This document shows positions 1-64,000 of a stretch of 64,000 bases of DNA, piece by piece. The position numbers were made by a program, and so were the translations under genes. The stretch is from positions 1,048-65,047 of the forward strand of contig CAVWJX010000016.1 in NCBI GenBank assembly GCA_963755435.1. The letters run 5' to 3'. Origin of the DNA: an uncultured Alphaproteobacteria bacterium. GTDB taxonomy: Bacteria > Pseudomonadota > Alphaproteobacteria > ATCC43930 > CGMCC-115725. The notes under the pieces are model-generated. The model saw only the letters and a program-made list of their open reading frames with translations. It was not told the DNA's origin and searched no databases. Position 1 is the stretch's first letter; every line of letters begins with the position of its first letter.

Positions 1-120
1 ACTGTCGCCGGTCTCCGCAAGACCAAGCTCAGAGGGCTGGCAAAAGTGGACTGGGCCTTCACCTTTGCCGCCGCTGCCTACAACCTCGTGCGTCTGCCAA
101 AGCTGGTCGGGGCGGCATGA
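1..120 (+). CDS. IS5/IS1182-family transposase, C-terminal 39 codons (5' part outside window)
   Basis: Frame 1 reads TVAGLRKTKLRGLAKVDWAFTFAAAAYNLVRLPKLVGAA*. This is collinear with the C-terminus of the transposase at 38996-40121 (MVAGLRQTKLRGRAKVAWAFTFAVAAYNLVRAPALLAAA*). Confidence 0.8.
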   Translation, partial: TVAGLRKTKLRGLAKVDWAFTFAAAAYNLVRLPKLVGAA

Positions 121-464
121 GCGGCCCGGCCGGTTGCGAAGTCATCGGCCGCTGGCGCATCGTCGCGTCCGATCTGTGGGATCGCGATTATCTCGATCTC
201 GCCGGACCCGCCTATTTGCAGTTCGGTGCTGCGGGCTGGGCCGAGTTTAGCTTTGGCGCAGTCGACGCCACCGCCGAACTCGAATACGGCCGGCGCATCA
301 TCTTTTTTCACTGGAGTGGCTTTGACGAGGGCGACGCCATCGCCGGCGACGGATCGGCCGAATTACAAGACGATGGCTCTCTTGAAATCGAGCTGTCCTT
401 CGACGACGGTGACGACGCCATTCTCACCGCCAACCGCGAAACGACTTCTTCAACAGCCTGCTAG
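117..464 (+). CDS. IS-borne second ORF (orfB), acidic 115-aa protein of unknown function
   Basis: ATG overlaps the transposase stop (ATGA). A paralogous ORF occupies the same position in the other IS copy (38667-38996), with shared blocks GRWRIV..DLWD, FF.WSGFDEGD and GDGSAELQDDGS.EIELSFD.GDDAILTA. Confidence 0.65.
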   Translation: MSGPAGCEVIGRWRIVASDLWDRDYLDLAGPAYLQFGAAGWAEFSFGAVDATAELEYGRRIIFFHWSGFDEGDAIAGDGSAELQDDGSLEIELSFDDGDDAILTANRETTSSTAC

Positions 465-1080
465 TGCTGGTCGTCTTCTCGATCGTGATCGCGACGCTGT
501 GGTTTGCGACGCAATGGGCGGCGGCGCAACTCGCCCAAGCCTCAGCTTTGGCGCACCGTGGATCTCCGTCGCTTTTTTTCTGGTCTACTATCCATAGCGC
601 CTGTTCGAGTGGTGGTACGCCTTTGACGCCTACGCGCCGGCTCTTTTCAACGAGGCCGGCGCGATTGCGGCGAGCGGCGGCGTCGCAGGCAACATCGTCG
701 CCGTCTTTGGCTCGCTATGGCGGGCGCGACAGAACCGGCTGGTGACGACCTACGGCTCGTCGCGCTGGGCAAAGGCCCGCGAGATTGGGGAGGCCGGCCT
801 GTTTCGTTCTGCCGGCGTCTTCCTCAACCGCCTCGACCCGGACTATTTGCGCACGACGGCCCCCGAGCACATCACGGCCTTCGCGCCGACCTGGTCGGAT
901 AAGGGCGTCGGCCTCGCCCTGGTCGATCCGGAAGGCGCCCTCGAACGCCGAAACCATTGGGAGAAGAAGACCAGCCACTCGTCGCTGGTCGGCGCCGTCC
1001 TGCACGTCCCCTACGCCGACGAGGAGAAGACGCTGGCCCGACTTGCGACCTTCCTCTCCGACCTGCGCCGCTTCCCAAGC
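465..1080 (+). pseudogene. traG: TraG/VirD4-type conjugative coupling protein relic
   Basis: Reads LVVFSIVIATLWFATQWAAAQL.., GAPWISVAFFLVYYP*RLFEWWYAFDAYAP.., RLVTTYGSSRWAKAREIGEAGLF.., PEHITAFAPTWSDKGVGL and VLHVPYADEEKTLARLATFLSD. The N-terminus is cut by the IS at 464. There is a frameshift near 545, an in-frame TAG at 595-597, an internal deletion after GVGL, and no 3' half. Confidence 0.8.
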
Positions 1081-1241
1081 TTACAACGAGAGTCCGGTTC
1101 CCTTCACCAGCTCCAGCCTCGAGACTTAAAACGTCACCCGATCTGAAGCCGGTTTTTGCCGCCATTTGGCACGCCGATCACCTGGCGGAAGATCGAGCGT
1201 GGCATTCGCCGCTCTTTTGCGCCACCCTTTGGCAGACGCAG

Positions 1242-2087
1242 ATGGGAAAAGGGGAAGCGCCGATGTTGATCGTCGATGGACAGATCCATCTCTGGCAGAA
1301 GGGGACGCCCTCCGCGCACCATCGCCAGGAGCCCTATTCGGCAGAGCAGGCAATCGCCGGCATGGATGCCGCCGGCGTCGATCGCGCGCTGATCCACCCG
1401 GTGCTGTGGGACCCGGACTCGAACGAACTGGCGCAGGCGGCGGTGCGAAAATACCCCGACCGCTTCGCCATCATGGGCTGGTTCTATCTCGACGACCCGA
1501 ACGGAAGCGACCTCGTCGCCCATTGGAAGGAGCGCCCGGGCATGCTCGGGCTGCGCTTTTATACCAACGAGCGGCACCCGCAATCCTGGTTCACCGACGG
1601 CACGCTCGACTGGCTGTGGCCCGCCGCCGAGCGCGCGAGGGTGCCGATCGCACTTGGTGCTGCGATGTTTCTGCCGACGGTCGGCCAGATCGCCGAGCGC
1701 CACCCCGGTCTGAAGCTGATCGTCGATCACATGGGCGTGCCGCGCGCCAGCACGGGCGAGGCGGCCTATCGCTTCCAACCGGGATTGCTGGCGCTCGCCA
1801 AGCATCCGAACATCGCGGTCAAGGCGACCGGCCAGGCGGGCTACGCCGAGGACGAATACCCGTTCCGCAGCCTCCATCCGCATCTGCATCGCTGCTTCGA
1901 TGCGTTCGGCCCAGAGCGGATGTTCTGGGGCACCGACATCACCCGGATGCCGTGCTCCTGGCGGCAATGCGTGAGCCTGTTCACCGAGGAACTGCCCTGG
2001 CTCAAGGGCCGCGACCTCGACCTCGTCATGGGCGAGGCCCTGTGCAACTGGATCGGCTGGCAACTCCCGGCCGGCGGCAAGGGGTGA
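1242..2087 (+). CDS. Amidohydrolase-2 family metal-dependent hydrolase
   Basis: Reads MGKGEAPMLIVDGQIHLW.., GVDRALIHP, LKLIVDHMG and MFWGTDITR, typical of the PF04909-like TIM-barrel hydrolases. Alternative start at 1263. Confidence 0.75.
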   Translation: MGKGEAPMLIVDGQIHLWQKGTPSAHHRQEPYSAEQAIAGMDAAGVDRALIHPVLWDPDSNELAQAAVRKYPDRFAIMGWFYLDDPNGSDLVAHWKERPGMLGLRFYTNERHPQSWFTDGTLDWLWPAAERARVPIALGAAMFLPTVGQIAERHPGLKLIVDHMGVPRASTGEAAYRFQPGLLALAKHPNIAVKATGQAGYAEDEYPFRSLHPHLHRCFDAFGPERMFWGTDITRMPCSWRQCVSLFTEELPWLKGRDLDLVMGEALCNWIGWQLPAGGKG

Positions 2088-2352
2088 GGCCATAGACGCG
2101 CCCGAAACTTAACGGACTGCCCCATTCCGACCATTGCTTGACGCGACCCTAAAGGTCTCGGGAGGGTGGATTCCGGTCCTTCGCCGACAGGCACGCCAGC
2201 AGTGAAGTAGCGCCGAAACCGGCCGTGCGCTCGGCCGCGCCAACAACGATGCCAGGGCAAGGTAGTGGGTCAGACCCACTACGGGGCAAGGCAGGGATTA
2301 ACTCAACGACGATGCCGATTTATCGTAAATTCGGAAATCTAAGGTGATCGTG

Positions 2353-2406
2353 ATGGGTCGGCTATCCAAGTTCAACATTCCGCTGAGAGGCTCCTGGCAC
2401 TATTGA
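2353..2406 (+). CDS. 17-aa micro-ORF (MGRLSKFNIPLRGSWHY), candidate leader or precursor peptide
   Basis: AGGTGA Shine-Dalgarno-like sequence at 2342-2347, 5 nt before the ATG. Its TGA (2404-2406) directly abuts the ATG of the next gene (2407). Too short for the supplied ORF track. Confidence 0.3.
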   Translation: MGRLSKFNIPLRGSWHY

Positions 2407-3270
2407 ATGCCGGGGGAGCCAGATCCCCTCGTTGAGGGGCCGGATTTCATCGAGAAGGTCGCGAGAGCCGACGAGATCATCGCCAGGCTGCGGGATGGCG
2501 ATTGGGATTTTGAAAAGGCGCGGGAAGTCTTCGCGCGTGACGCCCGGGCGGATGTTCTCGGCAAAGAAATCTTAAACTTCTACGACGGCCGACACATCAG
2601 CCGCTACGGTAAGCTGATTCTCGGTGGGGTTGGTCGAGCCTTCAACCTGATCGGGCATTTCCCGAGCACCGCGACGTTCCGGGTGAACGCGCCCGGCGTC
2701 GCAGGCATGGTAAGCGAGGTCAAAGCTGCCCTCGGATCGGATGGCCTCACTGAGGTGCCACGCTATAAGGAACTCGGACGGCCGCAAAAGATCGAATTTT
2801 TCAACTACAGCATCTTCTACACGCTTGAGGAGTTGATCCGATTCTTTATCTTGAACAATTCTGGATGCTTTCCAAGCACGCTTGAGCACCTCAAGCGCCT
2901 GTTCGCAGCCGGAAATATCGTCCAAGGCAGCCAGTACGCGCCCGCCATACCCTCCTTCGATCTCAGACGGCCGGCCGTGATGGAAGTCGAGTGCCTCGAG
3001 ATGTCGTTCTCAAGCCGCACGATGGAGTGGATGGAGCGCCCGCTTTACGGAGGGCTGGATCAGGTTACGGTGCACAAGGAGTATCTACTTACCCCCGAGC
3101 GGACAGAATTGGCGCATCCTTTCCTCGAGCTGGAGCGCACTGGCCGGGTCAGTTTGAACGGTCGGACTTGGTTTGTGCGCGAGTTCGGCGGCCTCGTTCA
3201 CAAGGAGGGGATCCGCGATTCCAGTGTGCCGGAAGAGGGGGCCGGCGCGCCGCAGGAACGGAAAGATTGA
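2407..3270 (+). CDS. Hypothetical protein (287 aa), no family recognised
   Basis: Long ORF in a visibly lower-GC stretch. Its stop overlaps the start of the next gene (TGATG at 3268-3272). Confidence 0.6.
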   Translation: MPGEPDPLVEGPDFIEKVARADEIIARLRDGDWDFEKAREVFARDARADVLGKEILNFYDGRHISRYGKLILGGVGRAFNLIGHFPSTATFRVNAPGVAGMVSEVKAALGSDGLTEVPRYKELGRPQKIEFFNYSIFYTLEELIRFFILNNSGCFPSTLEHLKRLFAAGNIVQGSQYAPAIPSFDLRRPAVMEVECLEMSFSSRTMEWMERPLYGGLDQVTVHKEYLLTPERTELAHPFLELERTGRVSLNGRTWFVREFGGLVHKEGIRDSSVPEEGAGAPQERKD

Positions 3271-4829
3271 TGTGGGACGGCAGCATCGGGCCGTCTGGGC
3301 GTTGTGCGCCGATTGACCTTCATGTGCGGGGACGCATCCCGGATGCGGTCGCGGGAGCGCTCCTCGTGCCGTGCAGCCGGCGCAACAAACGACGCGACGT
3401 CTATTCTCGCTGGCATGACTCACAGGCTGACCTGATCCGACTTACGCTTGAACCTGGCGTGCCTGGCCAGGTGAGAGCCGAAATTGTGGAGATAGATCCG
3501 CTCGCCAAGGACGTGAGCGGCGCGCAGCCGAACTGGTTGGACCTGTGCGCGGATGGGACGGATCCGGCCTTCGGCTACGTTACGCAGCCGAACCATGGAG
3601 TTAATGCAACAAACGGTCGGATCTGGATCACTAATCTCATGTTCGGCGCGCCTCTGGAGCTAGACGCCGATACGCTGAGTCCGACCCGTGTCCTGCAGCC
3701 AGTGCAGGTCAGCAAAGATATGCCTCGTGTGACCAGCACTGCACATTTCGCATTCAGCCTCGATAGTCGCTACGCCTATTTCCACCAATCGGCGCTCGCC
3801 CGCGAGGGAGGCGGTGATCCGGTTCGGTCCGGTCCTGTCCATCTGGTTCGCATCGACCTCCGCACGGGCAACCACCGCACCTGGGTAGTGAAGCCGCCTG
3901 CCGGCACGGATATGTCGTCGGTCAACTTCCATTCAGCCTTCTATTTCGAAGAGGAGGGCAGAAGATATATCGGCCTGTTGCAAACCGCAGCCCGGTTCGA
4001 GACGGTCGGTCCCGGTGGACTAGTTCCTCCGAAGACCAAGGCCCGCATGCAGTATTCTGAAATATGGATTATCGAGATTGACGAGCAGCGTGACGAGTTG
4101 TCCGCGCAACTCATTCCCGGCATTCGCGAGATCGCGGGCTACGCCCTGTCTCATCTTTGCATCGACAATAAAGATAGAGATGGTTTTGTCCTGTTCGCCA
4201 ACTTCAAAAACTCAGATGTCGGGGATGAGACCCGAGGAGAAAACATCTATGGCGCCGCTCCCGATGCCGTAATCGAGCACTATTCAGGCATGGTCGTGGA
4301 AGCGTTTGACTGCGGCAAAGTCATCCGAGTTGAGCGCCGCAACGGCATCTATCGCATAAAGATCTTGGCTCAAGACTATTTTCACGCTGCGAACTCGCGT
4401 GGCCACACATGGCTTCCGATCAATCTATGCCTTGATGCCAGTCGCAAGTACGTTTTCGGTAACTTCAATGGTCTACACCCTCGCCTGGTAGGCCGGCACA
4501 CCTATGACCTCTACAATCCAGAGTGCCTGAAGCCGAGCGAGGCGCGGAACATCCCCGAGGTCCATATGCGTTTGAGGGCCGATGACCTCACCCTCGATGT
4601 TCGCTCTGGACGTTCGCACCTCGCGTATACCCTCCCCAGCGCCATGGCTATAATCGGCGATGTGGAGACCGGCTACATGTGCAGTTTCTCCCCCGAGATG
4701 GGGTTGTTCATCACGCCGCTGAACGATCTCTCGAAGGTAGTCTGCCACGCCATCGGGCACGAACTCTGGACCTATGGCACCACCCATTTCCGGCCCGAGC
4801 CAGCACACGCCATCCATCTGCCGACCTGA
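3270..4829 (+). CDS. Carotenoid/stilbene cleavage oxygenase-like (RPE65/CCO-fold) protein, divergent
   Basis: The N-terminal APIDLHVRGRIPDAVAGALL resembles the family signature L.V.G.IP..L.G.L.RNGP. His-containing blocks (NHGVNA, TSTAHFAFSLDSRYAYF, VNFHSAFYFEEEG, GTTHFRPEPAHAIH) occur in the order expected for the four iron-binding histidines. The assignment is from memory of the family, not a search. Confidence 0.5.
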   Translation: MWDGSIGPSGRCAPIDLHVRGRIPDAVAGALLVPCSRRNKRRDVYSRWHDSQADLIRLTLEPGVPGQVRAEIVEIDPLAKDVSGAQPNWLDLCADGTDPAFGYVTQPNHGVNATNGRIWITNLMFGAPLELDADTLSPTRVLQPVQVSKDMPRVTSTAHFAFSLDSRYAYFHQSALAREGGGDPVRSGPVHLVRIDLRTGNHRTWVVKPPAGTDMSSVNFHSAFYFEEEGRRYIGLLQTAARFETVGPGGLVPPKTKARMQYSEIWIIEIDEQRDELSAQLIPGIREIAGYALSHLCIDNKDRDGFVLFANFKNSDVGDETRGENIYGAAPDAVIEHYSGMVVEAFDCGKVIRVERRNGIYRIKILAQDYFHAANSRGHTWLPINLCLDASRKYVFGNFNGLHPRLVGRHTYDLYNPECLKPSEARNIPEVHMRLRADDLTLDVRSGRSHLAYTLPSAMAIIGDVETGYMCSFSPEMGLFITPLNDLSKVVCHAIGHELWTYGTTHFRPEPAHAIHLPT

Positions 4830-4845
4830 GGCCGCCTCCGGCCTC

Positions 4846-5247
4846 GTGTTGAGGCTGGCAGACTGGCAAGCCTTATCCACACACGCGATCGAGAGCTATC
4901 CGAGCGAGTCGGTCGGGATCCTCTGCGGATACCTAGGCAGGCCCACCGAGGGATATTATCGGCTGGTCAACCGACAATCAGGTCGCGCCTTTGAGGCGTG
5001 CCCCAATTCGTTAACCTGTGTGCTTGCTGCGATCGAAGACGCCGGCAGGGTGCCGCTCGTGCTCTGTCACTCGCATCCCGATGGGGTTGCTCACCTGTCC
5101 CTGGAGGATGTGCATGGGCTCCGAGGTTGGCCAGCTCTAACCGGGGTAATCGCGGTCTCGCAAAGCCGCATTCTGGACTTTCGAGCGTTCTCAATCGAGT
5201 CCGAGCGGTTGATCCGGAATATTCCGATCACGATAAGCAAGGATTGA
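4846..5247 (+). CDS. JAB1/MPN/Mov34 (JAMM) metallopeptidase, stand-alone ~133 aa
   Basis: Intact JAMM motif: E in YPSESVGILCG, then CHSHPDGVAHLSLED (H-S-H-x7-S-x2-D). GTG 4846 or TTG 4849 start, 16 nt after the upstream stop. The track ORF from 4774 overlaps the upstream gene. Confidence 0.75.
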   Translation: MLRLADWQALSTHAIESYPSESVGILCGYLGRPTEGYYRLVNRQSGRAFEACPNSLTCVLAAIEDAGRVPLVLCHSHPDGVAHLSLEDVHGLRGWPALTGVIAVSQSRILDFRAFSIESERLIRNIPITISKD

Positions 5248-5299
5248 TGCAAAGTACTATTCTTGGACCTAAGTTTCGGCGTGCAGCAGGGCAGTCGAG

Positions 5300-5478
5300 A
5301 CACGCCTTGTAGCCGCGCGATGACATGCGCTTCCTTACTCGCTAGACCCGTCCCGCGGCGCATTGCAGCGGGGCACCCACGCGGCGGCGCCGCTCCTTGT
5401 AGAGCATCGGTAAAGGGCGCAGATGCCGTCCTCGCGCCCGGCCGATTTGAACCAGTCGAGAAACTGCGCCGTCGCGTC
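5300..5478 (-). pseudogene. C-terminal fragment of an LLM (NtaA/DszA-type) monooxygenase
   Basis: Minus strand reads VDATAQFLDWFKSAGREDGI.., then after a frame change LPMLYKERRR. This resembles the ..VAD.L..WF..GA.DGF.. tail seen in the intact LLM genes of this window. No start codon and no N-terminal part. Confidence 0.3.
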
Positions 5479-6320
5479 GACCTGGGCAGGATGGTTTCAA
5501 CCTCGGCTGGAAACTCGCCGCGGTTCTGCGCGGTCTCGCCGCGCCCGAACTCCTCCGAACCTACTCCGATGAGCGACGCGCAGTCGCTCAGGAGCTGATC
5601 GACTTCGATCGCGAGCTCGCAGCGATGTTTAGCGCCCCACCCAAGGACCCCACGGACCGCGACAGCGACGGCGTGGATCCCGCAGATTTGCAGCGCTATC
5701 TCACGCAGCACCTCCGCTTCACTGCGGGAACCGAGACCCGCTACCGCAGTTCGATCATCTGTGCCGTTCCAACCTGGCAGCGACTAGCCACGGGCCTGCC
5801 CATCGGAAAGCGATTTCATTCGGCTCCCGTCATTCGTCTCGCCGATGCGCGCTCTCTCCAAATCGGCCACATCGCGAGTGCCGACGGCCGCTGGCGGCTC
5901 TACGTCTTCACACCCGCCGAGGATCCGGGCGCACCCTCGTCGCGCCTTCATGCCCTCTGCACCTTCCTCACCGCGTCTGCCCGCTCACCGATCCGCCGCT
6001 TTACCCCACCGGGTGCGGACATCGACGCCGTTATCGACCTCCGTGCCATCTTCCAGCACGGCCACCGCGATCTCGACCTGGGGGCGATGCCCTCCTTGCT
6101 CCTGCCCAGCAAGGGACGCTACGGGCTGCACGACCACGAAAAGATGTTCTGCCCCGACCGCAGGCTGGGCCAGGACATCTTCGACTTGCGGGGCATCGAC
6201 CGGGATCAAGGCTGCATCGTCGTTGTCCGCCCCGACCAGTATGTCGCTCACATACTCCCGCTGGACGCCCACGAGGCACTCGCCTTCTTCTTCGACGCCT
6301 TCATGCTCCCGGCGGCGTAG
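5478..6320 (+). pseudogene. FAD-dependent aromatic (phenol 2-monooxygenase-like) hydroxylase, C-terminal fragment only
   Basis: The frame reads ..GQDGFNLGWKLAAVLRGLAAPELLRTYSDERRAVAQELIDFDRELAAMF.. and continues into a thioredoxin-like C-terminal domain. The FAD-binding N-terminal half is absent. Confidence 0.7.
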
Positions 6321-7071
6321 CTTCGCTTCCGAGCGATCTTCGGTCAGCGCATCCCCCAAGAAGACCTCCGTAGGCGCCGGTAAGAGGATCGAACCCGGAA
6401 TACTGCACCGCGCCGCTGGCGCGGCCCTGCTTACGGCGCCGAGGAGACTACCGGGCCGCGGACCCGGAATCCCGTTCCCACCCTTCGACGACGACCCGGC
6501 CTGCGGGGGCCGATGTTCGGAGGGATCATCCCGGAAGTCCGAGGCTTTTTGCGCACATCGCGGGCTCAGGAAGAACGCTCAACGCCCCGTCATGGCCTGC
6601 GCGCTGGCCAATCTGTTCATGGTCCGACGGCAATTCTTGCGCTTGCAGGCGGCGTAATGTACACCCTACGCGAGAAACGCCGTACCGACGACTTACCACC
6701 AGACAACGGCGATGCCATCCTCCTTTCTGCTGCCCAATGAGGGCCTCCCGACGCCTCCGAGCCACACGATTGCCGCTTATTCAGACCTTCCCTAAACCGG
6801 CGACCGGCCGCGCACCAAGCCCGCGCCGGTCGCTGATCCCTGAATGGCCAATGATGCGTAAGTGGCCACCAATTGCAGATGTCACGCCCGCCGTATAAGC
6901 GCCATTCTGGAAAGCCGGTTGCGGGAGTGAAGGCACTTGCTTCCCCTTATATTCCCGCGCTCCATTTTGACGCGCATGTGCTGCGAGCGCTTGAGCTGCT
7001 CATCGGCTGCTAATGAGAAACTAGGGTCCAAGCCTCGCCGCTTTGATTTTATTATAGAAATATGGTGGGGG

Positions 7072-7162
7072 TGGCGGAGGGGATGAGATTCGAACTCACG
7101 ATAGGGGTTTAACCCTATAACGGTTTAGCAAACCGCCGCCTTCAGCCACTCGGCCACCCCTC
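7072..7162 (-). tRNA. tRNA-Ser (anticodon GCU)
   Basis: Minus strand reads GGAGGGGTGGCCGAGTGGCTGAAGGCGGCGGTTTGCTAAACCGTTATAGGGTTAAACCCCTATCGTGAGTTCGAATCTCATCCCCTCCGCCA. It has a 7-bp acceptor stem, anticodon loop TTGCTAA, a long variable arm, a GTTCGAATC T-loop and an encoded CCA. Confidence 0.9.
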
Positions 7163-7287
7163 CACCGATGAGTGGGATCGTCACGGCGTATGCCCGAGAA
7201 GCCTAGCCGGCGGCCGGCGCCGAGTCAATTCCGCCCAAGCCGATCAGAGGGGCGCCGGCTGGATCGAACCCAGCTCGCCGGCCGCGC

Positions 7288-8172
7288 TCAGTCGAGCCGG
7301 CGGTGCAGGCCGGTGGCGACCTCGAGATACTCCGGATCGTCCGGCCGCAGAATCCCGTGCCGCACCGCAAAATCGAGGATCACCAGGTTGACGTTGAACT
7401 TGAAATCGAAGCTGTTGCGGATGCGCTCGAGCACCGCGATCGCCGGCATCAGCTCGAACCCAGAGAACTCGCCGTCGCGATTTTGCGGAACGAAATCGTC
7501 GGGTACTTCGAGGTCGTAGACAAACAAGACGTCGTCGCGGATGCCGAGCGTCGTCTCCATCCGATAGGCGACCGCACCCGCCGGGACCGCTCGCGCGATC
7601 AGGTCGGGCGGGATCATCGCTTCCTCGTCGGCTTCCTTGACCAGAGTTTCGCCGAGCCCGTGACCGTTGCCGATCCCGCCGGCGACCAGATTGTCGAGCT
7701 TGTTCGGCGCCACCCGCTTGTCGGCGGCGCGATGCCCGACCCATAGCGCCAGCCCAGTCCCGTCTGCTCTGGCCGGGGCCGGGCGCCCAGCCCCGTCCCG
7801 GCGATACCCGTTGAGGTGCACTCCATAGGCCCGGGTCCCGAAAAACGGCACCGCGCCGCGGTCCAGACGGAAGATTGGCGGCGCCCCCCAGTGCCGCACC
7901 ACGTCGAACGTCTCGCTGCGGGTTTTCGGGATGTGCTTTTCGGCAACCAGCGCGTCGACCACCTGATCGACCGCCCGGCTGATCGCGTCGGCGTCGCCCG
8001 GCGCAACCAGCTCGACCCGATCGTCGCCGACCGCGAACACCTCTGGAAAGCGCCGCAGCGCCGCGGCGTTGTCGCGGCGCAACAGCCCGATCCGGCCGCC
8101 ACCGGCGAGGAACGGCACCACCCGGTCCGGGGCGTAGCTGTTGCAGCGGATGATGTGATCGCGGAACGACAT
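7288..8172 (-). CDS. NUDIX hydrolase family protein
   Basis: 294-aa ORF with a Nudix-box-like region (GGIGNGHGLGETLVKEADEEA) and conserved N- and C-terminal extensions. Confidence 0.7.
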   Translation of the reverse strand: MSFRDHIIRCNSYAPDRVVPFLAGGGRIGLLRRDNAAALRRFPEVFAVGDDRVELVAPGDADAISRAVDQVVDALVAEKHIPKTRSETFDVVRHWGAPPIFRLDRGAVPFFGTRAYGVHLNGYRRDGAGRPAPARADGTGLALWVGHRAADKRVAPNKLDNLVAGGIGNGHGLGETLVKEADEEAMIPPDLIARAVPAGAVAYRMETTLGIRDDVLFVYDLEVPDDFVPQNRDGEFSGFELMPAIAVLERIRNSFDFKFNVNLVILDFAVRHGILRPDDPEYLEVATGLHRRLD

Positions 8173-8188
8173 CGGCGCCGTGTCTCCT

Positions 8189-8515
8189 CTAATCGGCAGC
8201 GCTGGCGTGGCCGGCGGGACGTGCTTGGCGACCGGAGGCGACCGCTTCGACCGAGGCGATCTGCCGCATCGCCGCAGCGATGTACTCGCCGATCTGCGTC
8301 GCCATCCCGTGCACTTGAATGTCGATCGTCAGCCGCTGCGGATCGCCGTCGGCAACGGCACTGTGCCAGCGCGACGGCACCAGCCCGCGCTTGGCGAACA
8401 GCTCGAGAACGCGGGGCATCACCCCCGGCTCGGCTCGCGCATCAACAAAAAAGTAAGCAACTTCGGCAAGATTGCTGTCAGCGGCGGCGCGCGCGGCAGA
8501 TGGCGGCATGATCAT
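8189..8515 (-). CDS. Hypothetical small protein (ACT-like?)
   Basis: Reads MIMPPSAARAAADSNLAEVAYFFVDARAEPGVMPRVLELFAKRGLVP... Lies 16 nt upstream of the NUDIX gene on the same strand. The start was chosen at the internal ATG. Confidence 0.5.
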   Translation of the reverse strand: MIMPPSAARAAADSNLAEVAYFFVDARAEPGVMPRVLELFAKRGLVPSRWHSAVADGDPQRLTIDIQVHGMATQIGEYIAAAMRQIASVEAVASGRQARPAGHASAAD

Positions 8516-8670
8516 GGTCCTTGGCGTAACTGGGGCGAAACGACCGAGCCCGAACCCAGGCCGGGTTCGGGACCGTAATTCGCCGGCAGTACCGGCCATG
8601 CGTGATCTGCGCAGCCACATTGCAGATGTAGGCGGGTGCGCCGGTCGCGTCAACTCGCCGCCCGCCCGAC

Positions 8671-8755
8671 CAGTCCGGATCGCCAGCCAGTCCGGATCGC
8701 CAGCCAGCCCGGATCGCCAGCCAGCCCGGATCGCCAGCCAGCCCGGATCGCCGCC
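8671..8755. repeat. Intergenic tandem repeat, 17-bp unit x5 (CCGGATCGCCAGCCAGY)
   Basis: CCGGATCGCC recurs at 8675, 8692, 8709, 8726 and 8743. A period of 17 is not a multiple of 3. Confidence 0.9.
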
Positions 8756-8832
8756 CCGGCTGCCGGTTCGGATCGAAAAGCCCGTGCCTTTCGTTTTTAG
8801 CGCGGGCAGCTACCGCACAAGGACGGGCAGCG

Positions 8833-8967
8833 ATGGAAAAACGCATTGTCGTGGACAAGACCGAGGCGCGCCAGGCCACCAAGGAGGGGGTGGTGCGCTA
8901 CGTGTTGGCCGCCTCCCTGGCGCTCGTTGTAGTTCTATTCGTGATTGCCTACATAGTGTTTCATTGA
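8833..8967 (+). CDS. Small membrane protein (44 aa)
   Basis: MEKRIVVDKTEARQATKEGVVRYVLAASLALVVVLFVIAYIVFH has one clear C-terminal transmembrane helix. Below the ORF-track length cutoff. Confidence 0.35.
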   Translation: MEKRIVVDKTEARQATKEGVVRYVLAASLALVVVLFVIAYIVFH

Positions 8968-8978
8968 AGGAGCGGTTG

Positions 8979-9197
8979 ATGACCATGCTGCGCGTCGGGT
9001 TTGTCCTCGCAATCAGCCTCGCGACCGCCGTCGGATGTGCCGTCGGGGCGCCCGATCGGGCCAGCAACATCCAGAATTTAAACGGTATCTCGGACGACAT
9101 CTCGGCGGTGACGATGACCCAGTCCGACTCGCAAAAGATCTCCGATCCGAACCTGACGACAACCTATCCGCGCTCCTATCAGCTGCCGCAGGATTAG
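8979..9197 (+). CDS. Small lipoprotein (72 aa)
   Basis: GAAGGAG ribosome-binding site upstream. MTMLRVGFVLAISLATAVGC is a signal peptide with a lipobox cysteine. Confidence 0.5.
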   Translation: MTMLRVGFVLAISLATAVGCAVGAPDRASNIQNLNGISDDISAVTMTQSDSQKISDPNLTTTYPRSYQLPQD

Positions 9198-9256
9198 CCG
9201 GCCGTCGCCGCGCTGGGCGGGCTGACCGGCAGGCCCCGTTGGCGAGCGACCGGCGC

Positions 9257-10912
9257 ATGCTGCTCGCCGCGGCCGAGCGCGCGCTCGCCGCCGCCGAAGC
9301 GGTGCTCGGTGTCGCGCGCTCCCGGCTCGCCGCGATCGTCGCGCCGCACGGCCCGGTCGAGCCCGAGCGTTTCGAGCGCGATCAGTTCGCCGGCCACGCG
9401 CTCGCCTGGTTCGCCGCCCTGGTCGAGGGGTTGCGCCAGATCGCAGCATGGGCCCGGCGCCTCGACGATGCGGCCGCCTTTGGCGACGCCGAAGCGCTGA
9501 TCCTCGAGCTTGCCTATGGCGAATATCTGGGTCAGCTCGCCGGCGGCATTGCGATGGCCCAGGGCGAATTCGCCCGCCCGCCGGATCTCGGCCTCACCGC
9601 GGATGAGACGGCACCATTGCGCGGCGCCGACGCCGGCGCGTTCGCGGCGGCATTGCCGCAGGCTCGGCAGCGGCTCGGCGAGATCCTCGCCGACGCCGGC
9701 GAGGCCGGGTTCGGGCGCATCGCCGTCGACCCCGATCAAGACAGCAACGCGGCGAGCTTGGCGCTGATCCGCGACCAGCTGCGCCGCTTTGCCGAGCGCG
9801 CGGTTGCTCCCCATGCCCAGGGCTGGCACCGCCGCGACCAGCTGATCCCGCTGCCGCTGATCGAGGAATTGGCCGGGCTCGGGGTTTTCGGCATGACCAT
9901 CCCCGAGGAGCATGGCGGGCTCGGCCTCGGCAAGACGGCGATGTGCGTCGTCTCGGAGGAATTGTCGCGCGCCTATCTCGGCGTCGGCTCGCTCGGCACC
10001 CGCTCGGAGATCGCCGGCGAGCTGATCCGGCTCAACGGCACGCCGGAGCAAAAGTCGCGCTGGCTGCCACCGATCGCCTCGGGCGCGGTGTTGCCGACCG
10101 CAGTCTTTACCGAGCCCGGCGCCGGCTCCGATCTCGCCGCGGTGGCGACCCGCGCGGTGCGCGACGGCGACGTCTACCGCATCTACGGCGCCAAGACCTG
10201 GATCACCCACGCCGCCCGCTCCGATCTGATGACCCTGATCGCTCGCACCGACACCGGCGCCTCCGGCTATCCGGGTCTCAGCATGTTTCTCGCCCCCAAG
10301 CCGCGCGGCAGCGACACCGAGCCGTTTCCGGCGGACGGCATCAGCGGCACCGAGATCCCGGTGCTCGGCTATCGCGGCATGAAGGAATACGAGATCGCCT
10401 TCGACGGCTTTGCCGTGCCGGCGGCGGGTCTGCTCGGCGGGGTCGAGGGCCAGGGCTTCAAGCAATTGATGGCGACCTTCGAGAGCGCCCGGATCCAGAC
10501 CGCCGCGCGCGCCGTCGGCGTCGCCCAGAACGCGCTCGAGCTCGGCCTTGCCTATGCCCGCGAGCGCCGCCAGTTCGGCCGGCCGCTGGCCCGCTTCCCG
10601 CGCGTCGCCGGCAAGCTCGCGCTGATGGCGATGGAAACCATGGTGGCGCGCCAGCTGACCTATTTCGCGGCGCGCGAAAAGGATCGCGGCCGGCGCTGCG
10701 ACATCGAGGCCGGCATGGCCAAACTGCTCGCCGCGCGCGCCGCCTGGTCGAACGCCGACAATGCCTTGCAAATCCACGGCGGCAACGGCTATGCGCTCGA
10801 ATACCCGATCAGCCGGGTGCTGTGCGACGCGCGCATCCTCAACATCTTCGAGGGTGCGGCCGAAATCCAGGCCCAGATCATCGCCCGCGGCCTGATCGCC
10901 GGCCGCAACTAA
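9257..10912 (+). CDS. Acyl-CoA dehydrogenase family protein (long form, ~551 aa)
   Basis: Reads FGMTIPEEHGGLGL, TEPGAGSDLA, YGAKTWITHA, RRQFGRPLARF and LQIHGGNGYALEYPISRVLCDARILNIFEGAAEIQ. Confidence 0.85.
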   Translation: MLLAAAERALAAAEAVLGVARSRLAAIVAPHGPVEPERFERDQFAGHALAWFAALVEGLRQIAAWARRLDDAAAFGDAEALILELAYGEYLGQLAGGIAMAQGEFARPPDLGLTADETAPLRGADAGAFAAALPQARQRLGEILADAGEAGFGRIAVDPDQDSNAASLALIRDQLRRFAERAVAPHAQGWHRRDQLIPLPLIEELAGLGVFGMTIPEEHGGLGLGKTAMCVVSEELSRAYLGVGSLGTRSEIAGELIRLNGTPEQKSRWLPPIASGAVLPTAVFTEPGAGSDLAAVATRAVRDGDVYRIYGAKTWITHAARSDLMTLIARTDTGASGYPGLSMFLAPKPRGSDTEPFPADGISGTEIPVLGYRGMKEYEIAFDGFAVPAAGLLGGVEGQGFKQLMATFESARIQTAARAVGVAQNALELGLAYARERRQFGRPLARFPRVAGKLALMAMETMVARQLTYFAAREKDRGRRCDIEAGMAKLLAARAAWSNADNALQIHGGNGYALEYPISRVLCDARILNIFEGAAEIQAQIIARGLIAGRN

Positions 10913-10917
10913 CCCAC

Positions 10918-11425
10918 CAAATCGTCATCACCGGGCTCGTCCCGGTGATCCACGCCGGTAGCCGGTCCCAACCCCGTCACCCGGATGGCCGGAACAAGTC
11001 CGGCCACGCTGGCCTGAGGCCTCTAGTCCATCAAATCGTCATCACCGGGCTCGTCCCGGTGATCCACGCCGGTAGCCGGTCCCGACCCGGTAGCCGGCCC
11101 CGACCCGGTCATCCGGATGGCCGGAACAAGTCCGGCAACGATCGCCCGAGGCCTCTACCCCCAAATCGTCATCACCGGGCTCGTCCCGGTGATCCACGCC
11201 GGTAGCCGGTCCCGACCCGGTCATCCGGATGGCCGGAACAAGTCCGGCAACGATCAGCTGAGGCCTCTACCCCAAATCGTCATCACCGGGCTTTTCCCGG
11301 TGATCCACGCCTGTAGCCGGTCCCGACCCGGTCAGCCGGATGGCCGGAACAAGTCCGGCAACGATCGCCCGAGGCCTCTACCCCCAAATCGTCATCACCG
11401 GGCTCGTCCCGGTGATCCGCCGCGC
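10918..11425. repeat. Tandem array (4 full + 1 partial) of a ~111-130-bp REP-like unit with two hairpins
   Basis: Units start at 10918, 11032, 11162, 11273 and 11385. Each contains ATCACCGGGCTCGTCCCGGTGAT and GGCCGGAACAAGTCCGGCC hairpins. The whole unit repeats, with no unique spacers. Confidence 0.9.
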
Positions 11426-11618
11426 GCGCCTCGGCAACGATCGCCGTATCTCCCGGGGAATCGCGCCGACGCGGGCGCGGACCAGGCGCTGCCGCGAGGC
11501 GGCGACGCAAGCTCCACCGGCCGCGCTCGTCGGCATTCGTCCGGCCGGCATTCGTCCGGCCGGCATTCGTTGGGAATGATCGCTGGTTCCCTTCGCCCGA
11601 CTGGCCCATATTCGGGTC

Positions 11619-11810
11619 ATGACCACCTTCGTCACGATCCTTCTGGGGCTGGCGCTGGCCGGGGTCCTCGGCATCCTCGCCGCCGGCATCATCCAGATGT
11701 TCCGCGGCGGCAATCCGCGCCGCTCCAACAAGCTGATGCAGGCGCGCGTCGTCATGCAGGGGGTGGCGCTGCTGCTGCTCGCCCTCCTGATGCTGCTCGG
11801 CCGGCGCTAG
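11619..11810 (+). CDS. Twin transmembrane-helix small protein (HIG1-like)
   Basis: A 63-aa protein with two hydrophobic helices around RGGNPRRSNKLMQARV. Confidence 0.7.
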   Translation: MTTFVTILLGLALAGVLGILAAGIIQMFRGGNPRRSNKLMQARVVMQGVALLLLALLMLLGRR

Positions 11811-11824
11811 GCGGCGGCGCGGCG

Positions 11825-12427
11825 ATGGTGCGGCTTACCCGGATCTACACCCGCGGCGGCGACCAGGGTGAAACCTCGCTCGGCGACGGCTCGCGCGTGA
11901 AGAAGCACGCGTTGCGGGTCGCCGCCTACGGCACCGTCGACGAGGCCAACGCCGCGATCGGCATCGCCCGGCTCCATGTGAGCGCGGAGACGAATGCCGC
12001 GGCCGGGGCGGAGGCCGACGCGATGCTCGGCCGCATCCAGAACGATCTGTTTGATCTCGGCGCCGATCTGTGCACCCCCGAAGACGGCCGGCGCGGCGCC
12101 GACAAAGGCAACGCCGGCGCCTTGCGCATCCTCGCCGCCCAGGTCGCGCGCCTGGAACGCGAGATCGACGCGATCAACGCGAGCCTGCGCCCGCTCGACT
12201 CGTTCATCCTGCCGGGCGGCAGCGCCGCCGCTGCCCATCTGCATCTGGCGCGCACCATCACCCGCCGCGCCGAGCGGCTGGTCGGCGAACTGGCCGAAGC
12301 CGAAAACCTCAACCCCGAAGCGCTCAAATACCTCAATCGCCTCTCTGACCACCTCTTCGTCCTCGGCCGCCGGCTCAACGACAACGGCGCCCGCGATGTG
12401 CTCTGGGTCCCCGGCGCCACCCGCTGA
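11825..12427 (+). CDS. PduO-type ATP:cob(I)alamin adenosyltransferase
   Basis: Reads MVRLTRIYTRGGDQGETSLGDGSRVKKH..VAAYGTVDEANAAIG..NDLFDLGADL..FILPGG..AAHLHLARTITRRAER. Confidence 0.85.
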   Translation: MVRLTRIYTRGGDQGETSLGDGSRVKKHALRVAAYGTVDEANAAIGIARLHVSAETNAAAGAEADAMLGRIQNDLFDLGADLCTPEDGRRGADKGNAGALRILAAQVARLEREIDAINASLRPLDSFILPGGSAAAAHLHLARTITRRAERLVGELAEAENLNPEALKYLNRLSDHLFVLGRRLNDNGARDVLWVPGATR

Positions 12428-12557
12428 CCGATAGGCCGAGGTCAGCTTCCGGTCGCCCCCGGCCGAGCGAACTGCAAAGAAAAGCGACATTCGGCCACGC
12501 GGTCGCTCAAACGGCAAATGCGCCCGGCCGCTAAGAATTTCCCCAGAAATCGAGGCG

Positions 12558-12580
12558 AAATGTCGCAAATTGCGACATTT
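12558..12580. promoter_or_regulatory. Perfect 11-1-11 palindrome AAATGTCGCAA-A-TTGCGACATTT (operator-like)
   Basis: Read directly from the sequence. Lies in a low-GC non-coding insert downstream of the adenosyltransferase gene. The binding protein is unknown. Confidence 0.4.
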
Positions 12581-13346
12581 TACTGACGTTTCTTCAACTA
12601 TTACGACCGTACGATTTCCGATAGCCATTCCGGCGGTCGGACCCTTGTCTAGCCAACAATGGTTAACATGCGTCCCTCGAAAGCAAACTTGTCAAAGATT
12701 CCGACAGGCAATCTGGTAGGGCGTTAAAAGGATCAACGATTTCGTGGTCCACGCCATATATTTTGCAGTGTATCCTCATTCGTTTGATCGTGATTAGCCC
12801 CGACATTTGCTTGGTCGGGCTAGAGTCTTCATACATCCTAGAATCCGGCTACCGCTGCGACCGTCAATGCTGGATCTGTTGAGCCATGTCGCGAGCTGCT
12901 CTGAGTCCGGACACGGCGAGTTCTGCACGGCCTTCGTCTATACCAGGACGGTCGCCATCACCCCGGCGCAACGAGTATGGCGACGAGGTGTAAAGATATC
13001 CGACACGTCGAAACGAGCATGGCCAACCGTCACGCGAGAAAACCACCAAAGCCCTCAATCAAAGGCTGATTGTCGGCCCCCGCCGCGTGATCGCGTCTGG
13101 GGCATTTTTAGGGGCCGTGAGAGGGTCGACCGAGCCTTCCATGTTCGGCCGCCGGCGCCACGCTGGTGGCGTCGGCGAGGTGCTGTGGGTCCCTGGCGCC
13201 ACCCGCTGACCAAGCCCAAAAACCCTGCGCGGGCGACCGCGACGACGATAAAATCGCCGCATTCGCCGCGTATCAAGACGTCGTAAACCGGCGAGCGCGA
13301 GCGCTTCGCGCAGGTGCCGCACCTGTTTCCCACCTGCAAATAACAG

Positions 13347-13880
13347 GTGGAACAGGTGAGCGACCCCGAGCAGCTTGACGGGGCCGCGCCCCGAACCGAT
13401 CCTTGGAGGATGAGCGACGCCCCAAACCAAGCCCCGGTCGCCCGGCGGCGGCAGATTCGTCTCACCCCTGAGGAGCAGGCGGCGTTTCTGCGCGACAACC
13501 CCAAATGCGCGCTGGCCACGATCGACCAGGACGGCTTCCCGCACGTCGTGGCGATGGGCTTCTACGCAGACGACGGCGCTTTTTACATGACCTCCTACGC
13601 CAAGGCGCAGAAGGTCGTGAACATCCGCCGCAACCCCAAGGTCGGGCTGATGGTCGAGACCGGCGCCAGCTATGCCGAGCTGAAGGGTGTGATGGTGCGC
13701 GGCGTCTGCGAGATCATCGAGGACGTCGACACCGTGCGGGCGGTCATGAACCACCGCCGCGGCAGCGCCCAGAGCGGCCGGCGCGGCTCGCTCGACAGCG
13801 CCCCAAAGCGCGTCGTCCTCAAAGTCACCCCGGAGAAGACGATGAGCTGGGATCACGCCAAGCTCGGCGGCCGCTATTGA
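13347..13880 (+). CDS. Pyridoxamine 5'-phosphate oxidase (PPOX-class, flavin/F420-type) family protein
   Basis: Reads FLRDNPKCALATIDQDGFPHVVAMGFYADDGAFYMTSYAKAQKVVNIRRNPKVGLMVE. The GTG start at 13347 is uncertain; an ATG alternative lies at 13410. Confidence 0.7.
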   Translation: MEQVSDPEQLDGAAPRTDPWRMSDAPNQAPVARRRQIRLTPEEQAAFLRDNPKCALATIDQDGFPHVVAMGFYADDGAFYMTSYAKAQKVVNIRRNPKVGLMVETGASYAELKGVMVRGVCEIIEDVDTVRAVMNHRRGSAQSGRRGSLDSAPKRVVLKVTPEKTMSWDHAKLGGRY

Positions 13881-13971
13881 GGCGGCTGGCCCCGATCGTC
13901 ATCGTCGCCGCCGAGGGTGGAGAGGATTTTCGCCTTCGGGCAATTGGCGGCGGCGGTCGGGATTGCGTGGA

Positions 13972-14370
13972 TCAGCCTTGGGCCGTGGACCGGTTCAGGG
14001 CGATGGCGGCGCGAACCAGAGACTTCAGCGCCTCCTCGTCGATCTTCTCGCCCTCGCGGAAGTCGATGGCCCGCCTTGTGTTCCCGTCAAGACTGGAGTT
14101 GAAGAGGCACGACGGATCGGTCAGAGCCGCCCCCTTGGCGAAGGTCATCTTCACGACGTTCTTGTAAGTTTCGCCGGTGCAGATCATTCCGTCGTGATAC
14201 CACACCGGAACCCCTCGCCATTTCCATTCCTCGACGATTTCGGGATCGGCTTCCTTGACCAGGCTGCGCAGCCGGCTGAGCATCTCGCCCCGCCAGTCGC
14301 CCAGCTCCTTGATCCGCGCGTCTATCAGCTGGGCAGGAGACTGGCTGTTCAGCGACCCGCTTTTCGTCAC
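13972..14370 (-). CDS. DUF1801 (YdhG-like) domain protein
   Basis: Reads LIDARIKELGDWRGEMLSRLRSLVKEADPEIVEEWKWRGVPVWYHDGMICTGETYKNVVKMTFAKGA. Confidence 0.7.
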   Translation of the reverse strand: MTKSGSLNSQSPAQLIDARIKELGDWRGEMLSRLRSLVKEADPEIVEEWKWRGVPVWYHDGMICTGETYKNVVKMTFAKGAALTDPSCLFNSSLDGNTRRAIDFREGEKIDEEALKSLVRAAIALNRSTAQG

Positions 14371-14418
14371 CCGGTTTCTCCTCCTTGGTCCCGCAGTTTG
14401 GATAAACCCCGGCAGACT

Positions 14419-14568
14419 TCACTCGATCCGCGCCAAAGCTTGCTCCAGATTGGCGAAGAACCGCTGCCACCCGCCCTGGGCGCCCTGGTAGCTGTCTTAC
14501 ACCTGGGCGGCCTATGGCCTCGAGAGTTCGACAACGACGGCGAGCGTTTCGGTTGCAGTATTGGTCAT
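14419..14568 (-). pseudogene. SRPBCC/AHSA1-like protein remnant
   Basis: Minus strand reads MTNTATETLAVVVE.. followed by in-frame stops, then ..GGWQRFFANLEQALARIE*. Only the extreme N- and C-termini of a ~150-aa family remain. Confidence 0.5.
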
Positions 14569-14629
14569 TGGTCCATCCTTTTGAGCAGATCTTCGAGGCG
14601 GTCGAATCGATTGGGCGGTAACCCAGTTC

Positions 14630-14790
14630 TTAATTCCACTTGCGGGTGAGAAATGCCACGATCTCGGCGCGGCCATTGAAAGTCCGGGCCGACCGCAGCG
14701 CCATCAATGAAGTGCGGTGCGACTTTTGGGGCGACCGGCTACTCGTTGGTCCCGCCGGTCTGTTCATTGCCCGCCCCCACCGGCTTTGAC
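14630..14790 (-). pseudogene. DUF1348 (NTF2-like) protein fragment
   Basis: ..FNGRAEIVAFLTRKWN*ELGYRPI.. matches the conserved NGR.EIV.FLTRKW..ELDYRLIKE block but is interrupted by a stop and lacks both ends. Confidence 0.4.
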
Positions 14791-15039
14791 TCTGGCGATC
14801 CTTCCTGCCGCAGAAAAATACTGAGGACAACATAGAGGCCGATGGCTGAAAACTCCGCCTCCCAACACTGAAAAACCGAGCAACTGCACCGCTGGATAGA
14901 TGCTCGAGCAGGGTCGCCTTGTCTACTCCGAGACCTCAGGCTAGCCTGGCAAGTCAGCCAACGAGGTCGCGCGTCGGAGCTGAAGCACAAATCATTCCGA
15001 CCTCCGGTTTGGTAAACCTGTCGTCGGTTATGACGTGGC

Positions 15040-15861
15040 GATATCGGTCGAGGGTTCATCGTCATGCGTTTTATAGGGGGCCTGGCGCTGGGCGTCGAGC
15101 GCCGTGCGCCGGTGCATCGTGACGCCATTGTCCCACACGACCAGAATCGCCGCCCTGCCATTGGTGGGCGTAAACGAACTCGGCGTGGGTGGCGCTGTAG
15201 TAGGCCTCGTCCAGAAGGGCGAGACCGGAGACCATGTCCATGTAGTCGATGCTTTTGTCGTCGTCGAATCGAGATAGAGCGAGCGGTCGCCGCGCTCGGG
15301 GTGGGCCCGAACCAGCGCATGCGTCACCGGCGGCGCCAGGTGTTTGGCCTGTTCCGAATCTGCTGATCCGCCCGGCGGCCATATCCCGCGAGCCGTTTCG
15401 CATAATCGAAAATTTCGCGTTTCCCGGTGATTCTCGCCCGCAGCCCGCGCGGCAAGCCGGCATAGGCGGTGCGCAAATCGACCAGAACGTCTCGCCATCC
15501 TCGATCGGCAGTTCGAGCGCGTAGAGCGCCGCGCCGGTCGTTGGGTTCAGCATGCAGGACTGGTCGGAGTGCCGCTGCAGCTCGCCGTCGCCGAGCCGCC
15601 GATGGGTCGGCCGAGCCCATTCTGTAGATTGGAGAGAACCGTCACCTCCGGCCTAGCAGGGGAGGCCCAATCGCTCCGCACGGTACGCTCCAGCCGCCCA
15701 AACAGAGCGCAGAACGCCGCGAGCGCCCTTCGCTGAGCGCCTGGCGTCGAAACACCACGACGCCGCCCTGCGAGTAGGGGCTGCGCCAGTTCGGTGACGG
15801 TCGCGTCGTCCAAGCGCTCCCATAATTTGAGCCAGACGATTTCCGGGGCCAGGTCGATCAT
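15040..15861 (-). pseudogene. TauD/TfdA-family 2OG-Fe(II) dioxygenase, multiply frameshifted
   Basis: Family blocks are spread over three frames: LGDGELQ.HSDQS, NPTTGAALYALELPIEDGET, DLRTAYAGLPRGLRARITGK, HPERGDRSLYL and ILVVWDNGVTMHRRT. Confidence 0.7.
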
Positions 15862-16122
15862 GGCCGCATCCTCGGTAACGGAAGTCGGACGAAGAGAGTA
15901 CCGGTACCCCGGGCCGTCCTGGCTAAAAATTAGTCACTCGCCGGGCGACCGATGCGCTGGTGGGTGCACCGTCGCGGTCTCCGTGCCTGACCGGGAAGCG
16001 ATTTGCGAGGAGGTTCGGCGGCGCTTGGCTGCTTGGCACAGAGCTTGCCTTGAAGACACGGCGGAGGCCGATCCGCTGGCCTGCCGCAAGCACGGGTTGG
16101 GCCAGGGGGGGAGGAAAATTCG

Positions 16123-17262
16123 ATGGATTCACGGTTCTCACCGTCGATTTCACGTCGCCGGCTGCTCGAAGGCGCCGCGAGCCTCGGCGCGGGCGCCGCA
16201 TTGGCCACGCTGCCGATGCGTTTCGCGAAGGCCGCGGAGCAGGTGGTCGGCTTCATCTATGTCGGGCCGCATGATGATTTCGGTTACAACCAGGCGCACG
16301 CCCAGGGCGCTGCCGCGGTCAAGAAAATGCCGGGGGTCAAGGTTCTCGAAGAAGAAAATGTGCCCGAAGACGTCGCGGTCTCCAAGACCATGGAATCGAT
16401 GATCGAGGAAGATGGCGCGACCCTGCTGTTCCCGACTTCGTTCGGCTATTTCGACCCCTATATCCTGCGCGAAGCGCCGAAGTTTCCCAAGATTCGCTTC
16501 GAGCATTGCGGCGGCTTGTGGACCCCGAAGGACCCGGAAAACATCGGCAGCTATTTCGGCTACATCTTCGAGGCGCAGCACATCAACGGCATCGTCGCCG
16601 GCTATACGAGCAAATCGGGCAAGCTCGGCTTCGTCGCCGCCAAGCCAATACCGCAGGTATTGCAGAACATCAATGCCTTCACCCTGGGAGCGCGGCTGAT
16701 CAATCCGCAGGCAACGACCCAAGTTGTGTTCACCGGCGACTGGTCGATGCCGGTCAAGGAGGCCGAGGCGACCAACTCGCTGATCGACCGCGGGATCGAT
16801 GTGGTCACCATGCATGTCGACAGCCCCAAGGTGGTGGTGCAGACCGCGGCCAAGCGCGGCGCCTCGGTGTGCGGCTATCATACCAGCCAGGCAGCGTTGG
16901 CGCCTCAGGCCTATCTGACCGGCGCCGAATGGAACTGGACCGACCTCTACCCGAAGTTCGTGGCGATGTGGATGAAGGGGGAGCCGATCCCGAATTTCTA
17001 CCGCGGCGGTTTTAAGGAAGGGCTGATCAAGCAGTCGCCCTACGGCCCCAGAGTGTCGGCGACGGCGCGGCAGCGTGCCGATCAGGTCAAGGCGGCGTTG
17101 ACCGCCGGCAATTACGTGATCTTCAAGGGCCCGATCACCGACAACTCCGGCAAGGTGGCGGTTGCGGCAGGGCAGGAACTAATTCAGTCGAATGCGACCG
17201 ATGCCAAGCTCGAATCGATGAATTTCCTCGTCGAGGGCGTGCTCGGGTCGCTGCCCTCTTAG
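16123..17262 (+). CDS. BMP-family (nucleoside/purine-type) ABC transporter substrate-binding protein
   Basis: GGAGG ribosome-binding site. Tat-like signal SRRRLLEGAASLGAGAALA. BMP-family blocks VGFIYVGPHDDFGYNQAH and GFVAAKPIPQV. Confidence 0.8.
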   Translation: MDSRFSPSISRRRLLEGAASLGAGAALATLPMRFAKAAEQVVGFIYVGPHDDFGYNQAHAQGAAAVKKMPGVKVLEEENVPEDVAVSKTMESMIEEDGATLLFPTSFGYFDPYILREAPKFPKIRFEHCGGLWTPKDPENIGSYFGYIFEAQHINGIVAGYTSKSGKLGFVAAKPIPQVLQNINAFTLGARLINPQATTQVVFTGDWSMPVKEAEATNSLIDRGIDVVTMHVDSPKVVVQTAAKRGASVCGYHTSQAALAPQAYLTGAEWNWTDLYPKFVAMWMKGEPIPNFYRGGFKEGLIKQSPYGPRVSATARQRADQVKAALTAGNYVIFKGPITDNSGKVAVAAGQELIQSNATDAKLESMNFLVEGVLGSLPS

Positions 17263-17284
17263 GGCGAGCGTCGACGGGGCGGCG

Positions 17285-18523
17285 ATGAGCGAGCGAACCG
17301 CAGCGGCAATGGCGACTCCGGGCGGCGCCAAATTCGTAGATGCGCCGGCGATCGTCGAGGAACCCGTCGCGGCGATTGCGGCGCCGATCAAAACGCCAGC
17401 CTGGCGGACTCGCTGGGTCGGCGCTGCCGCCGCCGAGGCGGTACTCGTGCCGTTCGGCGCGCTGGTCGTGTCGCTGCTGCTGTTCGGCGCCTTTGTCGCC
17501 TGCGCCGGGGTCGATCCGCTCTCGGTTTACGGCTACATGGCTTGGGGCTCGATCGGATCGTGGTTCTCGATCCAAAACACGCTGACGCGCGCGGCACCGC
17601 TGCTCCTGACCGGGCTGTGCACGGCGCTACCGGCGCAGGTCGGGCTGATGATCATCGGCGGCGAGGGCGCCTTTGTGATCGGCGCATTGTTCGCGGCAAT
17701 GGCCGGGGTCGCCTTGCACGATGCCCCCGCGTCGATCGCGCTCGCGGCGATGGCGGCGGCCGGCATCGTCGCCGGCGGGCTGTGGATCGCATTGGCGGGC
17801 GCGTTGCGCCACTGGCGCGGCGTCAACGAAACGATCTCCAGCCTGCTGTTGAACTACATCGCCATCGCCATCCTCAACCAGCTCGTCGAGGGGCCGTTTC
17901 GCGACCCGAAGAGCCTCAACAAGCCATCCTCGCCGTCGATCGGCTACGACCACATGATCGGCACGATGCCGGGGACCGAAATCCATTGGGGCCTGGCGAT
18001 CGGCATCGCCGTCTGCGTCCTTGCCTATGTGCTGGTGCGCCACACGACGATCGGCTTTGCGGCGCGGGTCGCCGGCGGCAATTTACGGGCGGCGCGAATG
18101 GTCGGCCTGCCGATCGGCAGGCTGGTGATACTGACCTGCTTTCTCGGCGGTGCCGCGGCGGGCCTCGCCGGCATGATCGAGGTCGCCGCCGTGCAGGAGC
18201 GCGCCAGCGCGGATCTGGTGACCGGCTATGGCTACGCGGGCATTCTGGTCGCGTTTCTCGCCCGGCAAAATCCGCTGGCGCTGATTCCGGTCGCGGTATT
18301 GCTCGGCGGGATCGGGGCCAGCGGCGGGCTGCTGCAGCGCCATCTCGGCCTGCCGGATGCGGCGACGGTCGTGCTGCAGGGGATCATCTTCGTCGCGATC
18401 CTGGCGAGCGACGCGGTGTACGGCCGTCTCCCTTGGTTCAAGGGCGCGGAGGCCCAGGGCGCAGAGGCCAAAGGCGCAGAGGCCAAAGGCGCAGAGGCCA
18501 AAGGCGCAGAGGCCCGTGCATGA
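17285..18523 (+). CDS. ABC transporter permease (BMP-type) with repetitive (GAEAK)n C-terminal tail
   Basis: Polytopic hydrophobic ORF following the substrate-binding protein. The tail is GAEAQGAEAKGAEAKGAEAKGAEARA. Confidence 0.8.
   Translation: MSERTAAAMATPGGAKFVDAPAIVEEPVAAIAAPIKTPAWRTRWVGAAAAEAVLVPFGALVVSLLLFGAFVACAGVDPLSVYGYMAWGSIGSWFSIQNTLTRAAPLLLTGLCTALPAQVGLMIIGGEGAFVIGALFAAMAGVALHDAPASIALAAMAAAGIVAGGLWIALAGALRHWRGVNETISSLLLNYIAIAILNQLVEGPFRDPKSLNKPSSPSIGYDHMIGTMPGTEIHWGLAIGIAVCVLAYVLVRHTTIGFAARVAGGNLRAARMVGLPIGRLVILTCFLGGAAAGLAGMIEVAAVQERASADLVTGYGYAGILVAFLARQNPLALIPVAVLLGGIGASGGLLQRHLGLPDAATVVLQGIIFVAILASDAVYGRLPWFKGAEAQGAEAKGAEAKGAEAKGAEARA
18443..18517 (+). repeat. Coding tandem repeat, 15 bp x5 (GGCGCAGAGGCCAAA)
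   Basis: Five consecutive units, three of them identical, encode GAEA(Q/K/R) at the 3' end of the permease gene. Confidence 0.9.
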
Positions 18524-19446
18524 CCGGTGGCACGAGCGGCTGGTTGATCCTTCTCCTGGCGGTGCTGGGTGGTGCGGTGCGGGTCAGCACGCCGTTCCTG
18601 TTCGTCAGCCTCGGCGAATGCATCACCGAAAAGAGCGGCCGCATCAATCTCGGCCTCGAAGGCACGCTGGTGATGGGCGCGATGAGCGGCTATGCCGTGT
18701 CGTATTTGAGCGGTTCACCCTGGCTCGGAGTGCTCGCGGCGGGGGTCGTTGGCGTGGCGATGGGAATGCTGCACGGCACGATCTGCAGCTTGCCGCGGGT
18801 CAACGACATCGCCGTCGGCATTGCCTTGATGCTGTTTGGCGTCGGGCTCGCGGACTATCTCGGCAAGCCCTTCATCCAGCCGGCGGCACCGCAACTCCCG
18901 TCGCTCAATCTCGGCTGGTGGAGCGGCTCGCCCGACATACAAAACGCGCTCAAGATCAATGAATTGTTCCTGGTCGGGGTGGCCCTGGTCCCGCTCCTCC
19001 TTTGGGCATTCCGCGCAACGCGGTGGGGTCTCGTGCTGCGCATCGTCGGGGAGAGCGCCGACGCCGCCCGCGCCCTCGGCTACCGGGTGGTGCCGGTGCG
19101 CATCGTCGCGACCTGCTGCGGCGGCTTTCTCGCCGGCATCGGCGGGTCGTTTCTGTCGCTCTACTACCCGGGCGCGTGGAGCGAGCGGATCTCCTCCGGG
19201 CAGGGCATCACCGCCGTTGCCTTGGTGATCTTCGCGCGCTGGAACCCGAAGTTGTGCTTTTACGCCGCATTATTGTTCGGCGGCGCCGGCGCGCTTGGGC
19301 CGTCTCTGCAATCGGCCGGCGTGCATGGCGGATACTATTTGCTGAACGCGGCACCCTACATCCTGACCTTGCTGATCATGATCGTCACCTGCTCGCCGAA
19401 ACGAACCCTGGTGGGCGCGCCGGCCGAATTGTCGATCACCAAATAG
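18520..19446 (+). CDS. ABC transporter permease (BMP-type, second subunit)
   Basis: ATG overlaps the upstream stop (ATGA at 18520-18523). The 308-aa product is hydrophobic. Confidence 0.8.
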   Translation: MTGGTSGWLILLLAVLGGAVRVSTPFLFVSLGECITEKSGRINLGLEGTLVMGAMSGYAVSYLSGSPWLGVLAAGVVGVAMGMLHGTICSLPRVNDIAVGIALMLFGVGLADYLGKPFIQPAAPQLPSLNLGWWSGSPDIQNALKINELFLVGVALVPLLLWAFRATRWGLVLRIVGESADAARALGYRVVPVRIVATCCGGFLAGIGGSFLSLYYPGAWSERISSGQGITAVALVIFARWNPKLCFYAALLFGGAGALGPSLQSAGVHGGYYLLNAAPYILTLLIMIVTCSPKRTLVGAPAELSITK

Positions 19447-19455
19447 GAGGGCGGC

Positions 19456-20460
19456 GTGAGCGGCCTTGGCGGCCTCAACAAGAGCGAGAACGGCGTCGTC
19501 GTCGGGCTGGTGCAATTGCAACCACCGGTGGTCGAGACGCCGGCCCAATTGGCGGCGCAGACCGAGCGCATCTGCGCGATGGTGGCGAAGGCGCGCCGCG
19601 GCATGCCGACGATGGATCTCGTCGTCTTTCCCGAATATTCGCTGCACGGGCTGTCGATGAGCACCGATCCGGCGCTGATGTGCCGGCTTGGCGGACCCGA
19701 GGTGGCCGCCTTCGGGTGTGCCTGCCGCGAACAGCGCATCTGGGGCTGCTTCTCAATTATGGAAGCGAACCCGGCCGGCAACCCGTTCAACAGCGGCCTC
19801 GTTATCGACGACCACGGCGAATTGGCGCTCTATTACCGCAAACTGCATCCGTGGGTGCCGGTCGAGCCTTGGGAGCCGGGCGATCTCGGCATCCCGGTCT
19901 GCGACGGCCCGAAGGGCGCCAAGATTGCGCTGGTCATCTGCCACGACGGCATGTTCCCCGAGATGGCGCGCGAGGCGGCTTACAAGGGCGCCGAGATCAT
20001 GCTGCGCACCGCCGGCTATACGGCACCGATCCGCCATGCCTGGAAGATCAGCAATCAGGCGAACGCCTTCAGCAATCTGATGGCGACCGCCAGTGTCTGC
20101 CTGTGCGGCAGCGACGGCACCTTCAACTCGATGGGCGAAGGGATGTTCTGCAATTTCGACGGCACCATGATCGCCGAGGGCGGCGGGGTGCCGGACGAGA
20201 TCGTCACTGCCGAATTGCGCCCCGACCTGGTGCGCGAAGCGCGCCGCGACTGGGGCGTCGAGAACAACGTCTACCAGTTCGGCCACCGCGGCTTTGTCGC
20301 GGTCGCGGGCGGCGCGCGCGATTGCCCCTATACCTACATGCAGGATCTGGTGGCCGGCCGCTATCGCGTCCCCTGGGAAAACCAAGTGCGCATAACCGAC
20401 GGCACCACATGCGGCTTCGCCCCGCCGACCCGCCTCTATCGGGGCGTCGGCAATGGCTGA
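19456..20460 (+). CDS. amiF: Formamidase / aliphatic amidase (nitrilase superfamily)
   Basis: A 334-aa protein collinear with AmiF/AmiE: [10 protein letters not shown] (Glu), [14 protein letters not shown] (Lys), [12 protein letters not shown] (Cys) and [19 protein letters not shown] precedes the GTG start. Confidence 0.8.
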
Positions 20461-21136
20461 GCGCTACGTTCCAGCCGACCCCTATCCGTGGCCCTATAAC
20501 GGCAAGCTCACGCCGCAAAACACAGCGCTGATCGTCATCGACATGCAGACCGATTTCTGCGGCGTCGGCGGCTATGTCGACAAGATGGGCTACGATCTGT
20601 CGTTGACGCGGGCGCCGATCGAGCCGATCCGGCGGGTATTGGCGGCAATGCGTGGCGCGGGCTTTCAAATCTTCCACACGCGCGAGGGCCACCGCCCCGA
20701 CCTCGCCGACTTGCCCCTCAACAAGCGCTGGCGCTCGCGGCATATCGGCGCCGGCATTGGCGATCCCGGGCCCTGCGGCCGCATCCTGGTGCGTGGCGAG
20801 CCCGGCTGGGAGATCATTCCGGAATTGGCGCCGAGCGCCGGCGAGCCGGTCATCGACAAGCCCGGCAAGGGCGCATTCTACGCCACCGATCTCGAATTAC
20901 TGCTGCGGGTGCGCGGTGTCGACAATCTGGTGCTGACCGGCATCACCACCGATGTCTGCGTCCACACGACAATGCGCGAGGCGAACGACCGCGGCTTCGA
21001 GTGCCTGTTGCTGGAGGATTGCTGCGGTGCGACCGACCGCGGCAATCACCGTCACGCGATCAGCATGATCAAGATGCAGGGCGGGGTATTCGGCGCGGTG
21101 TCTGCTGCCGAGGCGTTGATCGAAGCGATCGCCTGA
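20453..21136 (+). CDS. Cysteine hydrolase (isochorismatase-like; RutB/BiuH-type amidohydrolase)
   Basis: Reads [12 protein letters not shown] (Asp), [10 protein letters not shown] (Lys) and [17 protein letters not shown] (Cys). The start overlaps the amidase stop by 8 nt. Confidence 0.8.
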
Positions 21137-22662
21137 TGGCCGGTGGGGCGCGCAAGGCCGGGGTCTTCGGCATCGAAATCGTTTCGATGACCAAGCGCTT
21201 CGGCGCCTTCGTCGCGTTGCAGGACGTGTCGCTAAAGGTCGCCTCGCAGAGCTTCCACGCGCTGCTCGGCGAAAACGGCGCCGGCAAGAGCACGCTCGTC
21301 AAATGCGTGATGGGCTATTACCGGCCTGATGAAGGGCAGCTGATCGTCGGCGATCGCGAGCAGACGATCGCCAGTCCGCGCGCCGCCCACGCGCTGGGGC
21401 TCGGCATGGTGTACCAGCATTTCACCTTGGTGCCGGCGATGACCGTCGCCGAAAATCTGGTCATGTCGCGCGCCGAGCTGCCGCTGGTCATCGATTGGCA
21501 CGCCGAAAAGAAAGCGCTGGCGGCGTTCCTCGCGTCGATGCCGTTTCAGGTGCGGCTCGACGCCACGGTGTCGTCGTTGTCGGCCGGCGAGCGGCAGAAA
21601 TGCGAGATCCTGAAGCAGCTCTATCTCGGCCGCCGGTTTCTGATCCTGGACGAACCGACCTCGGTGCTGACCCCGCAGGAGGCCGACGAGGTGCTGGGGC
21701 TGCTGCGGGCGATGGTCGGGCGCGGCGAGCTGAGCGTCCTAATGATCACCCATAAATTCCGCGAGGTGATGGCCTTTGCCGACCACGTGACAATTCTGCG
21801 GCATGGGCGCGTCGCCGGCGGCGAGCCGATCGCCGATCTCACCCCGGACCAGATGGCGCGCATGATGATCGGCGCCGAGCAACTGACGGCGCAGCCGCCG
21901 CGTATTGGCCGGCTGGGTACGCCGCGGCTCGAAATTCGCGGTCTGCGGGTCGGCGACGATGCCGGGCAGCCGGCGGTGCGGGATGTCTCGCTGTCGGTGC
22001 ATGGCGGCGAGATCGTCGGCGTCGCTGGCGTCTCCGGGAACGGCCAGCACGAGTTGGTCGAGGCGCTTGCCGGCCAGCGGCAGGCCGATGGCGGAGAGAT
22101 TCGCGTCGGCGGCGATGTCTTTGGCGCCACCCGGGCCGAGATGCGCCGCCACAAGTTTTCGTGCCTGCCGGACGAGCCGCTGAAGAACGCCTGTGTCGGC
22201 AGGATGAGCGTTGCCGAAAACCTGGCGTTCCGCGGGTTTGACCGGGCGCCCTTGGCGTTCGGCGGCGCCTGGCTGCGGCCGTCGATGATCCGCGCCGAGG
22301 CCGAGCAGCGGATCGCGCGCTACCATATTCAAACCCGTTCGCCGGAAACGCCGCTTTCGGCGTTGTCGGGCGGCAATGTGCAGCGCGCCGTGCTGGCGCG
22401 AGAGCTCGACGGCGGTGCCGAGGTGATTATCGCGGCGAACCCGTGCTTCGGGCTCGATTTTTCGGCGGTGGCGCAGATCCACGCCGAGATCCTGGCCGCG
22501 CGCAATCGCGGCGCCGCGGTGCTGCTGGTCAGCAGCGACCTCGACGAGATTCTCGAAATTGCCGACCGCCTGGTCGTCATGTTCAACGGCCGGCTGGTGC
22601 ACGAGGCCCCTGTCGCCGAGGCCGATCTGACCGAGATCGGTCGCCAGATGGCTGGTCATTAG
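21136..22662 (+). CDS. ABC transporter ATP-binding protein, duplicated ATPase (BMP/sugar type)
   Basis: Two nucleotide-binding domains (GENGAGKST, LSAGERQ, ILDEPT; second half GVSGNGQ, LSGGNVQ). The start overlaps the upstream stop. Confidence 0.85.
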   Translation: MAGGARKAGVFGIEIVSMTKRFGAFVALQDVSLKVASQSFHALLGENGAGKSTLVKCVMGYYRPDEGQLIVGDREQTIASPRAAHALGLGMVYQHFTLVPAMTVAENLVMSRAELPLVIDWHAEKKALAAFLASMPFQVRLDATVSSLSAGERQKCEILKQLYLGRRFLILDEPTSVLTPQEADEVLGLLRAMVGRGELSVLMITHKFREVMAFADHVTILRHGRVAGGEPIADLTPDQMARMMIGAEQLTAQPPRIGRLGTPRLEIRGLRVGDDAGQPAVRDVSLSVHGGEIVGVAGVSGNGQHELVEALAGQRQADGGEIRVGGDVFGATRAEMRRHKFSCLPDEPLKNACVGRMSVAENLAFRGFDRAPLAFGGAWLRPSMIRAEAEQRIARYHIQTRSPETPLSALSGGNVQRAVLARELDGGAEVIIAANPCFGLDFSAVAQIHAEILAARNRGAAVLLVSSDLDEILEIADRLVVMFNGRLVHEAPVAEADLTEIGRQMAGH

Positions 22663-22922
22663 GCCGGCCGATCCGGGCGCCATCCCACCTCCGCGCCGAG
22701 GGACATCGGCGCCCCGTTACAAGCGCCCCCGCCATCGTATTTGCCGAATGGGCGGGCATGCGCCCGGACATTGCGCGTCACACAGCGCAGGAAGCGCAGA
22801 CTGCTTCGCGCCCTCAAAGGCCAGCAGCACCTGTTTTACGGTTACAATATCCCCTCATGTCGCGTCCCGACAATCGGTACGGCGCTTGCAACGCGGACCT
22901 GGTGACGAAGGGAGGGTTGACC

Positions 22923-24233
22923 GTGTCGAACCGCGAGGCAAGCCGCAGCACCGGGACGACCACACGCCGGCAGCTGCTGAGGAGTGCCGCGGCGGTTGCG
23001 GGAGCAGCGATCGGATCGGGTGCGGTGCGCGGGTTTCCGACGATCTGGGCGCAGAACATCAAAGACGTCACGCTAATAAATATCGGTGGCTCCTTCGAAT
23101 GCATCAAACAAATCGCCGACCAAGCCGGAAAAGATCTTGGCTTCACATTGGTGATGCAAGCCGTCGATCCAGCAACGCAGCTGCAGCGGACATTGACCCA
23201 ACCAAAGAGCTTCGATGTCAACTACTCCGACAATTCCACAATCAGCTATTTGCAGGGCAAGGGCTTGGTGAAGCCGATCAACGACAAGGACTACAAGTTA
23301 TGGGACAAGACCCTGTCGATGTTTACGGACGGCAAGTTGCCCAACGGCAAGATGGTCTCGGATCAAGGGGATTCGCCGTTGATCAGCGGTTTCTGGGACG
23401 GGCCCGACGCCAAGAAATTTGCCCGCAAGCCGACCGAATGGCTGACCATGGTGCCAAGCCTGTTCAACGCTGACACGCTGGGCGTCCGGCCGGATTTGGT
23501 CGGCGGGAAAGGTGCAGTGACGAGCTGGAAGGACCTGCTCGACCCGAAATACAAAGGCAAGACGGCGCTCGTGGACCAGGCCCAAATTGGCATCATTGAC
23601 GTCGCGATGGCGCTGGAGGCGCGCGGTGACATCAAATACGGCAACAAGGGCAATATGACCCGCGCCGAAATCGACAAGACCATCGACATCATGAAGAAGA
23701 TCAAGAGTGCGGGCCAGTTCCGCGCCTTCTGGACCAACTTTGACGAATCGGTAAACCTGATGGCCTCGGGCGAGGTGGTCGTCCAGTCGATGTGGTCGCC
23801 TTCCGTCACCGCCGTCCGCGCGCGCGGCATCCCCTGCTACTACGCACCGCTGAAGGAAGGATATCGGGGCTGGTTTACCGGACTGACGCCAATGGCGCAT
23901 CTGAGCGGTTTGAAGCTCGACTGCGCGATGGAATTCATCAATTGGATCAATGCCGGCTGGCAGGGCGGCTTCATTGCCAAGCAAGGCTACTATTCGCCGG
24001 TGCCGGAAACCGCGAAGAAGTTTTTGACGACGGCGGAATGGGACTATTGGTACGAGGGCAAGCCGGCCGCGACCGACATCAAGGATCCGTTCGGCGCTCT
24101 GATCGACAAGAAGGGAGCGGTGCGCGACGGCGGCTCGCTCTGGGAGCGCGAAGGTCACATTGCCTGCTGGAACACGGTGATGGACGAGGACCGCTATCTG
24201 ACGCGCCGATGGCTCGAGTTCGTCGCCTCCTGA
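22923..24233 (+). CDS. PotD/PotF-like ABC transporter substrate-binding protein (paralog 1)
   Basis: GGGAGG followed by GTG. Tat-like signal TTRRQLLRSAAAVAGAAIG. Collinear with the next gene. The start was chosen by analogy with the paralog; the longer track ORF starts at 22443. Confidence 0.75.
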   Translation: MSNREASRSTGTTTRRQLLRSAAAVAGAAIGSGAVRGFPTIWAQNIKDVTLINIGGSFECIKQIADQAGKDLGFTLVMQAVDPATQLQRTLTQPKSFDVNYSDNSTISYLQGKGLVKPINDKDYKLWDKTLSMFTDGKLPNGKMVSDQGDSPLISGFWDGPDAKKFARKPTEWLTMVPSLFNADTLGVRPDLVGGKGAVTSWKDLLDPKYKGKTALVDQAQIGIIDVAMALEARGDIKYGNKGNMTRAEIDKTIDIMKKIKSAGQFRAFWTNFDESVNLMASGEVVVQSMWSPSVTAVRARGIPCYYAPLKEGYRGWFTGLTPMAHLSGLKLDCAMEFINWINAGWQGGFIAKQGYYSPVPETAKKFLTTAEWDYWYEGKPAATDIKDPFGALIDKKGAVRDGGSLWEREGHIACWNTVMDEDRYLTRRWLEFVAS

Positions 24234-24329
24234 TCGGCCCGGGATCGCTGGCTTATTTTTATTCTCGACTGCGGTCTCGAGGGTGCCTGCATTGGTGACC
24301 GCACGACTCGGTATTGGGAAAGTCTGGGG

Positions 24330-25639
24330 ATGACGAACAGGGACAGCGGCGATAGGAACCGGAAACCGTCACGGCGGCAGCTGCTGAGGGGTGCCGCTGC
24401 TGTTGCCGGAGCAGCGATCGGCGCCGATGCGGTGCGCGGGTTTCCGACGATCTGGGCGCAGAACACCAAGAATATCACCCTGATCATGATGGGCCCGCCG
24501 CAATCCGCGATCAAGCAAATCGCCGACCGGGCGACCAAGGATCTCGGCTTCACGGTCGTGATGCAGGTTGTCGATCAGGCAACCTTGACCCAGCGCTCGC
24601 TGACGCAACCAAAGAGCTTCGATATCGTGAGCAACGACAACTCCACGATCAAGTACGTAGAACACGCGGGTGTATTTAAGCCGATCGCGGTCAAGGACTA
24701 CAAGCTGGGGGACAAGACCTTGCCGATGTTCACCACCGGCAAGCTGCCGAACGGCGAGATGGTCTCGAGCCAGGGGCTGTCGCCGATGAGAACCGGGTTC
24801 TGGTCGGGGCCGGACGGCAAGAAGTTCGCCAGTCACCCGACCGACTGGCTGACGATGGTGCCAATATTGTTCAACGCCGACACGCTGGGTACCCGGCCGG
24901 ATCTGGTGGGCGGCACGAACGCGGTGACCAGCTGGGCGCAGCTGCTCGACCCGAAATACAAAGGCAAGTCGGCGCTCTGCGATCTCCCCACCGTCGGCAT
25001 CATGGATGTCGCAATGGCACTCGAGGCCAGCGGCACCATCAAATACGGCGACAAAGGCAACATGACCCGTGCCGAGATCGACAAGACCATCGACGCGATC
25101 GAGAAGATCAAGCGTTCTGGTCAGTTCCGCGCTTTCTGGACCAATTTCAACGAGTCGGTCAACCTGATGGCCGCGGGCGAGGTGGTGGTCCAGTCGATGT
25201 GGTCCCCAGCCGTCACCGCAGTCAAGGCGCACGGCATTCCTTGCTATTACGCCCCACTGAAGGAGGGGTATCGCGGCTGGAACATGGGACTGACGCCGAT
25301 GGCGCATCTGAGCGGGCTAAAGCTCGACTGCGCGATCGAATACCTGAACTGGTACAATTCCGGCTGGCAGGGCGCGTTCATCGCCAAGACCGGCTATTAC
25401 TCGCCGGTGCCCGAGACGGCGAAGAAGTTTCTGACAAAAGCCGAATGGGACTACTGGTACGACGGCAAGCCGGCCGCGGTCGATATGACGGACCCCTATG
25501 GGAACTCCAGGATAAGAAGGGCTCGGTGCGCGACGGCGGTTCGATGGACAATCGCGTCGATCACATCTCGGTCTGGAACACGGTAATGGACGAGGACCGC
25601 TACATGACGCGGCGCTGGCTCGAATTCGTCGCCTCCTGA
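24330..25639 (+). pseudogene. PotD/PotF-like substrate-binding protein (paralog 2) with apparent 1-nt frameshift
   Basis: Collinear with paralog 1 until ..DPYG. The conserved tail (ELQDKKGSVRDGGS..WNTVMDEDRYMTRRWLEFVAS) continues in another frame. The shift maps to the G-run at 25500-25502. Confidence 0.7.
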
Positions 25640-25712
25640 TCTCCCACCCAGCCGCGCCACAGGGTATAGTTCCGAATGAAGCTCTCGCCCTCGCTCACCT
25701 CCTGGCTGCAAG

Positions 25713-26525
25713 TTGGCCCGCTGGCGCTTGTTCTTCGGCGTGCCGATGATTGTCGTGTTCATTGTCAGCTTCTTCGATTTCCAGCAAACGTCGATCATCC
25801 CGACCTTCATTCTCGACAATTATCAGGAGATCTTCGAGTCCGACCTCACCCTACGGCTCTATCTGAGCACGCTGCGGTTTGCGGTGATCGTCTGGGCGGT
25901 GACCTTGGTGATCGGCTTTACACTGGCGAATTTCCTGGTATTTCACGTCCGCAGCCTGATCGTAAAGCTCGGCCTGTTCGCCCTCGTCTCGGTGCCATTC
26001 TGGACTTCCAACATCATCCGCATGATCGCATGGATTCCTTTTCTTGGCCGCGACGGGTTGGTCAACTCGGCGTTGTTGGATGCGCATGTCTTATCTCACC
26101 CGCTTACGTTTCTGCTGTTCTCACGGTTTGCGGTGGTGGTCTCCTACGTCAATCTGTTCACCCTGTTTATGGTGGTGCCGATCTTTAATTCGATGGTGCG
26201 CATCGACCCCGCCCTGATCGAGGCGGCCAGGGATGCCGGCGCTTCGCGCTGGGGGATTTTGCGCGAGATCGTGCTGCCGCTGTCGAAAAGCGGCATCGCG
26301 CTCGGCACCATCTTCGTCGTCACCCAGGTGATGGGTGACTTCTTTGTCGTGCAGGTGATGAGCGGCGGGCAGAGCGCCTCGGTGGTCTCGGCATTGCAGC
26401 AGGAGATCGCCGCCATGCAATACCCGCCGGGCGCGGCGAGTGCGGTGGTTCTCGTCCTCGTCGTCCTGCTGATGGTCGCCGCCGTCTTGCGCGTCGTCGA
26501 TGTGCGCAAGGAACTTGCAGCCTGA
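25713..26525 (+). CDS. ABC transporter permease (PotB-like)
   Basis: Hydrophobic ORF with an EAA-type loop (IEAARDAGASRWGILREIVLP). The TTG start is uncertain. An ATG at 25676 lies in another frame, so an N-terminal frameshift is possible. Confidence 0.7.
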   Translation: MARWRLFFGVPMIVVFIVSFFDFQQTSIIPTFILDNYQEIFESDLTLRLYLSTLRFAVIVWAVTLVIGFTLANFLVFHVRSLIVKLGLFALVSVPFWTSNIIRMIAWIPFLGRDGLVNSALLDAHVLSHPLTFLLFSRFAVVVSYVNLFTLFMVVPIFNSMVRIDPALIEAARDAGASRWGILREIVLPLSKSGIALGTIFVVTQVMGDFFVVQVMSGGQSASVVSALQQEIAAMQYPPGAASAVVLVLVVLLMVAAVLRVVDVRKELAA

Positions 26526-26535
26526 GGAAATCCGA

Positions 26536-27378
26536 ATGCGTGGTTCTGTTGCCCGCAACCGCCCCTGGACTTTCTATGCGCTCGCCCTGTTCTTCGGGCT
26601 CTACGTGGCGTTCATCTACGGACCCATGGCGGTGATCTACGTCCTCTCGTTCCAGGGACCCGCGGGCGGGATGACGTTCCCGCTCAGGGGCCTCTCCACG
26701 CACTGGTTCTACACTCTGTTGAGCGGCGGCAACCGCGCTGTCGACATCCCTGGCGCTTTCCACCGTTCGATCATCCTCGCCGCGACCGTCGGGGTGCTCA
26801 CGGTGATGCTGTGCGTCGCGGCGGGGCTGGGCTTTCGCCGGCGCTTTCCGGGAGCGGCGTTCGTGTTCTACATGGCGATCGCGAGCTTGGTGTTGCCGGG
26901 CCTGTTTGTTGGCCTCGGCGTTTCGCTGGTGTTTCAGCTGCTCGGCTGGACCACCGACTGGCGGGTGTCCGGCCTCTTCACTCAGCTTACCTGGACATTG
27001 CCGTTCGGCCTATTGGTAATGATCTCGGTGATCGGGCGGTTCAACCGCTCCTGGGAAGAAGCCGCGACCGACCTCGGCGCCACCGCTTGGCAACGCACGC
27101 GCGAGGTGACCTTGCCGATCCTATTGCCCGGCATCATCGGCGTGGCGCTGTTCGGCTTCACCCTCTCCTACGACGAGTTTCCACGCACCGTGCTGACCGC
27201 GGGCAGCGTGAACACGCTGCCGTTGGAGATCTGGGCGATGACGACGAACGTGACCTCGCCAGCACTCTACGCGGTGGGCACGGTGACCACGGCGGTGTCG
27301 TTCGTCGTCATCGTTGTCGCACTCGGCTCCATCGCCCTGATCCAACGGCGCCGGTTGCGCCGCGCTGCTGCAGAGTAA
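26536..27378 (+). CDS. ABC transporter permease (PotC-like)
   Basis: GAGGA ribosome-binding site. The EAA loop reads EEAATDLGATAWQRTREVTLP. Confidence 0.8.
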   Translation: MRGSVARNRPWTFYALALFFGLYVAFIYGPMAVIYVLSFQGPAGGMTFPLRGLSTHWFYTLLSGGNRAVDIPGAFHRSIILAATVGVLTVMLCVAAGLGFRRRFPGAAFVFYMAIASLVLPGLFVGLGVSLVFQLLGWTTDWRVSGLFTQLTWTLPFGLLVMISVIGRFNRSWEEAATDLGATAWQRTREVTLPILLPGIIGVALFGFTLSYDEFPRTVLTAGSVNTLPLEIWAMTTNVTSPALYAVGTVTTAVSFVVIVVALGSIALIQRRRLRRAAAE

Positions 27379-27391
27379 ACCGCAACGGAGA

Positions 27392-28654
27392 TTGTCATGG
27401 CCGCCGGACCGGCCCCGAACGGCAAGATCGAACTCGTCAATATCACCAAACGGTTCGCGGCCGGCGGTCGCCAATCTCGACTTGATCGTCGACGACGGCG
27501 CTTATTTCTGCCTCTTGGGCCCAAGCGGCTGCGGCAAGACCACGATCCTGCGGATGATCGCAGGTCACGAGTCGCCAACCGAGGGTCGGGTACTGATCGG
27601 CGGGCGCAACGTCGTCGGCCTGCCGCCGGTCGAGCACGGCACCGCAATGATGTTTCAGAGCTACGCGCTGTTCCCGCACCGCAGCGTGCTCGACAATGTC
27701 GCCTTTGCCTTGAAGATGCGCGGGGTGGCCAAGTCGACGCGCCATGCCAAGGCGCGCGAGCTGTTGGAAAAGGTCCGGCTCGAGGGGTTCGCGCAACGCC
27801 TGCCGTCGGAGCTTTCCGGCGGCCAGCAGCAGCGCGTGGCGCTGGCCCGCGCGCTGATCACCAATCCACGGGTGCTGCTGCTCCACGAGCCGCTGTCGGC
27901 GCTGGACGAGTATCTGCGCCTGCAGATGCGCGTGGCGCTGGCCCGCGCGCTGATCACCAATCCACGGGTGCTGCTGCTCCACGAGCCGCTGTCGGCGCTG
28001 GACGAGTATCTGCGCCTGCAGATGCGCGGCGAATTGCGACGGATGCAGCGCGAGCTCGGCATCACCTTCGTGCACGTCACCCACACGCAGCTGGAGGCGA
28101 TCGGCGTCGCCGATACCGTCGTGGTCATGGAGCAGGGCAGGATCGAGCAGATGGCCTCGGCGCGGGACATTTTCGTCGCCCCGCGCACCGCTTACGTGGC
28201 GCGCTTCATGGGTGGGCAGAACGTGATCTCGGGCACCGTCGAGCGCGTGAGCGAGAGCCGCGCCTTGGCGGTCACCGGCGCCGGCGCACGGCTGGAGATC
28301 CCGCTCGGCGGCATGCGCGTCGCCGTGGGCGAGCCGGTCTCTGCCGCGGTGCGCCGCGATCGCGTCGCGGTGCGCCGCCCCGGGTCAGGCGAGAAGCGGC
28401 ACGATCCGATCAATAGCGTCGATGGCGAGGTCCATGCGATCGAGAACCAGGGATCCTGGGTCAAGATCACGATCGACCTCGGCGCCGGCCAGGAATTTGT
28501 CGCCAACGTCGCCGAGAACGATTACTTCGCGGACCCGATCGTCCTCGGCGAGCGTGCCGTCGCGAGTTGGCCGCCTGGCGACGTGCGCCTCTTGGAGGAC
28601 GGCCGCGCGGCCAGCCCGGCGGCACCGGTGCGGGCGCCCGCCGTCGCCGCCTGA
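27392..28654 (+). CDS. ABC transporter ATP-binding protein (PotA-like) carrying a 32-codon tandem duplication
   Basis: Reads GPSGCGKTT, LSGGQQQRVALARAL and LLLHEPLSALD. The best start (GGAG + 6 nt + ATG at 27397, giving MAAGPAPNGKIELVNITKRF) is in a different frame from the body, implying a shift near 27455-27470. Only a poorly placed TTG (27392) keeps one frame. Confidence 0.75.
   Translation: MSWPPDRPRTARSNSSISPNGSRPAVANLDLIVDDGAYFCLLGPSGCGKTTILRMIAGHESPTEGRVLIGGRNVVGLPPVEHGTAMMFQSYALFPHRSVLDNVAFALKMRGVAKSTRHAKARELLEKVRLEGFAQRLPSELSGGQQQRVALARALITNPRVLLLHEPLSALDEYLRLQMRVALARALITNPRVLLLHEPLSALDEYLRLQMRGELRRMQRELGITFVHVTHTQLEAIGVADTVVVMEQGRIEQMASARDIFVAPRTAYVARFMGGQNVISGTVERVSESRALAVTGAGARLEIPLGGMRVAVGEPVSAAVRRDRVAVRRPGSGEKRHDPINSVDGEVHAIENQGSWVKITIDLGAGQEFVANVAENDYFADPIVLGERAVASWPPGDVRLLEDGRAASPAAPVRAPAVAA
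27832..28023 (+). repeat. Perfect 96-bp direct tandem duplication inside the ATPase gene
   Basis: 27832-27927 is identical to 27928-28023. This duplicates RVALARALITNPRVLLLHEPLSALDEYLRLQM in frame. Confidence 0.95.
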
Positions 28655-28676
28655 GGCGTATAAGAGGGGAACCCTG

Positions 28677-30106
28677 ATGTTCGATCTGGTGGTGAGCGGC
28701 GGGACGCACGTGCTGCCGACCGGGGCGGCGAGCGTGGATCTCGCGGTCGCCGGCGGCAAAATCGTTGCGATCGGCGCGCCGGGCAGTTTGGCGGCGCTAG
28801 GTGCGGCGCGGGTGATCGCCGCCGCCGGTCAGATCGTGATCCCGGGTGGGGTGGACCCGCATATTCACTGCAGTGCGCCGATGGTCATGCCCAACCAGCC
28901 GGAACCGACGGTCAGCGCTCCGCCCGCGCAGGTCAGCAAAGCCGCACTGTTCGGCGGCACGACGACCCTCATTGACTTCGTGCCGGTGCCCGAGGACGCG
29001 ACGATTGGGGAGGCGGTCGAGCTTAGGCTGAAGGATTGGACCGGCGCCTGCTACTGCGACTACGGCCTGCACTTGATGCTGTTCGACTACATCAGCCCCA
29101 AAAAGCTCGGCGAGATCCCCGAGGCGATGCAGGCGGGTTACGCGACGGTCAAGATGTTCACCACCGACATTACCCCGGCGCGCATGGCGCGCATGGTGCC
29201 ATTTGGAGATATCTGGGAGGTGATCCAGGCGGTTGCGAAGGCCGGCGGGCTGACCTGCATCCATGCCGAGGATAATGACCTCGTCACGCATATGTACGAG
29301 AAGCTGACGCGCGAGGACCGCACCGGGTTCGAGAACCTGGCCGCGGTGCATACCACGCTGTCGGAGGATCTGGCGTTCAGCCGCGTCATCCGTCTGGCCG
29401 AGAGCGTGGAGGGTGCCGCGATGTACATGGTCCACACCTCCGCAGCCACTGGCGTTGCCGCGATCGCCGCGGCCCGCGCTCGGGGGTTTCCGGTCTACGG
29501 CGAAACCCTGCACCAGTATCTGCTTTACAACTCCGCAGACTACAAGCGGCCGGGCGGTCAGATCTATCATACCTACCCGTCGCTGAAATTCCCCGAGGAC
29601 CAGGCGGCGCTGTGGCGGGCGATGCGTCAGGGTGCCATCCAGTGCGTCGCCACCGACGAGGTCTGCTGTCCGCTCGAAGTGAAGCTGAAGGGCAGGAGCA
29701 TCGACGACGTGATGGGCGGCAATTCCGGCGTCGAGCCGCGGGTGCCGCTGATGTACACACAAATGGTCCGCGAGCGCGGCTTCAGCCTGGAGGAGTTCGT
29801 CGCCCTCGTCTCCAGCAATGCCGCGAAGATCATGGGACTCTATCCGCGCAAGGGTGCGCTCGCCGTCGGTTCGGACGCCGACCTCGTGCTGCTCGATCCG
29901 GGCAAGCGGGGCCGATCCGCAAGGAGAACCTGCACGAGACCGACTATACGCCGTGGGAAGGCTGGGACGCGGCCGTTTGGCCGAGCATGACCATCCAGCG
30001 CGGCAAGGTCGCGGTGGAGAACGGCAAGCTGCTCGCCGGCCCAGCCGACGGCCGGTTCGTGCCACGCAAGATCGATGACGAGATCCGCAGCCGCCCGGCG
30101 CTTTAG
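28677..30106 (+). pseudogene. D-hydantoinase / dihydropyrimidinase with apparent 1-nt frameshift
   Basis: Reads IPGGVDPHIHC, TVKMFT, IHAEDND and GSDADLVLLDP. The conserved C-terminus (IRKENLHETDYTPWEGW..GRFVPRK) continues in another frame after the G-run at 29908-29911. Confidence 0.75.
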
Positions 30107-30144
30107 CCGCACTCGGCGGCAGGGCGATAAGGAACTCCGACGCC

Positions 30145-32223
30145 ATGAAAATGATCGGGATCGACGTCGGCGGCACCTTCACCGACCTCGTCTACGCCGA
30201 TCCCGACAGCGGTGCCGTGGCGATCCATAAGGTTGCCACCACACCCGAGGATCCCTCGATCGCGATGATGGACGGGATCGAAGGTCTGTGCGCGGCCGCA
30301 GGAGTGGCGCCAGGCGACATCGAATTGGTGCTGCATGCGACGACGATCGCCACCAACGCAATCCTCGAACACGACGGCTGCACGGCCGGGATGCTGACGA
30401 CGGAGGCCTTTCGCGACGTCTTGCACATCGGCCGCCACCAGCGGCCGCAGCATTACTCGTTGCGCCAGGAGATTCCCTGGCAGGCGCACCCGCTGGTCCG
30501 CCGCCGCCACCGCAAGAGCGTGCCGGAGCGGCTCGCCGCCGACCGCCAGACCGTGCTGCTGCCGCTCGACGAGGCGGCCGTGCGCCGCGCCGCGCGGGAG
30601 CTGGGCGCGGAAGGGGTCGAGGCGGTCGCGGTGTGCTTTTTGTTTTCCTACCTCAATCCGGCGCACGAAGAGCGTGCCGCGGCGATTTTGCGCGACGAGC
30701 TTCCCGGCTGCTTTGTGACCACCTCCGCCGAAGTGGCACCACAGTTCCGCGAATTCGAGCGGTTTACCACCGCGGCCATCAATGCCTTCATCGGACCCAA
30801 GGTGCGCCTTTACGTCGCCCGTTTGGAGGAAGAGCTACGCGCCCGCGGCATGCCGGCGGATTTGCGCATCATGCGCTCCACCGGCGGGATCGCCACGCCC
30901 GCGCTGATTGCGCGCCTGCCGGTGCTCACCTTGCTATCCGGCCCGGCGGCCGGTGTGCTCGGCGGCGCCTGGGCTGGCGCCCTCTCGGGTCGGCGCAACC
31001 TGATCACTTTCGACGTCGGCGGCACTTCGGCTGATATCGGCATCGTTCGCGACGGGGCCTTTGTCGAAGCCTCGGCGCGCGACACCCAGATCGCGGGCTA
31101 CCCGGTACTGGTGCCGATGATCGACATTCACACGATCGGTGCCGGCGGCGGCTCGATCGCGCAAGTCGATGGGGCGGGCGCCTTTCGCGTTGGCCCGCGC
31201 AGCGCGGGCGCCGTGCCCGGTCCGGCCGCCTACGGGCGCGGCGGATTCCTGCCGACGGTGACCGACGCCAACCTCTTCCTCGGCCGCCTCGATCCCGACC
31301 ATTTTCTCGGGGGCGGGATGCGGCTCGACCCTGCAGCGGCGGAAAAGGCGATCGGGCGGCTGGCGGCGCAGCTCGGCGTGTCGTTGCCGGAGGCGGCGGA
31401 GGGCGTGCTGACCGTGCTGAACGCCAACATGGCCAACGCGATCCGCTCGCGGACGGTGGAGAAGGGGCTCGACCCGCGCGATTTCGCGCTGGTCGCGATG
31501 GGCGGGGCCGGGCCGCTGCACGGCGCCGAAGTGGCGCGCGTGCTCGGCATTCCGGAAGTGCTGGTGCCGCCCTATCCGGGCATCGCTTCGGCGATCGGGC
31601 TGCTAACCACCGACCTGAAATACGACACGATCCGGACCGTATTCGGCCGCTTCGACCGGCTCGACGCGGCGCAGCTCGATGCCGATTTCGCCGCCATGCG
31701 CGCCGAGCTGGAGACGCAGCTGCGCGCCGACGGCGGCGACCCGGCCGCGGCACGCTTTCAGCGCGCGGCCGATTTGCGTTATCTCGGTCAAGGCTACGAG
31801 CTGCGGGTCGCCGCGCCCGACGGCAGCTTGAGCGCCGCGCTGCTGGATGGCCTACTGGCCGATTTCCATGCGCGCCATCAGGCAGAGTACGGCCACGGCT
31901 TCCCCGGCGAGGCGGTGGAGATCGTCAATCTACGCCTCACCGCGACCGCGCCTGCGACAAAGCTGCGCTGCGTCCCGCCGCCGCGCTCCGGCTCGCTCGC
32001 CGCCGCCCTCGTCCGCCGGGCGCCCTGCGTGTTCCGCACTCCCCAAGGGCTGCAGAGCTTTGATACGCCTCGCTACGAGCGCGACCGCCTGCCGCTCGAG
32101 GAACGGATCCCGGGGCCGGCCATCATCCTGCAAACCGACAGCACCACTGTGACGCCGCCCGATGCACATTGCATCGCCGATCGCGGCGGCAATCTCACGA
32201 TATATCTGCGAGGGCTGAGATGA
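30145..32223 (+). CDS. hyuA: Hydantoinase A / N-methylhydantoinase A (oxoprolinase family)
   Basis: Reads MKMIGIDVGGTFTDLV, TTIATNAILE, FDVGGTSADIG and HTIGAGGGSIA. Confidence 0.85.
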   Translation: MKMIGIDVGGTFTDLVYADPDSGAVAIHKVATTPEDPSIAMMDGIEGLCAAAGVAPGDIELVLHATTIATNAILEHDGCTAGMLTTEAFRDVLHIGRHQRPQHYSLRQEIPWQAHPLVRRRHRKSVPERLAADRQTVLLPLDEAAVRRAARELGAEGVEAVAVCFLFSYLNPAHEERAAAILRDELPGCFVTTSAEVAPQFREFERFTTAAINAFIGPKVRLYVARLEEELRARGMPADLRIMRSTGGIATPALIARLPVLTLLSGPAAGVLGGAWAGALSGRRNLITFDVGGTSADIGIVRDGAFVEASARDTQIAGYPVLVPMIDIHTIGAGGGSIAQVDGAGAFRVGPRSAGAVPGPAAYGRGGFLPTVTDANLFLGRLDPDHFLGGGMRLDPAAAEKAIGRLAAQLGVSLPEAAEGVLTVLNANMANAIRSRTVEKGLDPRDFALVAMGGAGPLHGAEVARVLGIPEVLVPPYPGIASAIGLLTTDLKYDTIRTVFGRFDRLDAAQLDADFAAMRAELETQLRADGGDPAAARFQRAADLRYLGQGYELRVAAPDGSLSAALLDGLLADFHARHQAEYGHGFPGEAVEIVNLRLTATAPATKLRCVPPPRSGSLAAALVRRAPCVFRTPQGLQSFDTPRYERDRLPLEERIPGPAIILQTDSTTVTPPDAHCIADRGGNLTIYLRGLR

Positions 32224-32286
32224 ACTCGTGTCGATGCGATCACCGTCAGCGTCATCCACGGCGCGCTCGAAACGATTGCGGTCGAG

Positions 32287-34011
32287 ATGGGCTTCAAGCT
32301 GATGCGCATGGCGCATTTCTCGATCATCCGCGAGTTGGAGGATTTCGGCGCCGCGATCATCGACCGGCACGGGCGGGGGATTGCCGAGTCGATGCAGTCG
32401 ACGCCGCTTCAGTCGGGGCCGCTGCCCGGCTATGTGCGCGGCATGCTGCGCGTGCTCAGGGAACGCGGCGAGGAGCTTCGCCCCGGCGACGTCGTCATGC
32501 ACAACGACCCCTATGCCGGCGCCAGTCACGGACCGGATGTCGGCTTTATCGTTCCTGTGTTTCGCGAGGGCGCGCTCGTCGGCTACACCGCGACCGCAGG
32601 GCATCACCTCGACATCGGCGCGCTGACGCCGGGCAGCTGCGGCATCGTCGATGCGATCGACGCTTACGCCGAAGGGCTGCAGTTCAAAGCAATCAAGGTC
32701 TATGAATTGGGGCGGCGGGTCGAGCCGGTCTGGCACATGCTGCGCGACAACATCCGCGCGTCCGACCTCGTGGTCGGCGACATGGAGGCGCAGGTCGCCG
32801 CCTGCCGCATTGGCGCCGAGCGGCTGCTCGAGCTGATTTCCCGGCACGGTCTCGATACCTTCGAGGCAGCTTGCGACGCGGCGCTGGAGCAAGCGGAAAC
32901 GCTGATGCGAAATGCCATCGCCGCCCTCCCGGACGGGAGCTGGACGGCGCGAACGATGATCGACGGCTACAGCGACAGCGACGACCCGGCCCGCCGCGAC
33001 CTGCCGATCGTCGCGACCGTCACCGTCGCCGGCGATCAGATGGTCGTGGATCTGACCGGTACCGCCCCTCAGATCGCCGACCGGCCGATCAATATGCCGT
33101 TCGAAGGCACCGTCGACATCGCCGTGTGGCTGACCATCCGCTCGATCCTCTTGGACACGGCGGTGCACGGCCACATCCCGGTCAACGAGGGGTTGACGCG
33201 GCCGATCCGTATCGTCGCGCCAAAGGGGTGCCTGGCCAATCCGATCTTTCCGGCACCGACCATTGCGCGCTTTGCCCCTGGCAACCAGCTCGCCGACACG
33301 GTGATGAAGGCGCTGGCCCAGGTGGTTCCGGAGCGGGTATCGGCCGGCATCGGCAATCTCCGCGTCATCGCCTTTTCCGGCGAACGGGCGGAGGGCGCGT
33401 GGGTGCATATGGAAATCTTCGAGGGCAGCTACGGCGGCAGGGACGGGGCGGACGGGATGGACGCGGTGGACACGCTTTACGCCAATACTCGCAACAACCC
33501 GGTCGAGGACATCGAAACCCATCTACCATTGCGCGTGCGGCGGTACGAGCTGCGCACCGAGGCGATGGGCAACGGCCGCTGGCGCGGCGGCCTCGGCGCG
33601 GTGCGGGAGTTCGAGCTGTTGGCCGAAGGCGGCGTCTCGGTTGAGGGTGCCGGGCACCGTCATCGGCCCTGGGGCCTGGCCGGGGGCGAAGAGGGCCATC
33701 CGGCGACGCTGCAGCTGATCTCCGGGGAGACTGAGCGAGAGCTGCCTTCGAAGATGCCCTACCGACGGATGCGCGCCGGCGATCGCTTTCTGTGTATTGG
33801 CCCGTGCGGCGGCGGTTTCGGCCGGCCGGGCGAGCGCGCTGCCGAGGCGGTGCGAGAGGACGTGCTGGACGGACTGTTGAGCGTCGCCGCGGCGGCGCGC
33901 CATTTCGGTGTGATCCTGAACGCGGCGCTGGCGATCGATCCCGAGGCCACCGCCGAGGCCCGCGCCGCACTTTCCCAACCAATCGCCGCACTCAAGATTG
34001 CGGCGGCGTAG
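32287..34011 (+). CDS. hyuB: Hydantoinase B / N-methylhydantoinase B (oxoprolinase family)
   Basis: Reads DFGAAIIDRHG, VMHNDPYAGASHGPD and VEDIETHLPLRV. The expected N-terminus (MNS-VDAITVSVIHGALETIAVE) starts at an ATGA overlap at 32220 but is out of frame by 1 nt near 32228-32231. Confidence 0.8.
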   Translation: MGFKLMRMAHFSIIRELEDFGAAIIDRHGRGIAESMQSTPLQSGPLPGYVRGMLRVLRERGEELRPGDVVMHNDPYAGASHGPDVGFIVPVFREGALVGYTATAGHHLDIGALTPGSCGIVDAIDAYAEGLQFKAIKVYELGRRVEPVWHMLRDNIRASDLVVGDMEAQVAACRIGAERLLELISRHGLDTFEAACDAALEQAETLMRNAIAALPDGSWTARTMIDGYSDSDDPARRDLPIVATVTVAGDQMVVDLTGTAPQIADRPINMPFEGTVDIAVWLTIRSILLDTAVHGHIPVNEGLTRPIRIVAPKGCLANPIFPAPTIARFAPGNQLADTVMKALAQVVPERVSAGIGNLRVIAFSGERAEGAWVHMEIFEGSYGGRDGADGMDAVDTLYANTRNNPVEDIETHLPLRVRRYELRTEAMGNGRWRGGLGAVREFELLAEGGVSVEGAGHRHRPWGLAGGEEGHPATLQLISGETERELPSKMPYRRMRAGDRFLCIGPCGGGFGRPGERAAEAVREDVLDGLLSVAAAARHFGVILNAALAIDPEATAEARAALSQPIAALKIAAA

Positions 34012-34017
34012 GCGCGG

Positions 34018-35100
34018 TCACGCGGCGCGCGCAAGCCTCTCGCGGCGGCTGTTCATTAAAGGCTGGATGCGCTGCCCAAACTGCTCCATGCCGATTAGGA
34101 AATCATCGAAAGTCAGCATCAGCCCCTTGGTGCCCGGTAGGGCGGCCGCCTCGTCGAGCATATGCGCGACCGAGGCATAGGAGCCGACCAGCGTCCCCAT
34201 GTTGAAGTTGATCGCACCCTCCGGCAGAACAATCGACTTCGCTGTCGATCCTTCCGTCGCATTCGGGTCGGCCCCGGCCTGGCCGGCCATCCACGCCAGC
34301 GCGCTTGTATCGACGCCGTCGTTATAGTGCCGCCATTTGACCATCGCCGCCTCGTCGGTTTCGTCGGCGATCACCATCAACAGGACATAGGTGCCGACAT
34401 CCCGTCCGGTGCGTGCCGCCGCGGCGAGCATCCGCTCGTTGGTCGGGGCGTGGGCGGTCGGCGTGTTGACCCCCGACCCGATGACGAAATTATAGTCGCC
34501 GTATTCGGCGCCGAACTGCATGCCGCGCTCGCTCTGCCCGGCGCAGACGATCTTGACCGGCATCTGCGGTCGCGGGCTCAGGCGGCAGTCGTCCATCCGG
34601 AAGAAATCGCCCTTGAAGTCGGACCGTCCGGTTTCCCACAGCTCGCGCATGACCCGCACATATTCGGTGCTGTAGTCGTAGCGGCGGGCGAAATGCGGCT
34701 CGCCAGGCCACAGGCCCATCTGCTCGTATTCGGCCTTGGCCCAGCCGGAGACGATGTTGACGCCGAACCGGCCTGGGGCAATCGAGTCGATCGTCGCCGC
34801 CATGCGCGCCACGATCGCCGGCGGGATGGTCAGCACCGCGACTGAGGCATAGAGCTTGATCCGCTGCGTCACCGCGGCGAGCCCGGCCATCAAGGTAAAC
34901 GATTCGAGATTGTGGTCCCAGAACTCGCTGACCCCGCCGAACCCGCGCAGCTTGATCATCGACAGCGCAAAGTCGAGGCCATACCGCTCCGCCTGCTGCA
35001 CGATCTCGCGGTTGAGCTCGAAGCTCGGCATATATTGCGGCGAGGTAGTCGAGATCAGCCATCCATTGTTGCCGATCGGGATGAAAACGCCGATATCCAT
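34018..35100 (-). CDS. rutA: Pyrimidine monooxygenase RutA (LLM flavin-dependent)
   Basis: Reads [97 protein letters not shown]. This is near-collinear with E. coli RutA as I recall it. Confidence 0.85.
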
Positions 35101-35194
35101 AATCACCCACCAAACGAGTGTCGAGACGATGAACTCGGCCGCAGCAACGTGCGTGCCAAGTCGTGGCGGCGGTCGGCTTTGTCGATGCCGGTAA

Positions 35195-36650
<1,456 letters not shown>

Positions 36651-36724
36651 GGCCGCATCGAGCAGGCAATCGATCGTCATCGGGAACAGCAATGCCGACG
36701 GATTGAGCCGCTGCAGCCGCGCCA

Positions 36725-36960
36725 TCAGATCGGTCGGCCGTCTGCCAGAGAGATCGGCGAAAAATCGACGCATTTGTCGAGCACCGCCTCCTCCTGCGCC
36801 GGCGTCATCGCGATCGGGTTCTCATGGCTGTAGCCGTGGATGCCGATCACGGAAATCCGCCCGCGACGCCTAATCGTCGCGCCGATCACCGCAAATGGCA
36901 TACCATCAGCGGGCATGCGCGCCGCGACTATCGTCCGGTCGCTGTCGAACCGCCGCAAAA
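36725..36960 (-). pseudogene. Polysaccharide-deacetylase-like fragment
   Basis: ..ISVIGIHGYSHENPIAMTPAQEEAVLDKCVDF.. resembles the H-x-H core block of that family. It has no proper ends and runs into the CobW fragment with a frame change. Confidence 0.35.
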
Positions 36961-37088
36961 TGAGAGGCGCAAGATGCGCACACCGGCAAGAAACAGCGCA
37001 GCCGGGTTGTAAACCCGGTCCTGGGTGGCCCTCGATTTGCACGAAACGAGCTGCTTTGCATGCGACAATCGGGATGGAGCCGGAGCCA

Positions 37089-38441
37089 ATGAACCAAGAC
37101 CGCCGCGGCGAGACGATGCGGCTCGGGGCCTTTTTTCATCCGACCGGCAACCACGTCGCCGCCTGGCTGCATCCCGAGGCGCAGATCGACGCCGGCACCA
37201 ATTTCCGGCACTACGCCGAGATCACGCAGACCGCCGAGCGCGCCAAGTTCGACCTGATGTTTGTCGCCGACGCAGTGGCGGTGCGCGACGGCAAGCTCGC
37301 AGCGCTCTCCCGCTGGCCGCAATACATGGCGTATTTCGACCCGCTGACCCTGCTGCCGGCGCTGGCGGCGGTGACCACGCATATCGGCCTCTGCGCCACC
37401 GCGACGACCAGCTACAACGAGCCCTACCACATCGCCCGCAAGTTCGCCTCGCTCGACCATATCAGCGGCGGCCGCGCCGGCTGGAACGTCGTCACCTCCT
37501 CCAACCCGTCCGAAGCCTACAATTTCGGCCGCGAACAGCATTACGAGCACGGCGAGCGCTACGACCGGGCGGTCGAATTTGTCGAGGTGGTTCAGGGCTT
37601 GTGGGACAGCTGGGACGACGATGCCTTTTTGCGCGACCGCGCCTCGGGCTGCTATTTCGACCCCGCCAAGCTGCACGTGCTGAACCACAAGGGACAGCAT
37701 TTCTCGGTGCGCGGGCCGCTCAATGTCGCGCGCGCCCCGCAGGGTCATCCGGTGCTGTTCCAGGCCGGCTCGTCCGATGTCGGCCGCGAAGTCGCCGCGC
37801 GCTTTGCCGAAGGTGTCTTCACGCCGCAGCACAGCCTCGACGGCGCCCAGGAGTTTTACCGAGACCTCAAAGGGCGCATGGCGCGCTACGGGCGGCCGCC
37901 GGAGGCCTTGAAGATCATGCCGGGGCTCAACGTGATCGTCGGCCGCACCGCCAAGGAGGCGCAAGAAAAGCACCGCTTCCTGCAATCGAAGATCCACCCG
38001 GATGTCGGGCTCGAATTGTTGTCGAACCAGCTCGGCAATTTCGATTTGTCGGAATACGACCTTGATGTCCCATTGCCCGACATCCCCGAAAGTGCCGCGG
38101 CGCTGAGCGGAGTGACGTCGATGCGCATCATCATGCGGTGGGCGCGCGAAGAGCGGCTGACGATCCGGCAGATCTACGAGCGCTTCGCCGGCGCACGCGG
38201 CCAGCGCACCCTTCTCGGGTCGCCCGCCGACATCGTCGACGACATGGAGCGCTGGTTTCGCGGGTACGGTGTCGACGGGTTTCTGGTGCACCCGTCGCAT
38301 TTGCCGGGCGGGCTGGACGATTTTGTCGAGCTGATCGTCCCGGAACTGCAGTCGCGCGGCCTCTTCCGCACCGAATACGAAGGCCCCACCCTACGCGAGA
38401 ACATTGGCCTCGAACGCCCGCCGAGCCGGTACGCGCGCTAG
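37089..38441 (+). CDS. LLM flavin-dependent monooxygenase (NtaA/SnaA/DszA family)
   Basis: Reads MRLGAFFHPTGNHVAAW, FDLMFVAD, LDHISGGRAGWNVVTS, GERYDRAVEF and RGLFRTEYEGPTLRENIGL. Start ambiguous (37074, 37089 or 37116). Confidence 0.8.
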   Translation: MNQDRRGETMRLGAFFHPTGNHVAAWLHPEAQIDAGTNFRHYAEITQTAERAKFDLMFVADAVAVRDGKLAALSRWPQYMAYFDPLTLLPALAAVTTHIGLCATATTSYNEPYHIARKFASLDHISGGRAGWNVVTSSNPSEAYNFGREQHYEHGERYDRAVEFVEVVQGLWDSWDDDAFLRDRASGCYFDPAKLHVLNHKGQHFSVRGPLNVARAPQGHPVLFQAGSSDVGREVAARFAEGVFTPQHSLDGAQEFYRDLKGRMARYGRPPEALKIMPGLNVIVGRTAKEAQEKHRFLQSKIHPDVGLELLSNQLGNFDLSEYDLDVPLPDIPESAAALSGVTSMRIIMRWAREERLTIRQIYERFAGARGQRTLLGSPADIVDDMERWFRGYGVDGFLVHPSHLPGGLDDFVELIVPELQSRGLFRTEYEGPTLRENIGLERPPSRYAR

Positions 38442-38666
38442 CCTGCGATCATTCGGCGAGTTATTGGCAAGACGCTGTAGGAGCCGTGCGTTCCGGCCCT
38501 ACTAACCGCTTCCTTCATATGTCCGAAACCCTCCCCGAAAGCGCCCATCGAGCACCGGCATGCGCTATCGCAGACTGAAAACCCCAGGCTGGCCTTGGCC
38601 AAGCTCTGACACGTAACGTGACGCGGGAATGACGGAGAGTGCTTATCTAGCAGGCCGTTGAAGAAG

Positions 38667-38996
38667 TCATTCGAGGCGGGCGGTGAGAATGGCGTCGTCG
38701 CCGTTGTCGAAGGACAGCTCGATTTCGATAGAGCCATCGTCCTGAAGTTCGGCCGATCCGTCCCCGGAGACCTCATCGCCTTCGTCGAAGCCGCTCCAGC
38801 GGAAGAAGACGATGGTCTGGGAGTATTCGAGCTCGCCACCGGCAGTGACGCAGCCGAAAGCAAACTCGGCCCACCCGTCGCGGCCGATCTCGAGACAAGC
38901 CGGCTCGACCATATCGAGATATTTGGGGTCCCACAGATCGGCTTCGACGATCCGCCAACGACCGAGCAATTCGCAGCTTGCCACCGGGTCGCTCAT
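38667..38996 (-). CDS. IS-borne second ORF (orfB), paralog of 117-464
   Basis: Reads MSDPVASCELLGRWRIVEADLWDPKYLDMVEPACLEIGRDGWAEFAFG..FFRWSGFDEGDEVSGDGSAELQDDGSIEIELSFDNGDDAILTA. The ATG shares one base with the transposase stop (TGATG). Confidence 0.65.
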   Translation of the reverse strand: MSDPVASCELLGRWRIVEADLWDPKYLDMVEPACLEIGRDGWAEFAFGCVTAGGELEYSQTIVFFRWSGFDEGDEVSGDGSAELQDDGSIEIELSFDNGDDAILTARLE

Positions 38997-40121
38997 CACG
39001 CCGCCGCCAGCAGCGCGGGCGCCCGCACCAGGTTGTAGGCGGCCACCGCGAAGGTGAAGGCCCAGGCGACCTTGGCCCGGCCCCGCAGCTTGGTCTGGCG
39101 CAGGCCCGCCACCATCTTGATCCAGCCGAACGCCTCCTCGATCCGCTTGCGGATGTGCTGGCTCTTGGCATAGCCGGGGTGGCGTGTCGTGCGCTTGTCG
39201 ATCGCCGAGCGCCGGCCGCTCAAATTCTGCGCCACGTGCGGCCGCACGTTCAGGGTGCGCAATTCCTCGACCAAAATCGGCCGCGTCGTAGCTCTTGTCG
39301 GCGCCGAGCGTGACCGCCACCGGCCGCTCGGCGACAGGCTCGATCATGTCGAGCGCCGCCAGCCGCTCGGCGTGACCCGACACCAGGGTGAGCCGGGCAT
39401 CCACCAGGAGGCCCGAGCGGTTTTCCATCAGCCCGTGACCGATGTAGCACAACCGCGCCTCCATGCCCGGCCCTTTGCGGTAGAGCCGCGCGTCGGGATC
39501 GGTGGTGCTGCGGTGCGTCGCGTTCGAGCGCTTCTGGCCGCGAAAATCAGAGGGCGCATTGCGTCCGCCCCCGCCTTCGCTCTCCGGCGGCTCTTTCGGC
39601 TTGAAGCTCTTCATCGAGGCCCACGCCTGGATCAAGGTGCCATCGACCGAGAAGTGGTCACTCGACAACAACCGCTTGACCCGCGGCTGCGACAGCACGG
39701 CGGTGAGGAACTTGGCGGCGATCTCACCCTCCAACAGCCGGTCGCGGTTCTTCGAGAAACTCGAATGATCCCACACCGGGTCGTCGATGCCGAGGCCGAC
39801 GAACCAGCGAAACAACAGGTCGAACTCGATCCGCTCCATCAACTGCCGCTCCGAGCGCACCGAGTAGAAGGCTTGCAGCAGCATTGCCCGCAGCAATTTC
39901 TCCGGTGGCACCGACGGCCGCCCGATGCCGGAATAGAGCGCCGTGAAGTCGCCGGAGAGCGCCGCCAGGGCGGCGTTCGCGATCTCGCAAATCGGCCGCA
40001 GCGGATGATCCGCCCGAACCCGATCCTCCAGATCTATGTAGCTGAAAAGGCTGCCGCAAATATCATCATCGCCGCGCATCGCCACCCCCCGTCCCCTCTT
40101 CAGGGAATCACGACGCGCCAA
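38996..40121 (-). pseudogene. IS5/IS1182-family DDE transposase with one apparent 1-nt insertion
   Basis: The N-terminus LFSYIDLEDRVRADHPLRPI..LLRAMLLQAFYSVRSERQLMERIEFDLLFRWFVGL has an InsH-type N-domain. The frame breaks at ..GADKSYDAADF|VEELRTLNVRPHV.. (extra base at 39271-39272). The total length of 1126 nt equals 375 codons plus 1. Confidence 0.8.
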
Positions 40122-40185
40122 ATCGGCAACCCTTTTTCAACAGCCTGCTAGGGGCCAGCTGTAGCTATTAGAGCCAGGAGGTAAC

Positions 40186-41862
40186 ATGCTGCGCCTCGAC
40201 GATTTGTACCGTATGACGGCGTACATCTACGGCGATCGCAACTCAACGCGGCCAAAGGAGGCAACTTTCGCCCACTTCGTTGAAGTCTGCGGTATGTTAA
40301 CAGTGGACGAGCGGGCGAAGAAGAAGGAGGACTTCGACCTAGCGGACGCCCTGTGCAAGGCGCTCGGATGGTTTTTCCCTTTATTGGCTAAAATGGGCGT
40401 ATCCAGCGCGGAAGAACTCGTCCTTCGAAAGTACCCGCGCGTGTGCCCCTACTGCCGAATGGCTCCGCATGATGATTGGACCTGTAAGCAGGTGCGAGGG
40501 ACCGAAGCGACGCTTGATCATAATGCTGTGAGAATTGCCTTTCAGCAGAACTGGGACAAGCGTCCTGTCGGGCTCGACGCATGGCGTGGGATGTTTCAGC
40601 AAATCTATCCCCGCAACCTGAACGAGGGACCACGAAGTGTTATTGGCCTTATGGAGGAGCTAGGAGAACTGGCCGAGGCGGTTCGCGTATTCGATGAACA
40701 CCCTCAGTACTTTCTGGGTGAAGCTGCAGACACCTTCTCTTACCTAATGGCGATTGCAACCGAGTATATGTTGCGTCAGGCCCGCGATGGAAATTCGTTT
40801 TGTGTTCGAGGAGGAGTATATCGCGCGCTACCCAGGCCTCTGTCTTCTATGTAGCTCAAGGGTCTGCATTTGCCCTGCGATTCCGTCAGCTACGATTGGC
40901 CGAATGGCCAAGGAGCTCAAAATCAGTGCGGAAGAACATCTGTTCGTCTCGGATAAGGAGAAATTCCAAGCAGCAGGTGCCAAAGCTGCTCATATTGTTC
41001 TCGAAAGATTTGGTGGGTATTCTGCCGTAATAGAGCGGCTTCCTTTCGATCGCGGCGACGCTAACAGCGCTCTCGTCCAATTGTGTCTGAAAATGGCAGA
41101 CGCCGTCGAAGCCACGAATCAAAGGCTCGCAGCAACTCTTCGCGGCGAAGCGGTGAGAATGGGAACAAATACAAGCCGGGCAGGCAGTCCGAGCGTAAGG
41201 TTCGACGTCAAGAAGCTTCTGACCGAGCTCTGGAGCGGCTGGCGTGATCTAGGCGAGGAGAGGCAGAAAGAGATCAAGGCAACTGGCGGGCTTGTCGAGG
41301 AGCTAGGTGAGGTGCTCAATTCGATCAAGGTTCTATTCATCGCCCCAAACCCGGGCGCTGAGCTTACCTTGCCGACGAGCAGCGGGCCATTCGCAAGGCA
41401 ATCGAAACGGGCACAAACGCCACAAAGATATTCATCCATGATTTACCCGCGGCGCGAGTAGACGACTTTCGGAGTGTGCTGCTCAAAAATGGCTTCGACG
41501 TCATCCATTTTTCTGGTCACTCTAATGCCAAGTCATTGGTGTTCCAAGGTGAAGGAGGTGCGGCAGACGAAGTGTCGATGGACGCGTTCGCCCAGGCCCT
41601 ATCGGACTATCCCGTTAGGTGCGTCGTGTTGAACGCGTGCTCCTCAATCGTCAATCTCACGGAACCAATCTCCCCGATCACCATCGGCATGGATGCGGCA
41701 ATTGCCGATGAAGCTGCCGTTGAATTCTCGCGTGGCTTTTACGACGCGTTAGCGAACGGAAAAAGTTTCGCACGCGCATTCGACGAAGGTAAAACTGCTC
41801 TCAAGCTAAAGGGCTACGACGATTCGCTAGTGAGGATGATTACACCCAAGGATCCGACCTAG
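40186..41862 (+). pseudogene. Tandem MazG-like NTP pyrophosphohydrolase / CHAT (caspase-like) protease fusion, two apparent frameshifts
   Basis: AGGAGG + 4 nt + ATG. The MazG motifs are MEELGELAEAV and GEAADTFSYLMAI, each half followed by a Cys cluster (YPRVCPYC..C; YPGLCLLCSSRVCIC). The C-terminus has the CHAT pattern VLFIAPNP..LADEQRAIRKAIE..DVIHFSGHS..VRCVVLNACSS. The frame changes near 40788-40805 and 41355-41372. Confidence 0.7.
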
Positions 41863-41929
41863 ATGTCGCACTAGGGGTAGGATGAGACATCCCGAGCATG
41901 AGGCTCGAACGGCCGCCTAGCCAGTCTGC

Positions 41930-43246
41930 TCAAAATTCGAGCAAATTGTCTCGGAACTGTTCGAAGCTGTAAGCCTTGCGCACCAGGCCGCGATCTTGCA
42001 ATGCCGGCACCAGCCCGTCTTCGATCTCGGCGAGGGTGCGGCGGCTGACATTCGGCAATGAGAACAGATAGCCGTCGCCGCCGACCTCCTCGATGACCTC
42101 GCCCATGCGCGCGGCGACCGTTTCGGGCGTGCCGATCAGCTCGATCGACAGACTCGTCGCGTTGTAATCGGCCATCGTCTCGCGCAGCGTGCGATTGCCG
42201 GCGATGCGCTTGAACTGTTCGAGATTGAGCTGGTGGCCGTTGGTCGTGATCTCGATATCGGCAATCGGCCGGTCGAGATCGAAGACCGAGAAATCCACGT
42301 TGATCAACTTGCCGAAAAAAGCGAGGCGCTGCGCGATCTGCGCCGCCGCCCGGGCGGCCCGGCGGCGCTTGTGCTCCTGTGCCAGTTCCTCGGTTTCGCC
42401 GAGGATCGGGTCGATCATGAACAGCACCTTGCAGGCATCTGGGTCGCGGCCGCACGCTGCCATATGTCGCCGCACATCGTCGCGGTACGCTTTCATCGCG
42501 CCGATACCCTTGGCATGGGCGACGATCGTATCAGCGTGCCGCGCGGCGAAGGCGCGACCGCGCGGCGAACCGCCAGCCTGCGCAATGACCGGCTGGCCCT
42601 GCGGACAGGGGCCCGAGTTGAGCGGCCCGCGCGTCTTGAACCAGTTTCCCGCGAAATTGACGTGGCGGACTTTCGCCCTGTCGATAAACACGCCATTCGC
42701 CCGGTCGGCGATGATTGCTCCCGGCTCCCACGAGGCCCAGAGCGCCTTGACTGCCGCCATGTATTCGTCGGCCATGTCGTAGCGCAGATCATGATCGGGG
42801 AGGCCGGACAGGCCAAAATTCATCGCCGCGAAATCCGAGCTGCCGGTGACTGCATTCCAGCCGATCCGCCCGGACGAAACCTGGTCTAAGGTCGCGACGA
42901 GCCGCGCCAGCAGATAGGGGTGGTAGGCGTAGGTGCCAAAGGTCGGGACGATGCCGATGCGCGAGGTGGCCTGGGTCATCAATGCCGCAATGACCGAGGG
43001 GTCCTGGCGCGGCACGGCGATCGCGTTTTCGAGGTAGATCGCGTTCGAGCCGCCATAGCTTTCGCCGATGTAGGACGAATCCTCGATCAGCACATAGTCG
43101 AACCGGGCGCGCTCCAGCACCCGCGCCAGATCGACGAACAGCTCCGGCACCATCCAGTTGGTGCCGATATGCCCGGTCCACGCCTCGCCCCAGGCCTGGG
43201 CGCTCGACCCTTGCAGAAACCACGCGAGATGAAACGGCTTTGGCAT
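41930..43246 (-). CDS. LLM flavin-dependent monooxygenase (NtaA/DszA family)
   Basis: Reads MPKPFHLAWFL, FDYVLIEDS, LDQVSSGRIGWNAVTG, RYDMADEYM and RGLVRKAYSFEQFRDNL. Confidence 0.8.
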   Translation of the reverse strand: MPKPFHLAWFLQGSSAQAWGEAWTGHIGTNWMVPELFVDLARVLERARFDYVLIEDSSYIGESYGGSNAIYLENAIAVPRQDPSVIAALMTQATSRIGIVPTFGTYAYHPYLLARLVATLDQVSSGRIGWNAVTGSSDFAAMNFGLSGLPDHDLRYDMADEYMAAVKALWASWEPGAIIADRANGVFIDRAKVRHVNFAGNWFKTRGPLNSGPCPQGQPVIAQAGGSPRGRAFAARHADTIVAHAKGIGAMKAYRDDVRRHMAACGRDPDACKVLFMIDPILGETEELAQEHKRRRAARAAAQIAQRLAFFGKLINVDFSVFDLDRPIADIEITTNGHQLNLEQFKRIAGNRTLRETMADYNATSLSIELIGTPETVAARMGEVIEEVGGDGYLFSLPNVSRRTLAEIEDGLVPALQDRGLVRKAYSFEQFRDNLLEF

Positions 43247-43288
43247 TGGGACCGGCTCGCCCCGACGCCGCTCGCCAAGAGCGCCGCA

Positions 43289-43555
43289 TCAAAACGAAGA
43301 GTGATGGCGCTCCGCCTCGCCGGGCCATCTACCTACCGCGAGCGCCGCATCGAGTCGGCGCAGCAACGGTTCGGTATGCCGAGCCACGAAAGCAAGGGCG
43401 ATCCCGGCCGACAATGCGAGCGCCCGAAGCTGCCAGCCGCACGACCCCGCCAGCAGCGCGACCCCGGCCAGGATGATCGCCGCGCAATAGAGGTTCACGC
43501 GGAACACGATGACGTGTTCGTCGAAACTGAGCGGCTCAAAAGCTTCAGGGAACAT
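43289..43555 (-). CDS. Small membrane protein (88 aa), hypothetical
   Basis: GGAGG + ATG. The product has two hydrophobic segments (VNLYCAAIILAGVALLAG, LALSAGIALAFVA). Confidence 0.4.
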   Translation of the reverse strand: MFPEAFEPLSFDEHVIVFRVNLYCAAIILAGVALLAGSCGWQLRALALSAGIALAFVARHTEPLLRRLDAALAVGRWPGEAERHHSSF

Positions 43556-43649
43556 GGCGACCTCCCGCAGGCAGGTGAACCCGGCGCCCCATTCAGTGCA
43601 AAAGTCGTGCCCTTTGTCGCCAATATCGATTGCGGGGGCGCAGCCCGGC

Positions 43650-44882
43650 TCAGGCGGCCGGCTTTGCGCGGTGATAGGCCCGCAGCAGCCAGGCATTGAA
43701 CTGTACCAGCGTGGCCTCGAGCGGGCCGTAATATCCAACCGGCATAAACCGCGAGCGTTTTCCGGCCTGCATCGCCTTATTGACGGGCACATCCTGCGCC
43801 CAGATTTTTCCCGCCCCTTCGCGCACCGCGGCGGCGCGCTCGGTAAAATCCGCGAGTGCGACGGTCTTTCGCGGCAGGATCCAGCCGCCGCCAGTAACGC
43901 GATCGCTGGAGGCAAGGGTCGCTTCCGCCGCAATCGGCACCAGCAAGGTGTAAGCCACCGCCCCGGGCGCGAACATCAGCTGCAAATTAGGCGGCACCAT
44001 CGCAAAGGTCAGCCGGCCGCGCTGCGCGGGGCTCAGAGCTTCGATCGGCGGGAACATCGCCTCCGCGCCCCAGCCGTCGCGCATCATGCCGCCATCCGGG
44101 TGCCGCATCGGAACGCTGCGCACAATGGCGTTGTCTCCGTCGGCCATTGGCGTGAAGGCGACGCCGTCCTCGCCCAGGACGCTCGGCGCGAAATCATGCG
44201 TGCCGCGATGTACGAATTCGGGATGGTAGGCGTCGGTGAAATTTTCGAGCTGGAGCTTCCAGTTCCAAGGCAGCGGCGTCGTCGCGGCGACGGGCGGCAC
44301 GGTGACGAGATCGGCTTCCGCGTAGCCCCGCCAGCAGGCTTCGACCTGGGCGAGGCTCGGGGTCAAGGGTTCGGCCGTTCCATCGAGGTTGACGAAGATG
44401 AAGCCGTGCCACAATTCGACCCGCACCGGCGGCAATCGTACCGTGTCGCGCAACCGCGCCAGCGCGTCGCCGACCCGGGGTGCGCCGACCAGGCGGCCCT
44501 CCAGGTCATAAGTCCAAAAATGCAGCGGGCAGCGCAGCCGGCCGCGCGGCCCGTCGCCGTCGCAACTGATCACATGCCCGCGATGCTGACAGACTGCGCC
44601 GAGCGCGCGGATCTCGCCGGCAGTGCCGCGCACGATGATCACCGGCTCGCCGGCCACCGACGCCGACATCAGGTCGCCCGGCTCGGCGATCTGGTCGGCG
44701 CGGCCGACGCAGACCCAGTTCCGCGCGAACACGGCCTCGCGCTCGAATTCGAAAAACGCCGGCGAGGTGTAGCAGAACCGCGGCAGCATCGGCGCCGCAG
44801 CTTCGCTTCCGGCATAGGGCGGCAAGGCGTCCAGGATCGCCGTCACCTCGGGAGTTAGGCAAGAGGGATTGCCGTGCGACAT
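43650..44882 (-). CDS. Rieske [2Fe-2S] aromatic-ring-hydroxylating oxygenase, alpha-subunit type
   Basis: Rieske motif CQHRGH..(17)..CPLHFW. Catalytic-domain block NFTDAYHPEFVH. Confidence 0.8.
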   Translation of the reverse strand: MSHGNPSCLTPEVTAILDALPPYAGSEAAAPMLPRFCYTSPAFFEFEREAVFARNWVCVGRADQIAEPGDLMSASVAGEPVIIVRGTAGEIRALGAVCQHRGHVISCDGDGPRGRLRCPLHFWTYDLEGRLVGAPRVGDALARLRDTVRLPPVRVELWHGFIFVNLDGTAEPLTPSLAQVEACWRGYAEADLVTVPPVAATTPLPWNWKLQLENFTDAYHPEFVHRGTHDFAPSVLGEDGVAFTPMADGDNAIVRSVPMRHPDGGMMRDGWGAEAMFPPIEALSPAQRGRLTFAMVPPNLQLMFAPGAVAYTLLVPIAAEATLASSDRVTGGGWILPRKTVALADFTERAAAVREGAGKIWAQDVPVNKAMQAGKRSRFMPVGYYGPLEATLVQFNAWLLRAYHRAKPAA

Positions 44883-44885
44883 GCT

Positions 44886-45281
44886 TCAGACCTCCGCGCT
44901 GCGGGCCAGCAGATCGATTTCGACGAGCGCCCCGCGGGCGAGCGCGGTGACGCCGATGCAGGTTCGGGCCGGCAGCCGTCCGGCTGCGAAATAGGTCTGA
45001 TAGACCCGGTTCATCACGGCGTAGTCGCGCTCGAAATGGGTCAGATAGACCCGGGCCGACACCACGCGATCGAGCCCGCACCCGGCGCCGGCCAAAACCC
45101 GTTGCAAATTCTCGATCACCCGGCGCGTCTGCGCCTCGATCCCCTCCGGCAACGGCGCATCGTCGTTGTCGGGATCGGTCGGCATCTGGCCGGTGACGAA
45201 CAGCCAGCCATCGGCCGCGACCGCGTGGCTGAACGGCGCCACCGGCTTGGGGGCATCGGGGACCATCAGAAACTCGATCAC
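44886..45281 (-). CDS. RidA/YjgF/RutC-family reactive-intermediate deaminase
   Basis: Reads PDAPKPVAPFSHAVAADGWLFVTGQMP..IEAQTRRVIENL..ARVYLTHF..MNRVYQTYF..PARTCIGV..LARGALVEID. GTG start at 45281, or ATG at 45266. Confidence 0.8.
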   Translation of the reverse strand: MIEFLMVPDAPKPVAPFSHAVAADGWLFVTGQMPTDPDNDDAPLPEGIEAQTRRVIENLQRVLAGAGCGLDRVVSARVYLTHFERDYAVMNRVYQTYFAAGRLPARTCIGVTALARGALVEIDLLARSAEV

Positions 45282-45286
45282 CGGGG

Positions 45287-46483
45287 TTACTCGGCCGCTG
45301 GAGGAGAGGCCCGACGCTCCGCGGGCTGCGCGAACTCGTGCGCGGTATCCGGCGGCTGGCGCGCCTGCGTCCTCGCAAAACGACGCCAAGCGGCAACGCC
45401 GACATCGCTGCGCGACAGCAATTCCTTGCCGGGGACCACGGCTTCGAGAATGCGCTTGTCCTGGTCGGAAAACAGCCAATCGTGCACCCAGGACAGCCAA
45501 AAGATCCAGACCAGCCGGTCGGCGATGGTCCGCCACCGGCCGCGGCGGCGAAACAGGCTGAAGGCATAGTAGAGCGTCGTCTCGGCGTCGATCGGGACGA
45601 CCCAGCGGCAGGTAAAATAATTCCCGGTCGGGCGACCGATCAGGGTAACGCCGGGCAACAGCGACGACTGCCGGTATTTGACACCGTATTTGACGATCGC
45701 CGGGTCATTCGGATCGATCTCGCGGCCGCGTCCGATCGGCTTGAGCACCCGGTACCAGCTTTCCCGCCGCGGCGGAAACCGCCCCAGCCCCGGGTAGTCC
45801 GCTTCGGTGATCCCGTCCCGCGACAGGTAGCCGATGCCCTTGCCGTCGTCGAGCGGCACCGCGGAGACGCGCGAGGCGTGCGGGAAGATCGGCTGAAACA
45901 TCAATTCGGGCGCGTTCCGGTGCAGGAACGGCGCGTGCAGGTCGTGGCACAGATTGTCCTTCAGGATGCGCCAGTTGCAACGATAGGTACGCCAGCTCGA
46001 CAGGCCGTGCCACTCGCTCGTCCGGGCCAGGCACTCCGGCAGGTCCGCTTCAAGTGCCACCGCCGCCATGTCGCCGACGAACACCCATAGGACGCCGCGC
46101 AACTCGCGCACCGGATACGATTTCACCCCGGCCTGGCGCGGCATCGGTGCATCGGGGCCCTCCATCAGCTTGGCCACGCAATGCCCGGTCTCTCCGGAAA
46201 AGGTCCAGCCGTGATAGGGGCAGCTGATCGTGCCCGAACCGGGATAAAGGCACTTGCCCTGAGACAGGCTGGCGCCGCGATGCGGGCAGCGGTCGCCGAG
46301 CGCGTAGACCGCACCGCCGCGGTCGCGAAACAGCACGATATTTTCGCCGAGCAGGCGCACGCGTCGCGGCCGGCGCCGCAGCCGCCATCCGGCCAGGGCC
46401 GGGTACCAATAATTGCGCAGGCCCAGTTCCGGCAGGCCGGTTGCGGCAAAGGGATCGCTGTCCGGAAATTTCGTCACGCTCAT
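45287..46483 (-). CDS. Rieske [2Fe-2S] oxygenase
   Basis: Rieske motif CPHRGASLS..(16)..CPYHGW. The 398-aa ORF is followed 5 nt later by the RidA gene. Confidence 0.8.
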   Translation of the reverse strand: MSVTKFPDSDPFAATGLPELGLRNYWYPALAGWRLRRRPRRVRLLGENIVLFRDRGGAVYALGDRCPHRGASLSQGKCLYPGSGTISCPYHGWTFSGETGHCVAKLMEGPDAPMPRQAGVKSYPVRELRGVLWVFVGDMAAVALEADLPECLARTSEWHGLSSWRTYRCNWRILKDNLCHDLHAPFLHRNAPELMFQPIFPHASRVSAVPLDDGKGIGYLSRDGITEADYPGLGRFPPRRESWYRVLKPIGRGREIDPNDPAIVKYGVKYRQSSLLPGVTLIGRPTGNYFTCRWVVPIDAETTLYYAFSLFRRRGRWRTIADRLVWIFWLSWVHDWLFSDQDKRILEAVVPGKELLSRSDVGVAAWRRFARTQARQPPDTAHEFAQPAERRASPPAAE

Positions 46484-46723
46484 CCTACTATCCCTGATCG
46501 CGGAAAGGGTTGCACTCCAACGACTCGGCCTCCTCTCGCTGTTCGTGGCGATGTCGGGGTCGGCCGCACAGGATCGGGGCCCCGACCGCAGACCGCATGC
46601 GGCGTGAAGTGCATGAGGCGTGCCACCGCGCGACCTCCAATGCGGGGCATCCGGCGCCTAGACTTGTGAATGGCATGGTTCGTGCGTGGCGCAGCACTGT
46701 CCGGCACTTTTGGAGAGCGCACG

Positions 46724-47830
46724 ATGACGACCGTACCCCGGTTTTCCCGCCGCCGTCTTCTCGCCGCGGCGGGGTCGGCAGCTGCGGGCGTTGCCGGCGG
46801 CCTTGCTCTCCCCCGCATGGTTTACGCACAGAACGTGAAGCCGGTTAAATTCACCCTGCCTTGGGTGTCTGACGGCAGCAATCTGTTTGTTTATGTCGCC
46901 AAAGAAATGGGGTTTTGGGACAAGCACGGGCTCGATGTTTCGATCGCGCGCGGCAACGGGTCGGTCGCCGCCGCCGAGGCAATCGGCGCCGGCAGGTTCG
47001 ATTTCGGCCTGGCCGCCCCGCTCGCCGCGATCCTCGAGACCGTCAAGGGCCTGCCGCTGACGGCGCTCGCGGCGTGTGCATACGACGCCACAATGGGCAT
47101 TGGCGTCTTGAACGATGGCCCGATCAAGAACCCCAAAGATCTCGAGGGGCACAAGATGGGCTCGACCGTGACCTCGGGCGAATACCCGTTTTTGCCCGCT
47201 TTCGCCGAAAAGGCCGGTTTCGATCTGTCAAAGGTGACGATCGTCCAAGTCGACAACAAGGTGCGCGACGCACTCTTGCCCGAGCACAATGTCGACGCGA
47301 TCTCAGGTTTCGCCACGACCTTCATGGCCGATTACGTCGCTGATGGCGTGAAGGCGCACGCGATGCTGTACAGCCATTACGGCATCCCCAATTACGGCAA
47401 TACTGTCCAGACCCAGCCGCAGCGCGTCGCCCAGGCGCCGGAACTGTGCGCAGCCTTCGTCGACGGGATGATGCAAGGGCTGAAAGCGACGATGCTCGAC
47501 CCGCAGGGCGCAATCAAAATCCTGCTCAAGGCGGCGCCCGAACTGGCGCTGGCGGCACAGGCGCGCGAGCAGATCAGGGTCGGGACTGGCCTGATGATCT
47601 ATGTCAGCGCACGCGACACGGTCACGACCAAAGGACTGGGTTATCTCGACCCCAACGACTACGCCGCGCAGACCGACCTGGTAATGAAATATCTCGCCAA
47701 GCCCGGCGACAAGCGTCCGGAAATCGCCAGCATGATGACCAACCGCTTTGTCGGCCAGCTCAAACTGAACGCCGCCGAGTGGAGTGCGGTGCAGAAGAAC
47801 GCGCAGGAATACAGCCCCTATGTGAGCTGA
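46724..47830 (+). CDS. NMT1/THI5-like (NitT/TauT-type) ABC transporter substrate-binding protein
   Basis: Tat-like signal MTTVPRFSRRRLLAAAGSAAAGVAGG. Paralogous to 52292-53395 (VKFTLPWV / VKFTLAWL blocks). Confidence 0.75.
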   Translation: MTTVPRFSRRRLLAAAGSAAAGVAGGLALPRMVYAQNVKPVKFTLPWVSDGSNLFVYVAKEMGFWDKHGLDVSIARGNGSVAAAEAIGAGRFDFGLAAPLAAILETVKGLPLTALAACAYDATMGIGVLNDGPIKNPKDLEGHKMGSTVTSGEYPFLPAFAEKAGFDLSKVTIVQVDNKVRDALLPEHNVDAISGFATTFMADYVADGVKAHAMLYSHYGIPNYGNTVQTQPQRVAQAPELCAAFVDGMMQGLKATMLDPQGAIKILLKAAPELALAAQAREQIRVGTGLMIYVSARDTVTTKGLGYLDPNDYAAQTDLVMKYLAKPGDKRPEIASMMTNRFVGQLKLNAAEWSAVQKNAQEYSPYVS

Positions 47831-47884
47831 GCCCGGTCGACGCAGGCCGGCCGTCGGCTGCGAATATCGGCAAGAGGACAAAGC

Positions 47885-48721
47885 ATGCCAGTCGCCGCAC
47901 CGGAGCGTTACATCGAGGCCGCGAAAGTCAGCAAGGTTTACCGCAACGGCTCGGCCAATGCGGTCGAAGCGGTCAGTTCCGTCAGCTTTTGCATTCCGCA
48001 AGGGCAGTTCGTCGCGATTCTCGGTCCGAGCGGATGTGGCAAGAGCACATTGTTGATGATGGTCGGAGGTCTCGAGCCGGCGACAACCGGCGCGATTTCG
48101 GTCGGCGGCGCGCCGATGACCGGCCCGCGCACCAGCATCGGCATCATGTTCCAGGATTCGACGCTGTTGCCATGGAAGAGCGCGCTCGACAACGTGCTGT
48201 TCCCGATCCGGGTGTTGAAGCGTCCGCTCGGCGCTTATCGCGATGCCGCGCATGGCCTGCTGGAACGGGTCGGGCTCGACGGTTTCGAGCACAAGAAGCC
48301 CCACGAATTGTCTGGCGGAATGCGCCAGCGGGTCGCGATCTGCCGGGCGCTCGTCTACGATCCCGACCTGTTGCTGATGGATGAGCCGTTCAGTGCGCTC
48401 GACGCCATCACCCGCGACGAAATGAACGAATTATTGGTCGAGCTGTGGCAGCAATACACCAAGACCGCGCTGTTCGTGACCCACAGCATCCGCGAAGCGG
48501 TTTTTCTGGCCGACCGCGTGCTGGTGATGACGCGGCGGCCAGCGACGGTAGTCGAGGATCTGGCCATTCCATTTGCCCGGCCGCGCTCGATGGCGATCGG
48601 CGAAAGCCGCGAATTCAACGAGATTTGCGGTCATTTGCGGCAGCGCATCGAGGATAGTTACGCTGGCGCGCGCCAGCGTCGGCCGACCTCGCAGATGGAC
48701 GTCGCCGAGTTGGCCGGATGA
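47885..48721 (+). CDS. ABC transporter ATP-binding protein (NitT/TauT family)
   Basis: Reads GPSGCGKSTL, LSGGMRQRVAICRAL and LLLMDEPFSALD. Confidence 0.85.
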   Translation: MPVAAPERYIEAAKVSKVYRNGSANAVEAVSSVSFCIPQGQFVAILGPSGCGKSTLLMMVGGLEPATTGAISVGGAPMTGPRTSIGIMFQDSTLLPWKSALDNVLFPIRVLKRPLGAYRDAAHGLLERVGLDGFEHKKPHELSGGMRQRVAICRALVYDPDLLLMDEPFSALDAITRDEMNELLVELWQQYTKTALFVTHSIREAVFLADRVLVMTRRPATVVEDLAIPFARPRSMAIGESREFNEICGHLRQRIEDSYAGARQRRPTSQMDVAELAG

Positions 48722-49551
48722 CCGCCGAGAGCGCGGCCACGCCCCAACTGGGGGCTGCTCCGCCGCGGATCACGACGGGCGGCTTCGCCGGCGTGAATTT
48801 TCACCAATTGCGGCCGCTGATCCTGCCTTTGGCGACGGCGGCGGCGGTGCTGCTGTTGTGGCAACTCGCGGTTACCGCACTGAAGATACCGCAGGTCATC
48901 CTGCCGGCGCCGGACCAGATCGGCAGGGAATTGTGGCAGGCGTTGCCGGTCCTGCTCGCCAATGCAGTGCCGACCACTCTCGATACCCTGACGGCCTTTT
49001 TTGCCGCGACATTGCTAGGCGTCGGACTGGCCATCGTCCTCGCCTATTCGCCATTGCTGCGCGACATGCTTTATCCCAATCTGATCGCCTTTCAACTGGT
49101 GCCGAAAGTCGCCCTCGCTCCGCTGTTTGTCGTCTGGCTCGGCGTCGGCAGCGGTTCGCACGTCGCCTTTGCCGCCTTTGTCAGCTTTTTTCCGATCATC
49201 ATCTCGACCGCGGTCGGTTTTGCCAGTGTCGACGCCTCGGCATTGCGGCTTTGCCGCTCCCTGACCGCCTCCGAGTGGCAATGCTTTCTGATGGTGCGCT
49301 TTCCGTTCGCGCTACCGGCAATCTTCAGCGGCATGAAGATCGCGATGACGATGGCGACCATCGGCGTCATCATCGGCGAGTTCATCTCGTCCAAGGCGGG
49401 GCTCGGCTACTACATCCTTTACGCCAGTTCGCGGATGGAAACCGCGCAGGTTTTTGCCGCTCTGTTCATGCTGAGCGCGGTTGGGGTCGCCTTGTTCGGT
49501 GCCGTGGCGCTGGCCGAGGCGCTGGTGCGCCGCAGCTATGGCAGGCGGTAG
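48718..49551 (+). CDS. ABC transporter permease (NitT/TauT family)
   Basis: ATGA overlap with the ATPase stop. Hydrophobic, with the loop CRSLTASEWQCFLMVRFPFALP. Confidence 0.8.
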   Translation: MTAESAATPQLGAAPPRITTGGFAGVNFHQLRPLILPLATAAAVLLLWQLAVTALKIPQVILPAPDQIGRELWQALPVLLANAVPTTLDTLTAFFAATLLGVGLAIVLAYSPLLRDMLYPNLIAFQLVPKVALAPLFVVWLGVGSGSHVAFAAFVSFFPIIISTAVGFASVDASALRLCRSLTASEWQCFLMVRFPFALPAIFSGMKIAMTMATIGVIIGEFISSKAGLGYYILYASSRMETAQVFAALFMLSAVGVALFGAVALAEALVRRSYGRR

Positions 49552-49580
49552 CGCGGCTTTGAAATCGGGGAGATGGAGCG

Positions 49581-50894
49581 ATGACCACCCAAGCCGAAAA
49601 CGAACTTTTGACCCATATCGGGCCGGGCACGCCGATGGGTGCGTTGATGCGCCAATACTGGCTGCCGGCCTGCCTGTCGTCGGAACTGTTCGCCGATGGC
49701 GACCCACTGCGGCTGATGCTACTCGGCGAGCGCCTGCTGGCATTCCGTGACAGCACCGGACGCGTGGGTGTGTTGGACCACCGCTGTCCGCACCGCTGCG
49801 CATCGCTGTTTTTCGGCCGCAACGAGGAGGGCGGGCTGCGCTGCGCCTATCACGGCTGGAAGTATGACACCGAAGGCAATTGCCTCGACATGCCGAACCT
49901 GCCGGCCGACCAGAATTTCCGCAGCAAAGTCAAGGCCAAGGCCTATCGGGTTGCCGAGCGCGCCGGGGTGGTTTACGTCTACATGGGGACGAGCAAAGTG
50001 GCGCCGCCGCTGCCGGCGCTCGAGGCGACGGCCTGCCCATCCGACGAGATCGACCTGGTTTGCGTGCACCGCGAATGTAATTGGCTGCAGGCGCTCGAGG
50101 GCGATATCGACACCTCGCATTTCAGCTTTTTGCACACCGGCAAGATCACGACCGAGGATGTTGCCCCGGACCATCCGGAGCGGTTCCAGCTGGTCGATCG
50201 CGCGCCGCGCTACCATGTCGAGACCACCCAATACGGGGCGATGTACGCGGCCTACCGGCCGGCGGACCCGGGCGAGGTTTATTACCGCTTCGCCCATTTC
50301 GTGCTGCCGTTCTGGACGCTGTTTCCGAATGGTCCGTTGACCGACAACATTCTGGCCCAGGCGTGGGTGCCGATGGACGACACCCATACCATGGCCTTCA
50401 CCTTTTTATGGAAGCGAAAAACCCCGGTACTGGGGCTGGCGCGAACCGGCCAGCCGCTGCCGTATCTCGATCGTAGCACCGCGATGCTGCCGAACAGCGC
50501 CGACTGGTTCGGCCGCTGGCGGCCGATCGCCAATAGCCGCAACGATTACCTGATCGACCGGGACATCCAGCGCAGCGCCAGTTTCACTGGCATTGCCGAG
50601 GTCTTTCAGCAGGATGCGGCGATGACCGAGAGCATGGGCGAGATTTCCGAGCGCTCGCTCGAGCACCTGGCGCCGAGCGACCGGATGATCGCGGCGACCC
50701 GCCGCAGATTGCTCGATGCCGCAAAGGCCTTGCGCGACGAAGGCTCGGCGCCGCCCCATATCGACAGCCCCGGCCTCGCCGCGAGCCTGCGCTCGGGCGA
50801 TGTGATTGCCGCGGAGGGCGAGCCCTGGCGGAAGGTCTACGAGCAATCCTTGCGACAGGCGCTGCACCCGCTGATGCTGGAGGCCGCGGAGTAA
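49581..50894 (+). CDS. Rieske [2Fe-2S] oxygenase (phthalate-family/VanA-like)
   Basis: Rieske motif CPHRCASLF..(16)..CAYHGWKY. Downstream block NWLQALEGDIDTSHFSFLH. Confidence 0.8.
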   Translation: MTTQAENELLTHIGPGTPMGALMRQYWLPACLSSELFADGDPLRLMLLGERLLAFRDSTGRVGVLDHRCPHRCASLFFGRNEEGGLRCAYHGWKYDTEGNCLDMPNLPADQNFRSKVKAKAYRVAERAGVVYVYMGTSKVAPPLPALEATACPSDEIDLVCVHRECNWLQALEGDIDTSHFSFLHTGKITTEDVAPDHPERFQLVDRAPRYHVETTQYGAMYAAYRPADPGEVYYRFAHFVLPFWTLFPNGPLTDNILAQAWVPMDDTHTMAFTFLWKRKTPVLGLARTGQPLPYLDRSTAMLPNSADWFGRWRPIANSRNDYLIDRDIQRSASFTGIAEVFQQDAAMTESMGEISERSLEHLAPSDRMIAATRRRLLDAAKALRDEGSAPPHIDSPGLAASLRSGDVIAAEGEPWRKVYEQSLRQALHPLMLEAAE

Positions 50895-50915
50895 ATCTTA
50901 AGAAGAGGCCCAAGT

Positions 50916-52259
50916 ATGGCAAGACAACGCAAGAACACGGCGCAATCCGAGGGCGCAGTCGCCAGATTGGCGGCCCGATACGATCTGGTGGTGCGCGGCG
51001 GCCGGGTCATCGACCCGGCCAACGATGTCGACGGCGTCCGCGACATCGGCATCCGGAAAGGCCATATCGCCGCCGTCGCCCCGGTGCTCGACCCCGGGGC
51101 GGCCAAGATCATCGACGCGTCCGGGCTGATCGTCACTCCGGGCCTTATCGATACGCACGCTCACGTCTATGAGCACGTCTCCGGCGATTTCGGGCTCAAT
51201 CCCGATCTGGTCGGGGTGCGCTGCGGGGTCGCCACGGTGGTCGACCAGGGCGGCCCCAGCGCATTGACCTTCGACGGGTTCCGCAAATTCATCGTCGAGA
51301 GCGCCAAGACCCGCGTTTACGCCTTCATCTCCGCCTATCTGGCGGGCGGGCTGCTCGGCCATCGCTACGTCGATCTTTACGGCCCGGTCGGGATCAACGT
51401 AAAGGCGATCGTCAAGGCGGCGCGCGACAACGCCGACCTGGTGCGCGGGATCAAGGCGCATGCCGAGCCGGGCGGCTATTCGCGCTGGGGCATGGCCTCG
51501 CTCAAGCTCGCCAAGGAAGCCTCGCGCGAGCTGAATTTGCCGGTCTACATCCATCTGGGGACGCTGTGGCCGGAGCTGCCCGGCGCCAAGGTCGACGCCG
51601 CCAAAATCATCGACGAGGTGGTGCCGTTGCTCGATCCGGGCGATATCCTGGCGCACCCGTTCACCAAGTTCCCGAGCGGCTTTGTCGGCGCCGACGGCAC
51701 GATCCACCCGCTGGTGCGCGAAGCCTTGGCGCGCGGCGTGCGCATCGATGTCGGCCGCGGCGCCCACCTCAGCTTTGCCAATGCAAGGCGGGTCGTCGAC
51801 GCCGGCATCCTGCCGTTCACGCTCGGCGCCGATTTGCACGGCTACAACGTCCGGATCGCCGACGGCGGGCGCGCCTATCGCGGCATGTTCACCGGCGAGG
51901 GCGTCGATTCGATCATCGCCCAGGACCGCGGCTCGCCGTTCGCGCGGCCGTATAGCCTGCAGCATGCGATGAGCGAACTCCTGGCTCTGGGCGTCCCGCT
52001 CGTCGAGGTGGTTCGGATGACAACCAGCAACGCCGCGATCATGCTGGGCCTTGAAGCCGAAATCGGTGCGCTGTCGATCGGCATGCCGGCCGACCTGTCG
52101 GCGATGCGGCTCATCGAGGGTGAGTGGAACCTCGTCGATTCCGAGCGCGCCACCTGTCCGGCGCATCAACTGCTGCACCCCGAATTTGCGCTGCGCGCCG
52201 GCAAGCTTCACCGCGCCAACTCGCCGTTGTTGCCGGCTTTCGCGCCGATCGCGGCCTAG
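50916..52259 (+). CDS. Amidohydrolase/deacetylase-family metallohydrolase
   Basis: Reads YDLVVRGGRVIDP..VTPGLIDTHAHVY..GIKAH..YIHLG..AHPFT. Confidence 0.75.
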   Translation: MARQRKNTAQSEGAVARLAARYDLVVRGGRVIDPANDVDGVRDIGIRKGHIAAVAPVLDPGAAKIIDASGLIVTPGLIDTHAHVYEHVSGDFGLNPDLVGVRCGVATVVDQGGPSALTFDGFRKFIVESAKTRVYAFISAYLAGGLLGHRYVDLYGPVGINVKAIVKAARDNADLVRGIKAHAEPGGYSRWGMASLKLAKEASRELNLPVYIHLGTLWPELPGAKVDAAKIIDEVVPLLDPGDILAHPFTKFPSGFVGADGTIHPLVREALARGVRIDVGRGAHLSFANARRVVDAGILPFTLGADLHGYNVRIADGGRAYRGMFTGEGVDSIIAQDRGSPFARPYSLQHAMSELLALGVPLVEVVRMTTSNAAIMLGLEAEIGALSIGMPADLSAMRLIEGEWNLVDSERATCPAHQLLHPEFALRAGKLHRANSPLLPAFAPIAA

Positions 52260-52291
52260 GTGTAGCTGCGAAGCGGCGGCAGGGAGGGCAA

Positions 52292-53395
52292 ATGCACCCA
52301 GGGCGCGGCATCTTCCGGCGCAGCCTGTTGCGGCGCGCGGCGGCGGCGCTGGCGGTTTCGGCGTTCGCTCCGGCATTGCCGCGTCCGGCGCTGGCGTCAT
52401 TGCGGCCGGTCAAATTCACCCTCGCCTGGCTGGCTGAAGGGAGTGCGGCCTACGTCTATGTGGCGCGCGCGAAGGGGTTGATGAAGGCGCGTGGCATCGA
52501 TCTGAGCATCGCCCGCGGGTTCGGGTCGGTCGCCTCGTCGCAGAGCATCGCCGGCGGCCAGTTCGATTTTGGCGTCGTCGCGACACCGATCCTGGTGCTG
52601 TCGGTCGCAAAGCAGCTGCCGATCGTGGCGCTCGCTACCTGCGACTACGACTCGACCATGGGGGTGGGCGTCCTCGCCGACTCGCCAATCAGGAAGCCGC
52701 AGGACCTCGCCGGGAAAAAGATCGGCGTGGTGCCGACTTCGGCAGAATTTCCATTCTTTCCGGCCTACGCCAAAAAGGCGGGGTTCGATCTCGCATCGGT
52801 CAACATCGTGCATGTCGACGCCAAAGTGCTCGAGCGCATCCTGATCGAGAAGCAAGTCGACGCGATGACCGGGTTCGCCTCGTCGAGTGTGCCCGTGCTG
52901 CTGTCGAAAAACATTCCTGCTCGCTGGATGCTCTACAACAGTGTCGGCATCCGCAATTACGGCCAGACCCTGACGACCCGGCGCAAGACGTTGTCCGCCG
53001 ATCCGGCGTTGTGCGAGGCGGTGACCGATGCGCTGCTCGAGGCGGTCGCGTTCACGCTGACCAACCCCGACGAGACGCTTCAGATCTTCCTGAAGGAGGT
53101 GCCCGAGATGGCGCTCGACGCCGGCTCCAAGGAATTCGCGCGCCTCGGCCTCGGCATCTGGCAGCACGGGATTGACAAGCCCGAAGCACGCGACCACGGC
53201 CTCGGCTGGTCGGACCCAGAGGGTTACTCGGAAATGGCCGATCTGGTCATGCAGTATCTGGCGAGCCCCGGCATGAGCAAGCCAGACCTCGACATGGTGT
53301 TCACCAACCGCTTCATCGGCAAGGTCAAGCTGACAGCGCCGCAATGGGCGCAGGTCGATGCGCGAGTCGCCCAATTCGGCAAATACATCAGCTGA
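52292..53395 (+). CDS. NMT1/THI5-like ABC transporter substrate-binding protein (second copy)
   Basis: GGGAGGG ribosome-binding site. Signal RRSLLRRAAAALAVSAFA. Collinear with 46724-47830. Confidence 0.75.
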   Translation: MHPGRGIFRRSLLRRAAAALAVSAFAPALPRPALASLRPVKFTLAWLAEGSAAYVYVARAKGLMKARGIDLSIARGFGSVASSQSIAGGQFDFGVVATPILVLSVAKQLPIVALATCDYDSTMGVGVLADSPIRKPQDLAGKKIGVVPTSAEFPFFPAYAKKAGFDLASVNIVHVDAKVLERILIEKQVDAMTGFASSSVPVLLSKNIPARWMLYNSVGIRNYGQTLTTRRKTLSADPALCEAVTDALLEAVAFTLTNPDETLQIFLKEVPEMALDAGSKEFARLGLGIWQHGIDKPEARDHGLGWSDPEGYSEMADLVMQYLASPGMSKPDLDMVFTNRFIGKVKLTAPQWAQVDARVAQFGKYIS

Positions 53396-53407
53396 CGGTC
53401 GCCGCCG

Positions 53408-54250
53408 ATGAGCATCGCCGAGGAAGCCGCCGCCCTTGTCCCGCCACCCGGCGTTACCGAAGCCGCAGGCCGGCGCGGGCGGTTCGGCCGAAGCGTGCTG
53501 CTGCCGCTCGGCTTTGCCATCCTGGTGACGCTCGTCTGGGAGGCGCTGTGCCGGATCACCCGGATCTCGCCGGTACTGCTGCCGCCGCCGTCGGCGGTAT
53601 GGAGCGTGTTGTCGCAGAACTACGCTATCCTGTTCGAGCAGGCCCTTCCCACCGCTTACGAAACCATCGTGAGCTTTGCCATCGCGACCCTGCTCGGCGT
53701 CGGTCTGGCGGTCGCGGTGACGTTTTCGGCGTGGGTGCGCGAGGCGCTCTATCCGCACATCGTTGTCTTCCAGCTGATCCCGAAGATCGCGCTGGCGCCG
53801 CTCTTCATCGTTTGGCTCGGCGTCGGCAGCCGCTCCTCGATCGTCGTTGCCGTGTTCATCACCTTTTTTCCGATCCTCGTCTCGACGATGACGGGCCTCG
53901 TCAGCGCCAAGCCCGAAATCCTGCAATTGTGCCGGTCATTGACCGCGAGCGAGTGGCAGGTGTTTCGCCTGGCTCGGTTCCCCTATGCAATGCCCTATAT
54001 CTTCGCCGGCATGAAGGTCGGCGTCACGATGGCGATGATCGGGGTCATCGTCGGCGAATTCATCACCGCGCAGAAGGGGCTCGGCTACATCATCATGTTC
54101 ACCTCGGCGGCCGGCGAGACCGCGACGGTGCTGGCCTCCATCGTCCTGCTCTGCGTCATCGGCCTGGTACTCTATGCCATCGTGGCGCTCGGCGAACTGG
54201 CGGTGCGGCGCTGGTACGGCGGCGAGATGCCGGTTTCGGGCGGACTATGA
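53408..54250 (+). CDS. ABC transporter permease (NitT/TauT family, second copy)
   Basis: Collinear with 48718-49551 (CRSLTASEWQVFRLARFPYAMP). No cognate ATPase gene follows. Confidence 0.8.
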   Translation: MSIAEEAAALVPPPGVTEAAGRRGRFGRSVLLPLGFAILVTLVWEALCRITRISPVLLPPPSAVWSVLSQNYAILFEQALPTAYETIVSFAIATLLGVGLAVAVTFSAWVREALYPHIVVFQLIPKIALAPLFIVWLGVGSRSSIVVAVFITFFPILVSTMTGLVSAKPEILQLCRSLTASEWQVFRLARFPYAMPYIFAGMKVGVTMAMIGVIVGEFITAQKGLGYIIMFTSAAGETATVLASIVLLCVIGLVLYAIVALGELAVRRWYGGEMPVSGGL

Positions 54251-55131
54251 CCGCGCTGTCGGCAACGGCGCCCACGCTGGCGGTGCACCGCTCGCGCAAG
54301 CTGATCCCGGAATTTCGTCTACACCGGCCGCAAACCCCAGCCGAAGCCGCCGCGATCAAGGCGGCCGCAGGCCCCGGCGCGGTCTACGTGGCCGGCGGCA
54401 CCGACGTCGTCAACCGGATGAAATTCGGCGTCCCGGTCACCGACCTGATCCATCTCGGCAGGCTCGCGGGCCTCGATCGGATCGACGAGAATGGCGAGGA
54501 GTTGCGGCTCGGGGCGCTGGTGACGCATGATCGGCTGGCCGCTTCGCCGCTGGTTCGCCGGCATTTGCCGGCCCTTGCCGAGACCTGGCCCGGGATCGCC
54601 AACATCCGCATTCGCTGCAAGGGCACTGCCGGCGGCAACGTCATGGCCGGCGATCCGACCTACGATTTCGCTCTAGTGGCGATGGCCGCCGACGCGCGTC
54701 TGTATTTTCTCCGATCCGAAGGGGCGGTCGATGTCGTTCCCGCGGCTGATCCTGGCGCCGCGCGGCGCGAGGGTCTCTTGACGGCGATAGTGCTGCCTCG
54801 CGCTCTCACCCTCCTGCTCCGCGTTGACCGGTCGCTCCGGCCGATCGTCAGCGTGGCGGTCGGCCTCGATATCGCGGACGGCCTCGTCACCGGCGGGCGG
54901 GTCGCGATCGGCTGCGCCTATATGGCGCCGCTGGCGGCGAAACTCCCGCTCGAAGAGGCTCTCACTACCGGCGACTTGGCGAGGCGGGCGGAAAGCCTGA
55001 CGCAGGCGGTCGTCGACGACTTGCCTCAACCGGTCACCGACCATCATGCCGGCGCCGATTATCGTCGCCGGATGATCGGCGTTCTGCTCCGACGGAATTT
55101 AAGCGCCGTTTGGCTGGGGACTGGCTGGTGA
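54247..55131 (+). CDS. Molybdenum hydroxylase FAD-binding subunit (CoxM/XdhB-like)
   Basis: ATGA overlap with the permease stop. Reads VYVAGGTDVVNRMK, LRLGALVTH and AGADYRRRM. Confidence 0.75.
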   Translation: MTALSATAPTLAVHRSRKLIPEFRLHRPQTPAEAAAIKAAAGPGAVYVAGGTDVVNRMKFGVPVTDLIHLGRLAGLDRIDENGEELRLGALVTHDRLAASPLVRRHLPALAETWPGIANIRIRCKGTAGGNVMAGDPTYDFALVAMAADARLYFLRSEGAVDVVPAADPGAARREGLLTAIVLPRALTLLLRVDRSLRPIVSVAVGLDIADGLVTGGRVAIGCAYMAPLAAKLPLEEALTTGDLARRAESLTQAVVDDLPQPVTDHHAGADYRRRMIGVLLRRNLSAVWLGTGW

Positions 55132-55605
55132 GCGCGCCGATCGAGATCGAGGTTACGGTCAACGGGCATGTGCACCGACTGAGCGTGGCGCCGCACCGGG
55201 TCCTGGCCGACCTGCTGCGCGAGGAGCTGGGGCTGACCGGCTGCAAGATCGGCTGCGACCAGGCGGTGTGCGGCGCCTGCACTGTGCTTGCCGACGATGT
55301 CCCGACGACCGCCTGTGCGACCTTCGCCTTCGAGCTCGACGGCAAGAGCGGTGACAACGATCGAGGGCCTAGCCGTCGCCGGCGCCCTGCACCGATCCAG
55401 CGCGCATTCCTCGAGCACGGCGCGATCCAAGTGCGGTTTTTGCACCCCCGGCATGATCCTGTCGGTCAAGGCTCTACTGGCGCGGCATCCCGATCCCGAC
55501 GAGAAGCTGGTCCGGCAATGGCTCGACGCCAACATCTGCTGCTGCACCGGCTATCAGATGATCGTCGAGGCGGTGCAGGCGGCGGCGAGCGCGGTCCGGC
55601 GATGA
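55128..55605 (+). pseudogene. Molybdenum hydroxylase [2Fe-2S] small subunit (CoxS-like) with three apparent indels
   Basis: Reads TVNGHVHRLSVAPHRVLADLLREELGLTGCKIGCDQAVCGACTV, then VTTIEGL, PIQRAFLEHGAIQ and CGFCTPGMI..CCCTGYQ. These blocks alternate between two frames, with shifts at about 55350, 55392 and 55429. Confidence 0.75.
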
Positions 55606-57903
55606 CCGGCGCCGCGATTTCGCCATTCCGCTCACCCGTCGTCCTGCTCGACGGGCCGGACAAGATCACCGGCGCGGCCCGCTATACCTTCGATATGAGG
55701 CCTGCCCGGCATGCTGCACGCCAAGGTCTTGCGCAGCCCATATCCGCACGCGCGGATCCGCGCGATCGACACCGCGCGCGCCGAGGCATTTCCCGGCGTC
55801 GCCGCGGTCGTGACCGGCGCCGATGCGGCAGTGCTCCCCGACCTGTATTACGGGGTCGCGATCCGCGACCAGCCGGTCGTCGCGATCGACAAGGTGCGCT
55901 ATGTCGGTGACATGGTGGCGGCGGTGGCGGCGGTCGACGAGGAAACCGCTTATCGCGCCCTGTCGCTGATCGACGTGCAGTACGAAAAGCTGCCCGCGGT
56001 GATGACGATCGCCGAGGCGCTGGCCGATGGCGCCTCACAGTTGTTCGAAGCGCCGGTCGGGGGTGCGGCGATCCGGGTCGGCGACGGCGTCGTCAGCCTG
56101 AAGGAGCCGCGGCCCAACGTGCTGTCCGAGTTCGGCTATGCGGTCGGCGACGCCGAGGCGGTGCTCGACGCTTCCGCCCACGTGTTCGAGGACCGCTTCA
56201 CGTTTTCGCGGATCAACCACTTCCACCTCGAGCCCTACGTCAATATCGCGCAGGTAACCGGCGAGCGCATCGAGCTGTGGTCCTGCAACCAGGACCCGTT
56301 TGTGCTGCGCAACGACATCGCCCGCATCTTCGGCCGGCCGGCCAATCTCGTGCGCATTCACGCGAGCTATGTCGGAGGTGGTTTCGGCGGCAACAGTTTC
56401 TGCAAGATGGAGCCGCTCGTCGTTGTGCTGGCGCTCAAGGCGGCGCGGCCCGTACGGCTCTGCCTCAGCATGGACGAGGGCCTGCTGACCCTGACCAAGC
56501 ACGCCGGCATCCTGGTCTTGAAGACCGGCGTCACGGCCGATGGGAGGTTGACCGCACGGCGGAGCGAGATCGCGCTCGACGGCGGCGCCTATTCCGACGC
56601 GAGTGCGATGACCGTCGCCAAGGCTGGCTACCGCGTCACCGGCCCTTACCGGTGGGATGCGGTCGCGACCCGCGCCTATGCGGTGCGCACCAATTCGGTG
56701 CCGGCCGGCTCGTTTCGCGGGTTCGGCGGAACCCAGGCGAGCTTCGCCTCCGAGTCGCAGATCGACATGATCGCCCGGCGGCTCGGGATCGATCCCTACG
56801 AGTTCCGCCGCCGCAACTTGCTCGCGGTCGGCGAGCCGTTCCAGCCGGGCGACAGCGGCATGGACAGCGATCTTGCCGCCGGGCTCGACGAGGTCGTCGA
56901 GCGCCTCGGCTACCGGGAGCCCCCGCGGCCGAGCGCAGGCCACAAGCGGCGCGGCCGGGGGCTCAGCATCGGCATCAAGGATGGCGGCGGCACCGGAAAC
57001 CATGCCCAGGCGTTGATCAAAGTGCTGCCTTCGGGACGGGCGATCGTCAATGCGGCAACGGTCGAGATCGGTCAGGGCGCCACCACGGCGCTGTGCCGGA
57101 TCGCGGCCGAGATCCTCGGATTGCCGCTCGACTGGGTGCGCTACGGGTCGATCGATACCGACCACACCCCGCTCAACAACGGGACCCATGTGAGCTGCGC
57201 CACCGCCGTCACCGGCCTCGCCGTCGAGCGCGCCGCGGCCGACGCACGCCGCCAGATATTGGAGGTTGTCGCCAAAATCCTCCAATGCAATGTCGAGGAA
57301 TTGGCCTTGGACGGCTGGACGGTGCAGCGCGGCAATTATGCACATCCGCTCGAACCCCTGATCAGCGCCCATTTCGGCGAAGCCGGGACCGAATTCATCG
57401 GGCGGGGCAGCGTCAAAGTCGAATACGACGCCGCTGCACCGCTTGCGGCCCCCAATTTGTTCTGGATCCCGAGCTGGGTCGGTGCGGAGATCGAGGTCGA
57501 TTGCGAGACCGGCCGGGTCGAAGTCACTCATCTGGTCGTCGGCGCCGATTCCGGCACCAGCGTCAATGCTCAGGCCTATCGCGGCCAGGTCGAGGGCGCG
57601 GCGTTGCAGGCCTTTGGCCAGAGCCTCTTCGAGGAATTGCGCTATGACGGGGCCGAGCCGGTCAACGCCACCCCGCTCACCTACCGCGTGCCGCTCGCCA
57701 GCGACGTGCCAAGGCACTACGAGAGCTTCGTGCTCGAGCATGGCGGCCCCGGCCCGTTCGGCGCAAAGGGCATCGGCGAGAGTGGCATGCTGGGGGTCGC
57801 CGCCGCGATCGCCAACGCGATCGACGACGCGGTCGGGGCGCGGCTGACCCGCATCCCGTTCACTCCCGAGCGGGTGCTGGCCGCGATCGAGGCCGCCCGA
57901 TGA
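55602..57903 (+). pseudogene. Molybdenum hydroxylase molybdopterin-binding large subunit (CoxL/XdhA-like), frameshift near 5' end
   Basis: The ATGA-overlap start gives MTGAAISPFRSPVVLLDGPDKITGAARYTFDMR. The frame changes at the CC run 55701-55702 into the intact 730-aa ORF 55711-57903 (GMLHAKVLRSPYPHARI.., GGGFGG, GIGESGM). Confidence 0.8.
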
Positions 57904-58495
57904 CGCCGCCGATGACGCTGGCGGCGAGCCTGCCGATGTACAATTTGCCCGAAATGCGGGGGATCAACGCAGCGTTCTGGCAGGCGCTGCGCGGCCTTCT
58001 GGCCGGGGCTGGCCTCGGCGGCCTGCCCGAAACATTGGACTTCGACCGACCTCCGGTCCCGGCGGCAATCGGCCCCGAGGTGTTGTTTTCGCAGACTTGC
58101 GGCTATCCGCTCGAAACCATCTTTTCGGGTCAGGCGATCCGGCTTGGGACGCCGTGCTACGACGCGTTCGGATGCGACGGCCCGACCCATTGCGGGCTGT
58201 TCGTCGTGCCGGCCGGGTCGAGGGCGAAAAAACTGCGCGACCTGCGCGGCGGTGTGTTTTTGTTCAACCATCGCCACTCGAATTCGGGGATGAACCTGCC
58301 GCGGCGCGCCCTCGCCGAGATTGCCGATCGCGGTGCGTTTTTTGCCCGCGCGGTCGAGACCGGCAGCCAGCCGGGCAACCTCGACCGCATCGCCCGCGGT
58401 GAGGCTGACGCGACTGCGGTCGACTGCGTGACCTATGCGTTCTGGCGCCGCTGGCGGCCGCAGATGGCCCAAGAGGTCCGTGTGCTGCATTGTCA
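57900..58495 (+). pseudogene. PhnD/SsuA/transferrin-like substrate-binding-fold protein, C-terminally truncated
   Basis: Reads LAASLPMYNLPEMR..LFSQTCGYP..GTPCY..LRDLRG..FNHRHSNSGMNLPR..GEADATAVDCVTYA. The family's last ~60 residues are replaced by a cupin-like frame. Confidence 0.55.
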
Positions 58496-58738
58496 CGAGA
58501 CCGAGGAGGTATTTTCGTCCTCGACGGCGAGTGCCTGGTGCGCTGCTGGGATGGCGGGGAGAGCTATGACATCCGGCTCGGCTGGGACCTTGTCGCGCTG
58601 CCGCCGTTTCTGCAGCACGAGGTGTTCAACGATGGCGCGGGCGAGTGTCATCTCCAGACATTGCTCGCCAAGCCACGGCCGCTGCGCCCGCAATATGCCG
58701 ACCTCGAACTCCTGAAATTGCAGGCGGCAGTGGAATGA
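58490..58738 (+). pseudogene. Cupin-domain fragment
   Basis: Reads ..FVLDGECLVRCWDGGESYDIRLGWDLVALPPFLQHEVFNDGAGECHLQTLL.. It joins upstream HCHETEEVF only if one T is added to the T-run at 58512-58515. Confidence 0.45.
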
Positions 58739-58883
58739 CGCGCGGGCTTGCGTGCAGTCTGTGGCGCGCCCTTCGTCGTCGCTTGCGCATTTATCCTGGG
58801 CTGCCGATCCCGCCGGATTGCTGGCCGATCCTCTGAGCCGCTGCGCGCGCGCAACCGCAAGTCCGGCCGTCCCCGGCTGGCGC

Positions 58884-59065
58884 TCAGCCGCCCTCGACCC
58901 GATCGGATAGCCCGGCGGCGCGGCGCACGAAATCGAGCGGGCCCGAAAAGTCGAAGGCATTGTAGACCGCGTTCAGATGGTTGAAGTGCAGCGCCTGGGC
59001 GAACTGGACAAAGGTCAGCCGGTGACCCTCATAGTCGGAGTTTAGGAGGTCGCGGGCGAAGGCGA
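58884..59065 (-). pseudogene. Unidentified C-terminal gene fragment
   Basis: Minus strand ends ..KLLAFARDLLNSDYEGHRLTFVQFAQALHFNHLNAVYNAFDFSGPLDFVRRAAGLSDRVEGG*. The upstream part of the track ORF is Arg/Pro-rich noise. Family not recognised. Confidence 0.25.
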
Positions 59066-59095
59066 GCAGCTTGCGACGACGCCGGCAAGCTGATT

Positions 59096-59791
59096 TTGGG
59101 CACCTCCGCGACGTTTCCGCCCTTCGAATCCTTGCAGGACGGAAAACCGGTCGGCTTCGACATCGATCTGGTCGCGGCAATAACCGCCAAAATGCACATT
59201 CAATCCGCACCCAGCCTGATCGACTTCAAGGGGCTGATCCCGGCACTGCTCGGCGGCCGGATCGACACCATCGTCAGCGGCATGTACATCAATCCGGAGC
59301 GCAGCCAGGTGGTCGATTTCGTCCCCTATCTGCGGGTCGGCGACCAGCTTCTGGTCGCCAAGGCCAATCCCTCGCATTTGACCGCCCTGCCGCAGCTTTG
59401 CGGCCACCGGCTGGCCGCGGCGGTGGGCACGGTCTACGAAAAACAAGCCCAGGCGCTGGCCGCCGATTGCCAGAAAAGCGGCAAGTCCGCGCTGACCATC
59501 ATCAGCTTGACCTCGACCGCCGTCAGCGCGCTGGCTTTGAAGGAAGGACGTGCCGACGCGCTGGTCGCGTCCGTGCCGACGGTTTTGGCGCTGGTCAAGG
59601 AATCGCCCGACGCCTTTGAGACGACTGGCGAGCCGTTCGACAACAACACGCTCCTCGGCATCGGCTTTGCCAAGGACAAAACGGCGCTCAAAACCGCTGT
59701 CGACACCGCGTTCAAGGCAATCGTCGCCGACGGCACCTATGCGAACCTGATCAAGAAATATCGGCTGCCGGCCAGCAGCTCGCTCTTTTAA
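59096..59791 (+). pseudogene. Family-3 amino-acid ABC transporter substrate-binding protein lacking its signal peptide
   Basis: The frame reads ..CDDAGKLILGTSATFPPFESLQDGKPVGFDIDL.. with no in-frame start or signal sequence upstream of about 59070. Only an internal TTG (59096) is available. Confidence 0.6.
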
Positions 59792-59838
59792 CGCGCTTTT
59801 TGAACCAGCAGCCGAGAGGCGACAGGGAGCCCCGCGAC

Positions 59839-60567
59839 ATGTCGATTTTCTCGCCGCATCTGATGCTGAGCTACTTGTTCAGCTTCAGTTCGCACATGCC
59901 GCGATGGTGACGCTATGGATCAGCATGGCCTCGCTGCTGGTCGGCATGGCAATCGGCTTATTGCTGGCGGCCGGCCAGGAAGCCCCCTCGCGCATCCTCC
60001 GCGGCATGATCATCCTCTATCTGTGGCTGTTCCGGGGAACTCCGGTGCTGCTGCAGCTGGTGTTCGCTTTCAACGTGCTGCCTTTGTTTCACATCGTCCT
60101 GCCCGCCTATGCCTGCGCGGTTCTCGCCCTCGGCCTCAACGAGGGCGCCTACATTGACCGAGATCATGCGCTCGGGCATCCGCGCGGTGGGGCCCGGCCA
60201 ACGGCTCGCCGCGCGCGCCCTCGGCCTCGAGGACAGCCAGATCATGATGTGGGTCGTGCTGCCGCAGGCGCTGCGCATCGTGATCCCGCCGATCGGCAAC
60301 CAATTTAACGGCATGTTGAAACTCTCGGCGCTGGTCTCGGTGATCGGCGTGCAGGAACTGCTGCTGGTGGCCGACCAGACGGCGTCGATGAATTTCCGCT
60401 TCCTCGAAACGCTGACCGTCGCCGACATCTACTATCTGGCGATGACCACGGTCCTGATGGCGATCCAGGTCGTTGTCGAGCGGGCCTGCCGCCGACGCCG
60501 CGGCAGGAGCGCGAAGGCAATCAGCTTCAAGCGCCCCTCGTTGGCCGATCTCGGGATGGTGCGGTGA
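59839..60567 (+). pseudogene. Amino-acid ABC transporter permease (HisM/GlnP type) with two apparent frameshifts
   Basis: MSIFSPHLMLSYLF.., then AAMVTLWISMASLLVGMAIG..FRGTPVLLQL..GLNEGAY, then TEIMRSGIRAV..QALRIVIPPIGNQF, read in three successive frames. Shifts lie near 59895-59905 and 60150-60155. Confidence 0.7.
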
Positions 60568-61301
60568 GGGTGCTGCTCGAAGGGATCGCGATCTGCAAGA
60601 GCTACGGCACGGAGGACGTGCTGAAGGGGGTGGACCTCGAGGTCCGCGAAGGCGAATGCCTGGTCGTGATCGGGCCGTCCGGCTCGGGGAAATCGACGCT
60701 GCTCAAATGCCTTAACCTGTTGGAGCCGATCTCGTCCGGCCGAATTCGGTTCGAGGGCGAGGAGATCGCGCATTTGCGGCGCAGTGCCGCGGTCGCGGTG
60801 CGCCGGCGCATCGGCATGGTGTTCCAGAGCTTCGAATTGTTTCAGCACCTGAGTGCCGAGGACAACATCGCACTGGCAAGGGTTCGCGTGCACAAGGACG
60901 AGCCGGCGCGGGCGCGCGAACTGGCGCGCCACCTGCTGCGCAAGGTGCACCTGCCCGACAAGGCGGAAATGTACCCGGACGAATTGTCTGGCGGGCAGCA
61001 GCAACGCGTCGCGATCGCCCGCGCGCTCGCGATGCAGCCGGCGCTGATGCTCTACGACGAACCGACCAGCGCGCTCGACCCCGAGACCGTCGGCGAGGTG
61101 CTCGATGCGATGCAGGAGCTTGCCGATGAAGGGATGACCAGCATTGTCGTGACCCATGAGATGAGCTTCGCGCGGCGCGCCGCCGACCGGGTGATCTTTC
61201 TCGACGGCGGTAAGATCGCGCATAGCGGCGCAGCCGGGAAATTTTTCTCCGACGAGGTTCCCGATCGGGTGGCACGGTTTCTCGGACGCATCAGAGGATG
61301 A
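60564..61301 (+). CDS. Amino-acid ABC transporter ATP-binding protein
   Basis: Reads GPSGSGKSTLLKCLN, LSGGQQQRVAIARALA, MLYDEPTSALDPE and VVTHEMSFA. Confidence 0.85.
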   Translation: MRVLLEGIAICKSYGTEDVLKGVDLEVREGECLVVIGPSGSGKSTLLKCLNLLEPISSGRIRFEGEEIAHLRRSAAVAVRRRIGMVFQSFELFQHLSAEDNIALARVRVHKDEPARARELARHLLRKVHLPDKAEMYPDELSGGQQQRVAIARALAMQPALMLYDEPTSALDPETVGEVLDAMQELADEGMTSIVVTHEMSFARRAADRVIFLDGGKIAHSGAAGKFFSDEVPDRVARFLGRIRG

Positions 61302-61383
61302 GCGGGCGATTGCGGGCTCGGCGACGGCGGTCTTGGGGACCGCGGCCGGGACCACGGCGCCTCTCACGATTGTAGGCTCAGCG

Positions 61384-62736
61384 ATGACAAAGCGCATGCA
61401 TCTCGCCTTCGACCTCTCCTACATCCACATGGAGGGTCGCTGGCGAATGCCGGGTGCCTGGCGCGGACGCAACTATCCCGACGTCGGCGAGTTCGAAGAA
61501 ATCGCGCGCATCGCCGAACGCGGTCTCCTCGACATGTTGTTCTCCGGTGACGGCACCGGGGTCCCGAGCACCTGGCAAGGGAGCCGCGATGCCGCGGTGC
61601 GCTGGGGCGTGTCGTGGCCGCGGCAAGATCTGGCGCCGCTCTCGGTTGCGATGTCGCGAGTGACCGAGCATCTCGGCTTCGGCGTCACCTATTCGACGAC
61701 GTTTATGCACCCCTATTACTTGGCGCGGCTGTTCAACTCGCTCGACCACGTGACCGGGGGACGCATCGCCTTCAATGTGATCACATCGACGCGGCGATCC
61801 GATTTCGCCAATTACGGCTATGACGATCTCGTTGATCACGACGAGCGCTATGACCGGATGGAGGAATTCATCGACGTCTGCCGCGCTCTCTGGGATTCGG
61901 TCGAGCCGGACGCCATGCTGTGGGACCGGGAGACGGGCAGGGTCGCCGATCCCGCGAAGCTGCACGATGTCGAGCACCGCGGCCGGTTCTTCAAGGTCAA
62001 GGGGCCGCTCAACACGCCGCCTTCGCCGCAGGGAAGGCCGGTGCTGCTGCAAGCCGGCAGCTCGCCGCGCGGCATCCGCGCCTCGGCCTATGTCGCCGAC
62101 ATGGCGTTCGGCCCGGACATGCCGCTCACATTGCAAATCGCGCAGCGCGAGGCGCTCGACGCGGCCGTGACGGCGCTCGGCCGCGACCCCGAAAGTATGG
62201 GCATCGTATGGCAGCAGCCCTGTGTCGTCGCCGAGACCGAGCGCGAGGCGCTGGCGCGGCGCGAGCTGTTGCTGTCGGCGATCCCGGCCGAGGGGGTCGG
62301 GGTCTATCTGTCGCACAATTCGGGATATGATTTTTCGACCTTGCCGCACCGCTTCACGCTCGGCGAGCTGCACCGCGAGATCATCGCCAGCCAGGCGTCC
62401 CCCGGCGGCTTCATGCGCGAAATGGTGGCGCAGCTCGGCGCCGACGCCGAGATTACCCGCGCGGAATTTTTCGACCATGGCCGGCAGTTCGCGACCAGCT
62501 ACGCAAGGACGGTCGCGGGGACCGCCCCGCAAGTCGCCGATCACCTCGAAGAAGTGTTCGAGGCGACCGGCAGCCGCGGCGGCTTCATGCTGGGCCATGT
62601 CGTGTCGATGCCAGGCGACCTCGCGGCGATCGTCGATCTCTTGGTGCCGGAGCTGCAGCGGCGCGGTCGGTTCCGCCGCGAATACAAGGGAACACGCTGC
62701 GCCAGAACCTGTTCGACGACGATTAGACCAGAGTGA
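61384..62736 (+). CDS. LLM flavin-dependent monooxygenase (NtaA/DszA family), 3'-terminal frameshift
   Basis: Reads MTKRMHLAFDLS, LDHVTGGRIAFNVITS, ERYDRMEEF and QRRGRFRREYKG. The expected tail (NTLRQNLFDDD*, stop at 62724-62726) is in another frame after 62688-62692. Confidence 0.8.
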   Translation: MTKRMHLAFDLSYIHMEGRWRMPGAWRGRNYPDVGEFEEIARIAERGLLDMLFSGDGTGVPSTWQGSRDAAVRWGVSWPRQDLAPLSVAMSRVTEHLGFGVTYSTTFMHPYYLARLFNSLDHVTGGRIAFNVITSTRRSDFANYGYDDLVDHDERYDRMEEFIDVCRALWDSVEPDAMLWDRETGRVADPAKLHDVEHRGRFFKVKGPLNTPPSPQGRPVLLQAGSSPRGIRASAYVADMAFGPDMPLTLQIAQREALDAAVTALGRDPESMGIVWQQPCVVAETEREALARRELLLSAIPAEGVGVYLSHNSGYDFSTLPHRFTLGELHREIIASQASPGGFMREMVAQLGADAEITRAEFFDHGRQFATSYARTVAGTAPQVADHLEEVFEATGSRGGFMLGHVVSMPGDLAAIVDLLVPELQRRGRFRREYKGTRCARTCSTTIRPE

Positions 62737-62744
62737 GAGCGCAC

Positions 62745-62870
62745 CGCCAATTGCCGCTGGGCACGGTAAAATTTCACCTCGAGTCTCATCGTGTTTGGAG
62801 ACCGCTCGAGACAGGCCCGATCCCCGGCGCGGTCCGCGCGTGGTTCAGTACATTGTTCCCAGATATTTCC
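62745..62870 (+). pseudogene. LuxR-type HTH relic
   Basis: ..LPLGTVKFHLES.. resembles the recognition-helix block (S..TVK.H...I..KL) of LuxR/FixJ C-terminal domains. There is no start, no N-terminal domain, and the frame is broken. Confidence 0.3.
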
Positions 62871-63829
62871 GGCCGGGTGCGGCGTTCTTCGGCACGGCGA
62901 GCGGCGCTTTTGCCGCCGCGGTTCCCCGAGGCTGAACCCAGAGAGCGAGACCGCGCCGCGCAAGCGGGCGCCGCCATGCAGTCTCTCACGGATCAGATCC
63001 ACCTGCAGAGCGTCGAGTTCAAAGTCGACGATCGGCAGAATTGTCCGCAAAGGGCCCGACGATCTCGCCATCACGTCGCTTCCTCTGCGGTGCAGTGGAC
63101 CCGCTCGTGGCACTGCTCAATCGCTCTGTTGTACCGGGCCAGCATATTTTGGGGTTTTTTGGTTTTAATCACTTGACAGATGTATTGATCATCAGCTGCC
63201 CTGGCTAGGAGAAAAAATCGCCAGGGCGTTTTCTAGAGCCATTTCGGCAGAATAACCTTTATTTTCGATAAATTAGGTCGAAAAAAGATCGTCAGCTGAT
63301 GCTCTGACCCTGACGATATCGGACGAAGACTGTCAATACGGCGGCATATCGTCAGCGGGCGCGTCGGCCGCCATCTGTACCGGCCGATAGCTGCCGGTAC
63401 GGTACTGAGCGATCTTTTTTAGATCGGTATCCTTATACCGTTTTTCGGGATGCTGCGGGATGGCATGGGACGGGCCAAAATCATTCCCACTCTATGGTTC
63501 TAAGTGATGATAACGCGCTGGTTCATAAGCGCAATTTTTTTGCACCGACAAAGAACCGACTCCCCAATCCGTCAAAAATTCGGGCTCTTGATTTCAAAAG
63601 CGAATTTCGACGATCCGCGATTTGCTCGGTTTCAGCGACTATCGGTATCGGTCGGTCGATTCTCCAAATCTTCTGCGAGAGCGGCGTCACCAGGTTGGCC
63701 CAAAAAAAGACCGTCAGCGATGGCGAACCGGTTCGATGCTGCTGGGACATCCGCCGCGCCCCGTTGCCAAAGTTTGCGTCATCTCAGAGCGCTGCTGACC
63801 TCGGCAGGGGAGCGCTGAGGTCAAGACGG

Positions 63830-64000
63830 TTACCGCTCCCGGACTGCGTAGGTTAGGTGGGTCACCCGCTGCGTCGGCTCCGCGCGGACCAGTTCCAGGG
63901 CCACGCGGCCCGCGTCGATGCCCTCGAACAGGCGGATCCCCGAGCCGAACAGCACGGGCGACAGCGCGATCGAGAACTCGTCGATCAAGCCGGCTTTCAC
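63830..64000 (-). CDS. Dihydrofolate-reductase-like (RibD C-terminal domain) protein, C-terminal part (5' end outside window)
   Basis: Minus strand reads VKAGLIDEFSIALSPVLFGSGIRLFEGIDAGRVALELVRAEPTQRVTHLTYAVRER*. Confidence 0.65.
   Translation of the reverse strand: MKAGLIDEFSIALSPVLFGSGIRLFEGIDAGRVALELVRAEPTQRVTHLTYAVRER

Follow-up and report, generated by a model that had tools for sequence, protein, structure and literature searches.

The short ORF at the head of this module and the 287-aa ORF behind it, previously read as two genes, probably form a single selenoprotein gene. Positions 2353-3270 of the window (the whole 64,000-nt stretch of DNA analysed, from an uncultured alphaproteobacterium) would encode one 305-residue protein with selenocysteine as residue 18, in a W-x-Y-U-M motif, in an operon with a carotenoid-oxygenase (CCO)-fold protein and a JAMM peptidase. 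Our ground for joining the two ORFs is the intervening TGA, which is conserved, together with a hairpin, in the manner of a recoding site. The proposed family is previously uncatalogued: Pfam and NCBIfam 20.0 lack it, and so does a 2026 catalogue that lists 119 families of prokaryotic selenoproteins. 'Selenoprotein operon' suits the module better than 'RiPP cluster'. Its features are as follows.

2292-2352, plus strand: conserved 5' end of the cassette, with a promoter-like block (GGGATTrAC...GATTTATCGT) conserved in alignment A4 and a Shine-Dalgarno sequence, AGGTGA (2342-2347)
2353-3270, plus strand: proposed single selenoprotein gene merging the micro-ORF and the 287-aa ORF (17 codons, UGA for Sec18 and 287 codons; 305 residues), from conservation of frame, TGA and both flanks
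2353-2403, plus strand: N-terminal segment MGRLSKFNIPLRGSWHY (the 'micro-ORF'), from comparison with homologous loci
2404-2406, plus strand: in-frame UGA, proposed selenocysteine codon (TGA in 54 of 54 loci; a Cys codon there in L001 and L002)
2425-2439, plus strand: SECIS-like hairpin CCCCUC-GUU-GAGGGG, 6 bp with a GUU loop, 24 nt after the UGA, -9.0 kcal/mol, from folding, covariation and published bSECIS constraints
3270-4829, plus strand: 519-aa, highly divergent CCO/RPE65-superfamily protein, predicted seven-bladed propeller with a putative four-His iron site (H159, H221, H295, H513), from an AF2 model, Foldseek and His conservation
4846-5247, plus strand: stand-alone 133-aa JAMM/MPN+ zinc metallopeptidase (Pfam PF14464, Prok-JAB, 38.5 bits; cutoff 25)
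5248-5307, plus strand: conserved 3' tail of the cassette, at whose end nucleotide homology with relatives stops

The four tightly packed, same-strand ORFs reported in the first-pass annotation all lie where it placed them. The micro-ORF (2353-2406) has its AGGTGA site 5 nt ahead of the ATG, and its TGA directly adjoins the ATG at 2407, just as described. The 287-aa ORF that begins there (2407-3270) is linked by a TGATG overlap (3268-3272) to the next, for which the overlap was rightly noted and the length was not: the protein has 519 aa, not 520, because the stop codon had been counted. Sixteen nucleotides past that ORF, a GTG at 4846 opens the 133-aa JAMM ORF, whose motif E...HSHPDGVAHLSLED is intact and whose Prok-JAB match bears out the peptidase call along with its size and spacing. 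The impression of low G+C was also right. G+C is 58.7% over 2353-5247, where the left flank has 64.8% and the right flank 67.5%, and no other 3-kb window of the whole 64 kb is lower; GC3 is 0.67-0.72 in the cassette genes versus 0.80-0.86 in neighbouring genes.

The suspicion of horizontal acquisition likewise holds, in that the module is mobile. At 2292 and 5307 nucleotide homology with the nearest relatives breaks off, delimiting a cassette of about 3 kb, and beyond these points the flanks are unlike and the genomic contexts differ among relatives. In L003-L006 the homology starts at 2292-2343. The block within 2292-2352 may act as a promoter, although a scan for consensus promoters did not pick it out. 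A neighbourhood count over 35 related loci of at least 6 kb found the 287-aa-type protein and the CCO-like protein in 34 each and the JAMM protein in 33, and these three are the only conserved genes, so that the conserved co-localisation on which the idea of a module depended is present. Loci found through the CCO-like protein show the same arrangement of short ORF, TGA and ATG. The tRNA gene mentioned earlier as lying nearby is a tRNA-Ser(GCU) (7072-7163, minus strand), and ORF 117-461, the only one tested of an alleged ICE relic, has no Pfam match.

We compared 54 distinct homologous loci, in 29 lineages of less than 70% identity and at least six phyla; their hosts include Alphaproteobacteria, a Rubrivivax (Betaproteobacteria), Acidobacteria, Gemmatimonadota, Nitrospirae, Acidimicrobiia and Geodermatophilus. 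Without exception, exactly one TGA, never TAA or TAG, splits the short ORF from the 287-aa ORF, and the two share a frame with neither spacer nor overlap. The stop that ends the 287-aa gene served as a control: in these loci it is TGA in 32, TAG in 12 and TAA in 5 (65% TGA), and the boundary between this gene and the following one varies freely. The codon 3' of the UGA is ATG in 53 of the 54 loci, L062 being without it; this has the look of a coupled start codon and speaks against a selenoprotein.

Conservation extends to both sides of the UGA (...P-I/L-x-G-G/S-W-x-Y-U-M...). The N-terminal segment in the window is a shortened form of a 21-60-aa segment seen in other phyla (...F-x-x-W-L-x-x-x-Y-x-P-I-A-G-G-W-Q-Y), and comparison with close relatives gives a dN of 0-0.12 and a dS of about 1; conservation of the micro-ORF had been proposed as a check, and it is conserved and under purifying selection. 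One further lineage (L001/L002) carries TGC (Cys) at the UGA position and is called as a single 295-aa protein, P0126. Judging from dN/dS values of 0.08 and 0.09 in comparisons with it, the former for the window gene against the Cys form, this lineage is intact and under purifying selection. L002 is a second contig with the Cys form, from Logan, recorded in 4 samples; no more Cys forms appeared among 23 representative matches in a search of 1.84 billion representatives.

The hairpin in the window satisfies the bSECIS constraints as published (PMC13188914), and an outer helix (CCGG/CCGG, 2410-2413 with 2440-2443) is possible. Across loci, hairpins start 13-15 nt 3' of the UGA and have stems of 5-9 bp (36 distinct stems) and loops of GGUC, AGUU, GUU or GUG; counted from the UGA, the first loop nucleotide comes after 20 nt in 32 of 55 sequences, and in most after 19-24 nt. 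Hairpin and loop G-U persist despite changes in the encoded amino acids (PSVEG, PFVEG, FPVRG, PQFGD, SSFES, PFSLEG), although the encoded P-S-V-E-G accounts for part of the pairing. Over 54 sequences, 83.6% of cells are paired and 41 double-sided changes occur versus 17 +/- 3 in shuffles, a value that none of 500 shuffles reached, and the native hairpins exceed synonymous recodings in stability (mean z -0.68, p 6e-6). Of 54 sites, 36 pass the published bSECIS model when it is applied strictly, compared with 5.8% of other in-frame positions; the remaining 18 have the same hairpin, weaker, falling short of -7.5 kcal/mol as a simple hairpin. The Cys form lacks the hairpin and scores 14.7 bits under a covariance model that gives TGA forms, held-out loci among them, 49-70 bits. 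The hairpin is short and has no bulged U such as the E. coli fdhF SECIS contains, and an Rfam search gave no match. These two observations, together with the single Cys lineage and the mostly aerobic hosts, count against a selenoprotein.

Selenocysteine machinery could be checked in one host, Geodermatophilus sp. LHW52908 (locus L015), the sole isolate genome with the cassette. Roughly 1.2 kb separate its JAMM gene from a tRNA-Sec (Rfam, 81.8 bits), with a gene for a known kind of selenoprotein (TIGR01926, AhpD-like) in between, all within 1.3 kb of the cassette. That gene has an in-frame TGA in C-F-Y-U-M, with the TAT-TGA-ATG-G context shared with the cassette gene, and its hairpin has 7 bp and a GUU loop. 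No Sec machinery was found in the 64-kb window, and no SelD in the flanks examined beside the cassette.

The 287-aa protein had been called unplaceable, and so it proved: it has no Pfam, NCBIfam or PADLOC match, and a PDB fold search returned nothing significant. The 519-aa protein was called CCO-like, which stands at the level of fold and not at that of Pfam, where the window protein has no match, including to RPE65 (PF03055). According to its AF2 model (pLDDT 87, pTM 0.90), it is a CCO fold with a seven-bladed propeller. All of the top 30 Foldseek matches are carotenoid or apocarotenoid oxygenases or RPE65 (E 1e-13, best 1.3e-13, to 1e-9; TM 0.46-0.59), with the QHNDH beta-propeller among weaker matches. 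The four His blocks noted at the outset correspond to H159, H221, H295 and H513, which are invariant in 46 family sequences and spaced 62/74/218/6 versus 61/72/214/6 in a validated RPE65 sequence (His180/241/313/527); the putative iron site is presumably of the Fe(II)/O2 type. His109 and His379 are additional invariant residues of the family. Profile matches are weak: an archaeal CCD N-terminus in the PDB (E 0.024, N-terminal 150 residues only), Pfam RPE65 in 7 of 46 family members (best E 0.0018, not compared with the gathering cutoff), and an hhalign comparison with RPE65 that aligned only 54 columns. In the JAMM protein, the E...HSHx7SxxD motif is kept in 31 loci; the nearest NCBIfam, archaeal desampylase, is below cutoff, and the PADLOC JAB profile reaches only E 0.035. 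The reported absence of known JAMM partners was confirmed, as no ThiS, MoaD, E1 or E2 partner occurs in the window or in the 35 related loci.

These observations fit a scheme in which translation would start at ATG 2353 from the AGGTGA site, the UGA at 2404-2406 would be read as selenocysteine by SelB and Sec-tRNA(Sec), brought by the hairpin at 2425-2439, and the ribosome would read on through 287 codons to complete the protein. We infer this selenocysteine insertion from sequence comparison. The gene would be the first in a self-contained, horizontally mobile three-gene operon (2292-5307). Should Sec decoding fail, the invariant AUG after the UGA could permit re-initiation. Sec18 would be a redox-active or a metal- or substrate-contacting residue of a two-enzyme oxidative system or, alternatively, might itself be matured by the oxygenase. 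Because JAMM enzymes cleave after the Gly-Gly of ubiquitin-like proteins, the peptidase may cut off an N-terminal pro-segment after the conserved G-G, which is G-S in this clade and stands three residues ahead of W-x-Y-U; this cut and the partnership with the oxygenase are suggested by analogy. Going further, W-x-Y-U-M might be a substrate of both cassette enzymes, the CCO-like enzyme oxidising or cross-linking Trp and Tyr with the selenol and the JAMM cutting after G-G, to give a selenium cofactor at the N terminus of the 287-aa part or a released selenium mini-peptide. We think this rather improbable. If true, the product would be the selenium counterpart of a CTQ or Tyr-Cys cofactor, or else a RiPP with genetically encoded Sec, and the two enzymes behind it would be a pair not known to have been connected with peptide maturation.

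The main alternative stays close to the first-pass annotation, which saw in the micro-ORF a RiPP-like precursor. The short ORF would encode a stand-alone precursor or scaffold peptide ending at the UGA, with a leader ending in G-G (G-S here) and a W-x-Y core; the CCO-like enzyme would oxidise or cross-link Trp and Tyr, the JAMM would free the modified tripeptide, and the 287-aa protein, made by termination-reinitiation, would be a peptide-binding partner. The peptide is conserved across phyla with W and Y invariant and the residue between them variable (Q/H/M/E/A/L), as would suit a cross-linked motif, and G-G ahead of W-x-Y recalls QbsE and CysO, which QbsD and Mec+ trim past their GG. A pattern of hydrophobic residues at -4, -7, -12 and -15, which may resemble that of double-glycine leaders, the ATG after the stop in 53 of 54 loci, a JAMM that without a ubiquitin-like partner requires some substrate, and the short ORFs called as separate genes by gene callers all lean the same way. 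Yet this account leaves unexplained why all 54 loci use TGA although TAA or TAG would do just as well and 35% of the control stops are not TGA, why the two ORFs keep a constant frame and spacing, and why a covarying hairpin with a conserved G-U loop sits at SECIS distance. A seemingly functional lineage joins peptide to protein through Cys, and neither an RRE nor a known RiPP maturase family was detected with Pfam or NCBIfam in the 287-aa and 519-aa proteins. We regard it as unlikely, and the RiPP-precursor reading of the micro-ORF as probably wrong; a peptide-maturation role for the JAMM, cutting after G-G or G-S, is possible under either reading.

Two further accounts are less probable still. 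Under one, the UGA is read as Sec in only a fraction of cases and a free short peptide, a Met-initiated 287-aa protein and the Sec fusion are all functional, which squares an invariant UGA and hairpin with an invariant AUG; bacterial Sec decoding is known to be inefficient and selenium-dependent (PMC8659212). It is unparsimonious, the AUG is missing in L062 and the Cys form could not yield separate products, and we give it little credence. The other invokes a regulatory leader or arrest peptide, without selenium, in which a stall or stop at the UGA and a hairpin at the ribosome entry channel steer translation of the 287-aa protein by coupling. The stop abuts the start, the second ATG has a weak Shine-Dalgarno sequence, the hairpin begins 13-15 nt past the stop, near the mRNA entry of a ribosome paused on the UGA, and the ...W-L...P-I-A-G-G-W-Q-Y tail is, in our estimation, loosely like SecM/TnaC-type arrest motifs; TnaC likewise ends at UGA. 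But such leaders are rarely conserved this far, over six phyla with a mobile cassette, and it accounts neither for a Cys-fusion allele under purifying selection, nor for a loop G-U that matches the SelB-binding consensus, nor for the tRNA-Sec and second selenoprotein beside the Geodermatophilus cassette. It strikes us as the least probable of all.

If the selenoprotein reading is true, it defines a new family, almost always in the Sec form and with no recognised fold, occurring widely among aerobic soil bacteria from six or more phyla, organisms in which selenoproteins are considered rare, and in obligate partnership with a JAMM protease and an iron enzyme of O2-dependent type. A selenium-dependent partner would be the first functional handle on a deep unannotated branch of the CCO superfamily, of which more than 278 clusters in public data are all labelled 'hypothetical', and the selenoprotein would be a candidate substrate for an orphan class of JAMM peptidases. 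Gene callers would be breaking the gene up systematically, reporting a truncated protein with a separate micro-ORF ahead of it, a point of importance to pipelines that mine genomes for micro-ORFs and RiPPs.

Stand-alone prokaryotic JAMMs (HvJAMM1 desampylase, Mec+/CysO, QbsD/QbsE) are similar in size to the one here, about 130-150 aa, with the same intact E...HxHx7SxxD zinc site and a conserved Gly-Gly, found here in the probable substrate. Known JAMM systems have a beta-grasp carrier (ThiS, MoaD, SAMP) or an E1-like enzyme, whereas the 35 loci have none, and their GG lies at a ubiquitin-like C terminus, whereas the candidate GG here is N-terminal. Members of the CCO/RPE65 superfamily (ACO, NinaB, RPE65, NOV1, LsdA) share with the 519-aa protein the seven-bladed propeller, the N-terminal W-x-D-x-x-A-x-L signature and four His of near-identical spacing, the last 6 residues from the C terminus, although identity is only about 10-13%. 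We know of no other case of a CCO gene consistently paired with selenoprotein and JAMM genes. Protein-derived cofactors (CTQ in QHNDH and LodA, Met-Tyr-Trp in KatG, Tyr-Cys in galactose oxidase) have dedicated partner enzymes; here an oxygen-activating enzyme and a protease are encoded alongside a cluster of Trp, Tyr, a chalcogen residue and Met within five residues, but the enzymes differ and the likeness is pure analogy. To our knowledge, selenium has never been reported in redox cofactors of this sort.

The cassette protein has neither sequence nor fold kinship with catalogued selenoprotein families. Most such families have numerous Cys homologues and selenoproteins are considered rare in aerobes (PMC13188914), whereas here Cys forms are almost absent and the hosts are mainly aerobic soil bacteria. 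The protein has no CxxU or UxxC redox motif, its Sec standing in W-x-Y-U-M without a partner Cys. A close parallel is with bacterial genes for N-terminal-Sec proteins that carry a coding-region bSECIS (AhpD-like CxxU, TIGR01926/NF041238, and SelD). They too have an in-frame UGA, followed 16-37 nt downstream by a hairpin with G-U in its apical loop, with both flanks conserved and a Cys-codon variant, as here. The AhpD-like gene at L015 even matches the cassette gene in its Y-U-M context, and genes of this kind are likewise mis-annotated as two ORFs or a truncated protein.

The region from 2353 to 3270 is probably one selenoprotein gene rather than two, with a predicted selenocysteine at position 18 in a W-x-Y-U-M context. 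It opens a low-GC cassette that also encodes a protein resembling carotenoid cleavage oxygenases (CCOs) and a JAMM peptidase. All four ORFs described in the first-pass annotation are where it placed them, and the lower G+C estimated there by eye is borne out by computation (58.7% versus 64.8% and 67.5% in the flanks); this stretch is the lowest-G+C 3-kb window of the 64 kb. The features concerned are as follows.

2353-2406, plus strand: micro-ORF MGRLSKFNIPLRGSWHY, preceded by AGGTGA at 2342-2347, its TGA (2404-2406) abutting the ATG at 2407
2407-3270, plus strand: 287-aa ORF, starting with that ATG
2425-2439, plus strand: hairpin CCCCUC-GUU-GAGGGG, 24 nt from the UGA, -9.0 kcal/mol
3270-4829, plus strand: 519-aa CCO-like ORF, entered through a TGATG overlap with the 287-aa ORF
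4846-5247, plus strand: JAMM ORF of 133 aa, with a GTG start at 4846, 16 nt past the 519-aa ORF
7072-7163, minus strand: tRNA-Ser(GCU), 1.8 kb downstream of the cassette

The upstream neighbour of the cassette is an amidohydrolase gene (Pfam), and a scan for consensus promoters and terminators returned nothing above shuffled sequences.

The junction between the first two ORFs is constrained to an unusual degree. Every locus carries a short ORF, 17 to some 60 codons long, directly before the 287-aa homologue, so the micro-ORF has the conserved counterparts that the first-pass annotation had asked about; its tail reads F-x-x-W-L-x-x-x-Y-x-P-I-A-G-G-W-Q-Y across phyla and F-N-I-P-L-R-G-S-W-H-Y in the clade of the window. 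The stop is TGA in all 54 distinct stop-bearing junction sequences, the next codon is ATG in 53 of them, and the two ORFs always share a frame with neither spacer nor overlap. As controls in the same loci, the 287-aa gene's own stop is TGA in 32, TAG in 12 and TAA in 5, and its distance to the next gene varies, from an overlap of 4 nt up to spacers tens of nucleotides long. Recent common ancestry does not explain the invariance of the TGA: single-linkage clustering of 56 sequences (55 distinct junctions, the Cys form included, and the loci L071 and L072) gives 29 groups at 70% identity and 18 at 60%. In 45 of 54 loci the Tyr codon that precedes the UGA (2401-2403 in the window) is TAT. High-GC hosts like these would be expected to use TAC, and the preference suggests a nucleotide-level constraint favouring U before UGA. 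The one locus with GGG after the TGA, L062, reads W-H-F-[TGA]-G-D-D-H-D-V-A-S-V-D-G-P (2195-2251); translation there might instead begin at a GTG five codons further on, and only 4 bp of the hairpin remain, with a GGUC loop.

In one lineage (assembly GCA_043721475.1), represented by an NCBI metagenome-assembled genome (L001) and a Logan contig recorded in four samples (L002), TGC replaces the TGA, and the gene is called as a single 295-aa protein, MGRLSRFNVPLKGSWHYCMPG... This lineage is under purifying selection (dN/dS 0.08 across the 287-aa part, 0.09 across the CCO-like gene); over the 17-codon segment, dN is 0-0.12 against a dS of about 1. The hairpin found downstream of the TGA elsewhere is absent from the Cys-form locus, which scores 14.7 bits with a covariance model built on the 54 sequences; held-out loci score 53-63 bits (E 1e-14 to 1e-17).

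That hairpin has 5-9 bp and 36 different stems among the loci, with a loop of GGUC (26 sequences), AGUU (7), GUU (5), GUG (4) or something close to these; in 32 of 55 sequences the loop begins 20 nt after the UGA, and in most the distance is 19-24 nt. The encoded P-S-V-E-G accounts for part of the pairing. The hairpin and its loop G-U are nevertheless kept with F-P-V-R-G (CCCG-GUC-CGGG), P-Q-F-G-D (CCCCA-GUU-UGGGG), S-S-F-E-S (GCUCUCAA-GUU-UUGAGAGC) and P-F-S-L-E-G; in several loci with an altered peptide, the G-U comes from non-Val codons. In a 54-sequence alignment with explicit structure, 83.6% of cells are paired, a register-slide control peaks at 0, and double-sided changes number 41 against 17 ± 3 in shuffles, with none of 500 shuffles reaching that count. 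Among loop columns, G is present in 51 and U in 53 of the 54. Synonymous recodings of the same peptides give less stable folds than the native sequences (mean z of the native sequences -0.68, P = 6e-6, not corrected for phylogeny). The window hairpin satisfies a published bSECIS model (PMC13188914), and the strictest version of that model is matched by 36 of 54 loci versus 5.8% of the 32,756 remaining in-frame positions of those loci.

RNAalifold on a MAFFT alignment found only three pairs because varying loop sizes shift the register, and we replaced it with the explicit structure and a per-sequence hairpin search. Rfam, run over 2250-2600 at a permissive E-value, gave no match; we know of no generic model of bacterial SECIS elements in Rfam, so we do not count this result against a SECIS. 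The covariance model, which combines the UGA and the hairpin, found no second site in the window. Its next-best match (18302-18343, minus strand, 13.2 bits, E 0.038) covers the hairpin part only, has no UGA, falls within a permease gene encoded on the other strand and is probably due to chance.

Evidence that a host decodes UGA comes from L015, the isolate Geodermatophilus sp. LHW52908 (NZ_QVQH01). Among 38 other loci scanned with ARAGORN, the single tRNA is a tRNA-Sec in this genome, at 12037-12131, which Rfam RF01852 confirms (81.8 bits); the JAMM gene ends about 1.2 kb away. A tRNA gene next to the cassette, which the first-pass annotation correctly saw in the window, is thus not a general feature. 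Between the L015 JAMM gene and the tRNA-Sec, on the strand opposite, lies a gene of a catalogued selenoprotein family:

L015 11150-11722, minus strand: AhpD-like selenoprotein gene (TIGR01926, 112.6 bits; cutoff 81.8)

Its in-frame TGA falls in C-F-Y-U-M-E-S-H, in a TAT-TGA-ATG-G context identical to that in the cassette. A 7-bp GUU-loop hairpin follows at 17 nt from the TGA; the cassette covariance model does not pick up this element. Together with the tRNA-Sec, this gene predicts that at least the Geodermatophilus host decodes UGA as selenocysteine. Selenocysteine machinery was not found in the 64-kb window or in flanks other than those of L015, and tblastn with an E. coli SelD query gave no match in 545 kb of fetched DNA; such genes usually lie elsewhere in the genome, so their lack near the cassette is uninformative.

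A single hypothesis, that of a selenoprotein gene, accounts for the invariance of the in-frame TGA, the allele with Cys in its place, the covarying hairpin with a G-U loop as far from the UGA as a SECIS would be, the conserved sequence to either side of the UGA, the hairpin's loss from the Cys form, and the tRNA-Sec and selenoprotein genes nearby in L015; we consider it probable. Counted against it are machinery verified in one host only, the near absence of Cys homologues, the constancy of the ATG after the UGA, a short hairpin with no bulged U, and hosts that are mostly aerobic. The first-pass annotation had instead proposed a peptide-maturation (RiPP-like) or small-molecule pathway; in the RiPP-like form, the micro-ORF would be a separate peptide ending at the UGA. 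A G-G leader, invariant W and Y around a variable middle residue, and the need of the JAMM for a substrate speak for this RiPP-like model, which we consider unlikely: it accounts for neither the invariant TGA nor the constant frame, and leaves the hairpin and the Cys fusion unexplained. Two other readings are weaker, a deliberate dual output, which seems very improbable, and a leader or arrest peptide, to which we give the least credence.

The cassette itself behaves as a compact mobile unit. Public data hold at least 278 homologous clusters for the 519-aa protein and at least 28 for the 287-aa protein, all labelled 'hypothetical' except a few JGI 'RPE65' entries. We collected 16 genome and 50 metagenome loci through the 287-aa protein and more through the 519-aa protein. 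The co-localization that the first-pass annotation proposed as a test holds: among 35 loci of 6 kb or longer, no gene families are common except the 287-aa protein (in 34), the 519-aa protein (in 34) and the JAMM (in 33), other recurrent 'families' being antisense shadow ORFs. Recorded hosts include Xanthobacteraceae, other Alphaproteobacteria and Rubrivivax; Pyrinomonadaceae, Bryobacterales and Acidoferrales among Acidobacteria; and Gemmatimonadota, Nitrospirae, Acidimicrobiia and the Geodermatophilus isolate.

The window and its closest relatives share 85-90% nucleotide homology that begins at 2292-2343 and ends at 5229-5307; the flanks are unrelated, and in other genomes the cassette adjoins transposases and toxin-antitoxin genes. 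These abrupt limits and mobile neighbours support the horizontal acquisition proposed earlier, with a transfer unit of about 3.0 kb. Directly flanking elements include a DDE transposase with ParD/ParE in the homologous locus L003 (4900-6935) and, in L015, IS30-type (HTH_38/rve) and IS110 transposases (4750-7208), with an ALIL frameshift pseudoknot (Rfam) at 4047-4175. Terminal repeats at the cassette ends, inverted or direct, were unconvincing, the best pair (22 nt, 73%; 2336-2357 with 5224-5245) falling inside the SD/start and the JAMM 3' end. In the window, the ORF at 5625-6320 encodes only the C-terminal dimerisation domain of phenol hydroxylase (PF07976, E 9e-55), lacks the FAD-binding N-terminal part, and may be a remnant cut off at the cassette end, possibly marking an insertion site. 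Farther away, a DUF772 transposase-domain ORF (38667-40121, minus strand) sits amid ordinary metabolic genes, among them those for hydantoinase A/B, luciferase-like monooxygenases and ABC transporters. The CCO-like protein had no match in a plasmid database. A defence-island reading, prompted by toxin-antitoxin, transposase and HTH neighbours in some loci, was dropped; PADLOC assigned the cassette to no defence system.

The CCO-like call stands at the level of fold. The 519-aa model (pLDDT 87, pTM 0.90) has apocarotenoid and carotenoid oxygenases, NinaB, RPE65 and plant and archaeal CCDs as all of its best 30 PDB matches (E 1e-13 to 1e-9, TM 0.46-0.59). By sequence the link is marginal: the window protein matches no Pfam, NCBIfam or PADLOC family, Pfam RPE65 is weakly matched by 7 of 46 family members (best E 0.0018), the family profile matches an archaeal CCD N-terminus at E 0.024, and hhalign of the family against a single RPE65 sequence aligned the N-terminal 54 columns only (probability 5%). 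Six His are invariant in the 46 sequences, and H159/H221/H295/H513 are spaced 62/74/218, with 6 residues then remaining to the C terminus. We take the RPE65 iron ligands to be His180/241/313/527. Their spacing is 61/72/214/6 (sequence verified against PDB 3fsn), and the local motifs are alike (TAH, FHS and a His 6 residues from the end). A homologue search seeded with the archaeal CCD fragment returned only partial proteins (up to 280 aa), so His3 and His4 were judged by invariance and spacing.

The JAMM is the only cassette protein that Pfam recognises (Prok-JAB, 38.5 bits), and its zinc motif, already read as intact in the window, is intact in 31 loci. Several homologues among the loci L009, L021, L024, L029 and L041 have two or three Cys in the motif spacer (HSHPxGCxCxS), which could form an extra metal or redox site; others have Gly-Gly. 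The 287-aa protein (model pLDDT 86.5) belongs to no Pfam, NCBIfam or PADLOC family, nor do full-length versions with U changed to C match Pfam or NCBIfam 20.0. Foldseek returned only M1-aminopeptidase N-domains and ion channels (E at least 4e-3, TM up to 0.35), which permit no assignment, and a phmmer search of 1.84 billion representatives with the Cys form as query found 23 matches, all starting past residue 19, with no distant relatives.

As only three genes travel together, the putative selenoprotein is likely a partner or substrate of the other two and not a member of some longer pathway. The CCO-like protein is presumed to bind Fe(II) and to activate O2. By analogy with the GG-specific JAMMs desampylase, Mec+ and QbsD, the JAMM would probably cut after the conserved G-G (G-S in the clade of the window), leaving W-x-Y-U-M at a new N terminus, where selenocysteine might act as the redox or ligand residue of the pair or lie in a segment modified by the oxygenase. 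That oxygenase and JAMM together yield a selenium-containing protein-derived cofactor or a selenocysteine-containing mini-peptide is a speculative and rather doubtful extension.

The selenoprotein families of Haft & Tolstoy 2025 reportedly have NCBIfam models, so the lack of an NCBIfam match sets the 287-aa protein apart from them. None of the 119 families in a May-2026 catalogue of prokaryotic selenoproteins matches it by motif or model, and the deep-Sep and BSepDB papers do not mention it. The recoding mechanism is already known; formally, this would be a new selenoprotein family that uses it. It would stand out for being paired with a deep CCO branch and an orphan JAMM, for existing almost solely in the Sec form, for occurring across phyla of aerobic soil bacteria and for being systematically mis-annotated as a micro-ORF and a truncated protein. 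The E. coli element has a 17-nt upper stem-loop 11 nt after the UGA, with G23 and U24 in the loop (PMC8659212); the cassette hairpin likewise presents a loop G and U close after the UGA but does without the bulged U, and it resembles the SECIS of the catalogued AhpD-like selenoprotein gene that lies beside the cassette in Geodermatophilus.

What the first reader, a model, noticed from the sequence alone, without database searches (positions are those of the whole stretch)
40186..41862. Single-gene tandem-MazG / CHAT-protease fusion in a low-GC islet
Seen directly: a strong ribosome-binding site and ATG open a ~558-codon reading unit. It comprises two MazG-like all-alpha NTP-pyrophosphohydrolase halves (EELGELAEAV and EAADTFSYL metal motifs, each followed by a Cys cluster), then a helical linker, then a compact CHAT caspase-like domain (HFSGHS His and LNACSS Cys dyad). 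G+C is visibly lower than the surrounding catabolic genes, and the gene is the first thing beyond an IS end. By established knowledge, CHAT proteases and nucleotide-depleting enzymes each appear in anti-phage and abortive-infection contexts. I am not aware of a described MazG-CHAT fusion. My inference is a stand-alone conflict or defence effector that couples nucleotide hydrolysis or sensing to proteolysis. Two 1-nt frame breaks (about 40790 and 41360) mean it is either decayed or mis-assembled.
Basis: partly seen in the sequence, partly recalled or inferred. Interest (0 to 1): 0.75.

Follow-up and report, generated by a model that had tools for sequence, protein, structure and literature searches.

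The report
Broken MazG-like/CHAT protease defence gene
This is an inactivated copy of a real, widespread but undescribed bacterial gene. It joins a nucleotide-triphosphate-binding (MazG-like) module to a caspase-like CHAT protease. Intact relatives look like single-gene anti-phage or conflict proteins, and the same front module is also fused to other effector enzymes.

Summary
Window 40186-41862 (+) carries one 558-codon gene split into three reading-frame pieces by two 1-nt indels. One is an extra T in the T-run 40798-40801. The other is one base lost at 41366-41373. An IS5-type element (38647-40151, CTAG target duplication) also sits 34 bp upstream of the start codon. G+C is 0.54 against 0.65-0.67 in the flanks.

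The repaired protein aligns end to end with more than 400 intact proteins of about 560 aa. The CHAT assignment is solid. The MazG assignment is probable. It is a tandem duplication in which only repeat 2 keeps the EExxE...ExxD acidic motifs, and each repeat ends in a zinc knuckle.

The N-terminal module of about 350 aa also occurs with other domains: a PNP_UDP nucleosidase, a cytidine/dCMP-type deaminase, a class III cyclase, a CARF domain and an unknown tail.

No neighbouring gene is conserved. Many loci lie among defence or mobile genes (TIR/SLOG, SIR2, AIPR/AbiU, restriction-modification, integrases). No PADLOC or NCBIfam model matches the architecture, and no paper in the library describes it.

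Best reading: a stand-alone defence-type protein in which a nucleotide-binding MazG-like switch controls an effector that depends on oligomerisation. This copy is dead or mis-assembled. Function is inferred, not shown.

The parts
38647..40151 (-). IS5-type insertion sequence. It has 20-nt terminal inverted repeats and CTAG at both ends. Its transposase is itself split between two frames.
   Evidence: Inverted repeat I4 is 90% complementary. DUF772 is found in 38667-40121, and DDE_Tnp_1_6 in another frame at 38996-39274. G+C is 0.651, like the host.
40176..40181 (+). Ribosome-binding site AGGAGG, 4 nt before the ATG at 40186.
   Evidence: Read directly from the sequence.
40186..41862 (+). The whole interrupted gene. 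After repair of two 1-nt indels it is 558 codons plus a stop.
40186..40497 (+). MazG-like repeat 1 (residues 1-104). It is degenerate: of the acidic motif residues only E33 is kept. It ends in a CCHC zinc knuckle (C87, C90, H95, C100).
   Evidence: hhalign of repeat 1 against repeat 2 gives E 3.7e-4 over 93 columns in register. Invariant residues are listed. The helical model has pLDDT 85.
40537..40885 (+). MazG-like repeat 2 (residues 118-233). It has intact metal-binding motifs (E157, E158, E161, E164, E179, D182) and a CCCC knuckle (C219, C222, C227, C229).
   Evidence: Pfam MazG scores 12.6-13 bits here and 20.2-24.9 bits in relatives. Profile hits to solved MazG-family structures: 1vmg E 0.0065, 2q73 0.04, 2q5z 0.052. 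Every BFVD hit that carries a name and has probability 0.9 or above is of the NTP-PPase type. Invariance is shown.
40798..40801 (+). Frame break 1: one extra T in a T4 run. Homologues read ...RDGNSF-x-FEEEY... here.
40886..40942 (+). Conserved linker motif after knuckle 2 (residues 234-252, ...ATIGRMAKEL...). It is predicted to be disordered but contains invariant residues.
   Evidence: Invariant T236, G238, R239, K242 and E243. pLDDT is below 50 for residues 231-252. A related motif is present in the deaminase and cyclase subfamilies.
40955..41317 (+). Helical middle domain (residues 257-377). It contains the invariant PFDRGD-N motif. No known family matches it. Its first part is shared with the non-CHAT variants.
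   Evidence: Secondary structure. tblastn matches to PNP variants run to about residue 350. The only hit is a weak one to 2gsc, E 0.25.
41324..41841 (+). Compact CHAT (caspase-like) protease domain (residues 380-552). Catalytic His445 is at 41518-41520 and Cys485 at 41638-41640.
   Evidence: Pfam CHAT scores 38.7-47.5 bits against a cut-off of 24. The profile hits 8tl0 SAVED-CHAT at E 1.6e-18. Foldseek gives 8tl0 at E 1e-9, followed by a C11 protease, separase, caspases and MALT1.
41366..41373 (+). Frame break 2: one base lost. The frame-2 reading ...ELTL joins the frame-1 reading ADEQRAI....

Best explanation
**What it is.** Window 40186-41862 is an inactivated copy of a horizontally acquired single-gene cassette. 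It belongs to a conserved, uncharacterised family with four parts:
- A pseudo-dimeric tandem MazG-like module. Repeat 1 is degenerate and repeat 2 keeps the Mg-NTP-binding EExxE...ExxD residues. Each repeat is capped by a zinc knuckle.
- A conserved linker motif.
- A helical domain.
- A C-terminal CHAT protease.

**Inferred mechanism in intact relatives.** The MazG-like module binds, and probably hydrolyses, a nucleoside triphosphate-type ligand whose appearance or level reports infection or another conflict. Binding drives self-association of the protein. That association switches on the C-terminal enzyme, which needs to oligomerise to work. Here that enzyme is a caspase-like Cys/His protease, and its cleavage of cellular or invader proteins arrests the infection. 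Elsewhere it is a PNP-type nucleosidase, a deaminase or a cyclase.

**State of this copy.** The gene cannot be expressed as a full protein. An IS5-type element separates it from its upstream region, and two 1-nt indels break the frame.

**Shown:** the architecture, conservation, domain swapping, lack of a conserved partner, the neighbourhoods and the lesions.

**Inferred:** ligand binding, activation by oligomerisation and the defence role.

**How the confidence splits.** About 0.95 that this is a broken member of a real MazG-like/CHAT family. About 0.65-0.7 that the family is a defence or conflict system. About 0.4-0.45 for the specific sensor and oligomerisation-switch mechanism.
For: **A real, constrained family**
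- More than 400 intact full-length relatives.
- 738 representatives at 50% identity carry the N-terminal module.
- In 106 sequences the MazG acidic residues, all eight knuckle ligands and the CHAT His/Cys are invariant.

**CHAT**
- Pfam score above the cut-off.
- Profile hit to 8tl0 at E 1.6e-18.
- Fold match to SAVED-CHAT, caspases and separase.

**MazG-like**
- Internal repeat at E 3.7e-4.
- Profile hits to the solved MazG-family proteins 1vmg, 2q73 and 2q5z.
- P0251 passes Pfam's MazG cut-off.
- The fold-search lists are enriched in MazG, dUTPase and NTP-PPase proteins.

**Module with swappable partners**
- CHAT, PNP_UDP_1, an unknown tail, or none.
- N-terminal cytidine/dCMP-type deaminase, or class III cyclase.
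- CARF.
- The PNP domain matches PADLOC's CBASS 'Effector, PN-superfamily' model at E 2.9e-17.
- From established knowledge, caspase-like proteases, PNP-family enzymes, CDA-fold deaminases and class III cyclases all act as oligomers. That fits a shared oligomerisation switch.

**A nucleotide-binding domain that activates CHAT by assembly has a precedent:** the SAVED-CHAT filament, 8TL0.

**Stand-alone gene**
- No neighbour family recurs in more than 3 of 31 loci.
- DNA homology stops at the gene's ends.

**Defence or mobile neighbourhoods**
- TIR/SLOG/ThsB_TIR and RelE.
- An integrative element plus HNH.
- A methylase and restriction enzyme plus a resolvase.
- SIR2_2, TIR_2, a restriction enzyme and an integrase.
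- AIPR/AbiU three times, PD-T4-6, Mokosh and MADS components.

**Lesions**
-.
- The rest of the window has long intact ORFs.
- A Methylocella relative carries an independent frameshift at another site.
Against: - No experiment or ligand is known.
- The window copy and most relatives stay below Pfam's MazG cut-off.
- PDB fold matches for the N-terminal model are not significant; the best E is 0.65.
- The invariant catalytic residues fit a MazG effector that depletes NTPs as well as they fit a sensor.
- The CARF fusion puts the module in the effector position.
- Some loci have only housekeeping neighbours.
- Enrichment near defence genes was not tested against a matched control.
- Neither frame break could be checked in independent reads, so 'dead copy' is not proven.
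Confidence: 0.5

Rival explanations
1. The MazG module is itself the effector, or one of two effectors. It is an NTP/dNTP pyrophosphohydrolase that depletes or sanitises nucleotides. The fused deaminase or PNP completes an irreversible nucleotide-destroying cascade. CHAT is a second effector or a maturation protease. Sensing lies elsewhere, for example in the helical domain or in the enzyme's substrate specificity for phage-type nucleotides.
For: - The catalytic acidic residues are invariant and kept in the deaminase- and cyclase-linked subfamilies.
- Three partner domains act on nucleotides.
- A CARF-module fusion places the module where effectors normally sit.
- A 2026 preprint predicts MazG-like domains as NTP-targeting effectors that replace a calcineurin-type dNTPase in PUA-HAD systems.
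- DefensePredictor lists MazG among predicted but unvalidated defence domains.
Against: - A protease adds nothing obvious to a nucleotide cascade.
- In modular defence proteins the constant part is usually the sensor and the variable part the effector.
- The CARF-fused representative has partly degenerate MazG motifs.
- Forms with only the N-module may be assembly fragments.
Confidence: 0.3
2. The two frame breaks are assembly or consensus errors in a metagenome-assembled contig. In the cell the gene is intact, although still preceded by the IS.
For: - At least the first indel lies in a homopolymer run, and together the two restore the frame.
- The repaired protein keeps every invariant residue. 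It departs from 125 highly conserved columns at only 3, and 2 of those are shared with intact close relatives.
- The three fragments are on record only from the single 73,171-bp contig.
- The adjacent IS transposase is also frame-broken. That could point to a locally poor consensus.
Against: - The rest of the window has uninterrupted ORFs of 400-735 codons and full-length Pfam domains in 7 neighbouring genes. Indel errors are therefore not general.
- Short-read contigs from run ERR11594399 match the neighbouring 4.7 kb at 99.8% without a single gap.
- A related Methylocella copy carries its own, different frameshift. Its contig name (k141_) suggests a short-read assembly. Decay of this gene therefore recurs.
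Confidence: 0.3
3. The family has a housekeeping or regulatory role. One example would be nucleotide-pool or alarmone control coupled to regulated proteolysis in stress responses. It is not a defence or conflict system.
For: - Some loci have purely metabolic neighbours, such as glycogen enzymes, a 5'-nucleotidase and NUDIX in L007.
- Class II ribonucleotide reductase is adjacent in L011 and L034.
- There is no PADLOC model for the architecture.
Against: - Distribution is patchy across at least seven major lineages (Alphaproteobacteria, Deltaproteobacteria, Acidobacteriota, Nitrospira, Planctomycetes, Bacteroidota, Eremiobacterota), and the close subfamily has only 29 loci in 185,579 species genomes.
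- G+C is atypical here.
- Homology is confined to the gene itself.
- Effector-domain swapping includes a CBASS-type PNP effector.
- The gene is repeatedly embedded among TIR, SIR2, AIPR, restriction-modification, toxin-antitoxin and integrase genes.
- Pseudogenisation recurs.
Confidence: 0.12

Closest known systems
SAVED-CHAT protease of type III-B CRISPR-Cas (PDB 8TL0, activated filament)
   Same: - It is the closest solved relative of the C-terminal domain: profile E 1.6e-18 and Foldseek E 1e-9 at 23-24% identity.
- It shares the HF-GH and LNAC dyad motifs.
- Its logic is the same: an N-terminal nucleotide-binding domain followed by a compact CHAT that is switched on by assembly.
   Different: - The N-terminus here is a tandem MazG-like module with zinc knuckles, not SAVED. 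PADLOC's SAVED_CHAT model matches only the CHAT part.
- No CRISPR, CD-NTase or other signal-making gene is conserved nearby.
- The ligand is unknown and is likely to carry a triphosphate rather than being a cyclic oligonucleotide.
Small MazG-family / all-alpha NTP pyrophosphohydrolases (e.g. SSO3215 1vmg, 2q73/2q5z, E. coli MazG 3cra, dimeric dUTPases)
   Same: - Helical bundle with EExxE...ExxD acidic motifs.
- Best PDB sequence matches of the N-terminal profile.
- The fold-search lists are dominated by this superfamily.
- Two domains form one unit, as in tandem E. coli MazG (established knowledge).
   Different: - Scores are below Pfam's cut-off for this copy.
- Repeat 1 has lost the catalytic residues.
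- Each repeat carries a CCHC or CCCC knuckle that I did not see in the matched MazG structures.
- The module is fused to a helical domain and to effector enzymes.
Predicted MazG-containing defence systems (PUA-MazG-HAD variants; DefensePredictor candidates)
   Same: MazG-like domains have been proposed, without experimental validation, as nucleotide-directed components of anti-phage systems.
   Different: Those are multi-gene or PUA-linked systems. Neither paper mentions CHAT or a caspase, and neither mentions a tandem zinc-knuckle MazG module.
PNP-type ATP-nucleosidase effectors (CBASS Cap17, Detocs DtcC) and defensive dCTP deaminases
   Same: - Sister architectures of this family replace CHAT with a PNP_UDP_1 domain. 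That domain matches PADLOC's CBASS 'Effector, PN-superfamily' model at E 2.9e-17.
- Other sisters carry a CDA-fold deaminase with a weak match to PADLOC's dCTPase model.
   Different: - Those domains are absent from the window's gene.
- In the known systems they are coupled to SAVED, receiver or kinase-like domains, not to MazG (established knowledge).

Membership tests
CHAT / caspase-like (clan CD) peptidase, Pfam PF12770 | Profile score above Pfam's gathering threshold | tested here: met
   38.7 bits for the repaired protein and 42.3 bits for the third fragment, against a cut-off of 24. Homologues score 37-47.5 bits.
CHAT / caspase-like (clan CD) peptidase, Pfam PF12770 | Catalytic His...Cys dyad in the conserved G-H and N-A-C contexts | tested here: met
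   His445 (HFSGHS) and Cys485 (LNACSS) are invariant in 106 sequences. They align with the HFIGH and LNAC motifs of 8tl0.
CHAT / caspase-like (clan CD) peptidase, Pfam PF12770 | Caspase-hemoglobinase fold | tested here: met
   The model has pLDDT above 90 over this domain. Foldseek finds 8tl0 at E 1e-9, followed by a C11 protease, separase, caspases and MALT1.
CHAT / caspase-like (clan CD) peptidase, Pfam PF12770 | Peptidase activity | not testable with these tools
   This needs biochemistry. The window copy is frame-broken in any case.
MazG / all-alpha NTP pyrophosphohydrolase superfamily (Pfam clan of PF03819, PF01503, PF08761) | Profile score above Pfam's MazG gathering threshold (22 bits) | tested here: inconclusive
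   - The window copy scores 12.6-13 bits.
- Relatives score 14-20.2 bits.
- The distant family member P0251 scores 24.9 bits, above the cut-off. It matches the family's N-terminal profile at E 4.7e-50.
MazG / all-alpha NTP pyrophosphohydrolase superfamily (Pfam clan of PF03819, PF01503, PF08761) | Acidic metal-binding motifs EExxE ... ExxD on two helices | tested here: met
   E157, E158, E161, E164, E179 and D182 are present in the window copy and invariant in 106 homologues. They align with the EEvGELaEA and eE-aDV motifs of 1vmg and 2q73.
MazG / all-alpha NTP pyrophosphohydrolase superfamily (Pfam clan of PF03819, PF01503, PF08761) | Sequence-profile similarity to solved MazG structures | tested here: inconclusive
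   The top three PDB hits of the N-terminal profile are all MazG-family proteins, but they are weak: 1vmg E 0.0065, 2q73 0.04, 2q5z 0.052.
MazG / all-alpha NTP pyrophosphohydrolase superfamily (Pfam clan of PF03819, PF01503, PF08761) | Four-helix-bundle NTP-PPase fold | tested here: inconclusive
   - The N-terminal model has pLDDT 85 and pTM 0.85.
- PDB matches are not significant (best E 0.65), but the list includes dimeric dUTPases, E. coli MazG and HisN2.
- BFVD matches have E 0.02-0.3, probability 1.0 and target TM up to 0.64. Among hits with probability 0.9 or above, every one that carries a name is of the NTP-PPase or related nucleotide-enzyme type.
MazG / all-alpha NTP pyrophosphohydrolase superfamily (Pfam clan of PF03819, PF01503, PF08761) | NTP pyrophosphohydrolase activity | not testable with these tools
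   This needs enzyme assays.
SAVED-CHAT (CRISPR/CBASS-linked effector) | N-terminal SAVED sensor domain | tested here: not met
   PADLOC's SAVED_CHAT model matches only model positions 329-452 of 498, which is the CHAT part. The N-terminus is MazG-like.
SAVED-CHAT (CRISPR/CBASS-linked effector) | Linkage to a cyclic-oligonucleotide synthase (Cas10 or CD-NTase) | tested here: not met
   No neighbour family recurs in more than 3 of 31 loci. None is seen in the annotated contexts.
Any defence system catalogued in PADLOC-DB v2.0.0 | Match of the protein or its architecture to a system model | tested here: not met
   Only domain-level hits to SAVED_CHAT and BovA on the CHAT part. NCBIfam gives no hit.
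IS5-family insertion sequence (the upstream element) | DDE transposase, terminal inverted repeats and a 4-bp CTAG-type target duplication | tested here: met
   DUF772 plus DDE_Tnp_1_6/DDE_Tnp_1. 20-nt inverted repeats. CTAG at 38647-38650 and 40148-40151. The preference of IS5 for YTAR targets is from established knowledge.

The most novel reading that the evidence does not exclude
The tandem MazG-like/zinc-knuckle module is a new class of single-protein immune sensor. It recognises an infection-derived nucleoside triphosphate, for example a phage-specific modified dNTP or an alarmone-like polyphosphate. It may also hydrolyse that ligand and so time its own response. By assembling on the ligand it activates whichever effector is fused to it: CHAT protease, PNP nucleosidase, deaminase or cyclase. 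This would be a modular, stand-alone defence family comparable in logic to SAVED or CARF effectors, but with no dedicated signal synthase.
Probability: 0.3. Interest if true: 0.8.

Novelty: new variant of a known kind. Interest (0 to 1): 0.6.

Why it matters
- **A new sensor type.** If the inference holds, MazG-type domains have so far only been predicted, never validated, as defence components. This family would add them to the known set of nucleotide-binding domains that control caspase-like proteases and nucleotide-destroying effectors in bacterial immunity.
- **No dedicated signal-making enzyme.** It would give a single-gene system, easy to clone, in which protease activation depends on a nucleotide without a CRISPR or CD-NTase partner.
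- **What counts as an infection signal.** The system bears on which small molecules bacteria read as signs of infection.
- **Candidates for testing.** The sister architectures (PNP, deaminase, cyclase, CARF) form a ready-made comparative series. Named organisms carry family members: Rhizobiales bacterium GAS188, Rhodopseudomonas parapalustris, Paludibaculum fermentans and Anatilimnocola sp. NA78. The Anatilimnocola record is a complete genome.
- **This locus.** The practical message is smaller. The public record's three hypothetical ORFs are one broken gene, probably silenced by an IS and two indels.

Tried and rejected
- **NCBIfam:** no hit.
- **PADLOC:** only CHAT-level hits.
- **Literature:** searches for MazG with CHAT, caspase, pyrophosphohydrolase, deaminase plus anti-phage, or nucleosidase found nothing on this architecture.
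- **Foldseek with the full-length model:** it returned only CHAT and caspase matches in its top 50. I therefore modelled the N-terminus alone. PDB matches for that model were not significant.
- **First N-terminal alignment (A4):** I rebuilt it as A5.
- **Conserved partner gene:** rejected. All-against-all BLAST of 308 neighbouring ORFs in 31 loci found no family in more than 3 loci.
- **Obligate link to TIR/Thoeris-like genes:** considered, because a TIR_2 + SLOG + ThsB_TIR trio lies next to L002 and L029, and TIR_2 lies next to L038. Rejected as a requirement, because most loci lack TIR genes.
- **Programmed frameshifting:** rejected. Homologues are single ORFs, and the Methylocella copy breaks at a different site.
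- **Plasmid or phage carriage:** no full-length member in 72,556 plasmids or 50,697 phage records.
- **Independent confirmation of the indels:** failed. Short-read contigs of ERR11594399 stop at 41826, and the fragment proteins occur only on the 73-kb contig.
- **'N-module only' forms as a distinct architecture:** treated with caution. One such case sits on a contig with other fragmented genes and is followed by a separate PNP gene.
- **Frame plot by codon-position G+C:** too noisy to use. Replaced by a stop-to-stop ORF survey.
Full report
**1. The observation**

The sequence shows AGGAGG at 40176-40181, ATG at 40186 and TAG at 41860-41862. The ORF list gives three pieces on the + strand: 40186-40854 (frame 1), 40754-41461 (frame 2) and 41476-41862 (frame 1).

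Three-frame translation and alignment with homologues place the breaks precisely.
- The first is one extra T in the T4 run 40798-40801. Homologues read RDGNSF-x-FEEEY there.
- The second is one base lost within 41366-41373, where ...ELTL joins ADEQRAI....

Deleting one T and adding one base gives a 558-codon ORF that keeps every residue invariant in the family.

G+C is 0.543 for the gene, 0.651 for the IS and 0.65-0.67 for the flanks.

One detail was wrong. EELGELAEAV and EAADTFSYL both lie in the second MazG-like repeat, not one in each half.

**2. It is a real gene family**

The repaired protein finds 416 proteins at E ≤ 0.001. All 120 listed hits score E < 1e-160, and most are about 550-580 aa long and cover 97-100% of the query. 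The best are 86% identical.
- Sources call them 'CHAT domain-containing protein' (NCBI) or 'NTP pyrophosphatase (non-canonical NTP hydrolase)' (JGI).
- Named organisms include Rhizobiales bacterium GAS188 (P0004), Pseudorhodoplanes and Rhodopseudomonas parapalustris.

In a 106-sequence alignment the following residues are invariant:
- C87, C90, H95, C100 (first knuckle)
- E157, E158, E161, E164, E179, D182 (MazG-type acidic residues)
- C219, C222, C227, C229 (second knuckle)
- H445 and C485 (CHAT dyad)

**3. Domains**

*CHAT*
- Pfam PF12770 scores 37-47.5 bits against a cut-off of 24.
- A family profile hits the SAVED-CHAT protease 8tl0 at E 1.6e-18.
- An AlphaFold2 model has mean pLDDT 86.5. 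Its best Foldseek match is 8tl0 at E 1e-9, followed by a C11 protease, separase, caspases and MALT1.

*MazG*
- Pfam MazG reaches only 12.6-13 bits here, against a cut-off of 22. It reaches 14-20 bits in relatives.
- A profile of the N-terminal 235 residues has three MazG-family structures as its top PDB hits: 1vmg at E 0.0065, 2q73 at 0.04 and 2q5z at 0.052. The acidic motifs are aligned in these hits.
- The N-terminal model has pLDDT 85 and pTM 0.85. It gives no significant PDB fold match, but dimeric dUTPases, E. coli MazG and HisN2 are on the list.
- BFVD matches have E 0.02-0.3, probability 1.0 and target TM up to 0.64. Among hits with probability 0.9 or above, those that carry a name are NTP-PPase-like proteins, a nucleotide kinase and one thymidine kinase.
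- A distant family member, P0251, matches the N-terminal profile at E 4.7e-50 and passes Pfam's MazG cut-off at 24.9 bits.

I take MazG-superfamily membership as probable but not proven for this copy.

*Tandem duplication.* hhalign of residues 1-104 against 118-233 gives E 3.7e-4 over 93 columns in register. The module is therefore a tandem duplication of 'MazG-like bundle plus zinc knuckle'. Repeat 1 has lost most acidic residues, so the module is a pseudo-dimer with one complete site.

*Linker and middle domain.* Residues 231-252 are predicted to be disordered yet contain invariant residues (TIGRMAKEL). A helical domain follows at 257-377 and has no informative match.

**4. The N-terminal module travels with other domains**

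In a scan of one genome per species, several loci matched only residues 1 to about 350.
- In five of them (L026-L028, L030, L032) the ORF continues into a C-terminal PNP-like sequence. The three scanned (L026, L028, L030) score 48-63 bits for PNP_UDP_1, against a cut-off of 25.
- In others the ORF continues into a tail of about 150 aa of unknown type.

A search with the module alone listed several forms:
- CHAT forms of about 560 aa, the majority
- PNP forms of about 650 aa, including Paludibaculum fermentans P0147
- tail forms of about 500 aa
- short forms of about 360-410 aa

An exhaustive profile search found 738 representatives at E ≤ 1e-3, of which 129 score ≤ 1e-30. The more distant subfamilies carry further domains:
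- an N-terminal cytidine/dCMP-type deaminase (five proteins) or a class III nucleotide cyclase (one protein)
- a CARF domain, in P0275

The PNP domain matches PADLOC's CBASS 'Effector, PN-superfamily' model at E 2.9e-17.

Some short forms may be assembly fragments. One is followed by a separate PNP gene on a contig that has other fragmented genes.

**5. Context**

No partner is conserved. All-against-all BLAST of 308 ORFs within ±5 kb of 31 loci found no family in more than 3 loci. DNA similarity to related loci begins at the start codon and ends at the stop.

Neighbourhoods are often of the defence or mobile kind:
- ThsB_TIR, TIR_2, SLOG cluster 2, NOV_C and RelE/MqsA (L002)
- an integrative element plus HNH (L003)
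- a DNA methylase, Eco47II-like restriction enzyme and resolvase (L004-6)
- a serine recombinase (L001)
- SIR2_2, TIR_2, NmeDI_C and an integrase around the 81%-identical intact P0198 (L038)
- TIR_2, SLOG and ThsB_TIR upstream and a kinase-HD protein downstream (L029)
- AIPR next to L020 and L030
- among 130 further neighbours, AbiU/AIPR three times, PD-T4-6 twice, MkoA twice and MADS components

Other loci have housekeeping neighbours. I ran no matched control, so the enrichment is qualitative.

The close subfamily is rare and patchy: 29 loci in 185,579 species genomes. They span Alphaproteobacteria, Acidobacteriota, Deltaproteobacteria, Nitrospira, Planctomycetes, Bacteroidota and Eremiobacterota. 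No full-length member is found in the plasmid or phage collections. The same compact CHAT type occurs fused to TIR on cyanobacterial plasmids.

**6. State of this copy**

An IS5-type element lies at 38647-40151. It has 20-nt inverted repeats, CTAG at both ends, and DUF772 and DDE domains in two different frames. It sits 34 bp upstream of the ATG and so cuts the gene off from its upstream region. With the two indels, that makes three lesions.

The coding sequence is otherwise well kept. It departs at only 3 of 125 highly conserved columns, and 2 of those are shared with intact close relatives. Any decay is therefore recent.

*Arguments that the breaks are real*
- The rest of the window has uninterrupted ORFs of 400-735 codons, and 7 neighbouring genes have full-length domains.
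- Short-read contigs of ERR11594399 match 41826-43340 and 43357-46521 at 99.8% without gaps.
- The closest genome copy, in a Methylocella MAG (L011), has its own frameshift at residue ~154. Its contig name (k141_) suggests a short-read assembly.

*Arguments that they are artefacts*
- The source is a 73-kb MAG contig.
- At least the first indel lies in a homopolymer run.
- The three fragment proteins (222, 219 and 128 aa) are on record only from that contig.

I put about 0.65-0.7 on true pseudogenisation.

**7. Mechanism (inference)**

The constant part is a nucleotide-triphosphate-type binding or hydrolysing module. The variable parts are enzymes that, from established knowledge, work as oligomers: caspase-like proteases, PNP-family enzymes, CDA-fold deaminases and class III cyclases.

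The nearest characterised analogue of the CHAT domain is switched on when its nucleotide-binding SAVED domain assembles into a filament (8TL0).

I therefore favour a ligand-driven oligomerisation switch:
- The MazG-like pseudo-dimer binds, and may turn over, an infection-linked NTP-type molecule.
- The protein self-associates.
- The CHAT domains become active and cleave targets, which arrests the infection.

The main rival is that MazG is itself a nucleotide-depleting effector. Three observations favour this:
- The catalytic residues are invariant.
- A CARF-module fusion exists.
- A preprint predicts MazG-like domains as NTP-targeting effectors.

I cannot separate the two readings with these tools.

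**8. Comparison and novelty**

The protein is not a SAVED-CHAT. It has no SAVED domain and no linked cyclase. It matches no PADLOC v2 or NCBIfam family as an architecture.

Papers in the library mention MazG only as a predicted, unvalidated defence domain. None mentions it together with CHAT.

I rate it a new variant of a known kind: modular defence proteins that join a nucleotide-binding domain to an effector. This particular locus holds a dead or mis-assembled copy.

Noticed in passing
window 38647-40151: The IS5-type element next to the gene has a frame-broken transposase: DUF772 in one frame, and the DDE domain in another at 38996-39274. It also has a ~108-codon open stretch (about 38667-38990) after the DDE part, beginning MSDPVASCELLGRW..., of unknown nature. 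CTAG at both ends suggests a simple insertion.
   Followed up: partly
L011:2831-4479 (Methylocella sp. MAG): This is the closest genome copy (83-85% identical). It carries an independent frameshift at residue ~154, an extra G in a G-run (...SVIGG* / GLMEELGE...). It is annotated there as two proteins, P0197 (155 aa) and P0006 (401 aa). Inactivation of this gene therefore recurs.
   Followed up: partly
L002:4752-7290 and L029:4252-7271: A trio of TIR_2, SLOG cluster 2 (LD_cluster2) and ThsB_TIR genes lies next to a family member in two unrelated genomes. It is divergent in L002 and co-directional in L029. In L029 the family member lacks CHAT and is followed 38 nt later by a 928-aa kinase-HD protein. 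This could be defence-island co-occurrence or a functional link.
   Followed up: partly
L011:176-2572, L034:3679-6984, L003:6354-6692: Class II ribonucleotide reductase with a TSCPD domain lies just upstream of the gene in two loci. A small TSCPD protein lies there in a third. This hints at a link to dNTP metabolism or at a shared insertion site.
   Followed up: no
P0275 (730 aa), P0226/P0229/P0237/P0242/P0251, P0228: Distant relatives of the tandem MazG-like module are fused to a CARF domain (with partly degenerate MazG motifs), to cytidine/dCMP-type deaminases, or to a class III nucleotide cyclase. None of these architectures matched a PADLOC system model beyond weak domain hits.
   Followed up: partly
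window 40886-40942 (residues 234-252): A linker segment has model confidence below 50 but contains invariant residues (T236, G238, R239, K242, E243; motif TIGRMAKEL). A related motif (T-[IL]-x-R-[LM]-A-x-E) follows the second knuckle in the deaminase and cyclase subfamilies as well. Its role is unknown. It might be a docking, autoinhibitory or cleavage element.
   Followed up: no
plasmid hits H4, H11, H14 (Nostoc sp. HK-01, Acaryochloris marina): The same compact CHAT type (33-38% identical over about 170 aa) lies under genes annotated as TIR-domain proteins on cyanobacterial plasmids. TIR-CHAT fusions therefore exist.
   Followed up: no
window 38399-38430 and 41894-41925; 38326-38348 and 41937-41959: Imperfect direct repeats (78-83% identical, 23-32 nt) lie near the 3' ends of the two luciferase-like monooxygenase genes that flank the IS plus gene islet. 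They are not collinear. They may be chance matches or remnants of the insertion site.
   Followed up: no
window 34018-38441 and 41930-47830: The islet interrupts a run of catabolic genes: three luciferase-like monooxygenases, a 2OG-Fe(II) oxygenase, two Rieske-type oxygenases and an NMT1-like binding protein. All are intact. The ORF 36840-38441 has an N-terminal extension of about 100 codons before its Pfam domain, which probably reflects an upstream start call.
   Followed up: partly
L039:7001-9053: An 'N-module only' protein (P0142, 374 aa) is followed 89 nt later by a separate 279-aa PNP_UDP_1 gene. The contig also has fragmented RhuM and aconitase genes. Some short forms in databases are therefore probably broken PNP fusions.
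   Followed up: partly
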